Assembly (NCBI GenBank): GCA_037127815.1
Contig: JBAXXP010000001.1
Coordinates: forward strand, 16,936-80,935
DNA from: a bacterium
Lineage (GTDB): Bacteria > Patescibacteriota > Minisyncoccia > Phycocordibacterales > CAIZLB01
DNA length: 64,000 nucleotides
Direction of reading: 5' to 3'
Part shown: positions 1-64,000 of the stretch, piece after piece
Layout: each line of letters begins with the position of its first letter
How positions within the stretch are numbered: position 1 is the stretch's first letter
The notes under the pieces: generated by a model
What the model was told of the DNA's origin: nothing
Database searches by the model: none
What the model saw: the letters and a program-made list of their open reading frames with translations, nothing else
Made by a program: the position numbers and the translations under genes

Positions 1-125
1 AAATTGTTGAACTGGAGCAACAGTTGGCACTTGGGATTCTGGATTACTACCAATGAACCACCAAATACCTCCGACTAGAATAAGTATTATAATCATCCAT
101 GAAGTTGTCTTTGCTGTATCAGTCA
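1..125 (-). CDS. Partial small membrane protein. The N-terminus (MTDTAKTTSWMIIILILVGGIWWFIGSNPES...) is present and the 3' end lies beyond the window edge
   Basis: Minus-strand ATG at 123-125 opens an ORF that runs off position 1. It encodes a hydrophobic helix. Not in the ORF track because it is incomplete. Confidence 0.3.
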
Positions 126-336
126 TATTTATATATTTAATATTAGAATTAATATCGGGCGCACGGTGCACAGCCACGATGAATATGGAAACCATGTAGC
201 GTTATACCGAACATGCCCCACCTAACTATTATACACCCCTGTCATCAAAAGGTGAATATCTCAAAGATTTCATAAATTCAAGGTCTCAAAAAAGGATTTC
301 GGGCAAACTCTCCAAACACATATCAATAATCACTAC

Positions 337-1500
337 TTAATGACTCTTTGCAGACTTCATAACAGCTTTTGCAACAACCTTCGCTACCCTTCTGTCAAAA
401 GGACTTGGTATTATATAGTCCTTTTTAAGCTCTGTTTTTTTAACGAGTGATGCGATTGCGTGAGCCGCAGCTAGTTTCATCTCATCTGTAATTTGTTTAG
501 CTCCAGAATCAAGGGCTCCACGGAAAATTCCAGGAAAAACCAAAACATTATTTATCTGATTTGGATAGTCTGAACGACCTGTTCCAAAGACAGCAATCTT
601 TGTTTGCTTCGCATCCTCATAAGATATCTCAGGATTTGGATTGGCCATTGCAAAAACAATTGGATTCTCTGCCATTTCACTCACCCATTCTTTTTTTAGA
701 GCTCCAGCAACCGATACACCAATAAACACATCGGCATCTTTAATTACAATATCAAGAAGCCCTTCTACCTTCTTCTTGTTTGTAATTTTTGCCATTTCAA
801 TTTTTGATGCATTTAATCCTTCTCTCCCTTCATAAATTGCACCCCTACTATCTACAATAATCATCTTCCCCGCTGTTATTCCAGCCTTGATAAGTAGTTT
901 TGAAACTGCTGTTGCTGCAGCTCCAGCTCCATTTACTACAACTTTAATATTTTTTATATCCTTCTTAATAATCTTTAGCGCATTTATTAATGCAGCAAGC
1001 ACAACAATTGCTGTACCATGCTGATCATCGTGAAAGACAGGAATATTCAATTCTTTCTTTAGACGCTCTTCAATATAAAAACAATTTGGCGCAGATATGT
1101 CTTCAAGATTAATTCCCCCAAATGTTGGTGCTAATAATTTTACGGCTTCAATAACTTTTTCTGGATCTTGTGTATCAAGACAAATTGGGAAAGCGTCTAC
1201 ATTTGCAAATTCCTTAAATAAAATAGACTTTCCTTCCATAACAGGCATCGCAGCATAGGGACCAATATTTCCTAGACCAAGAACCGCTGAACCATCCGTT
1301 ATAACCGCCACTGTATTGCCTCGCATTGTGTATGAATTAACCTGCTTTTGATCCTTATGAATTAAACGGCACACTTCCGCCACCCCCGGGGTATAAGCCA
1401 AAGATAAATCAATTTTTGTTTTAAGTGGAACTTTGGATTTTAATTCCATTTTTCCTTTATATTTCTTGTGAAGTGCTAATGATTTTTTATTGTAGTCCAT
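337..1500 (-). CDS. NAD(P)-dependent malic enzyme, small-type
   Basis: 387 aa. Malic-enzyme motifs are present: LAYTPGVAEVC, GLGNIGP, and the Rossmann segment VVVNGAGAAATAV. The length matches the short bacterial/archaeal malic enzymes. Confidence 0.85.
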   Translation of the reverse strand: MDYNKKSLALHKKYKGKMELKSKVPLKTKIDLSLAYTPGVAEVCRLIHKDQKQVNSYTMRGNTVAVITDGSAVLGLGNIGPYAAMPVMEGKSILFKEFANVDAFPICLDTQDPEKVIEAVKLLAPTFGGINLEDISAPNCFYIEERLKKELNIPVFHDDQHGTAIVVLAALINALKIIKKDIKNIKVVVNGAGAAATAVSKLLIKAGITAGKMIIVDSRGAIYEGREGLNASKIEMAKITNKKKVEGLLDIVIKDADVFIGVSVAGALKKEWVSEMAENPIVFAMANPNPEISYEDAKQTKIAVFGTGRSDYPNQINNVLVFPGIFRGALDSGAKQITDEMKLAAAHAIASLVKKTELKKDYIIPSPFDRRVAKVVAKAVMKSAKSH

Positions 1501-1626
1501 ACAGCAATTATATCACATTCAATTTAGCGACAAACATCAGAGTACACTACCTATAAAAAACAACCCCGACAGCAATTACGCCGTCAGGGTTGGGGTTATT
1601 AAACTAAAACATCGATCCGATACCAA

Positions 1627-2712
1627 TCAGAACATCATCTTGCCATGAGGCCAATCCTGCAATTTCCAATTCAGAGTTGTTCCTCCCTTGAAGATTTGAA
1701 CCGGGCCTAATTTCATGGGGACTTCCCACGACTCACGCTTAATTGTCATAAACTCGGTAGATACCTCCATGTCATACAGATCAATGAAGTTCTCTGACAT
1801 GAATGGACCCAGATGTTTCAAGGCATTATCTTCATCGAAGATTGTTGTATATAATTCAACAGCATTTGGTGCAGTGAAGATACCAGCTGCACATCCGTAA
1901 CAATGAGACTTCGCAGCTTCATCATGAGGAGCAGAATCAGTTCCCGCTCCAAAACGAGGGTTTCCAGAAGTGACATGCTTCCGAACACGCATACGATGCT
2001 CTTCACGCTTAGGCACAGGTTTGCAATAGTTCCCTGGATTCATTCCACCCAAGAACATTGCATTCCTGTTGATCATCATGCCTTGAGGAGTAGCTGTTGC
2101 ATAAATTGGATGGTCAACCTCCGCTACAAAGTCTGCAGAACGTCCATCGGTAATGTGTTCAAACACAACCTTGAGCCCTGGGAAGACTTTTATCAACGGA
2201 ACCAAATCACGCTCAATGGAAACAATCTCGCGATCGAATTCATCAACCTCTCGCTCAGCCGCTTCAAAGTGACCAAGAAGTGGAATACCATGTTTCTCCA
2301 TCATTTCAAAGACAGGGTATCTTCCAAGAAGATTTCTGACTCCATGTTGGGATCCCGTTGTTCCCCCTTCTCCATTCTTGTCAGCCATATACAATTTGAC
2401 AGCAGTAAGATATCCAGTGTCAATCCACTTCTTGATTTCAGAGGCTGGAGTTGTGTCGGTGAGATACAACGCCAAACGCGGTTCAAAGTCACTCCACCAA
2501 GGAAGGGTTTCTTTGATTCGGCGATAATAAGCTTCAACCTTTTCCGGCGTATCAATCTGATCAGGATATTTCAGGTTAGGCATAATCAGCGCACCACTTG
2601 CCTGTTGGCAAACAGTAGCTGGCAATACCAGACTCATCACTTCTCCATCTCTCACATGTAAATGGCGATCAAACCATCTTTTAATCAAGATTTTATTTTG
2701 TTTTTCTTTCAC
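1627..2712 (-). CDS. pyrC: Dihydroorotase, class II (PyrC-type)
   Basis: 361 aa. HLHVRDG matches the E. coli PyrC metal-binding motif HLHLRDG. AVKLY, FEHIT and GTDSAPH align along the length of E. coli PyrC. The stop codon is TGA. Confidence 0.85.
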   Translation of the reverse strand: MKEKQNKILIKRWFDRHLHVRDGEVMSLVLPATVCQQASGALIMPNLKYPDQIDTPEKVEAYYRRIKETLPWWSDFEPRLALYLTDTTPASEIKKWIDTGYLTAVKLYMADKNGEGGTTGSQHGVRNLLGRYPVFEMMEKHGIPLLGHFEAAEREVDEFDREIVSIERDLVPLIKVFPGLKVVFEHITDGRSADFVAEVDHPIYATATPQGMMINRNAMFLGGMNPGNYCKPVPKREEHRMRVRKHVTSGNPRFGAGTDSAPHDEAAKSHCYGCAAGIFTAPNAVELYTTIFDEDNALKHLGPFMSENFIDLYDMEVSTEFMTIKRESWEVPMKLGPVQIFKGGTTLNWKLQDWPHGKMMF

Positions 2713-2805
2713 GACTCAATTTCTTTCTATGTTTGTTTTGTTTTCTGCGTTTTGCGGTCAGACACACGATTCAGGTCTTCGACCAGAATCGCCTGACCCC
2801 AAAGA

Positions 2806-3747
2806 TTATTCCAACAAATGTGTTGGCTGATCCTGATGATTCAATTCCTCCACAATCGCTGTCGGCCTCCATGGAGTCCTTAAGTGAATTGCACCGAAGC
2901 TAATTGCAGCGGCTTTGAGAATTAAATTTGCATGTACAACGTCTTGATAGTTCATCACGCTCGGCACAATTACCGGAAGTGATCCTTGTCTGTAGAGCTG
3001 TTCAGCAGCCCTCCAATTAAGTTTTTGTGCTGGCTTCCCAGACACACCACCACCACCTCCACCAACTTTTTTCTCCAATCTCCAAAGAGGTGTTTCCTCA
3101 CCGTCAGGAAAGGCGGTTTTCCAAGGTATACTATTCAGAGCGATTGCTTCCGCAATGCCCTCCAGATCACTGGCGATAGTCAAATAGTCTTGGTCAACTG
3201 AAACCTTCACGATAACAGGGTGCCCAGACACTTCCTTCACAGCCTTAACAGCATCAACGACACTGCCAGCGTCTTGCAAAGCATCTCCAGAATTTGGACA
3301 TGAATAATTCACCTTGATTGCAACAAATGGATATCGGTTGAGCATCTTTGTCATTTCGACAAGCTCTTCCTTTGTTCCAAAAATTGAGGCAATTAGAGGA
3401 AATTTTACAAAATCATGAAATGGTGCAATTTCTTTACACCACCAATCAATTCCCTTGTTAGTCAATCCAATCTTGTTGACAGAGCCTCCACGAATCAAAC
3501 GCATGCAAGTCCAAGGATTCCACCAACGCAGATTTCCCGGACGAGGATGACGAGTCAGAGTTTTGATAACCACGGTAAAAAGCTCGGGTTTAATAATCCC
3601 AAGCCAAACCAATGGCCATTCCCAAAACCATCCTTTCCCATCAAAAGCGAGAGCCCCGCTTGCAACAACATATTTCAACTCATGTCCATTCGATAGTTTA
3701 ATCATCTTATGTATTCCTCCAGTTTGTAGTTTTTGTTCAATTGTCAA
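2806..3747 (-). CDS. pyrD: Dihydroorotate dehydrogenase
   Basis: 313 aa. ASGALAFDGKG, IKVNYSCPN (the DHODH active-site loop) and a GGGGGVSGKP flavin-binding segment. It sits directly next to pyrC. Confidence 0.8.
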   Translation of the reverse strand: MTIEQKLQTGGIHKMIKLSNGHELKYVVASGALAFDGKGWFWEWPLVWLGIIKPELFTVVIKTLTRHPRPGNLRWWNPWTCMRLIRGGSVNKIGLTNKGIDWWCKEIAPFHDFVKFPLIASIFGTKEELVEMTKMLNRYPFVAIKVNYSCPNSGDALQDAGSVVDAVKAVKEVSGHPVIVKVSVDQDYLTIASDLEGIAEAIALNSIPWKTAFPDGEETPLWRLEKKVGGGGGGVSGKPAQKLNWRAAEQLYRQGSLPVIVPSVMNYQDVVHANLILKAAAISFGAIHLRTPWRPTAIVEELNHQDQPTHLLE

Positions 3748-3840
3748 TTGTAAGGCCGTAGGACCGTTACAGGACGATGTCGATTTAATCGACTATACGG
3801 CAATCCTAGACTAAATAAGGCTTAAAAGCAAACCAAAATA

Positions 3841-5055
3841 CTATAAATTATTCTTCCTAATTCTATTCCCTGCAACAAACAAAAGTGTCAAAAAAACTAA
3901 AGCTGAAAATCCTATTCCCGCCCAAGCTATCCAGGGATATTGTTCAGTGAATCTACTTTCACTAGTGTCGCAAGCATCTCCAATTTTATCGCCATCAGTA
4001 TCTCTTTGATCATAATTTGGAACATCCCTACAATTATCTATGGAGTTAATTATTCCGTCTCTGTCATAATCATCACAAACATCCCCTCTTCCATTTTGAT
4101 CAATATCAAGCTGATCTCCATTGGCAACGTTTATACAATTATCTATTACATTAGGAACACCATCTCCGTCAGTATCACTTAGGACAAAAACTGGGTTCTC
4201 CAAAACAGCAGGCATTGAGATTTTCCTTACACCAAGAGACGATGAATAATTGGAGGCCTCTTCATAATTTGCATATATCTTAGGTGCAACTTCAGGATTT
4301 ACATAAATTACATACTCTTTTTTGGGAAGCGCTAAAAAACTTAAGGACTCTCCAGCATATGCATTTAATGTATCATTTAAATGAATCTCTGAAATTCTAA
4401 TAGGTTGAGCGTATTGTAGTTCTAAAATCCATTTGTTTGACAATGTTATTGGAAAGTTAATTTCATTTGAGGTTGGTTTGTAATTGTTTAGCAAGACAAT
4501 TTCTTTGCCATTTACGTATGCCTTCAATGTAACCAATGTAGGTAGTGAGACATACGAATCAAAAGATAAATTTAAAGAGTCAGACTTAATTGCTTTTGAA
4601 TAATTAATTGAAATTGCAGAAATACTTTTACTCTCTTCCTTATTAAGGTAGAAATCCTTCATCGTTTGATAATTATTATCAAACAAATCGTTTAGATTTT
4701 CATTAGTAGAAATATCTATTGCATTTACATTATTAACATTTATTTGATTATCTCTCGTGACCAAACTTGAAATAAATTTACCATCAGTTTTATTGTATAC
4801 ACCAAAAGAGTCACTACTGATTTGATTGATGTCTATGGGAATCTGTAAGAGTGTCGGAACTAATATATTTTGGGCAGGAACTTTCATATAGTTCTTATAC
4901 GCTTTAAATATCACCTCGTTTGTTGATGTGGCGACACTTGTCACAGGTTGCCAATCTTTTACAATCGCATATGCAGGCTTAAAACTTAAAATTAGGACGA
5001 ATGCTATTGCAAGACATGCTGTAACCGATGATTTTATAATTAGTTTTTTATTCAT
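3841..5055 (-). CDS. Secreted/cell-surface protein with C-terminal thrombospondin type-3 (TSP3) Ca-binding repeats and a C-terminal transmembrane anchor
   Basis: N-terminal signal peptide [30 protein letters not shown]. The C-terminal region [70 protein letters not shown] fits the DxDxDGxxDxxDNC TSP3 consensus. A terminal hydrophobic helix follows, ending in a basic tail. Confidence 0.6.
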
Positions 5056-5091
5056 GTTTATTATTGTTTTTATTTTTACTGTGGACGTATC

Positions 5092-7020
5092 TTATTGTTG
5101 TTTTTTTGAAATAAAAGCTGTACTGATAAACATAACTCCCAAAATAATGAATGTAACAACACGTAATGCCAACTCCATTTGCCATACATCAACGAGTACT
5201 AATCTAAGTACAACCAAGACAAGAAGAACTCCTCCATACTTTTTTAGAATATCACTCCTGTTAAATAACCCAATAAAATACGTTCCTAATCCAATAACTG
5301 TATACATAAATAAGCTAACAAAGACCGCTGTATCTTGATTGAATATTACAGCGTGTGATGATAGCCAAATTATTACATAAAGATAAACTGTTGAGAATAT
5401 TAGTGATAAATGATAGAAATCAAATTCAGGCGCCATTGAGTCTTTTTCTTTATTTAACCTATAGAACATTCCAAGAGTAGCTAGAATTACTCCTATCAGA
5501 AATAGAACAAAGAAGTCAACATGGAACATTCCCATTCCCCTTTCATATTCCCAATTAGAAGAGAAAACACTCTCCAAGGACATCGCCATTGGTATAACCA
5601 TTAAAGCACCAAAGGCCTTTGATATTTTAATATTATTTGTTACCAAGAATGATGCGATAGAAACAATTGCCGCTTCAATAGCAAAAGCAATAATTAATGA
5701 TTTACCACTTAATTCTACAGATGTGGCTATCGCTAAAAACAAAACGGCAACTAGAGAATGTATATAGAATAGCTTTTCGTTTCTTGTAGCTTGAAATACA
5801 ATAAATCCTGAAACTCCGTATATCAACATCCACATAGATAACACAAGAGATTGATAAATCATAGGAACAAGACCTAGTGTAAGACCTAGAATAATTATTG
5901 TACTGACCACAGTTAGGAGTACATCATTTGAAGTAGCGCCAAACTCTACACTCTCTTCACTATTAACACCTCTATTTTTGGCCAATGCAACACTTCCATT
6001 TTCTGCGATTAGTGTATTGTCCTTTTTAATCAAACTCCAAGAACTAACAACAAGGTATAATAGTGATATTACGTATGCAAGTATAAGTGTTGTATATTTT
6101 GCAGAATCAGAGGCAAAGCTGTTTTGAGCATTCATCATTATAGGAAAACTGTAAAGTAGTATTCCAACTATTCCTATTGGATTACCAAATCTCCATCCCT
6201 TAACAATAGAAACCCAGATTGTAGAAATCGAAATAACAAGTAAATACAGGTAGATAGACACATAATCTAGATTCATTGATACATGAGATAGAACAGGAGC
6301 AAGAAGCGCTAATATTAGACCGTAAATTGCCAACTTTTCTACAGAGTATGCAAGGGCTGTAAGGCTTACATAGAACGAAACCAAGAATATTATTCCTAGC
6401 ACTATCATTGGAGAGAAAAATTGATAGAAATATTGTCCAGATAGAACAGAAATAATAACAAGAGCAGCACCTAATGCTGTAAACAAAACTCCCTGTGTTT
6501 CATCCTTACCAAGTCTAATTGTTCCAAAAATTGATATAAACGATCCTGCAACAATACCAATTGCAATTCTACCTACGGGACCAATCCAATCATGCATAAA
6601 TGCATAACTCACAAACCAACCAAAGCCAATTAGAATCATCAGTACTCCAAGTTTTAATAACCAGTTCTCTTGAATCCACGCAAGTACAGGATCAGGAGTA
6701 CTTGTTTCAGGCTGATTTACTCTGGCGGGTTGACGATAAATAGGCTGACCCATTTCCGTCACCCCAACATACGTATGCGTTTCAGGATTATTAGCCCCAT
6801 TTCTTTGTTCTGCATAATTTACGTCTGTTCGTTGAGAATCAGAAATTGAAACCTTAGATGAAGACTGCGAGACTCCTCCTTCTATTTCAGCAAGTTTCTG
6901 CTTAATCTTATAAACCTCTGACTTTAAATTCCGCACAGAACTACTTAAATCTGATGTCCTCGCGAGGAATATAATCCCTAAAATAATAAGTAAAAAATAA
7001 ATCATAAATATGATGAACAA
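5092..7020 (-). CDS. Polytopic membrane protein (>=14 predicted transmembrane helices) with an N-terminal coiled-coil/S-rich segment. Possibly DUF2339-like
   Basis: 642 aa, overwhelmingly hydrophobic helices after an N-terminal amphipathic region (LSSSVRNLKSEVYKIKQKLAEIEG). No catalytic motif recognised. Confidence 0.45.
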   Translation of the reverse strand: MFIIFMIYFLLIILGIIFLARTSDLSSSVRNLKSEVYKIKQKLAEIEGGVSQSSSKVSISDSQRTDVNYAEQRNGANNPETHTYVGVTEMGQPIYRQPARVNQPETSTPDPVLAWIQENWLLKLGVLMILIGFGWFVSYAFMHDWIGPVGRIAIGIVAGSFISIFGTIRLGKDETQGVLFTALGAALVIISVLSGQYFYQFFSPMIVLGIIFLVSFYVSLTALAYSVEKLAIYGLILALLAPVLSHVSMNLDYVSIYLYLLVISISTIWVSIVKGWRFGNPIGIVGILLYSFPIMMNAQNSFASDSAKYTTLILAYVISLLYLVVSSWSLIKKDNTLIAENGSVALAKNRGVNSEESVEFGATSNDVLLTVVSTIIILGLTLGLVPMIYQSLVLSMWMLIYGVSGFIVFQATRNEKLFYIHSLVAVLFLAIATSVELSGKSLIIAFAIEAAIVSIASFLVTNNIKISKAFGALMVIPMAMSLESVFSSNWEYERGMGMFHVDFFVLFLIGVILATLGMFYRLNKEKDSMAPEFDFYHLSLIFSTVYLYVIIWLSSHAVIFNQDTAVFVSLFMYTVIGLGTYFIGLFNRSDILKKYGGVLLVLVVLRLVLVDVWQMELALRVVTFIILGVMFISTAFISKKQQ

Positions 7021-7080
7021 TAAATAATTGGTAAATAATAAAACCTTCTTGTTTATAATTATACAACATTAAGCAAAACA

Positions 7081-7118
7081 AAACACCTCGCGTTTAAGCG
7101 AGGTGTTTTGTTTTTTTT
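7081..7118. terminator. Rho-independent terminator hairpin (CACCTCGC-gtttaa-GCGAGGTG), flanked by an A-run and a T-run, so bidirectional
   Basis: Perfect 8-bp GC-rich stem followed by TTTTGTTTTTTTT on the plus strand and by T-rich sequence on the minus strand. It lies 15 nt downstream of the helicase stop on the minus strand. Confidence 0.5.
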
Positions 7119-7132
7119 GAAATCAGTATTAC

Positions 7133-8740
7133 TTAGTCAATGAAAGTAAGAGCCTTACCTTTCTTATCACTTCTACCTGTTCTACCAATACGGTGAACAT
7201 AGTCATCATGAGTTTCAGGTAATTCATAGTTAATAACGTGAGATACGTTAGGTATATCAAGTCCACGTGCAGCAACGTCAGTTGCAACAAGCATTTGAAC
7301 TTCACCATCCTTGAAAGACTTTAGAGCACGTTGACGTTGAGTATGAACCTTGTCTCCGTGAATAGATGCTGCTTTGAAACCACGTTCTGCAAGCATTGTT
7401 GTTAGCTTCTCTACACCATGCTTTGTTCTTCCAAAAATAATAACCTTTTGAAATTCTGGATTGATCAATAGATCATGAAGAATATCAATTTTTGTTCCTC
7501 CCTTAACATAGACAACATCTTGATCAACGTTCTTTGCGGTATCTCTAGTTTTAACAGAAATACGAATTGGGTTTTTCAAGAAGTCATTAATGATTCTTTC
7601 AATATCAGGAGACAATGTAGCTGAGAAGAAAAGAGTTTGTCTTTCCTTTGGCATAAGACTCATAACGTATTTCATATCGTTAATGAATCCCATATCAAGC
7701 ATACGGTCAGCCTCATCAAGAACTAAGTTCTTGAAGTTTGAAAGATTTAATTTCTTTCGCTCGATAAGGTCCTTCAGACGTCCTGGAGTTCCAATTATAA
7801 AGTTGTTGAAATATCTTAGTTCAGAAATTTGTCTTCCGATTGGCGCTCCACCAACACAACAAACTGAATAGATTTTTAATCCTTTAATAAAAGATTGTAA
7901 TTCTTGATCAATTTGAATAGCTAGTTCACGAGTTGGGGCCATTATAATAGCCTGCTCATCAGGATTTATAAGAACCTTGTTTATAAGTGGTAAAAGAAAA
8001 GCTGCTGTTTTACCAGTACCTGTATTTGCAATACCTACCAAGTCTTCCCCATTAAGAATATGGGGAATTGTTTTATCTTGAATTGGTGAAGGTGTTATGT
8101 AACCTTTTGCGATTACACTTTTCTTTAGAGTTTCTTCGATTTTAAAATCGCTGAAAGTATTCTCTGGTACGTAAACCTCTACCTTGTCATCAGTTGTAGC
8201 TTTGTTGATGAATCTTGAAACATCAAGACGTGCACCACCTCTTGCTCCACCGCGACCACGGTTACCACCAAAGTTTCCTCTGCCACCGAATCTACTTGCT
8301 CCACCTCCAAATCCACCGCGTGAACCACCGTTTCCTCCGGCGTATCCACCACGACTTCCTGATGAAGCTCCGTATGAAGAACCTCCACCAAAAGATGAAC
8401 CGTCACGTGAACTTGCACGTGAGCTGTATGAAGAACCACCAGATGAACGTCCACCAGCAGATGATCCGCTGTATGAAGAACCACCATGACTTGCGCCAGA
8501 TGTTCCTCTTGATGATCCACCATAAGATGAACCACCACGTGATGCACCGTATGAAGAACCTCCAGATCTTGGGGCGCTTGATGAAGTGCTTTTATTTAAT
8601 GAACCACCGTATACACCAGTAAAAGCAGCGTTACTAGCTGATCTTGGAGCACTAGAACTACGAGGCGCTGATTTACGAGCTCCTCCTGTTGTACCACGAG
8701 TAATATTGTTTCTATTGCTAGAAGTTGTTTTATTATACAT
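7133..8740 (-). CDS. DEAD-box ATP-dependent RNA helicase with a ~185-aa N-terminal Gly/Ser/Tyr/Arg-rich low-complexity extension
   Basis: The helicase core carries the Q-motif (TPSPIQ), motif I ANTGTGKT, motif II DEAD (VLDEADRM), SAT and HRIGRTGR. The N-terminus is (GGSSYG / RGG / SSAPRS)n repeats with no internal Met. Confidence 0.85.
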   Translation of the reverse strand: MYNKTTSSNRNNITRGTTGGARKSAPRSSSAPRSASNAAFTGVYGGSLNKSTSSSAPRSGGSSYGASRGGSSYGGSSRGTSGASHGGSSYSGSSAGGRSSGGSSYSSRASSRDGSSFGGGSSYGASSGSRGGYAGGNGGSRGGFGGGASRFGGRGNFGGNRGRGGARGGARLDVSRFINKATTDDKVEVYVPENTFSDFKIEETLKKSVIAKGYITPSPIQDKTIPHILNGEDLVGIANTGTGKTAAFLLPLINKVLINPDEQAIIMAPTRELAIQIDQELQSFIKGLKIYSVCCVGGAPIGRQISELRYFNNFIIGTPGRLKDLIERKKLNLSNFKNLVLDEADRMLDMGFINDMKYVMSLMPKERQTLFFSATLSPDIERIINDFLKNPIRISVKTRDTAKNVDQDVVYVKGGTKIDILHDLLINPEFQKVIIFGRTKHGVEKLTTMLAERGFKAASIHGDKVHTQRQRALKSFKDGEVQMLVATDVAARGLDIPNVSHVINYELPETHDDYVHRIGRTGRSDKKGKALTFID

Positions 8741-8972
8741 ATTATTTAAGACTCTTTCTAAAAAGAAAGAGGTTTGATTTCCATTTATTTATGGAAAACT
8801 GAATTAGTCTTTAGAGATATACGTAAGGCGACTAGAAATCTCTAAAGTTTCGAAAAGTATATAGTTTGTGTGAAATATCCACGCAAAACCCATGAGAGAT
8901 TAACTTACCCCTGTAGTATGTACTATTTTGATGCTTTTGTCAAATGAGCGATTGGGTGCTTATTGAGCAACC

Positions 8973-8999
8973 AAAAAACCCCGAGATTCGGGGTTTTTT
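8973..8999. terminator. Rho-independent terminator hairpin (CCCCGAG-att-CGGGG) between an A-run and a T-run
   Basis: AAAAAACCCCGAGATTCGGGGTTTTTTGG. Bidirectional by symmetry. It lies downstream of the minus-strand ORF 9024-9221 and the HAD gene. Confidence 0.45.
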
Positions 9000-9023
9000 G
9001 GTGTATTGAGATTAACTCTTTAC

Positions 9024-9221
9024 TTATGCGACTACTTCTTCTGCTGCTGGAGCAACTTCTTCAACTGGGGCTACTTCCTCTGCTGCAACTGTAGCAACTT
9101 CCTCTGTAGGAGCTTCTACTGTAGCATCAGCTGCAACCTCTGCAGAGGCCTCAACTGTAACCTCCGCTGCAACTACTGCATCATCAGCTACACCTGTAAC
9201 AATTGTTTGTTCATCTGTCAT
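9024..9221 (-). CDS. Possible small, highly acidic Ala/Glu/Val-rich protein (65 aa)
   Basis: The ORF sits between the HAD gene and a terminator on the same strand. The protein is pure low complexity (AAEEVAPVEEVAP repeats), so it could be a non-coding artifact. Confidence 0.25.
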   Translation of the reverse strand: MTDEQTIVTGVADDAVVAAEVTVEASAEVAADATVEAPTEEVATVAAEEVAPVEEVAPAAEEVVA

Positions 9222-9289
9222 ATAATTATTATAAGATTAGATATTATTAAAAACGACCAAGGGAGTATACTACACATGTTCTGTATGTA

Positions 9290-10126
9290 CTAATTTATTA
9301 GTTTTTCTATAATTTTTTTTGTCTCCTCCGGTCCACTTACCTGAATACAATCAACACCCGTCATTTTTGCAGCATAGTCATTTCCTCCGGGAAATATTTT
9401 ATCACCAACAAAAACCATCTTGATGATTGGAATCTTCAAGAATTCTTCAAGTTTATGAATTCCATATGCTTTATTCACCCCTTTCATGGTTATATCAATT
9501 GATGTAGATCCACCCATTGATACATCAAAATTTGGAAGTCTCTCCTTAAGAATATCAACTGCAACCTTACGTTTTGCTCCATTTGGATCCCAAGCATTCT
9601 TAAGCTCAAGCGGGGCTTCTTGTCCAAGCGCCGAAAATGTTATTTGTGATTCCCTATCCTCAATAATTTGCCCATATGTTTTTTCTGGAGTTTCTATACC
9701 AGCTTCAAGTAATGCCTCCTTAAGCGTTTTCAAAATAGTTTTTTTGTCATCCTCAGATAAATTTTCTGAATACTCTTCATACCAGACTCCAACTGCACCC
9801 ACTTTTTTTCCGCCAGAATTTTCCCTTTCCCCTTCACGTTCACCAATCATCTTCCAAGAATAAAGTCTGGTACCTGAAGTAGGTAATAAAAATAAATTTT
9901 GAAAGTACTTTGCAGAAAGTTCATCTTTAGGCAAATTTCCTAAAAATTGTTTCTCAAATTGAGCATATTTTCCACCAGAAATAACAGCGACCTTTCTTCC
10001 TTCTAGGAGTTTAATAATTAGGCCTGCCATCTCACTATCCAGTGCAGACTTGCTGGCAGCAAGGGTTCCGTCTAAATCGAAAATGATTAACTCTTTCTCC
10101 AGACTACCTTTATGTTCTAAGCTCAT
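9290..10126 (-). CDS. HAD-superfamily subfamily IIB hydrolase, phosphomannomutase-like
   Basis: 278 aa. Motif I FDLDGTL with the Asp nucleophile, a cap region, and motif IV VGDKIFPGGNDY. The architecture matches HAD-IIB (eukaryotic-type PMM / sugar-phosphate phosphatase). Confidence 0.65.
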   Translation of the reverse strand: MSLEHKGSLEKELIIFDLDGTLAASKSALDSEMAGLIIKLLEGRKVAVISGGKYAQFEKQFLGNLPKDELSAKYFQNLFLLPTSGTRLYSWKMIGEREGERENSGGKKVGAVGVWYEEYSENLSEDDKKTILKTLKEALLEAGIETPEKTYGQIIEDRESQITFSALGQEAPLELKNAWDPNGAKRKVAVDILKERLPNFDVSMGGSTSIDITMKGVNKAYGIHKLEEFLKIPIIKMVFVGDKIFPGGNDYAAKMTGVDCIQVSGPEETKKIIEKLIN

Positions 10127-10127
10127 A

Positions 10128-12032
10128 TTATATTCTTAGTTTATGCAACAAATCCTTCAAAACAATTGTTGCAACGCCAATAACACTGTCTCCTGCTCCA
10201 TAATAAATATAAGCTCTTTCATCTCTTAGAACCAAACTACATGGGAATACAACCTTAGGAACAAGACCATTTAATTCATAAGGATCTTCTGGCTCAAAAA
10301 TTGGAGCTGCAGTTCTTGCTTTTACAATTGTTGGATTTTCTAAATCCAAGAGCACAGCACCCACACGATACGTTTTATTTTTTGAAATACCATGATACAA
10401 AAGAAGCCATCCTTCTTCTGTCTTTATTGGAGGGCCTGCAATACCAACCTTAACACCATCCCACATACCAGGTTGCGGATTCAATACTTCTATACATCTA
10501 CTAATTTTTTCTTTAGTAAAATCAAGTGTTGCAACAAAGTCTGCGCAAATACTTGTGTTAACTCTGTGTATTATCATGTACTTACCACCAATTTTCTCAG
10601 GAAAAATTACAGCGTCTTTATTAGGTATATTTGACGGAGTAATAACATTTGGCATTTCCCAATTATCCCATTTTCTATTCACAAAATCTTCAATAGAAAT
10701 GGAACTTACTGCAACACGCGGGGTAACACCATCATAGGCAGTGTATGTCATGTAAATTCTTCCTTCAATTTCTATAATACGAGGGTCTTCACATCCATAA
10801 TTTCCACTAGCTCCAATGCTTCTTTCAAAATCGGTACGGGGTGAATAAATTGGAGTATTAGGCCTTTCGTCGATTTTTAAACCATCACTACTTACAGCAT
10901 AACCAAGGACAGAGAGATTGGTTGACGATGCTGCTCTGTAGATAATATGAGTTTGACCGTTAATATTAATTGCCGCTGGATTAATTGTTCCACCAGCTTC
11001 CCAAAGAAGCCCTTGTCGTGGAGTGATTATTGGATTCCCAGCAAAGCGCTTAAATTTATGTTCAAGCTTAGAATCCGTCATCATATCCAAAAGATTTTCC
11101 ATATATATAGTAGCTGTAGCACAGTGTGTATCAGCTGCTCCGTAGAATATTTCCAATCTTCCTTCCTTAACTAGTGCTCCTGTTGGAAATACAATATTTA
11201 TAATATGCCCAGTCTTTTCATAATATGTATCAGGCACCATAAATGGACCCTTTGTTCTTCCCACAATACGTCTTGGATCTACTAAATCAAGCAAAACGGC
11301 CTCAACACCAAAAACAGGAGCCGAACTATTGTATTCCTGAATATGTGAATATATAAAAAGCCACCCCTTATCTGTTCTTATTGGAGGTGTCCCCATCTCA
11401 ACCTGTTCATTATCTTTTCTTCTAAGAATTATTTTATGAACATCCATGTGCGCCATCCACTCTATCCACTTATTTTCATTCCACATATCTTCAACGTTAT
11501 CAAACTCTGCATAGCAAATATCGGACATTTTAAGATCTGTATTTACAGTAAGAAGCGCTGCAAACTTTCCATTTATTTTTTCTGGAAACAGGACCATCGC
11601 CTTTGCATTAAAGGGTGTAATAAGGTGTTTCTCCCTAACTGTTTCCAAATCATCAGATATTGCAACAGCAACCTTTATATTGTCCGATGAATATGGGTAA
11701 CCCCCAAGTGCTGTATAAAAAATATAATATGTGTCATCAACCTTGGTAATTCTTGGATCCTCGCAACCAGCTTTATCGTAATCTGTATTTGGACCAAAGA
11801 AAACTTTCCTATCTTCAAAATGCACCCCATCATCTGCTATTCCAACACCAATTACAGAAGTACTTATATACGGGTACAAAAGAAGGTCTGGGCGTGACAT
11901 TGCTCTATAGAAAAGATATGTCTTATCTCCTTTTACTATTGGACACCCATTAAACGATGCGCTAGCCTCCCATGGATGATCCTTAATTGGTGATAATATT
12001 GGATTGTGTTCTGATCTGGTTAATGTAAACAT
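10128..12032 (-). CDS. Tandem (duplicated) GH130-family glycoside phosphorylase, mannoside-phosphorylase-like, two domains in one 634-aa protein
   Basis: Both the N-terminal half (NPILSP...FNGCPIVKGDKTYLFYRA) and the C-terminal half (NPIITPRQ...GTINPAAININGQTHIIYRAASS) carry GH130 (DUF377, 5-bladed beta-propeller) signatures. Single GH130 enzymes are about 320 aa. Confidence 0.75.
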   Translation of the reverse strand: MFTLTRSEHNPILSPIKDHPWEASASFNGCPIVKGDKTYLFYRAMSRPDLLLYPYISTSVIGVGIADDGVHFEDRKVFFGPNTDYDKAGCEDPRITKVDDTYYIFYTALGGYPYSSDNIKVAVAISDDLETVREKHLITPFNAKAMVLFPEKINGKFAALLTVNTDLKMSDICYAEFDNVEDMWNENKWIEWMAHMDVHKIILRRKDNEQVEMGTPPIRTDKGWLFIYSHIQEYNSSAPVFGVEAVLLDLVDPRRIVGRTKGPFMVPDTYYEKTGHIINIVFPTGALVKEGRLEIFYGAADTHCATATIYMENLLDMMTDSKLEHKFKRFAGNPIITPRQGLLWEAGGTINPAAININGQTHIIYRAASSTNLSVLGYAVSSDGLKIDERPNTPIYSPRTDFERSIGASGNYGCEDPRIIEIEGRIYMTYTAYDGVTPRVAVSSISIEDFVNRKWDNWEMPNVITPSNIPNKDAVIFPEKIGGKYMIIHRVNTSICADFVATLDFTKEKISRCIEVLNPQPGMWDGVKVGIAGPPIKTEEGWLLLYHGISKNKTYRVGAVLLDLENPTIVKARTAAPIFEPEDPYELNGLVPKVVFPCSLVLRDERAYIYYGAGDSVIGVATIVLKDLLHKLRI

Positions 12033-12076
12033 GTTTTATTCTTTGGTTATATTTTATTTATTATCGATATCTTTTC

Positions 12077-13207
12077 CTAAACCTTTCCGTAGGTTACCAA
12101 CCAATCTAATAGTGGTTTCAAAGGGGTCTTTGCAACACAAACATGTTTATCACCACCTCCATAATAAACATACAGATCATCATCTTGAAGAATTGCACCT
12201 GAAGCATATACAACACCCGGTTTTTCATCATTCTCATAATTCTCTACAGGCTCAAGTATTGGCGAAGGAGAACGATACAAAATCTTTGTTGGATCTTCAA
12301 AATCCAAAATCATACATCCTAACTTATATTTATTTGGATCACTCTTATCCATTGCGTGGTACAAAAGTAACCAACCGATTTCTGTTCTGATAGGTGGTGA
12401 TCCCGCACCTCTTACCCAATTATCCCACTGATCCTCTCTTCCTCCTGAAGGCGCGGAGCTTTGAATAAATTCTTCATCGATACGATCAATGTCATCAATA
12501 TATCCAATTCTAATTTCTGGAGAAATACTGTGAATTACAGCAAATTTTCCATTTAGCTTTTCTGGAAATAATACCCAATTTTTATTTATGTCTTTTGCAG
12601 ATGAAATAAATTTTGGTTTTTTCCAATTCCATTTTCCTTTTTTAAAATCCTCCATTGAAATAGAGGTCAATGCCATACGCACTGATCCCCAACCTTCAAA
12701 AGCTGTGTAGGTCATGTAAATACGATCACCAATCACAACTGCCCTTGGGTCTTCAGTTCCTCCCCATCCTCCACCAGAAGCGTAAACCATTGGATTATAA
12801 AAATGCGGTCTATCCTCCTCGCATTCATTTTCTATACAAAAAGTTGAGACAGAGACATAAACAGGATAATTATACCTTTCATCAAAAACAATTCCGTCCT
12901 GACTATTTGCATATCCAATACGTGAAAGTCCATCATCCCCCACAGCTCTGTATAACATATGAACAACACCGTCATCATCTTTTATGATTGCAGGGTTGAA
13001 TGTTCCAATGTTCTCCCATTTATTTAGGAGAGAAGGACTTATAACAGGATTGTTTACATTACGATCCAGATGAATACCGTCTACGGAGACTTCTGGAGTC
13101 TTAATTGAGATCTGCTTCTTTCTGAAAATCGAAACGATAAGCACCCCTAGAAATATAATCGCTAATACCCAAAATGGGTTTGTTATTATTTCTTTTAAAT
13201 TAGGCAT
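12077..13207 (-). CDS. GH130-family glycoside phosphorylase with an N-terminal transmembrane anchor
   Basis: 376 aa. Transmembrane helix FWVLAIIFLGVLIVSIF, then a GH130 pattern (NPVISPS...FNPAIIKDDDGVVHMLYRAVG...GTEDPR) homologous to the two domains of the upstream gene. Confidence 0.75.
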   Translation of the reverse strand: MPNLKEIITNPFWVLAIIFLGVLIVSIFRKKQISIKTPEVSVDGIHLDRNVNNPVISPSLLNKWENIGTFNPAIIKDDDGVVHMLYRAVGDDGLSRIGYANSQDGIVFDERYNYPVYVSVSTFCIENECEEDRPHFYNPMVYASGGGWGGTEDPRAVVIGDRIYMTYTAFEGWGSVRMALTSISMEDFKKGKWNWKKPKFISSAKDINKNWVLFPEKLNGKFAVIHSISPEIRIGYIDDIDRIDEEFIQSSAPSGGREDQWDNWVRGAGSPPIRTEIGWLLLYHAMDKSDPNKYKLGCMILDFEDPTKILYRSPSPILEPVENYENDEKPGVVYASGAILQDDDLYVYYGGGDKHVCVAKTPLKPLLDWLVTYGKV

Positions 13208-13213
13208 TTATTT

Positions 13214-13594
13214 TTACTTTACTCTATTGTATTTATCCTCAATACGAACGATGTCTTCCTCATCAAAAGTTCCGTATGCTATTTCTAAAAAAGTGACATT
13301 CTCATCACCAGCTTCAATTCTGTGTAACATCTTTCTAGGAATGAATAGCTCAAGACCTGCTTTTATTTCTATTTTCTCTTCGCCTACTGTAGCTATTCCG
13401 TTACCAGAAAGGATGTACCAGAACTCATCACGCGAATCATGATATTGCAAACTAAAAGCTTGACCACTGTTTACAGTAATAGTCTTTACCGTACAGGGTA
13501 AATTTTCCACAAATTTTACAAAATCACCCCAAGGGCGTTTTTCCTTATATGATTTTGGGGGATTTTCTATTGTAAATTGTGTTGTCATTTGCAT
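13214..13594 (-). CDS. Cupin-fold protein, mannose-6-phosphate isomerase (type II PMI C-terminal domain)-like
   Basis: 126 aa. Cupin motifs (PWGDFVKF, SLQYHDSRDEFWYILSGNG, HRIEAGDENVTFLEI) typical of phosphomannose-isomerase-type cupins. Confidence 0.55.
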   Translation of the reverse strand: MQMTTQFTIENPPKSYKEKRPWGDFVKFVENLPCTVKTITVNSGQAFSLQYHDSRDEFWYILSGNGIATVGEEKIEIKAGLELFIPRKMLHRIEAGDENVTFLEIAYGTFDEEDIVRIEDKYNRVK

Positions 13595-13649
13595 TGATTA
13601 TTATATCACAACGTGCCCTTTTTTTGTCTATTTGTTTGTACTTATTGCA

Positions 13650-14924
13650 TTACCAGGCCTTAATCTTTGTATTTACAAAGATTCTATACTTTTCTAGGTT
13701 GTCTTGTTCTCTTTTGGAGACATTAATGCTTACTGGAATTTTATCAGCATCGAGTGGTAGAACTGTATAATATTTGTTTCCATTTTTGTCTGACCCTCTC
13801 TTTACCCATGTACCCATAAAATCTGGTGTTATAGACAGAGTACTACTGCCATTAACCCTGCTGGGATTAATTTCTTTTGTAATTTCAAGCTTAAGTATTC
13901 CTCCAAGGTCCGTATATGGATTGGTCATTCCAGACACAAAATTTCCAAGTGAATATATAACTAGACACTTTTCACCATTAGTACTTTTCAAAAATGTTAT
14001 AGGTTCCAGTACATGAGGATGATCTCCTAGAACAATATTTGCACCACTGTTACATGCCAGCTGTGCAAGTTCTCGTTGAGATGCATTCTCTTGTAATTTA
14101 TACTCTACCCCAAAATGTAATGCTGTCACAATTACATCAACATTTTGTTTTTTTAAATCATTTATGTCCCTTACTATTTGCTCTTTATTAATATATGAAA
14201 GCATTCCAGATTTACTTTTAGGTAATGTTAGGCCGTTTGTATCATAAGTATATGAAACAAAACCAAATTTAAGTCCGTTCTTTTCAGTAATTTGATAATT
14301 AGAAATAGGTGAAACAATTCCATTTGGTAATGAACTTGTGCCAGATAGAGCAATTTTAGTATCGGGCTGAATTCTAGCACCCAATCCAATTAAGCCAGAA
14401 TTCTCGACATTCTTAATTGTATTCGTAAGGCCTACAACACCCCTATCGAGCGCGTGATTATTTGCCAAAGACACATGAGTAAAATAATTATTTTTTAATT
14501 CAGTTAATATTTCTGCAGGAGCATTAAACCTTGGATACCCAGAGTATTTTAATTCCTTTCCTGCAATTGGCGTTTCTAAATTAGCATAAACAATATCCGC
14601 ATTATTTAAATACGGTTTTATGTTTACAAAAAAACTTGAGAAATCATATTTACCATTTTTTTTATTATAAGTAGCATCAAGTTGTGCCTGATGCATCATA
14701 ATATCTCCAACAGCGAGAAGCGTCACCTTTCTAACCACTGGGGCCGGCTCAACTTGTTTTATAGAGTCAGCTCCCGCAACCTGCGCGGAGAGACTTGATT
14801 CTACTTTTTTAAAATATTTACCATATTGTGTGTTTACAAAAAAACCTCCGATTATGAAAACAGCTGTTGCTGTTAGGTAAAATGCATAATGACTAATTCT
14901 TCCTGATTGATTTTTGAGTATCAT
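13650..14924 (-). CDS. CapA/PgsA-family metallophosphatase (poly-gamma-glutamate capsule synthesis-like), membrane-anchored
   Basis: 424 aa. N-terminal transmembrane helix, then LLAVGDIMMH, NLETP and ANNHALDRG motifs of the CapA (YwtB) calcineurin-like family. Confidence 0.7.
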   Translation of the reverse strand: MILKNQSGRISHYAFYLTATAVFIIGGFFVNTQYGKYFKKVESSLSAQVAGADSIKQVEPAPVVRKVTLLAVGDIMMHQAQLDATYNKKNGKYDFSSFFVNIKPYLNNADIVYANLETPIAGKELKYSGYPRFNAPAEILTELKNNYFTHVSLANNHALDRGVVGLTNTIKNVENSGLIGLGARIQPDTKIALSGTSSLPNGIVSPISNYQITEKNGLKFGFVSYTYDTNGLTLPKSKSGMLSYINKEQIVRDINDLKKQNVDVIVTALHFGVEYKLQENASQRELAQLACNSGANIVLGDHPHVLEPITFLKSTNGEKCLVIYSLGNFVSGMTNPYTDLGGILKLEITKEINPSRVNGSSTLSITPDFMGTWVKRGSDKNGNKYYTVLPLDADKIPVSINVSKREQDNLEKYRIFVNTKIKAW

Positions 14925-14941
14925 TTTATATTATATCTTTA

Positions 14942-15505
14942 TTATTCAGCTTCATTAAAATTTTCAGCATTTTGAATCATAAATTCCCGAACACTTTTTA
15001 ATGCAATATTTCGCATTGCAAAAGAAGACCTTTCTTCATCTAACATTTCGGCGTATGTTTTATCATATCCATCTGGAATGAATATAGATGACCAGCCAAA
15101 ACTATTTGTGCCCTTTGGTGAATCAGAAATAGTACCAGACATTGATCCATCAAATAGATGAACAGTTTCTCCATCGCAAAAACCATAGCAAACTTTAGCT
15201 GTACATCTCCTATCTTTTCCATCAATAAGTCTACAAAGGCCTTCATTTTCAAGTTCTTTTAAAAACCATTTAATTAGTGGGCCAGGCAGTTTTCCCAAGG
15301 CATGAAAAACAAAAGAGACATCCTCCACAAGAACAGGTTTTCCAATTTTACTATATGCACGCAAAGCTTTATCTTTTACAATTTCTTCTAGATCTAAAGA
15401 TTGTATTTCTTCCAAATCAAGTGAATGATGGTCTATTTCAAGACCTAGGTACCTACTAACCTCTTCGGCCTTTCCAGCATTTCCAGTTATAAAGGTTATT
15501 TTCAT
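14942..15505 (-). CDS. rdgB: Non-canonical purine NTP pyrophosphatase (dITP/XTP pyrophosphatase, RdgB/Ham1 family)
   Basis: 187 aa. N-terminal ITGNAGKAEE and the Ham1-family substrate loop. Typical size. Confidence 0.8.
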   Translation of the reverse strand: MKITFITGNAGKAEEVSRYLGLEIDHHSLDLEEIQSLDLEEIVKDKALRAYSKIGKPVLVEDVSFVFHALGKLPGPLIKWFLKELENEGLCRLIDGKDRRCTAKVCYGFCDGETVHLFDGSMSGTISDSPKGTNSFGWSSIFIPDGYDKTYAEMLDEERSSFAMRNIALKSVREFMIQNAENFNEAE

Positions 15506-15553
15506 ACATTTAATATATCATATAACACCCCGGGGAAGAACTTCTTTTTAATG

Positions 15554-16279
15554 CTAAAGTTTACTGTATAGTAATTTAAAAATTTTAGTTTGAAACTGAG
15601 CAATCATCTCATTTTCTATAACAATTGCTGTCTTACTATTATAATCAATCAAAGCCACCTTATTTCCATAAATGATTTGAGTAATATTTAAATCAAATAA
15701 ATTATAACTATTTGGTACCGTTCTGACAGATCTGCCAAGTTTTGCATGACCAGCATTTTTTGAGGATTCATCTGTAATAACTAATCTTTCAAGGGATTTC
15801 CTATCTCTTATAATTTTATAATCTGCCGGAACATATTTTTTGCGGGATAATGTCAGTCCAGAACTGTATCTATAATAGATAGCGTTTTTGGGTAAACTAT
15901 GTACAACATCTGAAAACACAGCCTTGATTGCACTATCACCTTCTGTAAAGGTAACGATTGGTTTCTTGTCTCTCATTTTATAAGTCTCATGAAGTTCATG
16001 GATCTCCGCATTAAAGTTATCCTCCAAATCATTAAAAAGTTTTTCTAGCTTTTCTGGAGATTCTGCAACATACAACTTATACTTACCTTTTGGCATAGCA
16101 TTAACTAACCCCAAACTAGATAGATTTGGTAATGCCTTATAAACAGTTGGCCTATGTAATTTTGTCTCTCTTATAATATCTGAAATAGAAGCAGGACCTA
16201 GTTTCAAAAGACCCTTATAAATCAAGGCTTCTTCTTTACTCATCCCTATTTGTTCCAGTACAGTTTTGTTTATTTTCAT
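15554..16279 (-). CDS. TrmB-family sugar-responsive transcriptional regulator (wHTH + C-terminal sensor domain)
   Basis: N-terminal EQIGMSKEEALIYKGLLKLGPASISDIIRETKLHRPTVYKAL matches the TrmB winged helix. The start is placed at MKINKT, residue 19 of the track ORF that ends at 16333. Confidence 0.6.
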   Translation of the reverse strand: MKINKTVLEQIGMSKEEALIYKGLLKLGPASISDIIRETKLHRPTVYKALPNLSSLGLVNAMPKGKYKLYVAESPEKLEKLFNDLEDNFNAEIHELHETYKMRDKKPIVTFTEGDSAIKAVFSDVVHSLPKNAIYYRYSSGLTLSRKKYVPADYKIIRDRKSLERLVITDESSKNAGHAKLGRSVRTVPNSYNLFDLNITQIIYGNKVALIDYNSKTAIVIENEMIAQFQTKIFKLLYSKL

Positions 16280-16452
16280 AAGTTGTAATGTTTTGTTACA
16301 ACTTAATATATCACTATTAACTATGTAAATCAAGGGTGCTACAGCAGGCTCTCTGTTTAATGTACAAATTTTAGCATTTTCAAATACAAGTTTGTTGATT
16401 TGAACTATAGTTTAATCAGAAAAGAAATTAACAATTAACAGCAAACAAAACC

Positions 16453-17364
16453 ATGAAAAACAAAATCGAAAACACTAGGGTTAAGCAAATTGGGAATATC
16501 ATTCTTCAAAACCTTGTTCCACAGGCAATACAAATAATTCAAGATGAATGTCATGACCTGACTATAATCAAGAAGGTTGGCTATGATGGAGTGAAGCCTG
16601 ACCTTGCAACTAATGGTGACAGAAAAGCACAGGAAATGTACATGCGAGAAATCGCCAAACACTTCCCTGACTTTGGAATCATCGCCGAGGAAGATGGGGT
16701 TGCCTTTGATGGCAAAGATAATGGCGAGGATGGAGAGAAGGGCGAAGATATATATTTCACTATTGATCCACTAGATGGAACCAAGGCGTATGAACGTGGT
16801 GCAGGACAAGGTGTTGGAACAATGATTGCCCTCTGTAAAGACAACGATGTCATTGCAGCTTACATCGGCGACGCAAACACTGGTGAGACATACGGTTTTG
16901 CAGACATGGAAAAAAGAGGCGCAGCCATAAGGCAAAGATTTGGTGTAACAACCAACTTAAAGCCCAGAACTGATAAACCTCTAGCTGAACAATATGTACT
17001 CTTGCGTGAAATGCCTCGCAAGCAACCCGAGTTAATTAATAAAATGATTAACGATATAACAGCAGGTGGGCTATTTAAGGACGCTGAGGTTACAGGAGGA
17101 AGTATTGGTACAGCTTTTGCAAGGTTGTGGAAGGGAGAGGTTGGAGCGATGGTTCTTCAGCCAGGATTCAATACACCATGGGATCTTGCTCCAACACTTG
17201 GTATTAGCCGTAGGCTTGGCTACAAGTTTTTCAAACTTTTAGATGGTAAACTCATTGAGAATGAGCCAATGCTTACAAAGACTGTTGTTGAGAAACCATA
17301 CACAGAAATTGTTGTCCATGAAGCTCATGAAAAGGAATTGATGGAGTGGTTGAAGGTTAATTAA
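16453..17364 (+). CDS. Inositol monophosphatase / FBPase-like Li-sensitive phosphatase superfamily protein
   Basis: 303 aa. IIAEEDG, the metal-binding DPLDGT, and the WD(L)AP motif (NTPWDLAP). Confidence 0.7.
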   Translation: MKNKIENTRVKQIGNIILQNLVPQAIQIIQDECHDLTIIKKVGYDGVKPDLATNGDRKAQEMYMREIAKHFPDFGIIAEEDGVAFDGKDNGEDGEKGEDIYFTIDPLDGTKAYERGAGQGVGTMIALCKDNDVIAAYIGDANTGETYGFADMEKRGAAIRQRFGVTTNLKPRTDKPLAEQYVLLREMPRKQPELINKMINDITAGGLFKDAEVTGGSIGTAFARLWKGEVGAMVLQPGFNTPWDLAPTLGISRRLGYKFFKLLDGKLIENEPMLTKTVVEKPYTEIVVHEAHEKELMEWLKVN

Positions 17365-17378
17365 CAGCGGAATAAACC

Positions 17379-17415
17379 GCAATGCCCCGGCGCCAGAATG
17401 GCGCCGGGGCATTGC
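17379..17415. terminator. Perfect 17-bp GC-rich inverted repeat (GCAATGCCCCGGCGCCA-gaa-TGGCGCCGGGGCATTGC) between convergent genes
   Basis: Read directly. The stem is perfect and the loop is 3 nt. It lies between the + gene ending at 17364 and the - gene ending at 17483. No long T-run follows; only AAATGTTT is present. Confidence 0.45.
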
Positions 17416-17482
17416 AAATGTTTAAACGTTTCCGTTCAATATACTCGTGCTATATCCAATCATAAAAAAACAATTCCTTCTG

Positions 17483-18376
17483 TTAGAGATTATCCATCCC
17501 TGGCCTTCTGATTAATGTAGAATAATTCTCAGCATACCCAGTTTTTTGAGAAATATCTGTAATGTAAAATTTCTTTCTAGCCTGATCTATAGTAAGTTTT
17601 GTATCGATTAACCCACTATCTAACGCCATCTTATCGGCATGACTTGTAAGCACTACTTGCCAGTCAAAAGACGTTAACATTCCTGGCCAAAGTTTGTTCA
17701 CATGTCCTGCAATACTTGATGTACAATTTGCAAAGATAGAGTTGTACCATGCAGGGTGAATAGATAACTCGTTCATTCTATTTAACATATCCACAAGCAA
17801 TAACTTACCATCTTTTTGATTAGCTTTAAGTGGGTATATATAAATGTCAGCCTTGAATATATTTGCACGAACATAAATAGCATCCCTCTCGTCCGTTGCA
17901 ATATACATCAATGGAAAAGTACGAATAGTTCCATTCACCGGGCTGTATTTTTGACCCTTTGTTAATCTTCCTTCAATTGTAATTACCAAAAATGAATTAT
18001 CTTCAAATTCAAATGATAAAAAGGTATGAGCAAAAGAACTATCTGGACTGAATGGAGCTGTTATGTACCAAACTTTTTTTAACTTATTCAAATCATAGGT
18101 TTTATCATAGTACACCTCAATAGTTGGGTTCCCATTAGCATCATATTGAAAATTTCTGACATTTTTGACCGTGACTAAATTATCTTTAAATTCAGCTGTA
18201 GACAGTACTTTTAAGGTATCCTTCCAGTCTCCATCAGTTGGAACTTTTTTTGTTGCTTGCCAAATGATAAAAACAGCGAGGATTATACAAATTAGAGACA
18301 GGGTGAATTTTAGTATTTTTCTGAATTTGAAGCCCTTCCTGATTTTTGCCATGTGAGATGGTTTCGTGTTTTTCAT
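17483..18376 (-). CDS. N-terminally membrane-anchored hypothetical protein (possibly a DUF4105-like lipoprotein-associated domain)
   Basis: 297 aa. Basic N-terminus plus transmembrane helix LSLICIILAVFIIW, then a soluble domain with no recognised catalytic motif. Confidence 0.35.
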   Translation of the reverse strand: MKNTKPSHMAKIRKGFKFRKILKFTLSLICIILAVFIIWQATKKVPTDGDWKDTLKVLSTAEFKDNLVTVKNVRNFQYDANGNPTIEVYYDKTYDLNKLKKVWYITAPFSPDSSFAHTFLSFEFEDNSFLVITIEGRLTKGQKYSPVNGTIRTFPLMYIATDERDAIYVRANIFKADIYIYPLKANQKDGKLLLVDMLNRMNELSIHPAWYNSIFANCTSSIAGHVNKLWPGMLTSFDWQVVLTSHADKMALDSGLIDTKLTIDQARKKFYITDISQKTGYAENYSTLIRRPGMDNL

Positions 18377-18570
18377 TTAGTTCATTATAAAACAAAAGCA
18401 ATACAATTACACGCAAAAATCAAAAGATTTTTATATATTTTACGCTTAAAAACATTGTCCCTCGCTAAGCTCGGGATGATTTAGGCTAATATTGATGCGC
18501 TTCGCACCTAATAAGAGGAACATCTACGTCAAAATCTGCTGATTTTGACGCGATTTTTACGCTTAAAAAT

Positions 18571-18644
18571 TGGCTGCGAGACTTGGACTCGAACCAAGAT
18601 AGCGCCCTTCAGAGGGGCGCGTCCTACCATTAGACGATCTCGCA
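18571..18644 (-). tRNA. tRNA-Gln (anticodon CUG)
   Basis: The cloverleaf was folded by hand. The U1-A72 acceptor pair is typical of bacterial tRNA-Gln. The anticodon loop is CUCUGAA, the T-loop is TTCGAGT, and CCA is encoded. Confidence 0.8.
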
Positions 18645-18779
18645 ATGTAAATAAAGAATATCATTTTAGACTCTCATAAACAAGGGGTTAAAAATAACAC
18701 TGATTACCACTTCAAAAACAAAAGCACCCCCTGTATGTTGGATGCTTTTTCTAGTTTACCAACCATATTATGAAACGTT

Positions 18780-19709
18780 TTAGACCTTCAAATACTTCTT
18801 CACCGCCAAATAACTTGAAACAGCACCGAGAATTAGTCCTGTTCCAACAACAACCATAAACATCTGTCCAAAATTTGAAACATAGTAGCTAAAGATATTT
18901 AGCCCAGTTCCAAGATTAAACGTAAGCGGACCAACATAATAAGTCATTGGATATAATAGAATCAAGGTTATAATTCCAGCTACGGCACCATACATTAAAC
19001 CAACAGTAACAAACGGACCTCTAATATACATTTCACTAGCACCAACTAATCTCATAACAGCAATTTCCTCTCTGAAGATGTAAATCGCCAATCTAACGGT
19101 ATTAAATGTTATTAAAATTGAAACGATTGCAAAGAACGTCACCACAATTGTTCCAAGCTTCCTTGAAGAATCCATTATTCTATTAAGCGCATCAATTGCT
19201 TGTTTATTGTTAGAATAGTTTACTCTATCAACAATACCCGCGCCATTTCCATCGACACCAGTTTTCTGACTATCCAAGAATTTTACGATTGACTCATATT
19301 GTGAAGGATTCTTTGCTCTAATATTAAAGCTAGCTCCAAGTGGGTTTGCCCCAATTTCATCTAATGCTTGAAGTGTAAGCTCATCATCTTGATGTCTCTT
19401 TCTAAATTGAGTTAATGACTCCTCTCTTGAAACAAATGTAGCTGAAGCAACTTCTGGCAAATTCTTAATAGACTTTTGAAGTGAAGCTATGTCTTCATCG
19501 CTTGCGGATTGAGTTAAATAAACATTAACATCAACCTTACTTTCAATTGATTTCAATGTCGATGTTAGCATCGCGCCAATAAAGATGATTGAAGATATGA
19601 CGAGTAGTGTCACAATCATCACGAGAACCGATGCCAGAGAAACTGATCCGTTTCTCCAGAAACTTACAAAACCTGACTTTAATGTTCTTTTTATATTTGT
19701 CCAAATCAT
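18780..19709 (-). CDS. ftsX: Cell-division ABC transporter permease FtsX
   Basis: 309 aa. FtsX topology: TM1, a large extracytoplasmic loop, then three C-terminal transmembrane helices. It lies in the ftsE-ftsX arrangement. Confidence 0.8.
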   Translation of the reverse strand: MIWTNIKRTLKSGFVSFWRNGSVSLASVLVMIVTLLVISSIIFIGAMLTSTLKSIESKVDVNVYLTQSASDEDIASLQKSIKNLPEVASATFVSREESLTQFRKRHQDDELTLQALDEIGANPLGASFNIRAKNPSQYESIVKFLDSQKTGVDGNGAGIVDRVNYSNNKQAIDALNRIMDSSRKLGTIVVTFFAIVSILITFNTVRLAIYIFREEIAVMRLVGASEMYIRGPFVTVGLMYGAVAGIITLILLYPMTYYVGPLTFNLGTGLNIFSYYVSNFGQMFMVVVGTGLILGAVSSYLAVKKYLKV

Positions 19710-19766
19710 AAGTTTATTATAACCCCATATGTGGGAATTACAAAATCATGAAAAATAGATATACGG

Positions 19767-20303
19767 TTAGTTTCCAGCACAATATGACCGGTCCCAGACA
19801 TAAGGATCCGTTGGACCCACCAATTCCTTATTTAAATAAGAAATACCCACGTCTATAGGATTGTTTTGTTTATCAAGTACATACAAATTAAAATAATATT
19901 CGTTAAAGGATCTTTTACCCCCACAATCATAACCCCAACTACTATCCCAAGATAAAGGAGAAAGGTAGCTAACATTAACTGTGCCATAATTTGGGATAGT
20001 TTTTAGAATAGATATTAAATCTCCATTATACATTTTTTTTAACTGTAGATCAGCCGTAATATAAGTTGTAAAACCTCCGTCACTCCATACTGTATCACCA
20101 GGATCAAAATTAACATCACATTCACCATACTGACACAACGAAGAGGATGGGTAGTGACCGTAAGCTGTTCTGTACACTTCCAAAGACTTCATGAACTCCT
20201 CAAGAGAACTTTTAACCTTGGACATTTGCGCTTTTTGCCTAGCTATATTAACAGAAGCCAACACAATAGATGAAAGCAAGGCAATAATCGATATAACCAC
20301 CAA
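19767..20303 (-). CDS. Type IV pilin-like protein (mature domain). Its class-III signal peptide and ATG lie upstream in a different frame, across a 9-nt homopolymer
   Basis: This frame continues upstream as ...KTSKGGGGNSKKAG|FTLIELLVVISIIALLSSIVLA, the canonical prepilin G|FTLIE cleavage motif, with no in-frame start codon. The ATG at 20381-20383 (minus strand) is in the +1 frame across the poly-G tract. Confidence 0.6.
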   Translation of the reverse strand: MVVISIIALLSSIVLASVNIARQKAQMSKVKSSLEEFMKSLEVYRTAYGHYPSSSLCQYGECDVNFDPGDTVWSDGGFTTYITADLQLKKMYNGDLISILKTIPNYGTVNVSYLSPLSWDSSWGYDCGGKRSFNEYYFNLYVLDKQNNPIDVGISYLNKELVGPTDPYVWDRSYCAGN

Positions 20304-20343
20304 AAGCTCAATTAAAGTGAATCCTGCTTTTTTACTATTACCA

Positions 20344-20352
20344 CCCCCCCCC
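20344..20352. repeat. Homopolymeric tract, C9 on the plus strand and G9 on the minus strand, inside the prepilin leader coding region
   Basis: Counted directly: 20344-20352 are all C. With G10 or G7 the upstream ATG (MNIFKNKKLARGGGGNSKKAG|FTLIE...) would be in frame with the pilin. Confidence 0.7.
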
Positions 20353-20414
20353 TTGCTAGTTTTTTGTTTTTGAAAATATTCATTTTACTAGTTTTTCAGG
20401 TTTTTTTCTTTTTA

Positions 20415-21095
20415 TTACACAACAAACTCCCCTGTCTCACTATCCATAACAATCGCACCATCCTTCATTGAAATAACTCTTTTACCAACATGATCCACCA
20501 CTCCAGTGTTATGTGTAGTTAGGATGACGGTTGTTCCAAGATCATTGATCTTTTTAAGAATCTGAATAATCTCATAGGCGGTCTTTGGATCTAGATTTCC
20601 AGTTGGCTCATCGGCAATAATAATGTCTGGTTGATTAACAATAGCTCTTGCGATAGCCACTCTCTGCTTCTCTCCACCTGAAAGTTGGTGAGGAAAGTTA
20701 TGCATTTTATTACCAAGATCAACTAACTCTAGAACATGAGGAACATCAGCATGAATCTCTTCCTCATTTCTTCCTGCGGCTTCCATTGCAAAAGCTACGT
20801 TCTCATAGGCAGTTTTGTCGGATAATAATCTAAAATCCTGAAACACAGTTCCAACACGCCTTCTGTATTCATTCATATCAGACTTTCTTATTCCATGAAT
20901 ATCAATATTTTCAAAGGTTATAATTCCCTCTGTAGGTTTCTCCTCCGCTAAGATCATTTTAAGCAAAGTTGTCTTTCCAGCACCTGAGTGCCCCACAATT
21001 GAAACAAACTCTTTTGGTTTGATTAATAATGAAACATTATCTAACGCAAATGTATTATCAGCGTATTTTTTTGAGACTTTGTCGAGGAATAACAT
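20415..21095 (-). CDS. ftsE: Cell-division ATP-binding protein FtsE
   Basis: 226 aa. Walker A GHSGAGKTT, ABC signature LSGGEKQRVAIARA, Walker B IIIADEPTGNLD. Confidence 0.9.
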   Translation of the reverse strand: MLFLDKVSKKYADNTFALDNVSLLIKPKEFVSIVGHSGAGKTTLLKMILAEEKPTEGIITFENIDIHGIRKSDMNEYRRRVGTVFQDFRLLSDKTAYENVAFAMEAAGRNEEEIHADVPHVLELVDLGNKMHNFPHQLSGGEKQRVAIARAIVNQPDIIIADEPTGNLDPKTAYEIIQILKKINDLGTTVILTTHNTGVVDHVGKRVISMKDGAIVMDSETGEFVV

Positions 21096-21137
21096 ATAGA
21101 GATATTATAACCCCATATGCGGTTTTTACAAAATGCT

Positions 21138-22040
21138 TTATTCCGCAAAGAACTTTTTCTCTGCCTGTATAAAATCGTCCAGATCTCCACTTAAAACATT
21201 CTCCACCTTACTAGTCTCCTCCCCAGTCCTATGATCCTTAACCATTTTATATGGATGAAGTACATATGATCTTATCTGATTCCCCCACTCGGCATCCGTA
21301 GTCTTGCTCACATATAAACCTTTTTCTTTTGCCAGTCTTTCTTCTTCTTGATGTGCATATATTTTGGCCTTCAACATTGCAATTCCTTTTTCTCTATTCT
21401 GTAACTGCGAACGTTCAGTTGTAACATGCACAGACATTTTTGTTGGCTTATGAACAATCCTAACTGCAGTTTCCCTTTTATTTACATTCTGTCCCCCAGG
21501 ACCTCCGGCTCTTGCATAGGAGTATTCCAATTCATCTTCTGGAATTTCAATATCAACTTCCCTTTCAAATTTTGGTACAACCTCAACCATAGAAAAACTT
21601 GTATGTCTTAATTGTTTTGAATTAAACGGAGAAAGTCTAACAAGCCTATGCACTCCTGACTCATGTTTTAAAGTTCCGTAAGCGTTCTTTCCATCTATGT
21701 CAAAAGAGACATTTCTGTATCCTCCGTGATCATTTTTGTGTTCGTGAATCAAGGTCATACTCCAGCCTTTTTTTGAGATGAACTTCTGATACATTTCAAA
21801 TAGCATTCTAGAGAAATCTTCTGAATCATCCCCTCCAGCTCCTGAGAAGATTGTAATAATAGCCGAGCCTCCGTCATAAGGGCTTCCACCAAGACCGCTT
21901 GCAAGCTCTGTTTTTAGGTCCTGAAGCTCTTTTATTGTAGCCTGCGCTGTTGTTGAATCATTCCAAAAATCAACAGCGTTCATTGCTGATTCTATTTCAA
22001 TTATTCTAGCTTCTTTTTCTTTTTTGTTTAGATTATTCAT
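21138..22040 (-). CDS. prfB: Peptide chain release factor 2 (compact, 300 aa). No programmed-frameshift signature found upstream
   Basis: The SPF tripeptide (RLSPFNSKQ), specific to RF2, and the GGQ motif (GGPGGQNVNK) are present. The N-terminus aligns to E. coli RF2 from about residue 25 onward. Domain 1 is shortened. Confidence 0.85.
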   Translation of the reverse strand: MNNLNKKEKEARIIEIESAMNAVDFWNDSTTAQATIKELQDLKTELASGLGGSPYDGGSAIITIFSGAGGDDSEDFSRMLFEMYQKFISKKGWSMTLIHEHKNDHGGYRNVSFDIDGKNAYGTLKHESGVHRLVRLSPFNSKQLRHTSFSMVEVVPKFEREVDIEIPEDELEYSYARAGGPGGQNVNKRETAVRIVHKPTKMSVHVTTERSQLQNREKGIAMLKAKIYAHQEEERLAKEKGLYVSKTTDAEWGNQIRSYVLHPYKMVKDHRTGEETSKVENVLSGDLDDFIQAEKKFFAE

Positions 22041-22246
22041 GTTTTTAGACCTGATTAAGCATATTTTCCTAACACGATTCGCATTACTCCATCTACTCCG
22101 TGACCCTTCCCTTTTATTGGTATTTTAGCATAAATTTGGGTTTTCTTTATCTTTCCCTTGGTAATTCGAAACCCCGCCAGATAAACAAAAATTTGACAAG
22201 CCAAAATTATTTGATAAACTAAAAGTACAAATGGGGTATCCCAACC

Positions 22247-22271
22247 GCCCGAGCCTTAAAACCGCTCGGGC
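22247..22271. terminator. Hairpin GCCCGAGC-cttaaaacc-GCTCGGGC straddling the stop codon of the MazF-like gene
   Basis: 8-bp perfect stem. The TAA stop (22256-22258) lies in the loop. The upstream arm on the minus strand encodes the last residues, PERF. Confidence 0.4.
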
Positions 22272-22675
22272 TTAAGGTTTGATTTTATTTTAATCAGATC
22301 TTTTATAGACCTCTGTATCATTGCGAAATCTTTGTCTGACAAATATCCGATATGAGTGTCTAGCCTTTTTGTATCCAAAACCCTAAGTTGAGAGATTATA
22401 ACAGACTGCTCAGTATTTTTCAGTAAGACCTTCACATAATAGATATTGTCTTTATTTTTAGTACTCATTGGTATTCCCCAAAAAATGTTATTATTGAATT
22501 TTTTGAATACCAAAACAGGCCTTCGAAATATATACCCTTTTCCGTTTTCTTCATCCCCAACATTCTCCCCCAGTGCGCACCATCGAACCTCACCTTCTTT
22601 AATATAGATTCCCTTCCTTTCTTTTTTATCCAAATTAATTTTCACATATATCCAATCAATAAATATTTTTAGCAT
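22256..22675 (-). CDS. MazF/PemK-like endoribonuclease-fold protein (toxin-like), solitary, with an N-terminal extension
   Basis: 139 aa. The core VRWCALGENVGDEENGKGYIFRRPVLVFKKFNNNIFWGIPMSTKNKDNIYYVKV fits the MazF/Kid pattern W-x-D/L..G.E..G..RP.lV.......(V/I)P.T(S/T). No antitoxin-like ORF is adjacent. It is a paralog of 56296-56712. Confidence 0.55.
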   Translation of the reverse strand: MLKIFIDWIYVKINLDKKERKGIYIKEGEVRWCALGENVGDEENGKGYIFRRPVLVFKKFNNNIFWGIPMSTKNKDNIYYVKVLLKNTEQSVIISQLRVLDTKRLDTHIGYLSDKDFAMIQRSIKDLIKIKSNLKPERF

Positions 22676-22759
22676 TTAGAAATGTTATCAAAATGCAAGT
22701 GTGATTTTCATTAACAAATTATAAAGAAATTCCAAATTTTTTATAAACATACGTGAAAT

Positions 22760-22835
22760 TGGAGCCAATGGACGGGATCGAACCGTCGGCCTGCACGTTA
22801 CGAATGTGCCGCTCTACCAACTGAGCTACATCGGC
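22760..22835 (-). tRNA. tRNA-Thr (anticodon CGU)
   Basis: Sequence GCCGATGTAGCTCAGTTGGTAGAGCG...TTCGTAA...GGTTCGATCCCGTCCATTGGCTCCA closely resembles E. coli tRNA-Thr(CGU). CCA is encoded. Confidence 0.8.
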
Positions 22836-22900
22836 TTAAATAAGTCACTCACTATCTCACTTTTCCACACAGCATATTAACACTCACATACAATACTACT

Positions 22901-23761
22901 CTATCCCTTTTTTACCAGTTTTGAAAACAGGTCCATTATTACCTTAGTATTTTTGCCGACAACTCCATCACCAACCTTATCTTTATCAACCATAACAATT
23001 GGAACGATATCTTTATAAGAGGAGGTTAGAAAAATTTCATCTGCCTTCTTCATCTCTTCTATTGTGACGTCTCTTTCCTCAATCTTAAAATGCTTTTTTG
23101 CAATATCAAGCACGGCCATTCTGGTTATACCGAATAGAACATTATCTTTTGGAGTAACAAGTGTATCACCGAAGAACATAAAAATATTACTTGTTGAACA
23201 CTCAAGAATTTTTCCCTTATCGGTGAATAGTATCTCTATTGCTTTTTCTTTCTTACGCTTAACCTGTAAACTAACTGTGGTTATGTAATGAGTACTTTTT
23301 ACATCAGGCATAAAACGTTGATGTTCTTCTACAATAATCTTTCCACCTTTTATATATAAGTCTTCAGGAAGTGGAGTCCATTTTTCTGCTATTACAAAAA
23401 AAGTAGGTGTGTTTACATTGAATTCTATTCCCCTAATTGCGTCACCCCCTGTTAAAATCATTTTTAAATTAGTTCTTTCAAACCCATTCTTTTTTATAAG
23501 CGTCTTTAGAATTTGCTCTATCTCAACATCTGTAGATGGTATTTGTAGTCCGAGTTTTTTTGCAGATCTTTTAAATCTAGCCAAATGTTGTTTAAGGTAA
23601 AAAGGTTTATCGCCGTAAGCTGTAATTCCTTCATATATTGCATACCCTCTCAAAAGTCCAATATCGTAACAACTCACGTAAAGTTTATCAGCTCTCTCTA
23701 TCTTTCCATTTATATAGCAATAAGGCTTAATGCTTGGCTTACCCGTTTTTTCTGATGTCAT
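22901..23761 (-). CDS. Class IV PLP-dependent aminotransferase (branched-chain amino-acid / D-amino-acid aminotransferase family)
   Basis: 286 aa. Fold-type IV pattern (YDIGLLRGYAIYEG, GGDAIRG, the catalytic Lys region EILFTDKGKILECSTSNIF). Confidence 0.7.
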   Translation of the reverse strand: MTSEKTGKPSIKPYCYINGKIERADKLYVSCYDIGLLRGYAIYEGITAYGDKPFYLKQHLARFKRSAKKLGLQIPSTDVEIEQILKTLIKKNGFERTNLKMILTGGDAIRGIEFNVNTPTFFVIAEKWTPLPEDLYIKGGKIIVEEHQRFMPDVKSTHYITTVSLQVKRKKEKAIEILFTDKGKILECSTSNIFMFFGDTLVTPKDNVLFGITRMAVLDIAKKHFKIEERDVTIEEMKKADEIFLTSSYKDIVPIVMVDKDKVGDGVVGKNTKVIMDLFSKLVKKG

Positions 23762-23855
23762 AAGTTAAATATACCAAATATGGTCTAGGGTTACAAACTA
23801 TATACGAGTTCTTAGATACATTTAACATAACAGGACACAGGTTCAATACTAATTG

Positions 23856-23927
23856 AGCCGACAGTGAGAATCGAACTCACGATCTCTTCCTTACCAAGGA
23901 AGTGCTTTACCACTAAGCTATAACGGC
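23856..23927 (-). tRNA. tRNA-Thr (anticodon GGU). CCA not encoded. U5-U68 mismatch in the acceptor stem
   Basis: GCCGTTATAGCTTAGTGGTAAAGCACTTCCTTGGTAAGGAAGAGATCGTGAGTTCGATTCTCACTGTCGGCT. Anticodon loop TTGGTAA, T-loop TTCGATT. Confidence 0.7.
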
Positions 23928-23978
23928 TTTGATACCAAATGAGTAACAACCAGAACCCCGATGGACTCTGACTATACC

Positions 23979-24692
23979 CTACTCATCAATCTCCTGCTCC
24001 TCTTCAGTCTCAATATGATGATTACTTGGAATAATATCATCATCGTCAGAAAATGCACGGTCGAGCCATGCGTGCATGATATTCGAGCTTGCTGGCACAA
24101 GATTGAATAGAATTGCTAAAATAAAGAGTACTTTGGCCACCAGGGGACTCCAGAAACAGACGATGATTGCAAGAATAGCTGTTGCAACAGGAAACAGAAT
24201 TCTAATATAACCACTTCTTCTATCGATTTTTGTTATATCAACAGTGTCGATTTCCGGATCCTTTTCAATATGCCTCCTCATTAAATATAAGCTCAATCCT
24301 ATCAAAATAACATTTATCGCATAAACAATTACAGCTATTTTACTATCTGGATATCTTCCAAGTAAGGTTGTTGAAAAAGGGACTAGGATAATTAATAGGA
24401 AAAATAATGCGTTATAACATGCAAGGTATACGGTTAGAGTTTTGGCGTAAACAGAAGATATATAGTGGTGAGCACGCCAGTATGTAAACAAAAGAGAGAA
24501 TGACATTATGAAACTTAGAAAGATTGGAAGTAATTCTTTTAGAGAAGTAAGCAGAAGTTGTTCAGATGCTCCATCTGCTAAAATTGGGACCTTAATTTCA
24601 AAAGCCAGAAGCGTCATAACAATTGCAAATATACCATCTGCAAGCCCATCTAATCTCTGACGTCGCATATGAATTGGTCTCTTTGTAATCAT
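23979..24692 (-). CDS. TMEM175/DUF1211-family membrane protein (putative K+ channel)
   Basis: 237 aa. N-terminal RRQRLDGLADGIFAIVMTLLAFEI is the DUF1211 signature helix. Six transmembrane helices. Confidence 0.55.
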   Translation of the reverse strand: MITKRPIHMRRQRLDGLADGIFAIVMTLLAFEIKVPILADGASEQLLLTSLKELLPIFLSFIMSFSLLFTYWRAHHYISSVYAKTLTVYLACYNALFFLLIILVPFSTTLLGRYPDSKIAVIVYAINVILIGLSLYLMRRHIEKDPEIDTVDITKIDRRSGYIRILFPVATAILAIIVCFWSPLVAKVLFILAILFNLVPASSNIMHAWLDRAFSDDDDIIPSNHHIETEEEQEIDE

Positions 24693-24711
24693 GTAATTAT
24701 TTTAGCATGAC

Positions 24712-24745
24712 TTTGGGGTCAGGCACCAGCGTGCCTGACCCCAAA
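24712..24745. repeat. Copy 1 of the GC-rich palindromic repeat family (TTTGGGGTCAGGCAC-cagc-GTGCCTGACCCCAAA)
   Basis: 15-bp perfect arms. It sits between the tandem minus-strand genes 23979-24692 and 24817-25563. Confidence 0.8.
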
Positions 24746-24816
24746 TTAAAAATAGCGCAGCCCAATTCTAGGTCACACTATTTTTATGAAGCAAATAATT
24801 TGTTCAACCCTTCCCC

Positions 24817-25563
24817 CTAGTCTCTTTGTCTCTCCATGTAAACAGATATTGTTCTTCTTTTGTAAGCTTTACCGTCTCTTATATGTTTATAAGATTTAAT
24901 CATCTTATGAATTTTAAAATATGGTGAAAACAATTCTATAATTTCATCATCTGTCCAGACGTGCTCATAAACATCAATTCTAGGATGTATATATGAATTC
25001 AACTCCCCCGCTGGATTTTCCTTAATCAATCTTATTGCATGAGCGTCGGCGTCAAGCACAAATGTTTTTAGAAACGCCCAACCATACGGCTTAACAACTC
25101 TTGCAATTTCTTTAACATAATTTTTACGCTCTTCATCTCTAAGAAAATGACTTGTCATCATGTCTAGGAACATATCAACAGTTCCGTCCTCTGTAGGTAT
25201 TGGATCTGATAGGTCCTGAACATAAAATAGAATTCTTTCTGCTTTAGGGATTTTTGCATCTGGATTCACTTTTGTAACACCCTTCTCTTTTGCCATATCC
25301 TTTGCTTGTGAAATAGCAGTTCCAGAAATATCTATTCCAATACCCCTCATGTTATATTCAGCACAAAGTGGGACGAGATTTCTACCATTTCCGCACCCCG
25401 CATCAACAATTAATCCATTCTTTGGAAAAGGAGGCCACTCTGAGTTTCTGGTCACCCATTTTTCAAAAGTAATTAAATCAGAAGAAGGCTCAGTGGACAT
25501 TGCTAAATGCTCCCCTGTTTTATATTCCTTATTCCAAAACGCTGCTGAATTTTTTTTAGTCAT
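24817..25563 (-). CDS. Class I SAM-dependent methyltransferase
   Basis: 248 aa. SAM-binding motif I LIVDAGCGNGRN and motif II region IGIDISGTAI. Substrate unknown. Confidence 0.7.
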   Translation of the reverse strand: MTKKNSAAFWNKEYKTGEHLAMSTEPSSDLITFEKWVTRNSEWPPFPKNGLIVDAGCGNGRNLVPLCAEYNMRGIGIDISGTAISQAKDMAKEKGVTKVNPDAKIPKAERILFYVQDLSDPIPTEDGTVDMFLDMMTSHFLRDEERKNYVKEIARVVKPYGWAFLKTFVLDADAHAIRLIKENPAGELNSYIHPRIDVYEHVWTDDEIIELFSPYFKIHKMIKSYKHIRDGKAYKRRTISVYMERQRD

Positions 25564-25578
25564 GATATTTGTTTGTTT

Positions 25579-25616
25579 GATTTGGGGTCAGGCACCACGG
25601 TGCCTGACCCCAAATC
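25579..25616. repeat. Copy 2 of the palindromic repeat family (GATTTGGGGTCAGGCACCACGGTGCCTGACCCCAAATC)
   Basis: Near-perfect 18-bp arms. It lies between the MTase start (25563) and the NRAMP stop (25620). Confidence 0.8.
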
Positions 25617-25619
25617 AAA

Positions 25620-27056
25620 CTATGAGAACAAAGCATAGATTGTAGCCAAAGCTGTAACACCCATAAACACTACCGTAACCCACCCAACAACATTAGTCAA
25701 TTTTTTATTTCTATTTTCACCCATCACATCCTTTCTAGAGCTTAATCTAACGATAAAATACAATATTACAGGGGCAACAATACCATTAAGAACGGCAGAG
25801 TAGATTAATGCCTTTATAGGGTCTAAACCAATAAAGTTAAGCCCAATACCCACTATTACAGCAAGTGATATAACTCCATAAAAAGCCCTAGCCTCTTTTA
25901 GCTTCCTATTCAAACCAAACTTCCATCCAAAACTCTCAGATACAGCATATGCTGCTGAGCCTGCAAGAACTGGCACAGCAAGTAGTCCAACACCAATGAT
26001 ACCTATCGTAAACAGCAAATAAGCAAAATCTCCAGCAAAAGGACGAAGTGCAGCAGCAGCATCAGCAGCAGTGCCAATATTCGTTACACCATGTGAAAAT
26101 AGAGTTGCAGAACAAACTGCGATAATAAAAAACATCGCAGCATTTGAAATAAACATTCCCATCCAAATATCTACTCTCATTTTTTTAATATCCTCTGGAG
26201 TAGAAATTGTCATCAATGGTTCCGTCACAACTGATACAAAAGAAGGGTCAGTTAAAGGAACGGTCTCTAAGGTTTGAACATTCTGATTATTTTGTAAATC
26301 TAAAATTCTTTGAGCAAGTTGTTTTTCTTCTATCTCCTGAGAAGTCTGCCAGAAGAATAGATATGGAGAAATTGTTGTTCCTAATATTCCACAAACCAAA
26401 AGTATTTGATCTTTTGTAAAATCAAAATGTGGAACAACAGTATAATATAATACCGCTGACCAATCTATTTGAACAAAGAATGCCGTAATAACATATGAAA
26501 GTAGCACAAGCGCTAAATATTTTAAATACCTAGCATACTTTCCATAGCTCATAAATATTTGCATCAATAGACCACTCACACCAAAGAAAATAACAGTTGG
26601 ACCAAAAGGAAAATAAGGAAAAATTAATTGAAGCGCCTTAGTCATTGCACCAAAGTCTGCACCAATATTGAAAATATTTGCAGCAAGCAATAGAAATGTA
26701 CAAATATAAATAGCAGTTCTTGAATGATACTGTCTTATGTTTGCAGCAAGGCCTTGCCCTGTAATCATACCAATTCTAGCGCACATCTCTTGAACTGTTG
26801 CCATTAAAGGAAAGGTAAAAAGAGAAAGCCAAATTAATTTGAAACTATACTGAGCGCCGGTTTGAGAATATGTAGCAATTCCTGATGGATCATCATCAGA
26901 AGCACCCGTAGTTAGTCCTGGGCCAAGCATACGCCAAAAGTTTTTTGCTTTCTTTTCAACCACAACAGCTTCATGGCCTGCAGCTCTTACCCCCTCTCCT
27001 GCTACATGAATAGTTTTTCCAATTACATGACCAGTTGCATGTAAGGCATCTTTCAT
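25620..27056 (-). CDS. NRAMP-family divalent metal (Mn2+/Fe2+) transporter-like membrane protein
   Basis: LGPGLTTGASDDDPSGIATYSQTGAQY corresponds to the Nramp GPG...DPGN metal-binding TM1 motif, and ATVQEMCARIG to TM6. The start is taken at MKDALH, since the track ORF (ending 27140) has 28 implausible extra residues. Confidence 0.65.
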   Translation of the reverse strand: MKDALHATGHVIGKTIHVAGEGVRAAGHEAVVVEKKAKNFWRMLGPGLTTGASDDDPSGIATYSQTGAQYSFKLIWLSLFTFPLMATVQEMCARIGMITGQGLAANIRQYHSRTAIYICTFLLLAANIFNIGADFGAMTKALQLIFPYFPFGPTVIFFGVSGLLMQIFMSYGKYARYLKYLALVLLSYVITAFFVQIDWSAVLYYTVVPHFDFTKDQILLVCGILGTTISPYLFFWQTSQEIEEKQLAQRILDLQNNQNVQTLETVPLTDPSFVSVVTEPLMTISTPEDIKKMRVDIWMGMFISNAAMFFIIAVCSATLFSHGVTNIGTAADAAAALRPFAGDFAYLLFTIGIIGVGLLAVPVLAGSAAYAVSESFGWKFGLNRKLKEARAFYGVISLAVIVGIGLNFIGLDPIKALIYSAVLNGIVAPVILYFIVRLSSRKDVMGENRNKKLTNVVGWVTVVFMGVTALATIYALFS

Positions 27057-27239
27057 TCTATGTACATCATTTTGTTCATCATTATTCACAACAATATTAT
27101 ACACTATTAGATATTTTTTGAACAAGCAGTTATAATACATATGTAGCCTAAAATGAAATTTTTCTGAATATTAGACGTAATAATCATTATGAAGGCTAAA
27201 GGTGACAGCTTTCTGTTTTAACTAAACATAAATATAAAT

Positions 27240-28133
27240 ATGAATATAAAAAAAATATCATTAGTAACGTCTAGCCTTGCATTAGTTGCAAGTATGATGA
27301 TAGCCTCTTCATCTTCTGCAGACAGCATTACTAATACTAGACCCCAAGGAATGACGGGTCGAGGCGTGGCGCCTTATGGCGTAAACAAAAACGCAGTAAG
27401 ACCTGTAGCTATGGGGGCAGTTACATCCATTAATGGATCAACAATTACAATCGCAGGACGTCAGGTATCATTTAGTGAAAGAAGTAGCTCATCAACTCCA
27501 TCGTCAGCAGTAGTAACCTATACTGTTGATGCAACAAACGCTGTTGTAACTAAAGGAAACGCTTCAAGCACAGTTTCAAGTATTGTAGTTGGAGATAACA
27601 TTGTTGTTATGGGTACCGTAAGTGGAACAAACATTGTTGCCACAACAATTTTTAATAGTGTAAGAGGTCCGGCAAATGGACAAGGTAAAGAGCTGCAAAA
27701 CAGCGGTCAAGATAGTAGACAAAACGGTGGACAAAAAACTGGAAATAGAAATCCAAGAAACGGAACCTCAACGCAACCAGGAATTATTGGTAATGGGCAG
27801 CCGGTTGTGGCGGGAAAAATTGTCACTATAAATTCAAACTCTATCACAATTACAACCTCTGGTAATCTTACATATACAATCGATGTAGCAAACGCAAAAA
27901 TTACACTAGGGCAGGCCATCAGTGATATATCAAAACTAACTATTGGAGATATGGTTGTTGTTCAGGGTACAATAAACGGATCATCTGTTACAGCTTCAAC
28001 AATAATGGATAGAGGAAATTCTAATGGGCCATCCGGAACAGCAACAGGCTCTGCAAACACAAATCCTACTAATGGTGTAAAGGGATTTTTTGGTGGAGTA
28101 GGACAATTCTTCATGCACATGTTTGGATTCTAA
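27240..28133 (+). CDS. Secreted Thr/Ser/Gly/Asn-rich protein with two internal ~60-aa repeats
   Basis: Signal peptide MNIKKISLVTSSLALVASMMIASSSSA. The repeats TYTVDATNAVVTKGNASSTVSSIVVGDNIVVMGTVSGTNIVATTIF and TYTIDVANAKITLGQAISDISKLTIGDMVVVQGTINGSSVTASTIM align. Confidence 0.5.
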   Translation: MNIKKISLVTSSLALVASMMIASSSSADSITNTRPQGMTGRGVAPYGVNKNAVRPVAMGAVTSINGSTITIAGRQVSFSERSSSSTPSSAVVTYTVDATNAVVTKGNASSTVSSIVVGDNIVVMGTVSGTNIVATTIFNSVRGPANGQGKELQNSGQDSRQNGGQKTGNRNPRNGTSTQPGIIGNGQPVVAGKIVTINSNSITITTSGNLTYTIDVANAKITLGQAISDISKLTIGDMVVVQGTINGSSVTASTIMDRGNSNGPSGTATGSANTNPTNGVKGFFGGVGQFFMHMFGF

Positions 28134-28156
28134 TCTAAATTTTTATCGATTAAATA

Positions 28157-28185
28157 AAAAAGGACCGCATTCTGCGGTCCTTTTT
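28157..28185. terminator. Rho-independent terminator (GGACCGCA-ttc-TGCGGTCC + TTTTTTT), bidirectional between convergent genes
   Basis: AAAAAGGACCGCATTCTGCGGTCCTTTTTTTAAT, 8-bp perfect stem. Confidence 0.55.
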
Positions 28186-28818
28186 TTAATTCTTATTCCT
28201 ATTTACCCACCAAGCATCATCCTTATCACCAAACCACCAATGATCAGATTCTATATTTAATATTTTCTCTGCCAAGTCTTTTGCTTCATCCGTCTTTAGT
28301 CTACTTATTGTAGATTTAACCCAAGTCCTTGCTCTCTCATTACCAATATCAATTTGCTCTTTTAGTGAAATTAAAAATTCTAGATTATCTGCATCTTTTG
28401 CAAGCTGTGATTCATATGTAGTTCTTTCATGATATTCATGCAACAACTCCCCTATTTTATTTCCAAACGGCAATGAATCAACCAAATCTTTTTCAGCCTT
28501 CTCCTCTAGTCTTTCTGTATATTTTTGATGAACATAATTTAAATCAGAAATTCTAGATTCTGTTATGTCGTGGAATTGACACATTTGAACGATTCTTCCA
28601 ACATCAACTTTTCCATTTATGTGACCTAGGCAAAATCCAATATAAACAACTCTGTTAATATGTTCAGCAACACTTTGTTGTCCGCTGCCCAAAAACGCAG
28701 ACCAACTACGAGGTGTTTTTGCTAAGATTCCAACTTCATATAAGAAGTCTACTACGGGGTCCACTGAATTCTCTGGAATGTTAGTTATGATGTTTTTCAT
28801 ATAATTAGATACTAGCAT
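28186..28818 (-). CDS. HD-domain phosphohydrolase (YfbR-like 5'-deoxynucleotidase family)
   Basis: 210 aa. H...HD...D metal-ligand pattern (AEHINRV, QFHDITE, LAKDADNLE). Confidence 0.65.
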   Translation of the reverse strand: MLVSNYMKNIITNIPENSVDPVVDFLYEVGILAKTPRSWSAFLGSGQQSVAEHINRVVYIGFCLGHINGKVDVGRIVQMCQFHDITESRISDLNYVHQKYTERLEEKAEKDLVDSLPFGNKIGELLHEYHERTTYESQLAKDADNLEFLISLKEQIDIGNERARTWVKSTISRLKTDEAKDLAEKILNIESDHWWFGDKDDAWWVNRNKN

Positions 28819-28917
28819 ATCTGAGCCAAATTTGTGTACTGCTCCAAATTTTTAACTTCTATATTACGCTCCTAACACAGCCCTCATGTTCCAGAATTTT
28901 AGCAGAAATAAAAAACC

Positions 28918-28955
28918 TCTGGGTCACATATAATGTGCCCCAGAGGGTGTTTGAG
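28918..28955 (-). terminator. Hairpin (CCTCTGGG-tcacatataatgtgc-CCCAGAGG) followed by a T-run on the minus strand, downstream of 28984-29283
   Basis: The stem has one G.U pair. AAATAAAAAA on the plus strand gives TTTTTTATTT after the stem on the minus strand. Confidence 0.4.
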
Positions 28956-28983
28956 AATAGAATCATATTGTAATGATTGGTAA

Positions 28984-29283
28984 TCACCAGCCAAACGGGT
29001 TAGCGTATGGATTGTAGTATGGTTCCACGTAGTGTCCACGGTAGTAGCCACGGCGGCCATAGCCACCGTACGGAACAGTCGGACGGTTCATGGAATTGTT
29101 GAGGACAGCACCCCCTACCGCAGCAGCAGCAACACCCAATGCGGCCATTCCGACAGCATTGCCCATCTTGGCATTAGCTTCAGTTTGGCGAGCGCGCTGT
29201 TCGGGAGTACCACTTGGCATGGCGCAGTTTGTGAAAACAAGCGACACCATCGTAACGACAACAGTCAACAGTTTAGTTTTCAT
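28984..29283 (-). CDS. Small exported protein with a glycine-zipper segment and a Tyr/Gly/Arg/Pro-rich C-terminal tail
   Basis: Signal peptide MKTKLLTVVVTMVSLVFTNC, GMAALGVAAAAVGGAV glycine zipper, then PYGGYGRRGYYRGHYVEPYYNPYANPFGW. Confidence 0.5.
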   Translation of the reverse strand: MKTKLLTVVVTMVSLVFTNCAMPSGTPEQRARQTEANAKMGNAVGMAALGVAAAAVGGAVLNNSMNRPTVPYGGYGRRGYYRGHYVEPYYNPYANPFGW

Positions 29284-29346
29284 TTGTTCTGATTCTGGTT
29301 TTGGTTTTCTGACATCAGGAAAGGAGTATTCCTCCGGTCCTCACTA

Positions 29347-29374
29347 ATGCTATTCCTATCATATTTTTTGTCAA
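29347..29374 (-). promoter_or_regulatory. Sigma70-like promoter (minus strand: TTGACA-16nt-TAGCAT) for the 28984-29283 gene. A near-identical copy precedes the next paralog
   Basis: Minus-strand sequence CATTGACAAAAAATATGATAGGAATAGCATTAG. The same TTGACA-N16-TAGCATTA architecture and GAATAGCATTA block recur at 29872-29899. Confidence 0.5.
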
Positions 29375-29377
29375 TGA

Positions 29378-29791
29378 TCATCTATTGTTATGACCGTGTC
29401 CACCTTGGTGTTGATTGCCCCCAAAGTTTTGGTGCTGACCATATCCACCTCCTCTTCCTGGCGTGTTGTATACACCACGGTTGTAACTACCGTTGTAACC
29501 ACTATATCCATGATTACCGCCAACACTGTGACCGTAACCACTTGTATATCCACGATCTCCATAACTTGATCCGTAGTTATGGTTATCGTAACGATTATAG
29601 TATCCACCTCCGCGATAATAATTACGATATGGTTCGTACCCATAATACTGGGGACTTTCCACAATCACCTCCTCGACATACCCAGGTGTGTATGCTTGAC
29701 TGCTATAATCAATCATCGGCACACAACTCGTCAAAAGAAATGCTGGTGGAGCAAGGACAAGTAATGCTGTAAGAAACAATTTTGCATTCAT
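29378..29791 (-). CDS. Lipoprotein with a Gly/Tyr/Arg/Asn-rich low-complexity C-terminal region
   Basis: Lipobox LLTSC after the signal peptide MNAKLFLTALLVLAPPAFLLTSC. The tail is YYGYEPYRNYYRGGGYYNRYDNHNYGSSYGDRGYTSGYGHSVGGNHGYSGYNGSYNRG.... Confidence 0.5.
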   Translation of the reverse strand: MNAKLFLTALLVLAPPAFLLTSCVPMIDYSSQAYTPGYVEEVIVESPQYYGYEPYRNYYRGGGYYNRYDNHNYGSSYGDRGYTSGYGHSVGGNHGYSGYNGSYNRGVYNTPGRGGGYGQHQNFGGNQHQGGHGHNNR

Positions 29792-29871
29792 ATTCTTTGT
29801 GATTCTAGGGTTCTGTATTTTAGTTCAGGGTTCTGATGCAAGGAATCGATAACATCTTCACATCTGTCTTA

Positions 29872-29899
29872 ATGCTATTCTTCTCGTGATTTTTGTCAA
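29872..29899 (-). promoter_or_regulatory. Sigma70-like promoter (minus strand TTGACA-16nt-TAGCAT) for lipoprotein gene 29378-29791
   Basis: Minus-strand CATTGACAAAAATCACGAGAAGAATAGCATTAAG. Duplicate of the element at 29347-29374. Confidence 0.5.
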
Positions 29900-29961
29900 T
29901 GCAGAAAAATAATCACAAAAAAAAGAGCCCTATTGCTAGGACTCTTTTTATTGTTTCTTTG

Positions 29962-30033
29962 CGCGGCTGATGGGTGCTGACCCCACGGCCTCTCCCGTGA
30001 CAGGGGAGTGCTCTACCGTTGAGCTACAGCCGC
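29962..30033 (-). tRNA. tRNA-Asp (anticodon GUC). CCA not encoded. Unusual T-loop (GTCAGCA)
   Basis: GCGGCTGTAGCTCAACGGTAGAGCACTCCCCTGTCACGGGAGAGGCCGTGGGGTCAGCACCCATCAGCCGCG. The anticodon loop CTGTCAC matches E. coli tRNA-Asp, and the discriminator is G. Confidence 0.7.
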
Positions 30034-30632
30034 ATTTTCATGAATCCTTCGAAAATAAGCTTTTTTCTGTCCAGATAAAGCTTACTCGTCGTATTATACA
30101 TGATTTTATAAATTTTCAAAGAGTCTCGGGTACTATACTGTAATCTACTATAATTTCCACTTCTAAGGTTAAATAAACTTCCACCGTCCAAACCTAAAGA
30201 ATTAAGCATATTAAATAGATTATTTAAGAACATTTTACTAGCAGAAGTAAAGGCTACAAACATCACGGATGTTGGTTTTTTTCTTGTTTTATTAGTATGC
30301 CCTACCCAGATATTTCCATCCCCATCAAAATACCCTCTAATAAAATCTCCTTCATATTTTTTTGGAATGGTAGGAATATCCATTCTTAATGACTTATTTG
30401 GGGTAAGTCCAAGGAGTACAAGGTCATTAAACATTTCTTTGCTTCCAATTTGGACCCTATATACAGACCCCGTTTCTGATTTTATTTCAGATATTTTATG
30501 TGGTAATTTCATTACTTCAGCAATAGAAATAAGAAGTTCCCTGTCAGCCGTATAGAAAGAGATAAAATGAGTATTTCTTTTAGTTTTAATTATGTTACCA
30601 TCTGCAAATAAAAAACCTAAAATATAAGCCAT
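30024..30632 (-). CDS. Free-standing double-motif LAGLIDADG homing endonuclease
   Basis: 202 aa. Motif 1 LGFLFADGNI and motif 2 IRGYFDGDGNI are spaced about 100 aa apart, typical of monomeric two-domain LAGLIDADG enzymes. The 3' end overlaps the first ~10 nt of tRNA-Asp. Confidence 0.8.
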   Translation of the reverse strand: MAYILGFLFADGNIIKTKRNTHFISFYTADRELLISIAEVMKLPHKISEIKSETGSVYRVQIGSKEMFNDLVLLGLTPNKSLRMDIPTIPKKYEGDFIRGYFDGDGNIWVGHTNKTRKKPTSVMFVAFTSASKMFLNNLFNMLNSLGLDGGSLFNLRSGNYSRLQYSTRDSLKIYKIMYNTTSKLYLDRKKLIFEGFMKMRL

Positions 30633-30740
30633 GTTAGGCGACCATTTTTTGAAAAAGTTGTTGTTGTTAATTTTAAATACTGGAGTGGTATTATTATATA
30701 TTCGAAAAAATTAATGACAATTGCGAACATTAAAAAAGTG

Positions 30741-30814
30741 TGTCGACGGGAGGGATCGAACCTCCGACCTTGGGCTTATGAGTCCCACGCTCTAACCAAC
30801 TGAGCTACGTCGAC
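30741..30814 (-). tRNA. tRNA-Met (anticodon CAU), elongator-type or tRNA-Ile2-type (G1-C72 paired). CCA not encoded
   Basis: GTCGACGTAGCTCAGTTGGTTAGAGCGTGGGACTCATAAGCCCAAGGTCGGAGGTTCGATCCCTCCCGTCGACA. Anticodon loop CTCATAA. Confidence 0.75.
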
Positions 30815-30941
30815 GTACAGACACTATAATACAAAAACACCTAATTTTCAAGCTTTATAGAAGGCTCTATTTTATGCATTTTTTACGATTAATATCTACC
30901 CAGCAAAAAAGCCCCTATTAGGAGCTTTTTTTTTTAAATTG

Positions 30942-31012
30942 TTGCGGAGTCCGGAATTGCACCGGATCTACAAGGTTATGAGCCTCGCGTGCGACTGTAA
31001 CACTCCCCCGCA
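30942..31012 (-). tRNA. Atypical tRNA-like gene with a CAU anticodon loop. The D-loop lacks GG and the T-loop is TGCAATT
   Basis: TGCGGGGGAGTGTTACAGTCGCACGCGAGGCTCATAACCTTGTAGATCCGGTGCAATTCCGGACTCCGCAA folds into a cloverleaf with a 7-bp acceptor stem (U1-A72, one G.U) and anticodon loop CTCATAA. The D and T loops are non-canonical. Confidence 0.4.
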
Positions 31013-31120
31013 ATTTGTATCTATATCAAATATGAATACCTTCGTACTATATAACATATTGTAATAAAAGACAATCCTTTTCAGGTTTTAGTCTAAAATA
31101 CCAAATAGCAATAAGTCAGC

Positions 31121-31903
31121 CTAGATAAAATAGAATTCAGCAAAAACCTTTCTGTATAAATCTATTGTGTTTTGAGCTTGCTCATGTGACAACTCATATG
31201 AAGACCCTTCATGAGCAATGGTGTTTCTAACTTTATGAGCCCTCCATGCCAAATCAAGTGTATTAAAGTCTGAGGACTCAATTGCTTTTAATTTGTCTGC
31301 GATAGTGTCTCCATCGTAACCCATTTGATCAAGCATTTCATATAGCAAAATATCAGCTTCAAGAATTGCCATTCTCCAATCTGAAGAATTTGTAGATGCT
31401 ATGTGACCTAAAATATCTTCCCATTTTTTATTTTCTCCAGATGGATTAAGTACAGGCTTACCGGCAGACAAGTCTGTACCACCTTCAGACACACCTTCTC
31501 CAACACCCCCCTGCGATACACCACTCTGTGAACCCGCAGTACTTGAAATACTTGCGATATAACCTTTTGGTAAACTAGTTTTATACAAAGTAACAATTTC
31601 CTTTTGCTTATTTTTTAAATAAAAGGACGCAAGAAGGAAAAATAGAATTAAAAAAACAGAGAAAAATATCACCATATTAAATAGTGAATTGAATGAGTCC
31701 AGAGCCTGATTTATAAAACCAGTTGAGTCTGTAGTCAACTTTCCTTGTCCGTACCCCAAATTCTCTAAAACTCTTTTCCCGGTTGCAAGATAAATAAGAA
31801 CAATAAAAGCGACAACTGAAAATATCTTAATTTCCAATGCGAACATATGGTCTGAAGCCCCAGCACTTGCTGGTTTTTTTGCATCTGGTTTTTTATCTGC
31901 CAT
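31121..31903 (-). CDS. Two-TM membrane protein whose C-terminal alpha-helical domain carries an R-x4-H (HEPN-like, DUF4145-like) motif
   Basis: 260 aa. Lys-rich N-terminus, two transmembrane helices, a Ser/Gly-rich linker, then ...AWRAHKVRNTIAHEGSSYELSHEQAQNTIDLYRKV. The R-N-T-I-A-H segment fits the HEPN Rx4-6H motif. Family assignment is tentative. Confidence 0.4.
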   Translation of the reverse strand: MADKKPDAKKPASAGASDHMFALEIKIFSVVAFIVLIYLATGKRVLENLGYGQGKLTTDSTGFINQALDSFNSLFNMVIFFSVFLILFFLLASFYLKNKQKEIVTLYKTSLPKGYIASISSTAGSQSGVSQGGVGEGVSEGGTDLSAGKPVLNPSGENKKWEDILGHIASTNSSDWRMAILEADILLYEMLDQMGYDGDTIADKLKAIESSDFNTLDLAWRAHKVRNTIAHEGSSYELSHEQAQNTIDLYRKVFAEFYFI

Positions 31904-32024
31904 TGTATTGTAATTCTATCATACTAGATGAGCAAAGAGAAAGACTAATTAGAATATGTACAAATTTTCGATTAAATTCCCCACCAACATACAGTATTAC
32001 TGCCTAAAGTAGAATTAGTTTCCC

Positions 32025-33314
32025 TTACTGGGGGGTGCTGGTGCCGGTGTCAACACAGGTGTTAGTTACATAGTCAAAATATGTGGTCTCCGTTGCTCCA
32101 GCACAGTAAGGTTCAACAGACGTCTTTCTTTGATCAACCGAGGCTGCGCATGTACCATTGGCAGTATTTTCCGTTCCGTCTGTAAGGAACACCAGACCTT
32201 CAGGACAAACAGCCTCAGTAGTACAATCCGTATCCGCTGAATCCACATCATTATCCAAATCATTATCTATACCGTCATGACATGTTGTTAAAGTATTTTC
32301 AGGACGTGATAGAAAAGGGTGAGCACCCGAGTGCAAAAAACCGGCACAATCTGCATCATAATTATCACTAGCTCCATCACCATCATTATCGATATGATCG
32401 TTACAAAGATCTGCTGTATTCTCCTGTGGAGATGGAGAAGTAATGGTATTTACGATTGGAGCAAAGACAGTCTCATAGAAGCTTCCTCCTGAACCATTAG
32501 AAATAGCAGGGGCACCATTTGTAATACCAGCAACGGCATCAACGGAGTCGCTTATATTGGTAGATGCCTCTAAACCATCATGTCCTGCAGGGAAGGGTCT
32601 CTCAGAAACTTCAGATTCACCAGCTCCAACAGTATACTCCACAACACCATACGTGTACCCATTTTCGTTTTCGCCTCCATTATTCAAAACATCAATAGCC
32701 GCAGGACTCGTGTCCCCTAAAATAAAACCAGTTCTCTTGTTTATAATACCACTTGATTCTGACCCACCTCCACTTACTCCAACTTGAGCTGTCAAAATAG
32801 AGTAAGTTGCAAACGTTGTGTCAGTTTTAATTGCCTTATAACAAATCCCTGCTGCATCATCATCATATGGGTGAACGGGTACGGCTGGCATGTATTTTTT
32901 TGCTACCAATGCCGCCGCCGCATTATCAAAGTTTACACAAAGCTGTGTCGTACTATGTGTGGCTGATGCATCAGCCTTTTTAATAAAAAACGAAAGTTTG
33001 TTTGCCCAATTTGCTCTTTGTTCATTGTTGTGTCCAGCCGTTCTCTGCAAACCCAAAACCTTATTTTCCTTTTGATTATTCAGCGCAACGGTAGTTCCAT
33101 CTGTTGGCGGAAATGTATGTGTATCATTATAATAAAGATCTGCAGCTATTCTAAACTGCCTCAAGTCCTCTGTTATCTTTGTATCATTAGTTTTCATTCT
33201 TGTGCTAGCAAGATTATTTAGAACAATTGATGACATTAGTGCGATTATCGCAACAACAACGAGAAGCTCAATTAAAGTGAAAGCTCTTTCTCTATTAGTT
33301 TTAGTTTTCATCAT
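32025..33314 (-). CDS. Large type IV pilin-like protein (prepilin leader + ~400-aa C-terminal domain with Cys-bracketed Asp-rich Ca-binding-like repeats)
   Basis: MMKTKTNRERA|FTLIELLVVVAIIALMSSIVL prepilin N-terminus. The C-terminal region has the repeats CNDHIDNDGDGASDNYDADC and CHDGIDNDLDNDVDSADTDC. The start is taken at MMKTK, since the track ORF adds 18 unlikely residues. Confidence 0.6.
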   Translation of the reverse strand: MMKTKTNRERAFTLIELLVVVAIIALMSSIVLNNLASTRMKTNDTKITEDLRQFRIAADLYYNDTHTFPPTDGTTVALNNQKENKVLGLQRTAGHNNEQRANWANKLSFFIKKADASATHSTTQLCVNFDNAAAALVAKKYMPAVPVHPYDDDAAGICYKAIKTDTTFATYSILTAQVGVSGGGSESSGIINKRTGFILGDTSPAAIDVLNNGGENENGYTYGVVEYTVGAGESEVSERPFPAGHDGLEASTNISDSVDAVAGITNGAPAISNGSGGSFYETVFAPIVNTITSPSPQENTADLCNDHIDNDGDGASDNYDADCAGFLHSGAHPFLSRPENTLTTCHDGIDNDLDNDVDSADTDCTTEAVCPEGLVFLTDGTENTANGTCAASVDQRKTSVEPYCAGATETTYFDYVTNTCVDTGTSTPQ

Positions 33315-33379
33315 ACTTATATTATACAGCTTTATCGAAAAAAATCGACAACATAACGCCAAATACAATCAAACAATGA

Positions 33380-34885
33380 CTATCTCACCTCTTCAAACTT
33401 CTTTCCTATTGCAAACAAAACGTCTTCTCTACATGACGGTGCCATGAATTGAATACCAAGTGGTAATTTTATTTTTCCCCCATTATTTTCTATAGAATTT
33501 ACACTTGAAGAATCTTTCTCTTCTGCTTCTACATAACCCGATGGAACAGAAATAGCTGGGATTCCAATTAGGTTTGCAGTAACCGTAAATATATCTTCTA
33601 AATACATTTGAACTGGATCACTAGTATTTTGGCCAATTTTAAAAGCTGGACTTGGTGCTGTTGGTGTCAGGATGACATCAACTTCCTCAAATGCTTTTTT
33701 GAAATCTTGTGCAATCAAATCTCTGACAATATTGGCCTTGTTATAATACGCATCATGATATCCAGATGAAAGCACATAGGTTCCTAAAATTATTCTTCTT
33801 CTAACTTCCTTTCCCAATAATCCCCCTCTGGTATTTAGATAGTCACCAAGTAAATCATCGCCCTCAATTTTTGAACCGTATTTTACAGCATCAAATCTTG
33901 CCATGTTCGATGAAACCTCAGCTGGCATCAAAATATAATAAACAGCTAGTGAATATTTTATATGAGGAAGACTAACTTCTTTTATCTCAACCCCTGCTTT
34001 TTTAAGTTTTTCTATTGATTCATTTAAATTCTTAAGAACAGCTGGATCAATTCCACCCATATTCATAAGCTCAGGAACAATTCCTATTCTTAATTTATTC
34101 AAATCTATTCTTGATGTATTTGCGACTGTATTCTTCACCTCTTCATCTGAAAGTGAGGTTGCGTCATATCTATCCTGTCCTTTTATTACATTAAAAATTT
34201 GTTCCGTTTCTTCAACTGTTTTTGCGATTGGTCCGATTACGTCTAGTGACGACCCCATCGCCATTAGTCCATGACGAGAAACTCTTCCATATGTTGGCTT
34301 AAGTCCAACTACTCCGCAGTAACTTGCGGGTTGTCTAATTGATCCACCTGTATCTGATCCAAGTGAAACAAGTACGGCGTCCATTGCAACCGAAGCCGCT
34401 GATCCACCTGATGAGCCTCCGGCAACACGAGATAAATCATTTGGATTTTTTGTTACCCCATATGCGGAGTTCTCAGTTGAACCTCCCATGGCAAATTCAT
34501 CCATATTCACTCTTCCGATAAAAATAGCTCCGACTGCTTTTAGTTTTGTGATTACATTTGAATCATAGGCGCTAATATAATTTTCCAGGATTTTCGATGA
34601 AGCTCCCGCGTGCTTTCCTTCTGTTAAAATATTGTCCTTGATTGCAAAAGGAATTCCAAGCAGGGCTCTCGCTGAAAGGTCTCCTCCTCCCTTTCTTTCG
34701 TCATCAGCTTTTTTTGCTTGTTCAAGTGCGTCTGCAAAAACCTCTCTAAATGCATTTATATCTTTGTCTTTTAAATTTATTTGATCAAGATAAGCTTGCA
34801 CCAAATCAACACTGGTTAATGTGCCGTTTGCAAACATTTCTTTTACTGATGATATTGTGAGTGATTTTAGATCTATTGTAGTCAT
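33380..34885 (-). CDS. gatA: Asp-tRNA(Asn)/Glu-tRNA(Gln) amidotransferase subunit A
   Basis: 501 aa. Amidase signature GGSSGGSAASVA, catalytic Ser-cisSer-Lys region. Confidence 0.9.
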   Translation of the reverse strand: MTTIDLKSLTISSVKEMFANGTLTSVDLVQAYLDQINLKDKDINAFREVFADALEQAKKADDERKGGGDLSARALLGIPFAIKDNILTEGKHAGASSKILENYISAYDSNVITKLKAVGAIFIGRVNMDEFAMGGSTENSAYGVTKNPNDLSRVAGGSSGGSAASVAMDAVLVSLGSDTGGSIRQPASYCGVVGLKPTYGRVSRHGLMAMGSSLDVIGPIAKTVEETEQIFNVIKGQDRYDATSLSDEEVKNTVANTSRIDLNKLRIGIVPELMNMGGIDPAVLKNLNESIEKLKKAGVEIKEVSLPHIKYSLAVYYILMPAEVSSNMARFDAVKYGSKIEGDDLLGDYLNTRGGLLGKEVRRRIILGTYVLSSGYHDAYYNKANIVRDLIAQDFKKAFEEVDVILTPTAPSPAFKIGQNTSDPVQMYLEDIFTVTANLIGIPAISVPSGYVEAEEKDSSSVNSIENNGGKIKLPLGIQFMAPSCREDVLFAIGKKFEEVR

Positions 34886-34893
34886 ATTTTTTG

Positions 34894-34926
34894 TTGGGGT
34901 CAGGCACCATGGTGCCTGACCCCAAA
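34894..34926. repeat. Copy 3 of the palindromic repeat family (TTGGGGTCAGGCACCATGGTGCCTGACCCCAAA), intercistronic between gatC and gatA
   Basis: Perfect palindrome with a CATG centre. It occupies essentially the whole 44-nt gatC-gatA spacer. Confidence 0.8.
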
Positions 34927-34929
34927 TCG

Positions 34930-35238
34930 TTAGCCGAGAATTTTCTTAACCTCCACCAATCCATCTTGATGCTTTGGAGCAGCCTCTACCAGCTTTTGTG
35001 GAACTGGATTAAGCAATTGATCAGCAACATCATCTCTCATTACATTTCTATGAGAAAGATCCGATGGGTTTTTAATTGAAGCGCTTGTAGTATCAGCACC
35101 TTCTGTCACCTCTTGTATTTGATCTACATACTTCAGAATATGGCTTATCTCCGTAGCGTATTGCTCAGCCTCTTCATTTGCAACCTTAATACGTGCAAGG
35201 CTAGCCAATTTTTGTATATCTTCTGATGTGATTGTCAT
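34930..35238 (-). CDS. gatC: Asp-tRNA(Asn)/Glu-tRNA(Gln) amidotransferase subunit C
   Basis: 102 aa. A GatC-like helical N-terminus (LASLARIKVANEEAEQY..ISHILKYVDQI) sits directly upstream of gatA. Confidence 0.7.
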   Translation of the reverse strand: MTITSEDIQKLASLARIKVANEEAEQYATEISHILKYVDQIQEVTEGADTTSASIKNPSDLSHRNVMRDDVADQLLNPVPQKLVEAAPKHQDGLVEVKKILG

Positions 35239-35343
35239 GTTTGTTATAGTAGCATTATTGGGACGATTTTCAAATGTCGAGGTCTGGTGAGACTTAGGCC
35301 TATCTTCATAAAATGTAGTACATTTTATTAAAATTAAACTCTA

Positions 35344-35601
35344 CTAATAAAGTTCGCTATGCGAACCAATTTCGACTAGAATAACCACATCTTTCTGACT
35401 TTTATCAAAAATAACTCTAACATCCCCTGTTACATTCAAACTCCATAAATCCTTTAACTTACCAGATAGTCTATGAATATTTAGAGACCTATCACCTGAG
35501 TCTTTTATAAAAATTCCTATTCTAGCCCTGAACTCATTTTTAATTCTTTGGTCCTGTTTTTTAAATTGCTTATCAAATTTATTGGTAGTGGTTATTATCA
35601 T
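35344..35601 (-). CDS. Type II toxin-antitoxin toxin, RelE/ParE superfamily (YafQ-like mRNA interferase)
   Basis: 85 aa. KFDKQFKK...IKNEFRARIGIFIKD...SLNIHRLSGKLKDLWSLNVTGDVRVIF matches the YafQ/RelE pattern, including the conserved catalytic-region His/Arg. Confidence 0.6.
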   Translation of the reverse strand: MIITTTNKFDKQFKKQDQRIKNEFRARIGIFIKDSGDRSLNIHRLSGKLKDLWSLNVTGDVRVIFDKSQKDVVILVEIGSHSELY

Positions 35602-35629
35602 TAGTAAGGTTCATTATGACGACTAGAGA

Positions 35630-35896
35630 TTAAGAATTAAGATGCTTCATTAAATCATTGGTATTATCAAATGGGCCCGAGGTTTTACCTTCTTTATATT
35701 CTTTCCTTGCTTCAACAATTAAAGACTCTAAACGTGGTGTTATGGTTGTTGATGTAGAAAATTCAAGCTGACCAGTTCTTGCAAATTGCTTTAGTGTTGC
35801 GTTCACTATTGAACTCAAAGACAGCCCTAGATCAAAGGCTCTTTGCTGGGCTTGTACCTTTACATCATTATCTATCTTTAGATTGACCTGTGTTTT
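35630..35896 (-). CDS. Type II antitoxin, RelB/DinJ family (ribbon-helix-helix)
   Basis: MKTQVNLKIDNDVKVQAQQRAFDLGLSLSSIVNATLKQFA resembles the DinJ N-terminus (RIDEDLKNQA..VLAGMGLTISDLVRITL). It lies immediately upstream of the toxin. The start is taken at the internal Met of the track ORF. Confidence 0.6.
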   Translation of the reverse strand, partial: KTQVNLKIDNDVKVQAQQRAFDLGLSLSSIVNATLKQFARTGQLEFSTSTTITPRLESLIVEARKEYKEGKTSGPFDNTNDLMKHLNS

Positions 35897-35943
35897 CATA
35901 TACCATAAGTATATACTTATGGTAGCGTGAGTCAAGTCAACTA

Positions 35944-38091
<2,148 letters not shown>

Positions 38092-38164
38092 TTAACACAA
38101 TTTAAGCACGGGGTCAGTCACGACGGCACTCAAACACCCAATAGTCATACATAGTCCTAAATCA

Positions 38165-38797
38165 TTAGTATTGTACATCCAGACCTCTTTCTACCGTTCT
38201 TGGATTTGCAGTATTACAACCTATTTTATCGGCTGTTACACCAGAATTATATCCTCTAGAAATAATTCTGGTGTAGGGTACGTTTTCTGTATTACCCAAA
38301 TCATCTGTTGCACTATTATAACCTTTAGCAATCACGACTTTTGCACAAGACGGATATCCATCGGTATTATTTGAATAATCAATAATTAAAGTTGAGGTTG
38401 CTGCATCAAAAGACACCATTTTTGATGCATATATTTTACCAGCTCCGCAACGAATAGTTGCATTTTCGGTGGGTATAGGTATAGGTGTAGGTGTAGCTGC
38501 GACAACAGTAGAAGATGCAGAAAATGGACCATCATCCAAAACATTTGTTCCATCAGCATTTTTTACATCCCAAAACTGTACACATTCAGAGCCAGAGTCA
38601 GCTGCATAAAAAGCAATCTGTGAATCTTTTCCTGAGCCTGCAAGAAGTAATTGCTTCAAAATAATATTCCCAATAGAAAAACCAACAGCAAGCAGAAGGC
38701 TTGAGACAACCATAGCCACAAAGAGTGTAAAACCAGAAGATCTGCTTTCTCTTGTGCTGTTCTTTTTGTTTTTCATCAGTTTATTTAAATTAATCAT
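38165..38797 (-). CDS. Type IV pilus minor pilin (prepilin-type N-terminal domain)
   Basis: ...SRSSG|FTLFVAMVVSSLLLAVGFSI prepilin cleavage and methylation motif. First of four consecutive pseudopilin genes. Confidence 0.55.
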   Translation of the reverse strand: MINLNKLMKNKKNSTRESRSSGFTLFVAMVVSSLLLAVGFSIGNIILKQLLLAGSGKDSQIAFYAADSGSECVQFWDVKNADGTNVLDDGPFSASSTVVAATPTPIPIPTENATIRCGAGKIYASKMVSFDAATSTLIIDYSNNTDGYPSCAKVVIAKGYNSATDDLGNTENVPYTRIISRGYNSGVTADKIGCNTANPRTVERGLDVQY

Positions 38798-38818
38798 ATT
38801 GTAATTATATTACTTAAA

Positions 38819-39478
38819 TTATAAACCATTTTTAGAAGCCCAGTTTGTAAAATACTCTTTTAAAGTAAGCTTTGATTGACTACTTCCAGTTTTCCAATAC
38901 ATATTCACAACCATAACAATTTCTTGCGGGACTGCCGGTTGAGTACCTGTAGGCATAGGTACTCTTTCAAAATATATCTCTCTTTTAAATATAGAATCTG
39001 TTACTACACTCCCTGTTGTTTTACCAAAAATACCATCCCCAATCTTTAAAAAATTATCATTGTATGCATCAAATTGATATCCACCAACACCTATAGTCAA
39101 GGATACTGTATTTGTCTTAGTAGTTGCAGCATTAGGAGCCGTCAGTATCATCTTGGTTCCGAATACACCGTCAGCTGTATTATCTCCAAGCCATATTCTT
39201 CTATCAGCATATTTCGCATTATCAACGTAAAACCCCGTAATTCCAATGCTCTGAACATCTCTCAAATTCCTTACATATTCAATTGCCTCCTGCGCCAGAT
39301 AATAAGCGGTCATTTGGTCTCTTGTGTAATACGATGAATGCAAAGCCTGCGCAATAATTCCGAGAGGCCCAATAACAGCAATTGTCAAAATAGAAATTGC
39401 GACCAAAGTTTCTACCATAGTTAAGCCTGCGTTACTTCTCACCTTACCAATATTTAATTTTATTTTTTTCAGGAACAT
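38819..39478 (-). CDS. Type IV pilus minor pilin (PilW/FimT-like)
   Basis: ...RSNAG|LTMVETLVAISILTIAVIGPL prepilin N-terminus, with Glu at +5. Confidence 0.6.
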   Translation of the reverse strand: MFLKKIKLNIGKVRSNAGLTMVETLVAISILTIAVIGPLGIIAQALHSSYYTRDQMTAYYLAQEAIEYVRNLRDVQSIGITGFYVDNAKYADRRIWLGDNTADGVFGTKMILTAPNAATTKTNTVSLTIGVGGYQFDAYNDNFLKIGDGIFGKTTGSVVTDSIFKREIYFERVPMPTGTQPAVPQEIVMVVNMYWKTGSSQSKLTLKEYFTNWASKNGL

Positions 39479-39483
39479 ATTTA

Positions 39484-40125
39484 TTATTTTGGTAGATTTA
39501 GATTTCTTTGAGAAATATATGTCTGCACTGTAAAATCAGAAGTCTGGGTTGGGTTCACATTTGCCGTTCCATTCATCGTAAGAAACACACTCGGTTGACC
39601 AGTATAATTTGCAGAGATGGGATTACTCACAACAAATTTTAAATCCTTAATATCAACTTCTGGTGATGTTAATGGATATTGGGAAACGACTTCGGACCCT
39701 GTGCGGGTTTCTTTCCATATTCTACCCTTACCGTCTGTCACTTCACGATAATATCTAACACCTCTTTTTTCACCTGTAATTGTGGATACTAGGGAAATAG
39801 AGAAGAACGACGTATTGGGAGTACAACCATTATCACCAGATAGATTAGAAGTCGTGGATGCTGAAATAACATTCACAGTACAGGTGTAAGCATATCCTGT
39901 TTTAATGTCTCTGACCATACTTTCGACTGCAAAGTTTAAGTTATTAGCTACAGCATTTATTGCTTGAGCTTTTTTGTTACCATCAACGATAGATAAGATT
40001 GCTCCAAGACTCAGAGTCATAACCATAGCAAATAAACTAACAGAAACCATAACCTCAATAAGGGTAAAACCTCTTTTTTGATTGGTATTCTTTTCAGTTT
40101 TATTTTTATTATTATTTCTAATCAT
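39484..40125 (-). CDS. Type IV pilus minor pilin (PilV-like)
   Basis: ...NQKRG|FTLIEVMVSVSLFAMVMTLSLGAIL prepilin N-terminus. Confidence 0.6.
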   Translation of the reverse strand: MIRNNNKNKTEKNTNQKRGFTLIEVMVSVSLFAMVMTLSLGAILSIVDGNKKAQAINAVANNLNFAVESMVRDIKTGYAYTCTVNVISASTTSNLSGDNGCTPNTSFFSISLVSTITGEKRGVRYYREVTDGKGRIWKETRTGSEVVSQYPLTSPEVDIKDLKFVVSNPISANYTGQPSVFLTMNGTANVNPTQTSDFTVQTYISQRNLNLPK

Positions 40126-40167
40126 TTTTTTATTATTTACTATTTTTCAATAGAACCTCACATTATT

Positions 40168-40869
40168 TTACGGAATTGGAGTAGTGGGTGTTGTACAATT
40201 AAGTCCTGGATTAGGAACCCCCGGATTCTCAACTCTTATCTGCCCAGTAACTTCAACTACAATAGCTCTACAGTTTGTCCCCTCCGCATTGTTTACAATA
40301 ATTCTTGCAGGACCCACAGCCTGAGTGACACCAAGACTAGCATCAACAACATAAAAAGTAGCCTCAGGATTTGGTCTTTTAAACATTATAGCTAGTTTTT
40401 CACTAGATTGCAGAGACATACAGGCAGGGTCAGTACCATGGGCGACGCAAGCTCCTGTAATTTTATTTCCTCTCTGGTTCTGAATTTGATACATTGATTG
40501 AACTTCTGATGGTTGACCATCAGACTCAAGTATGCGGGGCACTTTGTTATCATCAGCGTCACCAAATACAACAACTTGATTTGAAATTCCCATATCAAAA
40601 TACGCACCATATCCCATATTAAAATTAGGATTGGCAGAGGCTGTTGCTCTCACTCCAATACCATAGGTCTGTGCCTCTCTTACAGAAAGTGCAGTCTCAT
40701 ACGCAAGGTTCGTTATCAAAATACTACTATTCAATCCAGTCTGATTAAATAATGCAGCACCCATAATTACAGCAAAAATACCAAGAACAACAATAAGCTC
40801 AATCATAGTAAACCCCCCATTCTTTAGCTTTACAATCTGCTTATTTTTTTTAGAAAAAATTACCTTCAT
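40168..40869 (-). CDS. Type IV pilus minor pilin (FimT/GspH-like)
   Basis: ...LKNGG|FTMIELIVVLGIFAVIMGAALF prepilin N-terminus. Confidence 0.6.
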   Translation of the reverse strand: MKVIFSKKNKQIVKLKNGGFTMIELIVVLGIFAVIMGAALFNQTGLNSSILITNLAYETALSVREAQTYGIGVRATASANPNFNMGYGAYFDMGISNQVVVFGDADDNKVPRILESDGQPSEVQSMYQIQNQRGNKITGACVAHGTDPACMSLQSSEKLAIMFKRPNPEATFYVVDASLGVTQAVGPARIIVNNAEGTNCRAIVVEVTGQIRVENPGVPNPGLNCTTPTTPIP

Positions 40870-40910
40870 TAGCTATATTGTAACACAACAGAAAACAAGA
40901 AAATAGTAAA

Positions 40911-41915
40911 TTATGAATTAAATATCGCAAGAAAATCCATTACAGAAATATTTAAGAAGAATACAATCAACAGTCCAAGTATTAGGAATGGTGCAAACGG
41001 TATCTCACTTTGAAATTTAACAGAATACAGTTGCTTGAAATCACTTTGTATTCCCATTCTATTCTTTCTGTTTGCCGTCTTTTTTGATATAAATTTCATC
41101 ACAGCAACGCCTCCCATTGCAATAAGTGATATTATTGCTCCAATCCAGAAGGCAAAAACAACAGCTGAGAAGCCATATTTAACTCCAAGAAGCCATCCGA
41201 TTCCTAACCCGAGCTTTGCATCACCAAGTCCCATCCACTTCCCTCCTGAGATAAGCCAAATGAAATAGAATGGAAATGCAACGAAGATTCCAGAAAGTAG
41301 CATCATATACCCATCAAAGTTCAGTGGTATGCCAAAAAGAATACTAGAAGTTTCATAATTGAAGCTGAGAAAAATCTGAAGAAATGCTATAGCAGCAAAT
41401 GCGTATGAGAATTCATCGGGAATAATTTTATGCTTGAAATCATAAACTGTCATCAGAACCAGCAAACACATAATTATTAAAGATACCCCTACAGATACAC
41501 CAAAAATTAATGGCGACACCTCAAGTATTGCTGCGTTTTTTAAATATACAAACAAAAACAGAACGGCAGTGAAAATCTCTACCAATACATATTGTGGAGA
41601 TATCTTACTTTTACACGTTCTACATTTTCCTTTTAGGAATATCCAACTGAAAATTGGGAACAGGTCTATTACAGACAATGTTCTTCTGCACGATGGACAT
41701 TTAGAGCGACCCCCCAACCCCCTCCCTGTATTAAATCTATATAAAACTACATTCAAGAAACTTCCAATAATGGCGCCAAAAATAAAAAAGGCAAATGATA
41801 AGAAAATGGTCATGTCTATATAATACATTATTATTGGTGTGCTGGCGATTGGGTAGTTTCCAGCTGTATTTTGTGATTTTAGAACAACAAAAAAACCGAG
41901 CCGGAATATCTCCAA
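40911..41915 (-). CDS. pilD: Prepilin peptidase / N-methyltransferase PilD (A24 family)
   Basis: GAIIGSFLNVVLYR TM1 motif. A CPSC...CRTC tetracysteine Zn site in the first cytoplasmic loop. Catalytic Asp-containing helices. The likely true start is MTIFLSF (41813), since the track ORF adds 34 N-terminal residues. Confidence 0.8.
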   Translation of the reverse strand: MEIFRLGFFVVLKSQNTAGNYPIASTPIIMYYIDMTIFLSFAFFIFGAIIGSFLNVVLYRFNTGRGLGGRSKCPSCRRTLSVIDLFPIFSWIFLKGKCRTCKSKISPQYVLVEIFTAVLFLFVYLKNAAILEVSPLIFGVSVGVSLIIMCLLVLMTVYDFKHKIIPDEFSYAFAAIAFLQIFLSFNYETSSILFGIPLNFDGYMMLLSGIFVAFPFYFIWLISGGKWMGLGDAKLGLGIGWLLGVKYGFSAVVFAFWIGAIISLIAMGGVAVMKFISKKTANRKNRMGIQSDFKQLYSVKFQSEIPFAPFLILGLLIVFFLNISVMDFLAIFNS

Positions 41916-41948
41916 ACTCGGTTTTTAATTCTCCCAAACTATGTCAAA

Positions 41949-42374
41949 TTAACTTCCACAAACACCCCCCGTAACTGTATTTCCTGTTGTAGAAGCTGAT
42001 TTTCCAGTACTATCTACACACCAATATGCGCCAGACGTCTTTGCTGCTACAGCCCAAGCTGTAGTTGATGCGGTACAATAAACGGAATTTACTGGTGAAG
42101 TTTTTGTCTTAACATCCGTTATAAGAGTTTTTAAGCCTGTATCTGCGATAAAAATACCACCGGTACAGTCAGCAGAACTACTGTAACTTCCAGCTGTCGA
42201 ATAATACAACTCCGCCTGAGCTCTCATGTTTGAAAGCTCAGATTGGATAGCTGCATCCTGTCCTTTTGTTCTCGCTGTTGTAAGTGAAGCTAACACAACA
42301 GATGAAAGAATACCGATGATAGCAATAACTACCAAGAGCTCGATCAATGTGAAACCTTTATTTGAATTTTTCAT
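41949..42374 (-). CDS. pilA: Major type IV pilin (PilA-like)
   Basis: 141 aa. Short leader MKNSNKG|FTLIELLVVIAIIGILSSVVLASL. A C-terminal Cys pair (C...C) forms a D-region disulfide. The size is typical of a major pilin. Confidence 0.7.
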   Translation of the reverse strand: MKNSNKGFTLIELLVVIAIIGILSSVVLASLTTARTKGQDAAIQSELSNMRAQAELYYSTAGSYSSSADCTGGIFIADTGLKTLITDVKTKTSPVNSVYCTASTTAWAVAAKTSGAYWCVDSTGKSASTTGNTVTGGVCGS

Positions 42375-42458
42375 AAACTATTTTTAAATTTAATTGTTAT
42401 AACAATGAGACTGGCCGAAAACCGAAACTGATTTTTAACTTGATTTTGATTTCAAAAT

Positions 42459-42489
42459 TACGTGAGTGTCTTAAATAGACATTCACGTA
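42459..42489 (-). terminator. Hairpin (TACGTGAGTGTC-ttaaata-GACATTCACGTA) between pilC and pilA, followed by a T-rich tract on the minus strand
   Basis: 12-bp stem with one G.U. On the minus strand the stem is followed by ATTTTGAAATC. It is a candidate terminator or attenuator that separates the pilA transcript. Confidence 0.35.
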
Positions 42490-42580
42490 TGTTTAATTAT
42501 ATACTATATATACAAATAGGCTATTTTGATGTGTGGATAGGTCATTTGCGTCCATTACTTTTTTCCTTCTTTCCCAATTA

Positions 42581-43792
42581 CTACATAGATGAAGACACGT
42601 TGTAAATAGGAATCAAAACTGACGCGAGCAAGAATCCAACACCAAGACCAAGTGCAACAATCATAATAGGTTCAATCAAGTCCACAAGTGTATCAACTGC
42701 TTGCATAACCTCTCTTTGATAGAATTTAGCAAGAGTCTTTAGAATTCCACCCACATCTCCCGTCTCCTCTCCAACCTTAACCATCTGTACCATAATTCCT
42801 GGAATTTCTTTTTGATAGGGCATCAATGAATCAGACAATGACTTACCACCTCTAACCGCTTCCAATGCGTCATTCAACAAATCTTCATAAACTTTATTGT
42901 CCACAACCTTACTTGTAAGTTCAAGTGCTTTAACCATAGGAACACCAGAAATTAGCTGTGTGTTCATGTTATCTGCAATTCTTGAAAGATACAGTTTCTT
43001 ATACAAACTACTTACATAAGGAATCTCTAATTTAAATTTTGCAAACGAGTCCTTGCCAGCTGGTGTTCTTGCGTAATAAATAAGTAAAATAATTCCTGCA
43101 ATGAACACCGCCAAAAAGAAGAATCCATATCTCACCATAAAATTACTAAGTCCAATAACAATTTTTGTATAAATAGGAACCTCTTGTCCAGAATCAAGAA
43201 TAATTGAAGAGATTTTTGGAATAACCACAGTAAGCATCAGAATCATAACGGCAAAGAATGTGAAGATAACAAAGGCTGGATAAATTAAGGCATTCTTAAC
43301 CTTTGATGAAACTTCATAACTTCTATCAAGATAGTCAGCTAGGTATTCAAATGTCTCATCCAACTTACCAGACTCCTCCCCCGCCTTGATCATGTTTGTA
43401 TAAAAAGAGGAGAAAACTCTTGGATGCTTTGACAAAGCAGATGACATGGATGTACCACCCTGAATATCTTCTGCAACTTCTGAAAGAATTATTCTAAGAT
43501 TCTTATTCTCCATTTCCCCCGCTAGCAATCTAAAGATTCTAAGAGCAGAAACCTGCGCAGTAAAGAGTGTAGCCAACTGACGAGACAAAATAACAATATC
43601 CTTGTTTGAGATACCTGTACCAAAAATAGCCAAATCTCTACTTAAAAGACCTTTATCTTCAGCTGGCTTAATTGAGGAAATTGTCAGATTTCTTCTTTGA
43701 AGAGAGTTTATGGCAATATCAACATTGATTGCATCAATTGTTCCTTCACTCTCGGCTCCACCTTCTCCTATTGCTTTGTATTTGAATAACAT
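42581..43792 (-). CDS. pilC: Type IV pilus platform protein PilC (GspF family)
   Basis: 403 aa. Two GspF repeats with three transmembrane helices each. Confidence 0.85.
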   Translation of the reverse strand: MLFKYKAIGEGGAESEGTIDAINVDIAINSLQRRNLTISSIKPAEDKGLLSRDLAIFGTGISNKDIVILSRQLATLFTAQVSALRIFRLLAGEMENKNLRIILSEVAEDIQGGTSMSSALSKHPRVFSSFYTNMIKAGEESGKLDETFEYLADYLDRSYEVSSKVKNALIYPAFVIFTFFAVMILMLTVVIPKISSIILDSGQEVPIYTKIVIGLSNFMVRYGFFFLAVFIAGIILLIYYARTPAGKDSFAKFKLEIPYVSSLYKKLYLSRIADNMNTQLISGVPMVKALELTSKVVDNKVYEDLLNDALEAVRGGKSLSDSLMPYQKEIPGIMVQMVKVGEETGDVGGILKTLAKFYQREVMQAVDTLVDLIEPIMIVALGLGVGFLLASVLIPIYNVSSSM

Positions 43793-43812
43793 CTTTTTTA
43801 GATTTGTTTAAA

Positions 43813-44874
43813 TTATACCATTCTTTCTAGATTTTTTGGATTCAAAGAATGCTTATATGCAGATTCAATTGAAATTTCCCCACGTCTTACTAGCTCCGCA
43901 AGGGACCTATTCATATCAATCATACCATCACCCATTCCCGTTTCAATTACGGTATTTATTTCATATGATCTTTTCTCTCTAATTAAGTTTGCTGTTGCGT
44001 TGTTTGCAATCATAAGCTCAAAGGCAGGAACCATTCCACCTGAAATTTTTGGAATTAATCTTTGTGAAAATATTCCGGTTAAGGATGATGCCAGCTGTGT
44101 TCTAATTTGATCCTGTTGTTCAGGTGGAAATGAATCTATAATTCTATCAATGGTTTGCGATGCATTATTAGTATGAAGTGTTGAAAGAACTAAGTGACCA
44201 GTCTCGGCTGCTGTTACCGCAGCTGATATTGTCTCCGTATTCCTCATCTCTCCCAATAGAATAACGTTAACGTCTTGACGCAAAACTGAGGTTAGTGCAG
44301 CTTCAAAACTATTTGTATCAACAAAAATCTCTCTTTGGTCAATAATAGATTTCTTTTGTTCATACAAATATTCAATGGGGTTTTCAATTGTGATAATATG
44401 TTCTGCTCTTTCTTGATTAATAAGTTCAACCATAGACGCCAGGGTTGTTGACTTGCCTTGTCCAACTGGACCAACTACCAAAAAGAAACCTTGCTTCATT
44501 CTGGCAAAGCTTTCCAGAATTTCTGGTAACCCTAACTCCTTAAGTGTCTTTATTTTATTTTGAATAAGTCTAAGTGCAATAGTATGAGCACTTCTTTGTA
44601 TATACGCATTACCTCTAAATCTTGACACTTCATTAAACTGATACGAGAAGTCCAACTCTTTATTGTCTAAAAATCTTTTACGAGAAGCTTCATCTATCAT
44701 TAAATTTAACAAGGAATCAATATCATCATGTGTAAGAAGTGGTTTTTTAACTAATGGAATTAAAACCCCATTAACTCTAACTGTTGGATGTCTACCCTCA
44801 GACAAGTGTAAATCAGACGCCCCCTCTAGGGTAACTGTTGATAAAAGGTCTTTTAATTCTTGTTCGTAATTCAT
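43813..44874 (-). CDS. pilT: Twitching-motility retraction ATPase PilT
   Basis: 353 aa. Walker A GPVGQGKST, Asp box, Walker B and His box. Its size is PilT-like and it lacks the long PilB N-domain. Confidence 0.85.
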   Translation of the reverse strand: MNYEQELKDLLSTVTLEGASDLHLSEGRHPTVRVNGVLIPLVKKPLLTHDDIDSLLNLMIDEASRKRFLDNKELDFSYQFNEVSRFRGNAYIQRSAHTIALRLIQNKIKTLKELGLPEILESFARMKQGFFLVVGPVGQGKSTTLASMVELINQERAEHIITIENPIEYLYEQKKSIIDQREIFVDTNSFEAALTSVLRQDVNVILLGEMRNTETISAAVTAAETGHLVLSTLHTNNASQTIDRIIDSFPPEQQDQIRTQLASSLTGIFSQRLIPKISGGMVPAFELMIANNATANLIREKRSYEINTVIETGMGDGMIDMNRSLAELVRRGEISIESAYKHSLNPKNLERMV

Positions 44875-44898
44875 ATTTTTTATTTTAATAGTTTAAAA

Positions 44899-45315
44899 TT
44901 ATATAGAAACACCTACCCTTCTATCTTTTGTTCTCTCTAAAAGAGCAAAAACTTCTGTGACAATTTCTGATGGAATAGATGTTGCCTTAACAATATAACC
45001 ATCAACACCAAGACTTTTGGCCTTCTCAATATCAGATGGCTGTCCTTGATTACTAAGCATCATAATAGCAGCTCTCTTTGCTAGGCCGTCCACCCTGATT
45101 GCGTTCAACGCCTCTATGCCATCCATTACAGGCATTACAACATCCAGAAGAATGACATCAGGTTCGTATCCATCCTTTAGTTTGGTAACAGCAACCAAAC
45201 CATTGCCAGCTAAAGTAACATCAAATCTATTATTGGTAAATTTTATTGAATACATATTCAATAAAAACTTATCATCATCCACAATCATTACTTTAAATGG
45301 TATATCTCCGTTCAT
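44899..45315 (-). CDS. Single-domain response regulator (CheY-like receiver) embedded in the pilus locus
   Basis: 138 aa. Phospho-acceptor Asp in ILLDVVMPVMDG, and DD at the N-terminus (MIVDDDKF). Confidence 0.75.
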   Translation of the reverse strand: MNGDIPFKVMIVDDDKFLLNMYSIKFTNNRFDVTLAGNGLVAVTKLKDGYEPDVILLDVVMPVMDGIEALNAIRVDGLAKRAAIMMLSNQGQPSDIEKAKSLGVDGYIVKATSIPSEIVTEVFALLERTKDRRVGVSI

Positions 45316-45406
45316 GTTTTTATTATATCACAAAACAATTACAAAAAAATGTAGATAGTAACATTCCAACATAAAAAAAACACTTCTCTCTACGCAATAG
45401 ATCTTA

Positions 45407-47134
45407 CTAAACTTTACTGATTTCTTCCATCGGAATAACTTTATTTAAAGCCTTGATTGTAGCATCCTCTTTCATTAAAATCATACCTTGAGTTCTTGCA
45501 TATTTTGTAATTGCAATTTCAGTTGGCTCTTTTAGAATAATTTCCTGCATTGTTTTATCCACCTCAAACATTTCAGTTACAGCGATTCTTCCTTTTGTTC
45601 CACGTGGACAATCTGGAGTGGGACTAATTTTATAGACGTCCTTCATTTCAGGAATAACCCCTCTAAATTCTGTTGGGATTTCTTCAAGGAATTTGTCAAA
45701 AATTGTCTTAATACTTCCTTCTACTGGAATTGTCGTAACAGCAGATTCATATGACTTACCAACAAGACGCTGTGCCATTCCCAAAATCAACGTAGGAGCA
45801 ATAAGATAAGGGTCAATTCCCATGTCCACAAGTCTAGGGATAATACCAACAGCTGAGTTGGTGTGAATTGTTGATAGCACCAAGTGACCAGTAAGAGCGG
45901 CTTGAATAGCCAACTCCGCCGTCTCCTTATCTCTAATCTCTCCAACCATTATAATATCTGGGTCCTGGCGAAGAGTAGTACGCAATCCAGTTGCAAAAGT
46001 ATATCCAATTTCTGGTCTAACCTGAGACTGACTTAATCCCTCAATATTATATTCAACCGGATCCTCAAGTGACAGCACATTGTTTTCTTCCAAATCAAGC
46101 TCCTTAACCATAGAATAAAGGGTTGTTGTCTTTCCAGATCCTGTAGGACCAGAAATAAGGATTAACCCATAAGGCTTATCTAATGCCTCTTTAATTAATT
46201 TAAGATTTCTCTCTGGAAACCCTAACTCATCAAGTTTTTGAACACTTTTTTGTTGATCCAAGATACGCATTTCAACTTTTTCTCCATAATATGTTGGAAA
46301 TGTAGATACACGAAAGTCAATCTTTCTTCCGTCAATTCTTGCGGAAAAACGGTTATCTTGTGGCTTACGTTTTTCATCGAGCTTAATATTGGAAAGAATT
46401 TTAATACGCGCAACAAGAGCGTCGTGAACTTTTGCAGGCAAAACAATACTTGTATATAAAACACCGTCTACTCGGAAACGAACACGAACTCTATCCTTCA
46501 TTGGTTCAATATGAACGTCAGATACTCCTCCCTCAATTGCATAACGTAAGATTGTTGCAACAATTTTTGTAACTGGCGCGTCTTCAATTATATTAGGTGC
46601 TCCCCCAACAGCAGGAGCCTTACCAAGATCACCTCTATCCTTCATCATTTCAACCTCTTCTGCTGAAAATTCAGTCTCTAAATCACCGAGAGCTTTATTA
46701 ACTTCTCCGGCAATTCCATTATAAGCGGCTAATGCCTGGGTGAAATCATCCTCAGAGATAAGGAAGATTTTAAAAGGCATATTTGTCTTATTTGAAATAA
46801 AATTAAGAGCGTCTCTCGCCTCAATATTCTCAGGATCCACAATTCCAACCTCAAGAACTCCATCGGAAATACCAAGTGGAATAATTTTATAGTGATTTGC
46901 AGATTCTTCTGGAATATATTTTAAAACATCAAAAGCAATGTCCTTTCCGTCAAGTTCTCTTGTTGGTATTTTAAGATACTCACCTTTTGCTTTTACTATT
47001 GCTGTATTACTAATCTGTTTGGCACGCAAAATATCCTCTACAGATTGACCTGTGGTTGTTGCTTCATCTGATATGTATGGGATATCCTCCGCTGATATCA
47101 CATTTTGCTTTGCTAATACGTCTAAAAAACTCAT
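45407..47134 (-). CDS. pilB: Type IV pilus assembly ATPase PilB (GspE family)
   Basis: 575 aa. N-terminal GSPII_E_N domain. Walker A GPTGSGKTT, Asp box, Walker B, His box. Confidence 0.9.
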   Translation of the reverse strand: MSFLDVLAKQNVISAEDIPYISDEATTTGQSVEDILRAKQISNTAIVKAKGEYLKIPTRELDGKDIAFDVLKYIPEESANHYKIIPLGISDGVLEVGIVDPENIEARDALNFISNKTNMPFKIFLISEDDFTQALAAYNGIAGEVNKALGDLETEFSAEEVEMMKDRGDLGKAPAVGGAPNIIEDAPVTKIVATILRYAIEGGVSDVHIEPMKDRVRVRFRVDGVLYTSIVLPAKVHDALVARIKILSNIKLDEKRKPQDNRFSARIDGRKIDFRVSTFPTYYGEKVEMRILDQQKSVQKLDELGFPERNLKLIKEALDKPYGLILISGPTGSGKTTTLYSMVKELDLEENNVLSLEDPVEYNIEGLSQSQVRPEIGYTFATGLRTTLRQDPDIIMVGEIRDKETAELAIQAALTGHLVLSTIHTNSAVGIIPRLVDMGIDPYLIAPTLILGMAQRLVGKSYESAVTTIPVEGSIKTIFDKFLEEIPTEFRGVIPEMKDVYKISPTPDCPRGTKGRIAVTEMFEVDKTMQEIILKEPTEIAITKYARTQGMILMKEDATIKALNKVIPMEEISKV

Positions 47135-47144
47135 ATTTATTTTA

Positions 47145-47687
47145 TTATTGTGGAAGTGCCACTGGAACAGCTTTCTTTTTAGTAGCGCTTGATGTTGCGG
47201 CCGCTGGAGCGCTTGATGTTGCAGTTTTTGGAACGAGCACTGGAGATTTTACAGCGGAGGATGTAGCGGTTGAAGTTCCAGCCGTATTTGTAATATTACC
47301 AGATATATCCTGGAAACTACCTGATGATTGTCCGGAATCAGATCCGATTGGTGCAAAAGGATTTGGTCTACCAATTTCTTGGACTTGTATTTCTAGGTGA
47401 TTATCAACTAACCCTAAAAATATAGGGTCCTTAAAGTAGGCCACTTTTAAATCAACACTTTGTATTGCAAGTAATTGATCAACGAAGCTCTTAGCTAATT
47501 CATTATTAGGCACAACAGAACCGGTAGATGCAGCGCCTGTAGTTGATGTATCAACAGAAGTTTTCTGAAGTGTTGAAGAGTCCGTAGTTGGAGCGCCGCT
47601 TGTGTAGATAGTATAAGCAATAAAAGCAACAATCAAAACTACGATTATGATGATTAAATATTTAAATTTTTTAAGTGTTTCAATCAT
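47145..47687 (-). CDS. Pilus-locus bitopic membrane protein with a Ser/Thr-rich region (PilP-like position), function unknown
   Basis: 180 aa. N-terminal transmembrane helix, then Thr/Ser-rich low complexity and a conserved-looking middle segment. Confidence 0.35.
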   Translation of the reverse strand: MIETLKKFKYLIIIIVVLIVAFIAYTIYTSGAPTTDSSTLQKTSVDTSTTGAASTGSVVPNNELAKSFVDQLLAIQSVDLKVAYFKDPIFLGLVDNHLEIQVQEIGRPNPFAPIGSDSGQSSGSFQDISGNITNTAGTSTATSSAVKSPVLVPKTATSSAPAAATSSATKKKAVPVALPQ

Positions 47688-47691
47688 GTTT

Positions 47692-48249
47692 TTATTTTAG
47701 CCAATAAGTCTGCAGGGTCACATTAAAATCATATTTATCATTGTCTGCTGCTGTAAAGGAAATTTCTGAAACATCAACTAGACGAAGGTTATCTTCAAGA
47801 CTTTGTAGAAATAGAATAAACTGATCATATGATGTTGTGACGCCAAAGTTAAGCGCGATTGTTCCATATTTTTTGTTATCAGACCCTATGCTTGGTGAAG
47901 CATTCCCTGTAGCTCCAGTCTTAGATGCACCTCCGATAACCTTTGCGCCTCTTATATTTTGAGACAAAACAAGATTGGCGATGTGTTGAATATCGATAAT
48001 AAGCTTAACGTTTTCTACTCCATCTGGGAGAAACTTATCTAGATTTTTTAATTGAACATCATCAATTTTCTTTCTATCAGATGTCAATTTCTCTCTCTTA
48101 ACCCTTAACTCCATAGCCTTACCGTTTGCTTCATCTAATTTTTGAAGATCAGCTTGCTTTTGCTGAATTAATGCATAGTTTGGATTTATATAGAAAATAA
48201 ACGCAGCTACGGCCGAAGCTATAAAAAATATTTGTGCGAGGGTTTTCAT
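47692..48249 (-). CDS. pilO: PilO-like pilus assembly protein (TM + coiled coil)
   Basis: 185 aa. N-terminal transmembrane helix, a coiled-coil (QQKQADLQKLDEANGKAMELRVKREKL) and a C-terminal domain. It follows the pilN-like gene. Confidence 0.5.
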   Translation of the reverse strand: MKTLAQIFFIASAVAAFIFYINPNYALIQQKQADLQKLDEANGKAMELRVKREKLTSDRKKIDDVQLKNLDKFLPDGVENVKLIIDIQHIANLVLSQNIRGAKVIGGASKTGATGNASPSIGSDNKKYGTIALNFGVTTSYDQFILFLQSLEDNLRLVDVSEISFTAADNDKYDFNVTLQTYWLK

Positions 48250-48250
48250 A

Positions 48251-48922
48251 TTATTGTCCTGTTACATTAGCTGGTTGAGTAGTGTCGACCGTAGTATCAG
48301 ATGGAGGAGTCCTCTTGTAAACCTGATTATTTGGATCAGACTTCATCTTGTAATAATTCAAAAGAGTAGGGTCAACTCCAGTTGTGAAAGAGAACACAGC
48401 TTTACCAGAAGCAGTTAGGTCAGGGTCACTAAAAATAGTGTTTCTAAAAACATTTCTTAATTTAGGATTAGTAAAAGCACTAGCTTGAAGCGCAACAGCT
48501 TCATAACTAACAGCCTCGCCACTCATGGAAATAGAAATTTTATCACCACCAGCGTTTGTATATTTGAAATTTGTGAATCTTGCATTCTTAAGTGTTGTAT
48601 CCCCTATCACTCCAAATAGTACTGATGGAGCAACGTGTTGTCTCAAAAGAAAATCAGCGGAATTTATTTTATCATTTAAATGAGTAAACTCTTTGATGGT
48701 ATTTTGATCGAATGAATTTCTGGCCAAATTTAAACTATTGTTTGTTGCTGCAATTTTGCTATCCAATTGATTGCTCCACAAATAGACAGCACCAGATGCC
48801 ACACCACTTGCAATAAAAATCAAAAAAGAAATCAAGAAGAAAATATTTGAGCCAGCTCTTGACCTAACTGGTTCGTTAACCGGTTGCTTTGGTATAAATG
48901 ATGATTGGAACTTTGTTTCCAT
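48251..48922 (-). CDS. pilN: PilN-like pilus assembly protein
   Basis: 223 aa. Short cytoplasmic N-terminus, a single transmembrane helix and a periplasmic domain. It lies directly downstream of pilM, as in pilMNO operons. Confidence 0.5.
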   Translation of the reverse strand: METKFQSSFIPKQPVNEPVRSRAGSNIFFLISFLIFIASGVASGAVYLWSNQLDSKIAATNNSLNLARNSFDQNTIKEFTHLNDKINSADFLLRQHVAPSVLFGVIGDTTLKNARFTNFKYTNAGGDKISISMSGEAVSYEAVALQASAFTNPKLRNVFRNTIFSDPDLTASGKAVFSFTTGVDPTLLNYYKMKSDPNNQVYKRTPPSDTTVDTTQPANVTGQ

Positions 48923-49022
48923 AAGAATTATTTAAATATAGTATACCACTAATTGCAATTTTAATGCATTGTTTTTCAAAAGTTTTCCACAAGTAAAATC
49001 GTTTTTCACTCTTATACAGCTT

Positions 49023-50144
49023 TTATGACACCTCCTGAAGTCTTCTTAGCGCAATCCCAACAGCAACAGCAAATTCTAGCCCCGCATTCTTCAATACCCC
49101 CTCCAAAAAAGCAGGTGCCTCAACTTTACTGAATGGATCTCCAATCTCTACGGTTGTTTGAAAGTTTGCTGCGGCCATTTCTACAATCCCCTTCATAGCA
49201 ACACCACCTCCTGTTAAAATAACCTTTGAGACAGTTTTATTAAATCTTTTTTGGTAACTCAAAAGTACACTATTTGCTTCTGAAAAAATATAATCCATAG
49301 TAAGAGAAATAATTTCATATATTTTTTGCTCATCAGCTGGAGCTAGGGTTCCAAGAGACCTTTTCATATGCTCAGCACTATCAAAAGTAACATTCATTCC
49401 CTTAGAGATACTAGTGCTAACCTCTTGAGATCCTTTATTTATTATATGCGATGATTTAATTATACCTCTTTCAATCATATAAATTTTTGTAGCCGCTGCG
49501 CCCATGTCAAAAATCATCACAGGCTCAATTTCCCCAGAAATCAAAGCTCTTGTACTACTGAACATCTCAATTTCAAAAAAACCAGTATCAAGCCCAGCTT
49601 GATTTACAATAGAACTATAATTACTGAGAACTTCATTATGAATTGATACAACCAAAACCTGTACCTTCTGTGGCACGTTTGTTTTTTCACCCTCTTCATC
49701 TTCTGCGTCCACAAAATCTAAATCACCATGTTCATTAGGGATTACCCACCAATCCATAGTCACTTCACTTATTGGAACAGGGATATATTTTCTTGCCTCA
49801 AGGGGAATCATTTCTTTTAGCTCCGCATCACTCACTTTTGGTAACTCAATAAGGGAAACAAGACTAGATTTAAATGGAATTGAAACTCCAGAAATAAGAC
49901 TTGTGACATTCGCTTCCTTAATAATATCTTTTATAGCCTCTGCAATTTTCTCAGCAGGCAGGACTGCTACCTGCCCAACCTGAAGACCTGCATATGGAGC
50001 AAGGGCAATTTCTCCATATGTTTCAAGTACGGCCTTGCCACGATGCTTTTTTAATTGCACAACCTTGATAGAAGAAGAGCCAATATCAACACCAATGACG
50101 CTTTGGTTGTTTTCTTGGAAAATTCTTTGGAGAAAATTTGACAT
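49023..50144 (-). CDS. pilM: Type IV pilus assembly protein PilM (actin-like ATPase fold)
   Basis: 373 aa. N-terminal VIGVDIGSSSIKVVQL phosphate-1 motif of the actin/FtsA fold. PilM length. Confidence 0.75.
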   Translation of the reverse strand: MSNFLQRIFQENNQSVIGVDIGSSSIKVVQLKKHRGKAVLETYGEIALAPYAGLQVGQVAVLPAEKIAEAIKDIIKEANVTSLISGVSIPFKSSLVSLIELPKVSDAELKEMIPLEARKYIPVPISEVTMDWWVIPNEHGDLDFVDAEDEEGEKTNVPQKVQVLVVSIHNEVLSNYSSIVNQAGLDTGFFEIEMFSSTRALISGEIEPVMIFDMGAAATKIYMIERGIIKSSHIINKGSQEVSTSISKGMNVTFDSAEHMKRSLGTLAPADEQKIYEIISLTMDYIFSEANSVLLSYQKRFNKTVSKVILTGGGVAMKGIVEMAAANFQTTVEIGDPFSKVEAPAFLEGVLKNAGLEFAVAVGIALRRLQEVS

Positions 50145-50262
50145 AGGTGTGTTATGTAAATGTATACAGTGTTGTCTTTACTATTTATACAATAAATAGC
50201 CATACAGACATTCTACTGTGCGTAACATTATTATTAATAGTATACACCATAAAAAATAAAAT

Positions 50263-50952
50263 ATGAACAATAAACAAATTAATTGTGAAGAAAAAGAAGA
50301 CAAAAGAGAAAATAGCAAAATTAAATCTATTTTTTGCTATGGAGACGCCGATGTAAAGAAAATGATATGGTCATTTAAGACCGATAAGACATTTTATAAA
50401 TCGCAAGACAGCCTTATTCCACTAAGGGCTGTAGCTAAAGAACTTGTGAATGAAAATTTGCAAAATATCATTATTTGCGTGCCTTCATCCTCATTTTGGC
50501 ATAATAAAAAAAGTTTTGACCATATGCACTTATTTATAAGGAATTTAAGAAGATTTTTTGAAGGAATTTGTAAAAACAAATCATTTACAATCACAGATAA
50601 GCCGGTTTGCTCAAACTTTGAATATATCCCCTATTCAATAATTCCTCATTTGAACAAGGATTTACAGAAGGGATTAAATAAAAATGAGCGCAGTATACAA
50701 ACAGTCGGAGCATATCAATTAAGTTATTATTTTAAATTCCGTATAAAATTACTCCTGAAAAAAATAACTAGTCAAACCAATCAAACAGATCAAAACAAGA
50801 GTCCTATATTGCAGATTTTAATTATGGACGATGTGATGACAACAGGCTCAACAATAAAAGAGTGCCGTAGGGTTGTATATGAATACTTACAAAAAATAGA
50901 GGCGGATGAAGTGGTGCATGTAAACTGTTTAACACTAGCTTATGAAGCCTAA
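50263..50952 (+). CDS. comF: ComF/ComFC-family phosphoribosyltransferase-domain protein (DNA-uptake associated)
   Basis: 229 aa. C-terminal PRTase motif LIMDDVMTTGSTIKE. Cys-containing N-terminus. It is transcribed divergently from the pilus locus. Confidence 0.6.
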   Translation: MNNKQINCEEKEDKRENSKIKSIFCYGDADVKKMIWSFKTDKTFYKSQDSLIPLRAVAKELVNENLQNIIICVPSSSFWHNKKSFDHMHLFIRNLRRFFEGICKNKSFTITDKPVCSNFEYIPYSIIPHLNKDLQKGLNKNERSIQTVGAYQLSYYFKFRIKLLLKKITSQTNQTDQNKSPILQILIMDDVMTTGSTIKECRRVVYEYLQKIEADEVVHVNCLTLAYEA

Positions 50953-51078
50953 TATCGATAAAATACAAAGAAATGAAAAAATGGACATTAGACCTTAAAT
51001 TATGTAGTATTTTGACCAGATAGATAGTAGTAAATTAAATCAATAAATCAACACACAACCAATAGAAATAGACACGCA

Positions 51079-52407
51079 ATGAAACGTAAAGGTATAAATG
51101 CAAACATTAAAGTCGCAAAGTTTGGTGGAACCTCGCTTGCTGACGCAAATCAGATAAAGAAAGTTTTGGCCATCATTCAAGCAGACAGTGAGCTTCAATA
51201 CATTGTAGTCTCTGCCCCAGGTAAGCGACATTCCAAAGACAAGAAAATTACGTCCCTTTTGGAGAAATGGCATCAGCTTCACAAAAACGGCCATTCCTAC
51301 GCAAGAGTACAGAAAATTGTTAGCAATAGATTTTCTAAAATAGTTCAAGAGCTTGGAATCAAGCTGGATATTCATGCAGAAATGGTAGAAATTGCGCACT
51401 GGATTAACTCTGGTGCAACATTAGACTATGCAATCAGTAGAGGTGAATACCTTATGGGCAAAATTATTGCCATTGCTCTTGAATATGATTTTGTGGACCC
51501 AGCAACTTGCATTAATTTTAACAGGCAAGGACAACACATTGAGGATTATAAGCAGATTGGAAAAATCCTCAAAGGCAAAAAAGCTGTCATCCCAGGATTT
51601 TACGGCGCCTCGCAAGATGGATTCATAAAGACTTTTTCTCGAGGTGGCTCTGACATAACGGGGGCAATAATTGCCTGCGCAGTTAGAGCAGCTGTCTACG
51701 AAAACTGGACCGACGTGTCAGGCTTTCTAATGGCAGATCCCAGAGTGGTTGAGAGGCCGATGAAAATTGAATCAATGACTCACCGTGAACAACGTGAACT
51801 TTCCTATATGGGAGCCGGTGTATTTCATGAAGAAGCAATGTTCCCTCTTCGAAACACAGGGACTGCTATCAACATAAGAAACACCAATGATCCTAGCAAT
51901 AGTGGAACGCTCATTGTTGCTGATGGTGGACAAGGAAGAAAACCGTGGGTTATCACGGGCGTTGCTGGTCGCAAAAACTTCACGTCAATTAGAGTGGAAA
52001 AGGCGATCATGAACAGACAGGTTGGATTTGCTAGAAAAATTCTCACCATACTTGAGAAAAATGATATCAGTTTTGAGCACATACCAGGGGGTATTGATAC
52101 GTTAAGCATCATCATTAATGACAAACAACTTTATGGAAAAAAACAAAAGGTTGTGCGAGAAATTAGAAAGATATGTTCACCAGATTTGATTAAAATAACC
52201 TCGGGAATGGCTATGATTGCAATTGTCGGACAGGCCATGGTCCACCGTCCTGGAATTGCCGCAATTGTTTTTACAGCGCTCGCAAATGAGAAAATTAATG
52301 TGAAAATGATCAATCAGGGATCAAGTGAAATCAGTATTATCATCGGCGTCAAAAACGACGATTATGAGAATGCTGTACGCGCGATCTACGAGGGTTTTGT
52401 AGGATAG
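51079..52407 (+). CDS. lysC: Aspartate kinase
   Basis: 442 aa. N-terminal VAKFGGTSLADA, the amino-acid kinase fold, and C-terminal ACT domains. Confidence 0.9.
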   Translation: MKRKGINANIKVAKFGGTSLADANQIKKVLAIIQADSELQYIVVSAPGKRHSKDKKITSLLEKWHQLHKNGHSYARVQKIVSNRFSKIVQELGIKLDIHAEMVEIAHWINSGATLDYAISRGEYLMGKIIAIALEYDFVDPATCINFNRQGQHIEDYKQIGKILKGKKAVIPGFYGASQDGFIKTFSRGGSDITGAIIACAVRAAVYENWTDVSGFLMADPRVVERPMKIESMTHREQRELSYMGAGVFHEEAMFPLRNTGTAINIRNTNDPSNSGTLIVADGGQGRKPWVITGVAGRKNFTSIRVEKAIMNRQVGFARKILTILEKNDISFEHIPGGIDTLSIIINDKQLYGKKQKVVREIRKICSPDLIKITSGMAMIAIVGQAMVHRPGIAAIVFTALANEKINVKMINQGSSEISIIIGVKNDDYENAVRAIYEGFVG

Positions 52408-52428
52408 GGATTTTTCACAATCAACTTG

Positions 52429-52459
52429 GCCGCTTTGCGTTTTACGCAAAGCGGCCATT
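52429..52459. terminator. Terminator hairpin (TGGCCGCTTTGCG-tttta-CGCAAAGCGGCCA) after lysC
   Basis: 13-bp perfect stem, then T-rich ATTCTTTTGTTT on the plus strand. It lies between convergent genes. Confidence 0.55.
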
Positions 52460-52469
52460 CTTTTGTTTA

Positions 52470-52898
52470 TCATTCTACGCTAATCAATCCTTGAACAAAT
52501 TTAAATATCTTTTCATAAGTATCCTTTGCAATTTCTGCTGTAACAAATTTTGGATCCTCCACTTTCCACCAAATAACTTTTTTATCATTCCTCAGAAAAT
52601 CTGGAATATATGGCTCTTGTGCCATTGAAACAACAACGTTATGTTCTTCTAGCATCTCTGGGAGTAATCGTCTTGTCTTATTCATTCTTATATTCATGCC
52701 ATTCAATTCCATTAAATCAAAGAAGTCTTCTGTTAAAAACACATTACACAAAAGCTGCCCCTCAGGTTCATCTACCGCCCCCGTATAAGTACCTGCTGAG
52801 TCAGAGTCGTTTGAATCTGTAAGCTTATTATAAATAGACATAGCCATCTGACTTCTGAACATATTTCCCTTGCATATGAATAAAACTTTTTTAGGCAT
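52470..52898 (-). CDS. Low-molecular-weight protein-tyrosine phosphatase / LMW-PTP-type arsenate reductase family
   Basis: MPKKVLFICKGNMFRSQMA carries the CX5R P-loop (CKGNMFRS). 142 aa. The track ORF (to 53000) reads through the adjacent tRNA-Ser and was trimmed to the ATG at 52896-52898. Confidence 0.7.
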   Translation of the reverse strand: MPKKVLFICKGNMFRSQMAMSIYNKLTDSNDSDSAGTYTGAVDEPEGQLLCNVFLTEDFFDLMELNGMNIRMNKTRRLLPEMLEEHNVVVSMAQEPYIPDFLRNDKKVIWWKVEDPKFVTAEIAKDTYEKIFKFVQGLISVE

Positions 52899-52900
52899 TT

Positions 52901-52992
52901 TGGCGGAGACGGAGGGATTCGAACCCTCGGTGCCGTTTAAAGGGCACACCTCTTTAGCAAAGAGGCACGTTAGACCACTCTGACACGTCTCC
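52901..52992 (-). tRNA. tRNA-Ser (anticodon GCU), type II with long variable arm. CCA encoded
   Basis: GGAGACGTGTCAGAGTGGTCTAACGTGCCTCTTTGCTAAAGAGGTGTGCCCTTTAAACGGCACCGAGGGTTCGAATCCCTCCGTCTCCGCCA. Anticodon loop TTGCTAA. Confidence 0.8.
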
Positions 52993-53031
52993 AACATCAT
53001 TAAGATAGCACAAAATAGAGTATTTTACTAC

Positions 53032-53364
53032 ATGATAATTACGACCAATTCAAGGTTTGACACCATCGGTAATTTAATATATCATTCAAACATGCATTTG
53101 AATGAATTAGCCAAGTTAATACGCACAGCCGGTGATGAAAGTAGGCTCAAAATCCTATGCATTATTTTTAATAAGAAGAAAATATGCGTATCTGACCTAG
53201 CAGAAGAATTGCATATGGGCATAGCCATCGTATCCCATCACCTTCAAGTCATGTCTCGTGAAGGACTAGTAATCCCTGTACGGGACGGCAAAAGAATTTG
53301 TTACGAGCTTCCCAAAGAAGCATTTATTAAAGACTTAAAAAAATTTATTTGTAAATACAAATAA
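53032..53364 (+). CDS. ArsR/SmtB-family metalloregulatory transcriptional repressor
   Basis: ELAKLIRTAGDESRLKILCII...ICVSDLAEELHMGIAIVSHHLQVMSREGLV is the ArsR wHTH. The start may be the internal MHLNEL (53092). Confidence 0.65.
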   Translation: MIITTNSRFDTIGNLIYHSNMHLNELAKLIRTAGDESRLKILCIIFNKKKICVSDLAEELHMGIAIVSHHLQVMSREGLVIPVRDGKRICYELPKEAFIKDLKKFICKYK

Positions 53365-53383
53365 TAGACTAAAAAATTAAAAT

Positions 53384-53626
53384 ATGAATACAACAAATCA
53401 CAAAGTTATAGTTTACGGAACTCAAACATGTCCATACTGTATATACGCAAAAGATTACTTCAATGAAAATAATATCCCCTTTGAAGACATTGATGTAACA
53501 AAGGATCAAGTAAAGGCACAAGAAATGATTACCAAAAGTGGCCAAATGGGAGTACCTGTAATTGATATAGATGGAAACATATTAATTGGATTCCAGCCTG
53601 AGGCTTTTGCAGAACTACTAAAATAG
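53384..53626 (+). CDS. Glutaredoxin (NrdH/Grx-like, CPYC active site)
   Basis: 80 aa. VIVYGTQTCPYCIYAK and the downstream GVPVIDIDG motif. Confidence 0.75.
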   Translation: MNTTNHKVIVYGTQTCPYCIYAKDYFNENNIPFEDIDVTKDQVKAQEMITKSGQMGVPVIDIDGNILIGFQPEAFAELLK

Positions 53627-53629
53627 CTT

Positions 53630-53665
53630 ATTTGGGGTCAGGCACCATGGTGCCTGACCCCAAAT
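53630..53665. repeat. Copy 4 of the palindromic repeat family (ATTTGGGGTCAGGCACCATGGTGCCTGACCCCAAAT)
   Basis: Perfect 36-nt palindrome between the grx stop (53626) and the ung stop (53667). Confidence 0.8.
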
Positions 53666-53666
53666 A

Positions 53667-54347
53667 TTATTTCCAATCAATCTCCCTTACTCCACGTTTC
53701 TTAAGATATTTATTTGTCTTACTAAAATGCTTGGTACCAAAGAACCCCTTGTATACTGAGAATGGCGATGGATGCGCTGCCTCAAGTACAAGATGTTTTT
53801 TTGTATCAATTTTTTTACCCTTCTTTTTTGCATAATTTCCCCACAATATAAAAACCAAGCCTTCTCTCTCAGAAGATAACTTTTCAATTACAAAATCTGT
53901 AAATTCCTCCCACCCCTTTTTCTGATGTGACCCTGGAGCATGCGAACCAACAGTTAATGTCGCATTCAAAAGAAGCACCCCTTGTTTTGCCCATCTAGAT
54001 AAATCTCCACTTTTCTGTGGAACTATATGTAAATCGTTCTCAATTTCTTTATAAATATTTTTTAACGATGGAGGTGGCGTAACCCCATCGTTAACAGAGA
54101 AGCACAGCCCATTTGCCTGATTTGGACCATGATATGGATCCTGACCAATAATCACCACTTTCACATTCTCAAACGAACATAAATTGAAGGCTCTAAAGAT
54201 GTTTTGTTTTGCTGGATAAGTTTCAACTCCACCCTTCAAATACTCTCCATGAACAAAACTAGATAAAGCCTTAAAATACGGCTTTTTAAACTCACCCAAA
54301 AGAACCTTCTTCCAGGAATCTTCAATTTTGACTTCCTTATCAAACAT
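53667..54347 (-). CDS. ung: Uracil-DNA glycosylase, family 1
   Basis: 226 aa. GQDPYHGPNQANGLCFSV water-activating loop and the HPSPFS DNA-intercalation loop. Confidence 0.85.
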   Translation of the reverse strand: MFDKEVKIEDSWKKVLLGEFKKPYFKALSSFVHGEYLKGGVETYPAKQNIFRAFNLCSFENVKVVIIGQDPYHGPNQANGLCFSVNDGVTPPPSLKNIYKEIENDLHIVPQKSGDLSRWAKQGVLLLNATLTVGSHAPGSHQKKGWEEFTDFVIEKLSSEREGLVFILWGNYAKKKGKKIDTKKHLVLEAAHPSPFSVYKGFFGTKHFSKTNKYLKKRGVREIDWK

Positions 54348-54427
54348 TAGCTGTATTATAGGTAAAAAGGCAAAAAATTCAAATAAGTTTGAAATATCTC
54401 AAAAATAAGATATACTGCCACATACAA

Positions 54428-54514
54428 GGAGGATTGGATGAGCGGCTTAAATCAACAGTTTACTAAACTGTCGGCTTGGAAACAGGCCCGTGAGTTCGAA
54501 TCTCACATCCTCCG
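54428..54514 (+). tRNA. Type II (Ser-like, long variable arm, G73) tRNA with apparent anticodon ACU. CCA not encoded
   Basis: GGAGGATTGGATGAGCGGCTTAAATCAACAGTTTACTAAACTGTCGGCTTGGAAACAGGCCCGTGAGTTCGAATCTCACATCCTCCG. The anticodon stem ACAGT/ACTGT gives loop TTACTAA. The loop differs from the tRNA-Ser(GCU) loop TTGCTAA only by G34A. Confidence 0.6.
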
Positions 54515-54657
54515 CAAAATAATGGGCATAGCCCATATATTTTGCGAGAGTGCAGAATAGGTTGCGAAGCGACCGTAATTCTGCCTCCGCAAGTCATATT
54601 ACCCTTAAAATTTGACACCCTCTGTATCTTTGTTAAACTATAGGTACAAATAGACTT

Positions 54658-54782
54658 TTAGTCGCAACCCCAAGCTTTTCCAAGAAGCTTGGGGATTAAA
54701 TTTACAACATTTTCTATAATCTTATTATATTCAGAAGTATTTAGCCTACCCATTCTTAAGCCTAATCTTTTTGCATCATATA
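54658..54782 (-). pseudogene. 3' fragment (~41 codons) of a third MazF/PemK-like paralog
   Basis: The minus-strand frame reads ...LYDAKRLGLRMGRLNTSEYNKIIENVVNLIPKLLGKAWGCD*. This aligns with the C-terminus of 56296-56712 (LYDSRRLGPRIGKLDKIGYNDVIKNIVNFIPKPLVETWGSD*). Similarity stops upstream of LYD and there is no start codon. Confidence 0.5.
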
Positions 54783-54807
54783 GCGCGGCAGAGACACCTG
54801 AAAAATA

Positions 54808-54868
54808 AAAAACCCACCCAATAGCTGACCCCTAGGCCTAAAACTATTGTGTGGGTTATTTTTATGTC
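54808..54868 (-). terminator. Long imperfect hairpin (AACCCACCCAATAG ... CTATTGTGTGGGTT) flanked by A/T runs, downstream of 54881-55159
   Basis: 12-bp stem with one mismatch and a 19-nt loop, preceded by AAAAAA and followed by ATTTTTAT. Confidence 0.3.
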
Positions 54869-54880
54869 AACCTTCCCCAA

Positions 54881-55159
54881 CTAGCGAGTCAACACTCCAG
54901 TCCGATGAAACCAATTCAATAGCATTGCTGTTAACCATCCAACCACATACCCAACAATGAATGTAAATATAATCAAAGTCAGAGCGATACTAAATGAAAA
55001 TGGCTGTACCTGAAATGGATTGTTAACAAAATGTAATCCAAATATCCAATCCATATAAATCTGGGCCCATCCGATAAGCACAAAAAGACTCCAACATAAG
55101 TGAAATCCTCCCATTATACTTCCTGTAGCTAGACCTACTTTATTTTTATTAAGATTCAT
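54881..55159 (-). CDS. Small hypothetical membrane protein (3 predicted transmembrane helices)
   Basis: 92 aa, hydrophobic and Trp-rich. No recognised motif. Confidence 0.35.
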   Translation of the reverse strand: MNLNKNKVGLATGSIMGGFHLCWSLFVLIGWAQIYMDWIFGLHFVNNPFQVQPFSFSIALTLIIFTFIVGYVVGWLTAMLLNWFHRTGVLTR

Positions 55160-55164
55160 GAGTG

Positions 55165-55587
55165 TTATTTATTAAGTTTTATTTTTACTGATTTCTCCTT
55201 TGACCCCTCAACAACGGGCATCGTAACCACAAGTACACCATCCTTATATTCCGCTTCTGTCTTAGAAGAATCTACAGCTTTTGGTAGTCTTACAGATCGA
55301 GAAAAGGAACCCCTCTTTATCTCCTTACTGTAGTAATCCTTTTTATCAACCTCCTTTTCTTCCTCCCTGCTGCCAGAAATTGTTAACATGTCATCCTCCA
55401 GTGAAATATCAAGTTCGTCAGACTTAATTCCAGGCAAGCTCATTTTTGCAATAACTTTATCTTTTTCTTCGTAAATATCGACAGCAAGATCCATACCCAA
55501 TTTAGGCATAACCGGAAAAGATGGGAAAATGCGATCATCAAAAAATTTATCTACCTCACCAAATGGTTCCCATTTAATTATTTGCAT
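55165..55587 (-). CDS. Small heat-shock protein, Hsp20/alpha-crystallin family
   Basis: Alpha-crystallin-domain pattern (MDLAVDIYEEKDKVIAKMSLPGIKSDELDISLEDDMLTISGSR...GSFSRSVRLP...AEYKDGVLVVTMP). The start is taken at MQIIKWEPF, since the track ORF extends to 55641. Confidence 0.8.
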   Translation of the reverse strand: MQIIKWEPFGEVDKFFDDRIFPSFPVMPKLGMDLAVDIYEEKDKVIAKMSLPGIKSDELDISLEDDMLTISGSREEEKEVDKKDYYSKEIKRGSFSRSVRLPKAVDSSKTEAEYKDGVLVVTMPVVEGSKEKSVKIKLNK

Positions 55588-55707
55588 AATATTAATTATT
55601 TTAATCGTTCCACTAATATAATATACTATCGCTCTAGGCAATTGATGATCGACCTATATATGGTAATTATCTCGCACTGCAAAAAAAAAGCAAACTATGC
55701 ATAAATA

Positions 55708-56241
55708 ATGTATAGTTTAAATATGAAAAAATTGCTTTATACAGAAGCTGGGCCAAATGGAACTGCATACAAAAAAGGAGAATGGGAGAAGTTTGCCATA
55801 CACAATGAAAATGAAATAAAGGGCTTTTTTGGCGAATACAGATTTCTGAGTAATTTCTGGCCAGCAAAAGTATTTCTAGATAATGTAGAGTATTCAAGCG
55901 TAGAACTTGCATATCAGGCGGCAAAATGGAAACCTGAGTCCAGACAATTTTTCTCTACATGTACAGAATTAGATTCAATAGATTTCAATAGACAAAATAT
56001 ACCAGATGGATACCCTACAGCTATATGGGATTCAATAAAACTATCTATAATGGAAGATTTAGTTAAGCAAAAATTTGACCCAAAAATTAATCCTGAGAAT
56101 TATCAAAAACTCCAATCTACAAACAACAAACATCTTGAAGAAATGAATTGGTGGGGTGACATATTTTGGGGAACAACAGAAAATGGAGATGGAGAAAATA
56201 ATCTCGGTAAACTACTAATGGCAGTACGCAAAAATATCTAA
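55708..56241 (+). CDS. NADAR-domain protein (YbiA/DUF1768 family; N-glycosidase / ADP-ribose-processing superfamily)
   Basis: FFGEYRFLSNFWPAKV, YSSVELAYQAAKW, WWGDIFWG and NNLGKLLMAVR match NADAR conserved blocks. The start may be MKKLLY (55723). Confidence 0.7.
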   Translation: MYSLNMKKLLYTEAGPNGTAYKKGEWEKFAIHNENEIKGFFGEYRFLSNFWPAKVFLDNVEYSSVELAYQAAKWKPESRQFFSTCTELDSIDFNRQNIPDGYPTAIWDSIKLSIMEDLVKQKFDPKINPENYQKLQSTNNKHLEEMNWWGDIFWGTTENGDGENNLGKLLMAVRKNI

Positions 56242-56295
56242 CTGTGTATTTGACATCCTTGTTTGATTTGATAGAATTCAAATACAAATCGACGC

Positions 56296-56712
56296 TTAGT
56301 CGCTACCCCAAGTCTCCACCAGAGGCTTGGGGATAAAATTTACTATATTTTTAATAACATCGTTATACCCTATTTTATCCAGCTTTCCAATTCTAGGACC
56401 TAGCCTTCTACTATCATAAAGCCTTATATGAGAAATCATTACTGATCTAGTCACTGATTTTAATTGGACTTTAATATAATACTTATTATCCTTATTTTGA
56501 CTAGTCAAAGGAATACCCAAAAATAAATTTCTATTAAACTTTTTAAACACCAAAACGGGTCGTGAAAAAGTATCGCTTTTCCCGTTCTCTTCATCACCTA
56601 TGTTTACTCCAATTGAACACCAAAAAACATCCCTTTCTTTAATTGAAGGAAATCTTAATCTGACATCTAAACCACTCTTTTTCACAGACCATTTTTCGAA
56701 GTCTTTTTCCAC
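56296..56712 (-). CDS. MazF/PemK-like endoribonuclease-fold protein (toxin-like), solitary; paralog of 22256-22675
   Basis: 138 aa. DVFWCSIGVNIGDEENGKSDTFSRPVLVFKKFNRNLFLGIPLTSQNKDNKYYIKV. The C-terminal codons (IPKPLVETWG) are encoded by the inverted repeat CCCCAAG...CTTGGGG at 56307-56332. No antitoxin-like neighbour. Confidence 0.55.
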   Translation of the reverse strand: MEKDFEKWSVKKSGLDVRLRFPSIKERDVFWCSIGVNIGDEENGKSDTFSRPVLVFKKFNRNLFLGIPLTSQNKDNKYYIKVQLKSVTRSVMISHIRLYDSRRLGPRIGKLDKIGYNDVIKNIVNFIPKPLVETWGSD

Positions 56713-56783
56713 TAATTAATTTTAGCAAAATCACATGAGTTTTTGATAAATAAATTCTAAAGAAAAACGAAACAAAATAATTA

Positions 56784-57188
56784 CTAGGAAAGCTTGGATG
56801 TACAGAAAGCACACCTTGTTGCCTCTTTTGGAATCTCACTCAAACATTCCGGGCATTCCTTCTTTTTTGGTTCCAACTTTTTCAAATCGCGCTTAGCTCT
56901 TGCGATTAATATATTTATTGGAGTTAGAACAAAAAAATAAACAGAGAAAACGATTATGAAAAATGACATTAGTGAATTTATGAAGTCTCCAACCATAAAT
57001 TTACTGTCGTTGATTGTAAAGAAGATGCTTGAAAAATCAGGAGACTTAACCACAGCCCCAATCAAAGGAGTAATCAAGTCCTTAACAATAGCTTCCACAA
57101 TCTTACTGAAAGCAGCTCCAACAGCAACTCCAACTGCCAAAGTAATCATGTTATCTCTTAATATAAATTCTTTAAATCCTTTTATCAT
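56784..57188 (-). CDS. mscL: Large-conductance mechanosensitive channel MscL with a C-terminal CxxC...CxxC zinc-ribbon tail
   Basis: N-terminal FKEFILRDNMITLAVGVAVGAAFSKIVEAIVKDLITPLIG is the MscL TM1 signature. The C-terminus is KKECPECLSEIPKEATRCAFCTSKL. Confidence 0.75.
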   Translation of the reverse strand: MIKGFKEFILRDNMITLAVGVAVGAAFSKIVEAIVKDLITPLIGAVVKSPDFSSIFFTINDSKFMVGDFINSLMSFFIIVFSVYFFVLTPINILIARAKRDLKKLEPKKKECPECLSEIPKEATRCAFCTSKLS

Positions 57189-57262
57189 ATTTTTTTATTA
57201 TATTCCTATTCTATCCTTAAACAGAATAACGTCAACTTTTAGCTCCCTATTATTTGCAGATA

Positions 57263-57706
57263 TTAATTGAAATCTACTTCAAATCTATACATTCCCATTC
57301 CACATGTTCCATTTAGTATACCGGCAGCTTGGCTTCCAACATCAATATCCGTTGAACCAGTTTGTGGTAATATTTGATTAACATTCAAACTTGCAATTCT
57401 TATAGACGAGGAGCAATCAAATGTACCTCTAGTTTTGAATCTTATACTAGTTGGAATACCAGCCTTAGCTATACTCTTACTAGGATTATATCCACCCCTA
57501 ACATCAATTTCAATAATTTGCTTTCCATCTACCACCGTGACATTACTCGCGTTACTATCTGTTTCTCCTGTTCCATTCACACCCCCAGTAATTCCAGACG
57601 CCCCATTGTTTCCACTCGATGAAACTATGAATGCCACTATAATTAAAAGTAAGGCAAATATTACTGCTGCTATGGTTGTTTTCATATATTGTGTTTTATC
57701 GGACAT
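57263..57706 (-). CDS. Membrane-anchored exported protein with a Cys/Met-rich cupredoxin-like C-terminal domain (putative copper-binding)
   Basis: N-terminal transmembrane helix and a Gly/Ser/Asn/Thr linker. The domain EIDVRGGYNP...FDCSSSI...GTCGMGMYRFEV resembles Cupredoxin_1-like proteins found in copper operons. Tentative. Confidence 0.35.
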   Translation of the reverse strand: MSDKTQYMKTTIAAVIFALLLIIVAFIVSSSGNNGASGITGGVNGTGETDSNASNVTVVDGKQIIEIDVRGGYNPSKSIAKAGIPTSIRFKTRGTFDCSSSIRIASLNVNQILPQTGSTDIDVGSQAAGILNGTCGMGMYRFEVDFN

Positions 57707-57711
57707 AAAGA

Positions 57712-58839
57712 TTAAAAATTAAAGATTGGTGAAATAAACCCAATCGCCACCAAGCTATTTATTAAATTGAAGATAGCAAACATAATTACAATAAGACCAG
57801 CCGTCTTAAAGAATATCCCCTGTTTTGTGCTATTTTTTATACTAAATGAACTAAAGCTAATAAGTGCGAGAACTGGAAGCGTACCTAACGCAAAGGAAAG
57901 CATTGTTAAGGTACCGCCCATAAAACTACCTGTTGTTAAACTATATAATTGCATTGACTGAGTAAATCCACAAGGTAAAAAGAAAGTTGCAATACCTACG
58001 AGTAATGGAGTTAAGGTGTGATTTAATTTTGATACGCCGTGCGCTCTCTGTGAAATAAATCTTGGCATCCCCGGTTGTAGTTTTTTAGCCCAAGGAAAAA
58101 CATCGAGCAAATTTATACCTAAGATGAACATTACAACGGCTATCAATATTCCGAGAATAAATGTTGCATAAGCACTTAATGTAAATGCACTTCCTACAGC
58201 ACCAATTACTCCACCCAAAATAAAGAACGATATCAAACGCCCTCCATGAAACATTATTTGAGGTTTAATTCTATCTCCTTCTTTTGCAAAAGTAGCAGAC
58301 ATTGAAAGTAATAGACCACCAACAACTGCCATACATGATGAAAGTGATGCAATTATTCCGACTACAAACGATGTACCATATGTCACATTTCCTCCGCCAA
58401 CAAGATTTATAAGGCCAACTTTTTGAAGTAGTAAAAATAAAATTAGAAAACCAAGTGCGACAGGACCTGCGATTTTAAAATCAGACCATTTTGAAACGCT
58501 TGCTCCTTTTGTGTGCTGAGAATTCAGAACACCTCCATCTTTAGACCCAAACACTTCTTTATGTTCCTCTCCAGAAGAAATTTTATATCCATGCTTTTCT
58601 ACAAGTAACGACAACTCTTTTGCAATATCTTCCTCACTCTTACCTTTGAAATTTCCAATCACTTCAACACATCCCCCACCTAAATTTGCTACAGCTTTTT
58701 CCACCATTGCATGATCATTTAATTCAGTTTCAGTTAGAAGTACACAGGCGTTACAATGCATTCCCTTGATAAAGAATTTATATTTTTTAGACCCATCTAT
58801 TTCTTCCTGCATTCTACCCGTATTATTTTGATTATGCAT
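57712..58839 (-). CDS. Heavy-metal-associated (HMA) domain fused to a DsbD_2/CcdA-like thiol-disulfide transmembrane domain
   Basis: N-terminal FFIKGMHCNAC metal-binding motif. The membrane domain has Cys-containing helices (LSSCMAVVGG; FFLPCGFTQ) like the CcdA/DsbD transmembrane region. Confidence 0.5.
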   Translation of the reverse strand: MHNQNNTGRMQEEIDGSKKYKFFIKGMHCNACVLLTETELNDHAMVEKAVANLGGGCVEVIGNFKGKSEEDIAKELSLLVEKHGYKISSGEEHKEVFGSKDGGVLNSQHTKGASVSKWSDFKIAGPVALGFLILFLLLQKVGLINLVGGGNVTYGTSFVVGIIASLSSCMAVVGGLLLSMSATFAKEGDRIKPQIMFHGGRLISFFILGGVIGAVGSAFTLSAYATFILGILIAVVMFILGINLLDVFPWAKKLQPGMPRFISQRAHGVSKLNHTLTPLLVGIATFFLPCGFTQSMQLYSLTTGSFMGGTLTMLSFALGTLPVLALISFSSFSIKNSTKQGIFFKTAGLIVIMFAIFNLINSLVAIGFISPIFNF

Positions 58840-58840
58840 A

Positions 58841-61198
58841 TTATTTTAATTTTTTAGTTTCAAGTCTTAGTGAGTTTGTCACAACAGAAACACTACTTCC
58901 GGCCATTGCCAATCCTGCGAAAACGGGATTCAGAGTTATACCCCATATTGGATACAGTAACCCAGCAGCTACAGGAATTCCAATTATATTATAAATAAAT
59001 GCCCAGAAAAGATTTTGCTTTATTGTTCTCATTGTAGTTTGAGAAAGATCAAACGCCTGTGACAGTTTATTTAAGTCCCCATGTAAAAGCGTAATGCCAG
59101 ATGACTCAATAGCAACATCAGTTCCTGTAGCCATAGCGATTCCAACATCAGCTTGAACCAAAGCCGGAGCATCATTAATTCCGTCTCCCACCATTGCTAC
59201 TTTTTTACCTTCTGCCTGAAGCTCTTTAATTTTTCCAGCCTTCTCAGCAGGTAATACTTCTGAAATCACATTATCGATATTTGCTTGCTTGGCAATATAC
59301 ATTGCTGCCAAATGATTATCTCCGGTAAGCATCACTACTTTGATTCCACGCTTATGAAGTTTTGAAATCGCCTCCACTGACTCTTCTTTTAGAGTATCGC
59401 TAAGTGCAATTAATCCAATTTTTTGCGAATCAATCTCCACAATAACCACGGTCTTACCTTGTTCTTGTAATTCTTTTATCTTTTCGATTTCTTGCCCTCT
59501 ACCAACATGACTTATCTCATTTAAATTTGGTTTGTGAACATAAATAATTTTCCCCTCACCTTCTCCTCTCACACCAACTCCTTCAAGTGCAATAAAATTT
59601 TCTATCTTAATAAGAGTAATATTTTTTTCAATTGATTTATTAACGATAGCTTCAGCAAGAGGGTGTTCTGAAAGTTTTTCAACACTGGCTGCAAATTGCA
59701 AAATATGATCATCGCTGAATTCCTCATGCAAAATAATAACATCAGTTACTTCTGGCTTTCCTTTTGTAATTGTTCCTGTCTTATCAAGTACCACCGTATC
59801 AACATTACTTAATTTCTCAAGAGCCTCAGCATCCTTAATCAGGATTCCGTATTCAGCCCCCTTCCCAACCCCAACAATGATTGCTGTTGGAGTTGCAAGT
59901 CCTAGGGCACATGGGCAAGCAATAACTAATATTCCAACAAAAGCTAAAATTCCAAAAGAAAGTGCCGACGAGAAACCAAGAAACATTGTTCCAACAGTTA
60001 GCCATACAGCAAGAGTGAGTATTGATACACCAAGAACAATAGGAACAAATACTGCAGATATTTTATCAGCAAGCGCTTGTATGGGTGCTTTGGAGCCCTG
60101 TGCCTCCTCTACCATTCTAATAATTTGTGACAAAAGTGTGTCTGCGCCAACTTTTGTGGCAATAAATTTAAAATTACCTTGTTTGTTAATCGTTGCACCA
60201 ACAACCAAATCTCCAACTTTTTTTTCAGCAGGAATAGACTCCCCAGTAATCATAGATTCATCTACGCTAGACACACCTTCAATTATTTTCCCATCAACTG
60301 GAATTTTTGCTCCGGGTTTCACGATAACGATATCTCCAATCTGCACTTCATTTATAGATACTTCAACTTCAATTCCATCTTTTAAGACAAGAGCTATCTT
60401 TGCCTGCAGTCCAATTAATTTTTCTATTGCCTCTCCTGTTTGAAGTTTAGATTTTGCTTCAAGATATTTTCCAAATATTACAAAACCAATTACAACAATC
60501 GTAACATCAAAATATGTATATTCTGGAAGTTGCAACGCAAAAGCGGCTTGAGGAAATAGAGTTATAAAAATACTGTAAATGTATGCAGTTAATGTTCCAA
60601 TACCAATAAGCGTATCCATATTTGCAACCCTGTATTTTATGAATCTAATAACCCCTTGCAGGAATGGTTGTCCAATCCAAAAAAGAACTATTGTTCCAAG
60701 TATCATTGTAATTGAATTAAACAATGACATTGAAATAGGTACCTCTGAAATGTACGATGAAAGCAAAGTCTTCATCAAGATATTCCACACCATGACAATA
60801 AATACTAAAATAGCCACGGGCAAAACAAACCAAATTTTATACCTCATCTCTGACAGCTCCTTATTTTTTTCTTCTTTTGATTGTCCAATACCTGTGTGAA
60901 CACGATGTTCCTCCTCACTCATATTCTCCATACCTGGTCCCATACCATGATCTTCTACACGACTCATACCGTGAATTGCACTTTCATTTTCACCACTAAG
61001 TGTATAGCCGAGTTTTTCTATTTCATTATTCATTCTTTCTATTGATGTTTTTTCTGGATCAAATTCAACTACCGCTTTTTCAGTTGCAATGTTAACATTG
61101 ACGTCCCCCACCCCATCTAATGTACCAATCTTTTTTGAAATTATTGCAGCACAACTAGCGCAATGCATACCTTTGATTTTTAATATTTGTTTTCTCAT
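58841..61198 (-). CDS. copA: Copper-translocating P1B-type ATPase
   Basis: 785 aa. N-terminal HMA domain (GMHCASC), transmembrane CPC motif ([11 protein letters not shown]), phosphorylation motif DKTGTIT, and GDGINDAP. Confidence 0.9.
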
Positions 61199-61221
61199 GT
61201 TTATATATAGTGAATTTTGAA

Positions 61222-61276
61222 TTTTGGGGTCAGGCGATTTTGGTCGTAGACCTAAGTCGTGTGCCTGACCCCAAAA
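61222..61276. repeat. Copy 5 (variant with 27-nt insert in the loop) of the palindromic repeat family, intercistronic between csoR and copA
   Basis: TTTTGGGGTCAGGC-[gattttggtcgtagacctaagtcgtgt]-GCCTGACCCCAAAA. It lies between the csoR stop (61280) and the copA start (61198). Confidence 0.7.
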
Positions 61277-61279
61277 CTT

Positions 61280-61570
61280 TTATTTTCTCTTAAGCTTATA
61301 TACTTTTAGAATCTCAGCTTTTGCCTTTTCTGTTTGACCTTGTGCAACCTGCCTAAGAACACAATGTCCCAAATGATGCTCTAAAAGAAGATCTTCAACG
61401 TTAGATAGACCTTGTTTTGCAGCTGAAGTCTGAGTAATTACATCGATGCAATATGTATCGTTTTCGATCATTTGATATAACCCTCTGATTTGACCTTCTA
61501 TTAATTTTAGACGGCGCAGAATTTTATCTTTCTTTTCATCTTTCTTGATATCTGTTTTTACTGATTTCAT
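61280..61570 (-). CDS. csoR: CsoR/RcnR-family copper-sensing transcriptional repressor
   Basis: 96 aa. LRRLKLIEGQIRGLYQMIENDTYCIDVITQ...HHLGHC carries the C-H-C Cu(I)-ligand pattern (Cys41, His66 and Cys70 in this protein's own numbering) of CsoR. Confidence 0.8.
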   Translation of the reverse strand: MKSVKTDIKKDEKKDKILRRLKLIEGQIRGLYQMIENDTYCIDVITQTSAAKQGLSNVEDLLLEHHLGHCVLRQVAQGQTEKAKAEILKVYKLKRK

Positions 61571-61582
61571 ATTTCATATTTT

Positions 61583-61600
61583 ATACCCCCTAGGGGGTAT
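61583..61600. promoter_or_regulatory. CsoR operator: perfect 18-bp palindrome ATACCCCCTAGGGGGTAT, upstream of csoR-copA
   Basis: It matches the GC-rich pseudo-palindrome bound by B. subtilis CsoR at copZA (TACCC-N-GGGTA core). It sits 13 nt upstream of the csoR start codon. Confidence 0.6.
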
Positions 61601-61640
61601 AGTCAATTACCTATAACTAGATCCTTCTAAAATCATAAGT

Positions 61641-62225
61641 TTGGTATTTCTTTATATTTTCTTTATAAACACAGGTCCTGCTGGATATGGTAAACTTAGG
61701 TACATAGACATGAAAAAAGAACCAAAAACAATAGCAGTAAATGACAAAATGCAGAAGAACTATACATATGCATTGGTTGAACCTGTTGGTAAAAATTTTG
61801 ACCCTATCTTCAAGCCTCAACTTACACCTAAAGAAATGCTTGAACTGGGTGTTTTTGGTGGAAAGTACATGACAGACTGTGGTAAGGAGTTTCCTAAGGA
61901 CTGGTACAAAGAAGCAAAACTCTCCCCTCTCAAATACGATGCCAAAATTAATTATTTTAAAACAAGAGCAAGTCAACCACTTTCTGTTTGGCGTGCCAAG
62001 GGATGGATTTATAAAGAAGATCCAAGAGGTTGGTTTCAATGGTATTGCAGATATTATATGGGGAGAAGGATTCCTGCTGAAGATAAAAGACAAATAAAAA
62101 GATGGTTTAATATGAGACGTCATGTTTCTCAAATAGTTAACAATTGTAGAACAGCAGATTTTAGCTGTCACACCAGACAGAGGCAAGCAGTTCTTCACTG
62201 GGCATATGATAGTAGAAAATTTTAA
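61641..62225 (+). CDS. Conserved hypothetical protein with a Trp/Tyr/Arg-rich C-terminal motif (GWFQWYCRYYMGRR...QIKRWFNMRRH)
   Basis: 194 aa. The likely start is MKKEPKT (61704). No family recognised by eye. Confidence 0.35.
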   Translation: MVFLYIFFINTGPAGYGKLRYIDMKKEPKTIAVNDKMQKNYTYALVEPVGKNFDPIFKPQLTPKEMLELGVFGGKYMTDCGKEFPKDWYKEAKLSPLKYDAKINYFKTRASQPLSVWRAKGWIYKEDPRGWFQWYCRYYMGRRIPAEDKRQIKRWFNMRRHVSQIVNNCRTADFSCHTRQRQAVLHWAYDSRKF

Positions 62226-62232
62226 ATAAAAA

Positions 62233-64000
62233 ATGACAGAAAAATCCACACACCTTAAATTCATAGACTATCCCATTTCATCAGTAATCAGGGTTACTCC
62301 TGATCAAGTTCCACACCTTAAAAAATTAAACCTTTTTACTGTTGGTGATATTCTAAGGCACTTCCCCACAAGATATGGTGGAACATCTGAAGCCCAATAT
62401 ATCAAAGACCTAATGGTGGGCCAAAGCGCTACAATATACGGAAGAATTGGAAAACTAAAAACGGGTAAAAGTTTTAAGAGTAAGATGGCAATGGCCGAGG
62501 GCGTGGTAACCGACAACACCGGAAACATAAAAGTCATATGGCTTCATCAACCTTACATTGCAAAACTAATTCAAGAAGGAAGTTTGGTGAAAGTTACAGG
62601 TAAGGTTACAAAAAGAGGTGAAACAAATGGAATGATGAATCCAGAAATAGAATCTGTTGGAACTCTGCCAGACCAAATTGGTAGAAACCTTTTTGCAGGC
62701 AGTGAAACACCAATAGAACATTTTTCGCCAGTATACCCAGAGACAAAAGGGGTGACATCAAAATGGATTTATCACACACTTCAGAGAATTTTTAAGAATC
62801 CCCTTTTTGAATCAATAGAGGACCCAGTTCCCGCTGACATTCTTAAGAAATATAATTTACCAGCACTTAAAACATCTCTTGTTTGGATTCATACTCCTCA
62901 AAAGGAATCTGATGCTCAGGTCGCTAGAAAAAGATTTGCATTTGAGGAAGTGTTTTATATTCAAATTAAAAATCAACAAGTTAGAGCTATGGCTGAAAAA
63001 GAAAAGGCTTACATAATTGAACCATCAAAAGAGACTCTTGGAGAATTCACTAGCAGATTCCCCTTTGCATTAACCACCTCTCAACAAAAATCAATTAAAG
63101 ATATTTTGAACGATTTTAAAAAAGGCACCCCAATGTCCCGACTTCTTGAAGGAGATGTAGGTTCAGGAAAAACAGCCGTTGCAGCAACTACAGCATACGG
63201 AGTTGTGACAACAAGACCAAAAGGCAAGGACTCAAAAACACAAAACTTTGGAAACTTACAGGTTGCATACATGGCCCCCACAGAAATATTAGCAAAACAA
63301 CACTTCGAATCTTTTATTCAGTATTTCAAACATATGCCAATTTCTATTGGTTTTATAAGCGGAACGGGATGCAGAAAATTTCCTTCAAAGGTTAATCAAG
63401 GTGGATGGACCGATATTTCAAGATCACAATTATTGAAATGGGTTGAGGGTGGTGAGATTGCAATACTAATTGGAACTCATGCATTAATTCAAAAGACAGT
63501 AAAATTCAAAGATCTGGCGTATGTAATAATTGATGAGCAACATAGATTTGGAACAGCACAGAGACAGAAGTTAGCACGCAAGCATGATGTTGTCCCCCAT
63601 TTACTATCAATGACGGCAACACCAATTCCAAGAACTCTTGCCCTAACTCTTTATGGGGATTTAGATTTATCTTTGATTGATCAAATGCCCACAGGAAGAA
63701 AACCAATTATTACGGAAATTATTACTGAGCCAAAAAGAGATGCAACATATGAAAAAATCAAAAAAGAACTTGCTGAAGGAAGACAAGTTTATGTTATTTG
63801 TCCAAGAATAGAAGAAGCTGATCCTGACAAGGAGCAAGCTCTGAATGTTAAATCTGTTGTAGAGGAAGCAAAAAGACTAAAGCAAAAAATATTTCAAGAA
63901 TGGAATATCGATATTCTTCATAGTAAAATGAAGCCTAAAGAAAAGGATGCGGTTATGCAGAGTTTTGAAAGAAAAGAAATTGATATCTTGGTTGCAACAA
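62233..64000 (+). CDS. recG: ATP-dependent DNA helicase RecG (3'-partial, continues beyond window)
   Basis: An N-terminal wedge/OB domain, then helicase motif I GDVGSGKT, motif II VIIDEQHRFG and MTATPIPRT. The ORF is open to the window end and is not in the track because it has no stop. Confidence 0.85.
   Translation, partial: MTEKSTHLKFIDYPISSVIRVTPDQVPHLKKLNLFTVGDILRHFPTRYGGTSEAQYIKDLMVGQSATIYGRIGKLKTGKSFKSKMAMAEGVVTDNTGNIKVIWLHQPYIAKLIQEGSLVKVTGKVTKRGETNGMMNPEIESVGTLPDQIGRNLFAGSETPIEHFSPVYPETKGVTSKWIYHTLQRIFKNPLFESIEDPVPADILKKYNLPALKTSLVWIHTPQKESDAQVARKRFAFEEVFYIQIKNQQVRAMAEKEKAYIIEPSKETLGEFTSRFPFALTTSQQKSIKDILNDFKKGTPMSRLLEGDVGSGKTAVAATTAYGVVTTRPKGKDSKTQNFGNLQVAYMAPTEILAKQHFESFIQYFKHMPISIGFISGTGCRKFPSKVNQGGWTDISRSQLLKWVEGGEIAILIGTHALIQKTVKFKDLAYVIIDEQHRFGTAQRQKLARKHDVVPHLLSMTATPIPRTLALTLYGDLDLSLIDQMPTGRKPIITEIITEPKRDATYEKIKKELAEGRQVYVICPRIEEADPDKEQALNVKSVVEEAKRLKQKIFQEWNIDILHSKMKPKEKDAVMQSFERKEIDILVAT

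Follow-up and report, generated by a model that had tools for sequence, protein, structure and literature searches.

A previously unannotated small RNA gene beside MazF-type toxins, most likely their missing antitoxin

The described toxin-antitoxin (TA) systems closest to the genes reported here belong to three types, each of which they resemble in part. With type II MazEF modules (e.g. Bacillus subtilis EndoA/YdcE, PDB 1NE8 and 4MDX) they share the fold, Pfam family PF02452, the catalytic residues and a C-terminal helix; unlike MazEF, they have no MazE/PemI, AbrB or RHH-type neighbour, either in the window (the 64,000-nt stretch of Patescibacteriota contig JBAXXP010000001.1, assembly GCA_037127815.1, analysed as a whole) or in 74 related loci, and they add an N-terminal helix of ~22 residues in which K, F, W and K are invariant, as well as a convergent small-RNA gene. 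In type III systems (ToxIN, CptIN and TenpIN), a small structured RNA, bound as a processed product mimic, neutralises an endoribonuclease of Kid/MazF-like fold (PMC3401426, PMC5086642), and two loci of the present family (L006 and L037) similarly carry tandem RNA doublets. However, the window toxins are true PF02452 members rather than ToxN/AbiQ, CptN or TenpN proteins, with no more than a faint match to NCBIfam CptIN (E=0.039; 13.8 bits, the cut-off being 90), and their RNA is a single unit with a separate promoter on the strand opposite the toxin gene, not an upstream tandem array on the same strand. Type I modules whose RNA overlaps the toxin 3′ end (B. subtilis txpA/RatA and bsrG/SR4) have in common with the window a convergent, cis-encoded RNA whose promoter is strong relative to that of the toxin; they differ in that the window toxin is a soluble 138-aa protein with a MazF fold instead of a hydrophobic peptide of <60 aa, that the RNA overlaps only 0–45 nt of the toxin ORF, and that conservation of its 5′ sequence extends across phyla, for which pure antisense action creates no need. 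The comparison also took in SymE/SymR and RalR/RalA, type I systems in which the toxin is not a peptide.

In the literature that was searched, a MazF-family toxin accompanied by a convergent structured RNA is described only for Campylobacter jejuni. In strain 81-176, CJJ81176_pVir0047 encodes a full-length homologue of the window proteins (hhalign 99.6%, E=1e-23, 124 aligned columns), the alignment including the N-terminal F..W..K extension at a protein identity of ~29–35%, and no protein antitoxin is annotated there. This gene and the neighbouring RNA CJpv3 are presumably the cjpT/cjrA pair, which Shen et al. reportedly described in 2016 as a type I TA. Convergent with the toxin gene, CJpv3 begins ~80 nt past its stop codon and comprises a 5′ end GUUUGA and three hairpins, with a GC hairpin at the 3′ end. 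It is a Northern-confirmed sRNA of 77 nt, with 5 nt between its end and the stop codon; the minus-strand start at pVir position 31119 was represented by 16164 reads, compared to 28 at the toxin start (Dugar et al. 2013, PMC3656092, Tables S5 and S12); CjrA of C. jejuni 81-176 has been termed an antisense type I RNA antitoxin (PMC10470494). The pVir pair and the window thus have in common a homologous toxin and a convergent RNA gene, predicted in the case of the window, whose 3′ GC hairpin abuts the stop codon, whereas the RNAs themselves differ in 5′ end, length and hairpin count. Moreover, the C. jejuni pair is known from one plasmid lineage, and no description extends it to a family that includes Patescibacteria, Rickettsiales and others.

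Two intact MazF-like genes and the 3′ fragment of a third, recognised in the window by a first-pass annotation, are borne out by the ORFs and by PF02452 (Table 1). Copies 1 and 2, judged ~45% identical by eye, are 54% identical over 112 aa (BLASTP, E=3e-38) and 47% identical in a global alignment; the fragment, which translates as YDAKRLGLRMGRLNTSEYNKIIENVVNLIPKLLGKAWGCD followed by the stop and is identified by this translation and by alignment to both intact copies, begins directly where the upstream gene's terminator ends. As had also been noted, there is no upstream MazE/PemI-like ORF, with only 71 nt separating copy 1 from mscL and copy 2 lying 84 nt downstream of tRNA-Thr. A block upstream of the toxin genes is conserved between the two copies, and for copy 2 we infer a candidate promoter there. 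Nor do the relatives contain a conserved protein antitoxin ORF: across 74 related loci, the recurring ORFs are shadow ORFs within the gene.

Table 1. Coordinates of toxin genes, small RNAs and promoters in the window
Feature	Positions	Strand	Description
Toxin copy 1 (MazF/PemK-fold)	56296–56712	−	138 aa, GTG start; ORF list
Toxin copy 2 (MazF/PemK-fold)	22256–22675	−	139 aa; ORF list
3′ fragment of third MazF-like gene	54658–54780	−	Last 40 codons and stop
Candidate promoter of toxin copy 2	22718–22747	−	TTTATA-18-TATAAT; promoter scan
Copy 1 counterpart of candidate toxin promoter	~56754–56759		TAGAAT, upstream of copy 1
Promoter of small RNA 1	56250–56277	+	TTGACA-16-TAGAAT with upstream TG
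Small RNA 1 (predicted)	56284–56341	+	ACAAAU (56284–56289), hairpin 1 (56290–56302, toxin stop codon in loop), linker, hairpin 2 (CCCCAAGUCUC..GAGGCUUGGGG, 56306–56332), A/U tail
Promoter of small RNA 2	22193–22220	+	TTGACA-16-TAAACT with upstream TG; promoter scan
Small RNA 2 (predicted)	22227–22275	+	ACAAAU, hairpin 1 (22232–22243), hairpin 2 (GCCCGAGC..GCUCGGGC, 22247–22271, toxin stop in loop); U-rich tail extends to ~22291; divergent 'GGGUAUCCC' subgroup
Promoter of small RNA 3	54612–54639	+	TTGACA-16-TAAACT with upstream TG; promoter scan
Small RNA 3 (predicted)	54646–54703	+	ACAAAU, hairpin 1, hairpin 2 (54668–54694), then AUUAAAUUU

Pfam, PDB profile and structure-based searches, of the kind proposed in the first-pass annotation, agree on a MazF/PemK fold. 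PF02452 is matched with 40.3 bits by copy 1 and 48.9 bits by copy 2, above a cut-off of 23.1, and nearly all homologues carry a precomputed assignment to this family; in the PDB, where a single-sequence search returned only noise and a profile search was required, B. subtilis MazF was matched with E=4e-5. When the AlphaFold model of copy 1 (pLDDT 81.6, pTM 0.76) was compared with the PDB using Foldseek, the top 50 hits were all MazF, with target-normalised TM-scores of 0.65–0.81. The window proteins retain the catalytic Arg (RPVLV) and Thr/Ser (IPLTS): R51, invariant in 50 sequences, aligns with the RPVLV Arg of B. subtilis MazF, and the Thr/Ser of the IPLTS/IPMST motif, which comes after the invariant P68, is in our reading of the alignment the putative counterpart of the catalytic Thr of MazF. 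Since the PF02452 domain starts only at residue 26, the ~25 extra N-terminal residues pointed out earlier are real; this extension (~22 aa family-wide) corresponds to a family-specific helix at residues 1–25 of copy 1, modelled with moderate confidence (pLDDT 70–77), in which K3, F5, W8 and K12 are invariant. The C-terminal tail of copy 1 (residues 131–138) has a pLDDT of ~51.

The description of these genes as solitary did not survive closer analysis, as every copy, including the fragment, is accompanied by a convergent small-RNA gene with a strong promoter. A near-consensus sigma-70 promoter, TTGACA-16-TGnTAnAnT, is found on the + strand at all three copies, and these promoters are in register with each other and with those of related loci; that of small RNA 1 (11/12 matches and an extended −10 in the promoter scan) is directed into the 3′ end of copy 1, and that of small RNA 3 is intact despite the truncation of the toxin gene. 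In each case the predicted transcription start falls exactly on a conserved 5′-ACAAAU, located just past the toxin stop codon on the opposite strand, and DNA conservation between the three copies runs ~55 nt past the stop codon, a feature missed in the first-pass annotation. Folding of the RNA-strand units relative to shuffled sequences gives z-scores of −5.33 (RNA 1), −5.46 (RNA 3) and −2.75 (RNA 2). Covariance models, seeded from six sequences of the same geometry and then iterated, match RNA 1 with E=4e-7 (model R2) and 3.6e-6 (model R3) and RNA 3 with E=4.1e-5 and 1.3e-5, the hairpin of the latter being also listed on the + strand by a terminator scan; RNA 2 is matched weakly (E=0.12), exactly at the expected site and in agreement with alignment and fold, and the relatives of its subgroup (L017, L028 and L038) are detected by the model. 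Rfam 15 yielded nothing at gathering threshold for the window and 17 loci, with nothing but noise at E≤10 for positions 56200–56420; PADLOC defence-system models gave no match, and no type III-style tandem repeats are present near any of the three copies. An additional model match at 8742–8788 (E ~0.1) was discarded, as it is without hairpin 1 and resembles an ordinary terminator.

Promoter and RNA adjoin the toxin gene in ~75 of 78 evaluable loci, found in Patescibacteria, Rickettsiales, Saccharibacteria and other groups; the covariance models match the expected site in 56 loci, and most others show the unit by eye. Promoters scoring at least 11/13 are present on the antisense strand in 34 of 75 related loci and on the sense strand in one, and the predicted RNA start is located ~115–135 nt from the conserved KRL motif, a distance that is constant irrespective of the length of the ORF tail. 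Upon alignment on the RNA 5′ end, the −35 and −10 elements and a 6-nt spacer fall in fixed register, and the RNA itself consists of ACAAAU, a hairpin of 4 bp with a 4-nt loop, a short linker whose first base is C, and a GC-rich hairpin of terminator type. MAFFT and RNAalifold detected no structure in the raw predicted transcripts, owing to the variable length of hairpin 2; in the alignment fitted to the model, base pairing is 97.8% with compensatory changes in 13 of 13 pairs, and the covariation score is 0.736, compared to 0.184 for shuffles (none of 500 reached the observed score) and no more than 0.20 for slid controls. Columns 3–6 (AAAU) and the linker C are 96–100% conserved across phyla, the conservation of ACAAAU being partly inflated by the choice of hits by the model (by eye, 5′ variants include GUAAAU, CUAAAC, AUAAAC and ACACAU), and the columns of hairpin 2 contain 0.03–1.0 bit; the 5′ end of the RNA appears to be constrained by sequence and its 3′ end by structure only.

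These observations bear on the options put forward in the first-pass annotation, namely that the proteins are orphan toxins or restrain themselves through their N-terminal 25 residues, which would make the downstream signals terminators or spurious. The failure to find a protein antitoxin in 74 loci and the conserved, helical extension would fit such a scenario, which we nevertheless regard as very improbable and largely refuted, considering the fixed-register promoter and covarying RNA in nearly all evaluable loci and the abundant sRNA observed at the homologous C. jejuni site; furthermore, the promoter points into the toxin gene, so that the unit is not a terminator followed by the promoter of a neighbouring gene. 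None of the results points to the N-terminal residues as a fused neutralising segment.

The small RNA is, instead, likely to be an RNA antitoxin of some kind for the MazF-like toxin. As to how it might act, the conserved 5′ ACAAAU and the orphan RNA copies suggest direct binding similar to that of type III systems, where the RNA would neutralise the toxin protein as a pseudo-substrate, a reading that we adopt tentatively. Each MazF-like gene would then be half of a two-gene module, whose strong promoter would yield an RNA of ~50–60 nt beginning at the A of the nearly invariant ACAAAU and, in large excess, holding the endoribonuclease inactive. E. coli MazF cuts at ^ACA, directly 5′ of the sequence it recognises. 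If the window toxin also cuts 5′ of its recognition sequence, the single-stranded ACAAAU at the RNA 5′ end could dock in the substrate groove of MazF without being cut: with no nucleotide preceding it there would be no scissile bond, and the RNA would mimic a substrate or product that cannot be cleaved. Affinity would be increased by the hairpins and perhaps by the N-terminal helix with K3, F5, W8 and K12. When synthesis of the labile RNA ceases, the toxin would be released to cleave cellular RNA. The wider proposition that a large, cross-phylum clade of MazF-fold toxins, abundant in Patescibacteria, Saccharibacteria and Rickettsiales, has replaced MazE with a tiny structured RNA that starts with the recognition sequence and blocks the active site is, in our estimate, possible but less likely than not.

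The invariably convergent layout, with the RNA gene always abutting or overlapping the toxin 3′ end, is what would be predicted if the RNA were instead a cis-antisense, type I-like antitoxin that pairs with the toxin mRNA at its 3′ end or in its 3′ UTR and leads to RNase III-type decay or blocks expression, as in the 3′-overlapping pairs of B. subtilis; convergent transcription from the strong promoter may, in addition, interfere with that of the toxin. RNA 1 overlaps the copy 1 ORF on the − strand by ~43–46 nt (the C-terminal 14 codons), covering its last 43 nt as a perfect complement, and no intrinsic terminator of the toxin mRNA was found ahead of the RNA gene in the window, so that the mRNA should bear the full complement; pairing at the toxin 3′ end is an automatic consequence of the gene arrangement. 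CJpv3 adjoins a homologous gene, and the designation of CjrA as an antisense type I RNA antitoxin (PMC10470494) also favours this explanation over direct binding. Direct binding is further weakened by the Campylobacter and Helicobacter homologues, whose RNAs do not start with ACAAAU and differ in hairpin number; covariance model R3 found nothing significant in the pVir, Helicobacter or CJIE4 loci, and RNA homology across the whole superfamily is unproven. A homologue from a Nitratiruptor plasmid is intermediate, with AUAAAU and two hairpins. On the other hand, cis-antisense action would work without any conserved sequence, and this RNA, in which the sequence of hairpin 2 is free, has an almost invariant AAAU (+3 to +6) and linker C. 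RNA copies with a promoter persist without an intact toxin gene (the window fragment, L014, L047 and L048) or as the aforementioned doublets, and in L051 and L068 a sense-strand terminator separates the toxin stop codon from the RNA core, all of which may point to a role in trans or at the protein level. Neither is the toxin, a soluble nuclease fold, comparable to a small membrane peptide, nor does the RNA pair with its translation-initiation region, where trans pairing was rejected as the cognate energy (−15.0 kcal/mol) was no better than the non-cognate one (−14.5 kcal/mol). We consider a type I-like mechanism a close rival, somewhat less probable than direct binding.

Reduced genomes are generally considered poor in classical TA modules, and the present module is frequent in those of Patescibacteria, Saccharibacteria and Rickettsiales. 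Together with the co-occurrence of protein and RNA across phyla and the basic and aromatic residues of the conserved N-terminal helix, this could indicate that the MazF-fold protein is a dedicated RNA-binding or processing factor, the RNA being its substrate, cofactor or regulatory product, and that the pair serves the cell or a mobile element in some way other than growth arrest. Such a non-TA role is in our view improbable, as it contrasts with the retention of the MazF catalytic Arg and Thr/Ser, with a patchy and multi-copy distribution (fragments and paralogues within one window, as well as occurrences on plasmids and prophages) that characterises selfish TA or defence modules, and with the level of the C. 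jejuni RNA, which exceeds that of the toxin transcript >500-fold, as befits an antidote.

Thousands of genomes annotate genes of this kind as a partnerless "type II PemK/MazF family toxin". If they are in fact paired with a small RNA that Rfam lacks, many of these apparent orphans are not orphans, and TA and defence censuses would be systematically wrong for the clade, most severely for CPR/Patescibacteria and obligate intracellular alphaproteobacteria. Direct binding would, in turn, make the family a direct link, in evolution and in mechanism, from type II MazEF to type III ToxIN; the module offers a compact, testable case of how a protein antitoxin might be exchanged for RNA on one toxin fold, and a testable hypothesis of inhibition in which the recognition sequence would sit at transcript position +1.

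The small RNA also accounts for the inverted repeat that had been noticed at the toxin stop codons and taken for a feature of the coding sequence. The hairpin is real, with 86-nt segments taken from the first-pass description folding better than shuffled sequences (z = −3.35, −2.56 and −3.07); in copy 1 and the fragment, however, the GC-rich repeat CCCCAAG..CTTGGGG stops 7 nt before the stop codon, which is itself part of the loop of another hairpin, of 4 bp (CGAC-UAAGC-GUCG). Rather than to the coding sequence, the repeat belongs to the small RNA as its 3′ hairpin: in the window's subfamily, drift of the ORF into the RNA gene places the stop codon inside a hairpin and results in a protein ending in PK..WG, so that odd C-terminal tails are explained as translated RNA hairpins, which calls for caution in gene calling and in inference based on conservation. 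In the subfamily of the window, where the ORF reads through the RNA gene, its tail appears to be incidental, and in relatives with short tails the RNA would overlap only the 3′ UTR of the toxin. Frameshifts, loss of the stop codon and paired substitutions in the stem make the tail over the RNA variable, and the RNA structure is kept. In L086, CCCCAAG/CUUGGGG has become CCCCGAA/UUCGGGG, changing PK..WG to PE..RG with loss of the stop codon, and in L087 a frameshift runs through the structure that it shares with L086.

The two intact MazF-like genes of the window, copies 1 and 2, encode proteins that are 54% identical across 112 aa (E=3e-38) and belong to PF02452 (PemK/MazF), which both match above its curated cut-off. 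As the Pfam domain begins at residue 26 in both, the N-terminal extension described in the first-pass annotation is real; its sequence, MEKDFxxWxxxKxxLD, is conserved in an alignment of 50 members, where K3, F5, W8 and K12 are invariant, as are R51 (RPVLV) and P68, the latter in the IPLT/S motif with its conserved Thr/Ser. Homologues of 127-145 aa form more than 500 clusters among ~5.8 billion proteins searched, and the named sources among these label them PemK/MazF toxins. The MazF fold that had been proposed is likewise confirmed by three comparisons: in the PDB, the 50-member profile finds B. subtilis MazF/EndoA (E=4e-5), with profile positions 23-124 matching EndoA residues 3-109 and the catalytic Arg aligned; an AlphaFold model (pLDDT 81.6, pTM 0.76) places an additional N-terminal helix (residues 5-17) before the MazF barrel and a C-terminal helix, its least confident stretch being the poorly predicted final eight residues; and Foldseek's top matches in the PDB are MazF proteins throughout.

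The earlier statement that these genes lack antitoxin genes holds for proteins but probably not for RNA. Neither room nor an ORF for a MazE-type gene exists beside either copy in the window, the gaps to the start codon being 71 nt from mscL for copy 1 and 84 nt from tRNA-Thr for copy 2. Moreover, clustering of every ORF of 35 aa or more located up to 700 nt from the gene, across 74 loci, found no conserved upstream or downstream ORF; the recurring clusters are shadow ORFs inside the gene. DNA conservation among the two copies and a third, 3'-terminal remnant nevertheless extends ~55 nt past the stop codon, and in plus-strand orientation the block reads as an almost perfect sigma-70 promoter, which in all three cases is directed into the MazF-like gene's 3' end.

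Coordinates of the MazF-like elements and of the predicted convergent small RNAs in the window
Feature	Position	Strand	Details
MazF-like copy 1	56296-56712	-	138 aa, GTG start
MazF-like copy 2	22256-22675	-	139 aa
MazF-like 3' remnant	54658-54780	-	uninterrupted translation YDAKRLGLRMGRLNTSEYNKIIENVVNLIPKLLGKAWGCD*
Small RNA 1 promoter	56250-56277	+	TTGACA-16-TAGAAT, TG upstream
Small RNA 2 promoter	22193-22220	+	TTGACA-16-TAAACT, TG upstream
Small RNA 3 (remnant) promoter	54612-54639	+	TTGACA-16-TAAACT, TG upstream
Small RNA 1	56284-56341	+	covariance model, E=4e-7 and 3.6e-6
Small RNA 2	22227-22275	+	covariance model, marginal E=0.12
Small RNA 3 (remnant)	54646-54703	+	covariance model, E=4e-5 and 1.3e-5

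Within 120 nt beyond the stop codon at 75 loci, promoters scoring at least 11 of 13 occur on the antisense strand in 34 and on the sense strand in one. The predicted RNA start keeps a constant distance of ~115-135 nt from the protein's KRL motif and does not shift as the ORF tail after KRL varies from 23 to 40 residues. With loci superimposed on the base at which the model match begins, the -35 and -10 elements keep a fixed register, as does a 6-nt spacer, so the A of ACAAAU is the predicted +1. The closest plus-strand gene, convergent with copy 1 (55708-56241; by eye a NADAR/YbiA-like, DUF1768, protein), terminates upstream of the promoter of small RNA 1, its stop codon only 9 nt from the -35, which makes this region extremely compact.

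Relatives were compared at 80 loci, on contigs of one genome per species, from Patescibacteria/Parcubacteria, Saccharibacteria, Rickettsiales and other Alphaproteobacteria, Verrucomicrobiota, Bacteroidota, Chloroflexota, Bdellovibrionota and others. The predicted transcripts share a common order: 5'-ACAAAU, a hairpin 1 of 4 bp with a 4-5-nt loop and clade-specific sequence (GGGUUAUCCC, CGACAUUAGUCG, GGCUUCGGCC, UGGCAUUAGCCA), a 3-6-nt linker and a GC-rich hairpin 2 of 6-12 bp, followed in Saccharibacteria-type members by a canonical U-tract. MAFFT and RNAalifold applied to the raw predicted transcripts failed to yield a structure; a covariance model seeded with six sequences of the same geometry and iterated twice matched the expected site (antisense strand, directly 3' of the gene) in 56 loci. 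Most other loci show the unit by eye, as a promoter, an NYAAAY start and two hairpins, which brings its presence to about 75 of the 78 evaluable loci. The marginal score of small RNA 2 reflects the divergent subgroup to which copy 2 belongs. In a 51-sequence alignment, with the caveat that it was fitted to the model, 97.8% of cells are base-paired, all 13 pairs show compensatory changes, and the covariation score of 0.736 exceeds that of shuffles (0.184; 0/500 as high) and of slid partners (at most 0.20). Conservation is 96-100% in RNA columns 3-6 (AAAU), and 96% of sequences have C as the first linker base; the hairpin-2 columns carry little sequence information. No matching family was found in Rfam 15.

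Other arrangements of the RNA were seen among the relative loci (L numbers, own coordinates). L006 (4377-4505) and L037 (4385-4527) carry a tandem pair downstream of one toxin gene, each unit with its own promoter and the proximal -35 overlapping the 3' arm of the distal hairpin 2. Further promoter-bearing copies (L014 3914-3961; L047 3883-3934 and 8134-8180; L048 3288-3335; L044 3468-3525) lie off the toxin 3' end, upstream or kilobases distant. At L012 (3431-3879) a second, divergent MazF-like paralogue directly precedes the first, with a weak model match for its own RNA (3832-3879). In the window, another weak match at 8742-8788 on the minus strand (E about 0.1), which starts with AUAAAU and has a hairpin-2-like stem and no hairpin 1, is probably an ordinary terminator.

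The GC-rich inverted repeats previously noticed at the stop codons are present and fold better than shuffled sequence; they correspond to hairpin 2. The ORFs of short-tail members reach their stop codon just short of hairpin 2, with 45-55 nt left to the RNA start; in the window's subfamily the ORFs of copy 1 and the remnant cross it and terminate in the hairpin-1 loop, and that of copy 2 ends in the hairpin-2 loop. Two close relatives bear on the tail: at L086 the CCCCAAG/CUUGGGG stem has become CCCCGAA/UUCGGGG, the tail has changed from PK..WG to PE..RG and the hairpin-1-loop stop is lost, while at L087 the ORF traverses the same RNA structure in a different frame. Together with the poorly modelled tail, these changes indicate selection on the RNA rather than on the last ~12 residues; the ORF tail over the RNA is incidental.

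A conserved, covarying and independently promoted small-RNA gene is thus physically coupled to a catalytically intact-looking MazF-fold gene that has no protein antitoxin, and this RNA is probably the antitoxin. It might inhibit the toxin directly, in a type III-like manner, a reading that we hold tentatively. Consistent with it are the near-invariant single-stranded 5' sequence exactly at the predicted +1, the constraint of hairpin 2 in structure alone, the persistence of promoter-bearing RNAs without an intact toxin (window remnant, L014, L047, L048), the doublets of L006 and L037, sense-strand terminators between toxin stop and RNA core at L051 and L068, and the basic/aromatic N-terminal helix, which is family-specific and co-conserved with the RNA. 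Type I-like control in cis by antisense pairing, which we consider somewhat less likely, would fit the invariably convergent RNA gene abutting the toxin gene, the publication of the C. jejuni RNA as type I, and the window, where no toxin mRNA terminator was found ahead of the RNA gene. Pairing of the RNA with its own toxin's initiation region is no better than with non-cognate ones (-15.0 vs -14.5 kcal/mol), the cognate duplex having a median rank of 24 of 53. The direct and cis-antisense modes are compatible and not mutually exclusive. As for direct inhibition, E. coli MazF cleaves on the 5' side of ACA; speculatively, if the toxin were a similar ^ACA-type cutter, an RNA starting with ACA would offer the recognition sequence but no scissile bond, which would account for the fixed start site.

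Among plasmids and phages, tblastn limits distant members to Campylobacterota: C. jejuni/C. coli and Helicobacter plasmids, one Nitratiruptor plasmid and CJIE4 prophages. CJJ81176_pVir0047 of pVir (30634-31038) is homologous over its full length, N-terminal extension included (hhalign 99.6%, E=1e-23), and no partner is annotated for it on pVir. On the minus strand of this plasmid, a start at 31119 has 16164 reads, compared with 28 for the toxin start at 30608 (Dugar et al. 2013, Table S5, PMC3656092), and the 77-nt sRNA CJpv3 (31119-31043) was detected by Northern blot (Dugar et al. 2013, Table S12, PMC3656092). For strain 81-176, CjrA, an antisense sRNA, is described as acting as the RNA antitoxin in a type I system (PMC10470494). 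The mapped start at 31119 coincides with the sequence-predicted promoter GATATAAT-6 nt-G, and CJpv3 terminates immediately after a GC hairpin, at 5 nt from the stop codon. We take this CjrA to be that of the pVir cjrA/cjpT pair of Shen et al. 2016; CjrA is probably CJpv3, and CjpT pVir0047. The Nitratiruptor homologue, with TGnTATAAT-6 nt-AUAAAU and two hairpins, shares the architecture seen in the window, whereas RNAs from Helicobacter and Campylobacter differ in their 5' end, possess an additional hairpin and were not detected by the covariance model.

The pVir0047/CJpv3 pair is the nearest relative of the module, which falls outside type II MazEF because it has no protein antitoxin, outside canonical type III because it has neither a ToxN-family toxin nor an upstream repeat array, and outside canonical type I because its toxin is not a small peptide. 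Within the literature and databases searched, what is new is the structured, covarying RNA family with its conserved 5' ACAAAU and fixed promoter, its association with this MazF clade across many phyla, especially in reduced genomes, and its accounting for the odd C-terminal tails of the proteins.

No recognisable Shine-Dalgarno sequence precedes the start in most family members (56713-56760 and 22676-22720 in the window; related loci), and copy 1 starts with GTG; translation of the toxin may be weak by nature or proceed in an unconventional way. At the remnant (54612-54780), 1.5 kb from intact copy 1, promoter and small RNA are intact and the toxin is reduced to 40 codons; once the toxin was lost, this RNA may have been kept alone, whether as an orphan antitoxin or as a shield against incoming copies. 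The 3' end of tRNA-Ser (54428-54515, plus strand), called by ARAGORN with the unusual anticodon ACU, lies ~100 nt from the remnant's RNA promoter, tail to tail; the Rfam tRNA model is silent at its gathering threshold on this gene and on tRNA-Met (30941-31012). Copy 2 sits 3' of tRNA-Thr(CGU) (22760-22835), and such tRNA-adjacent sites could be insertion hot spots for the module.
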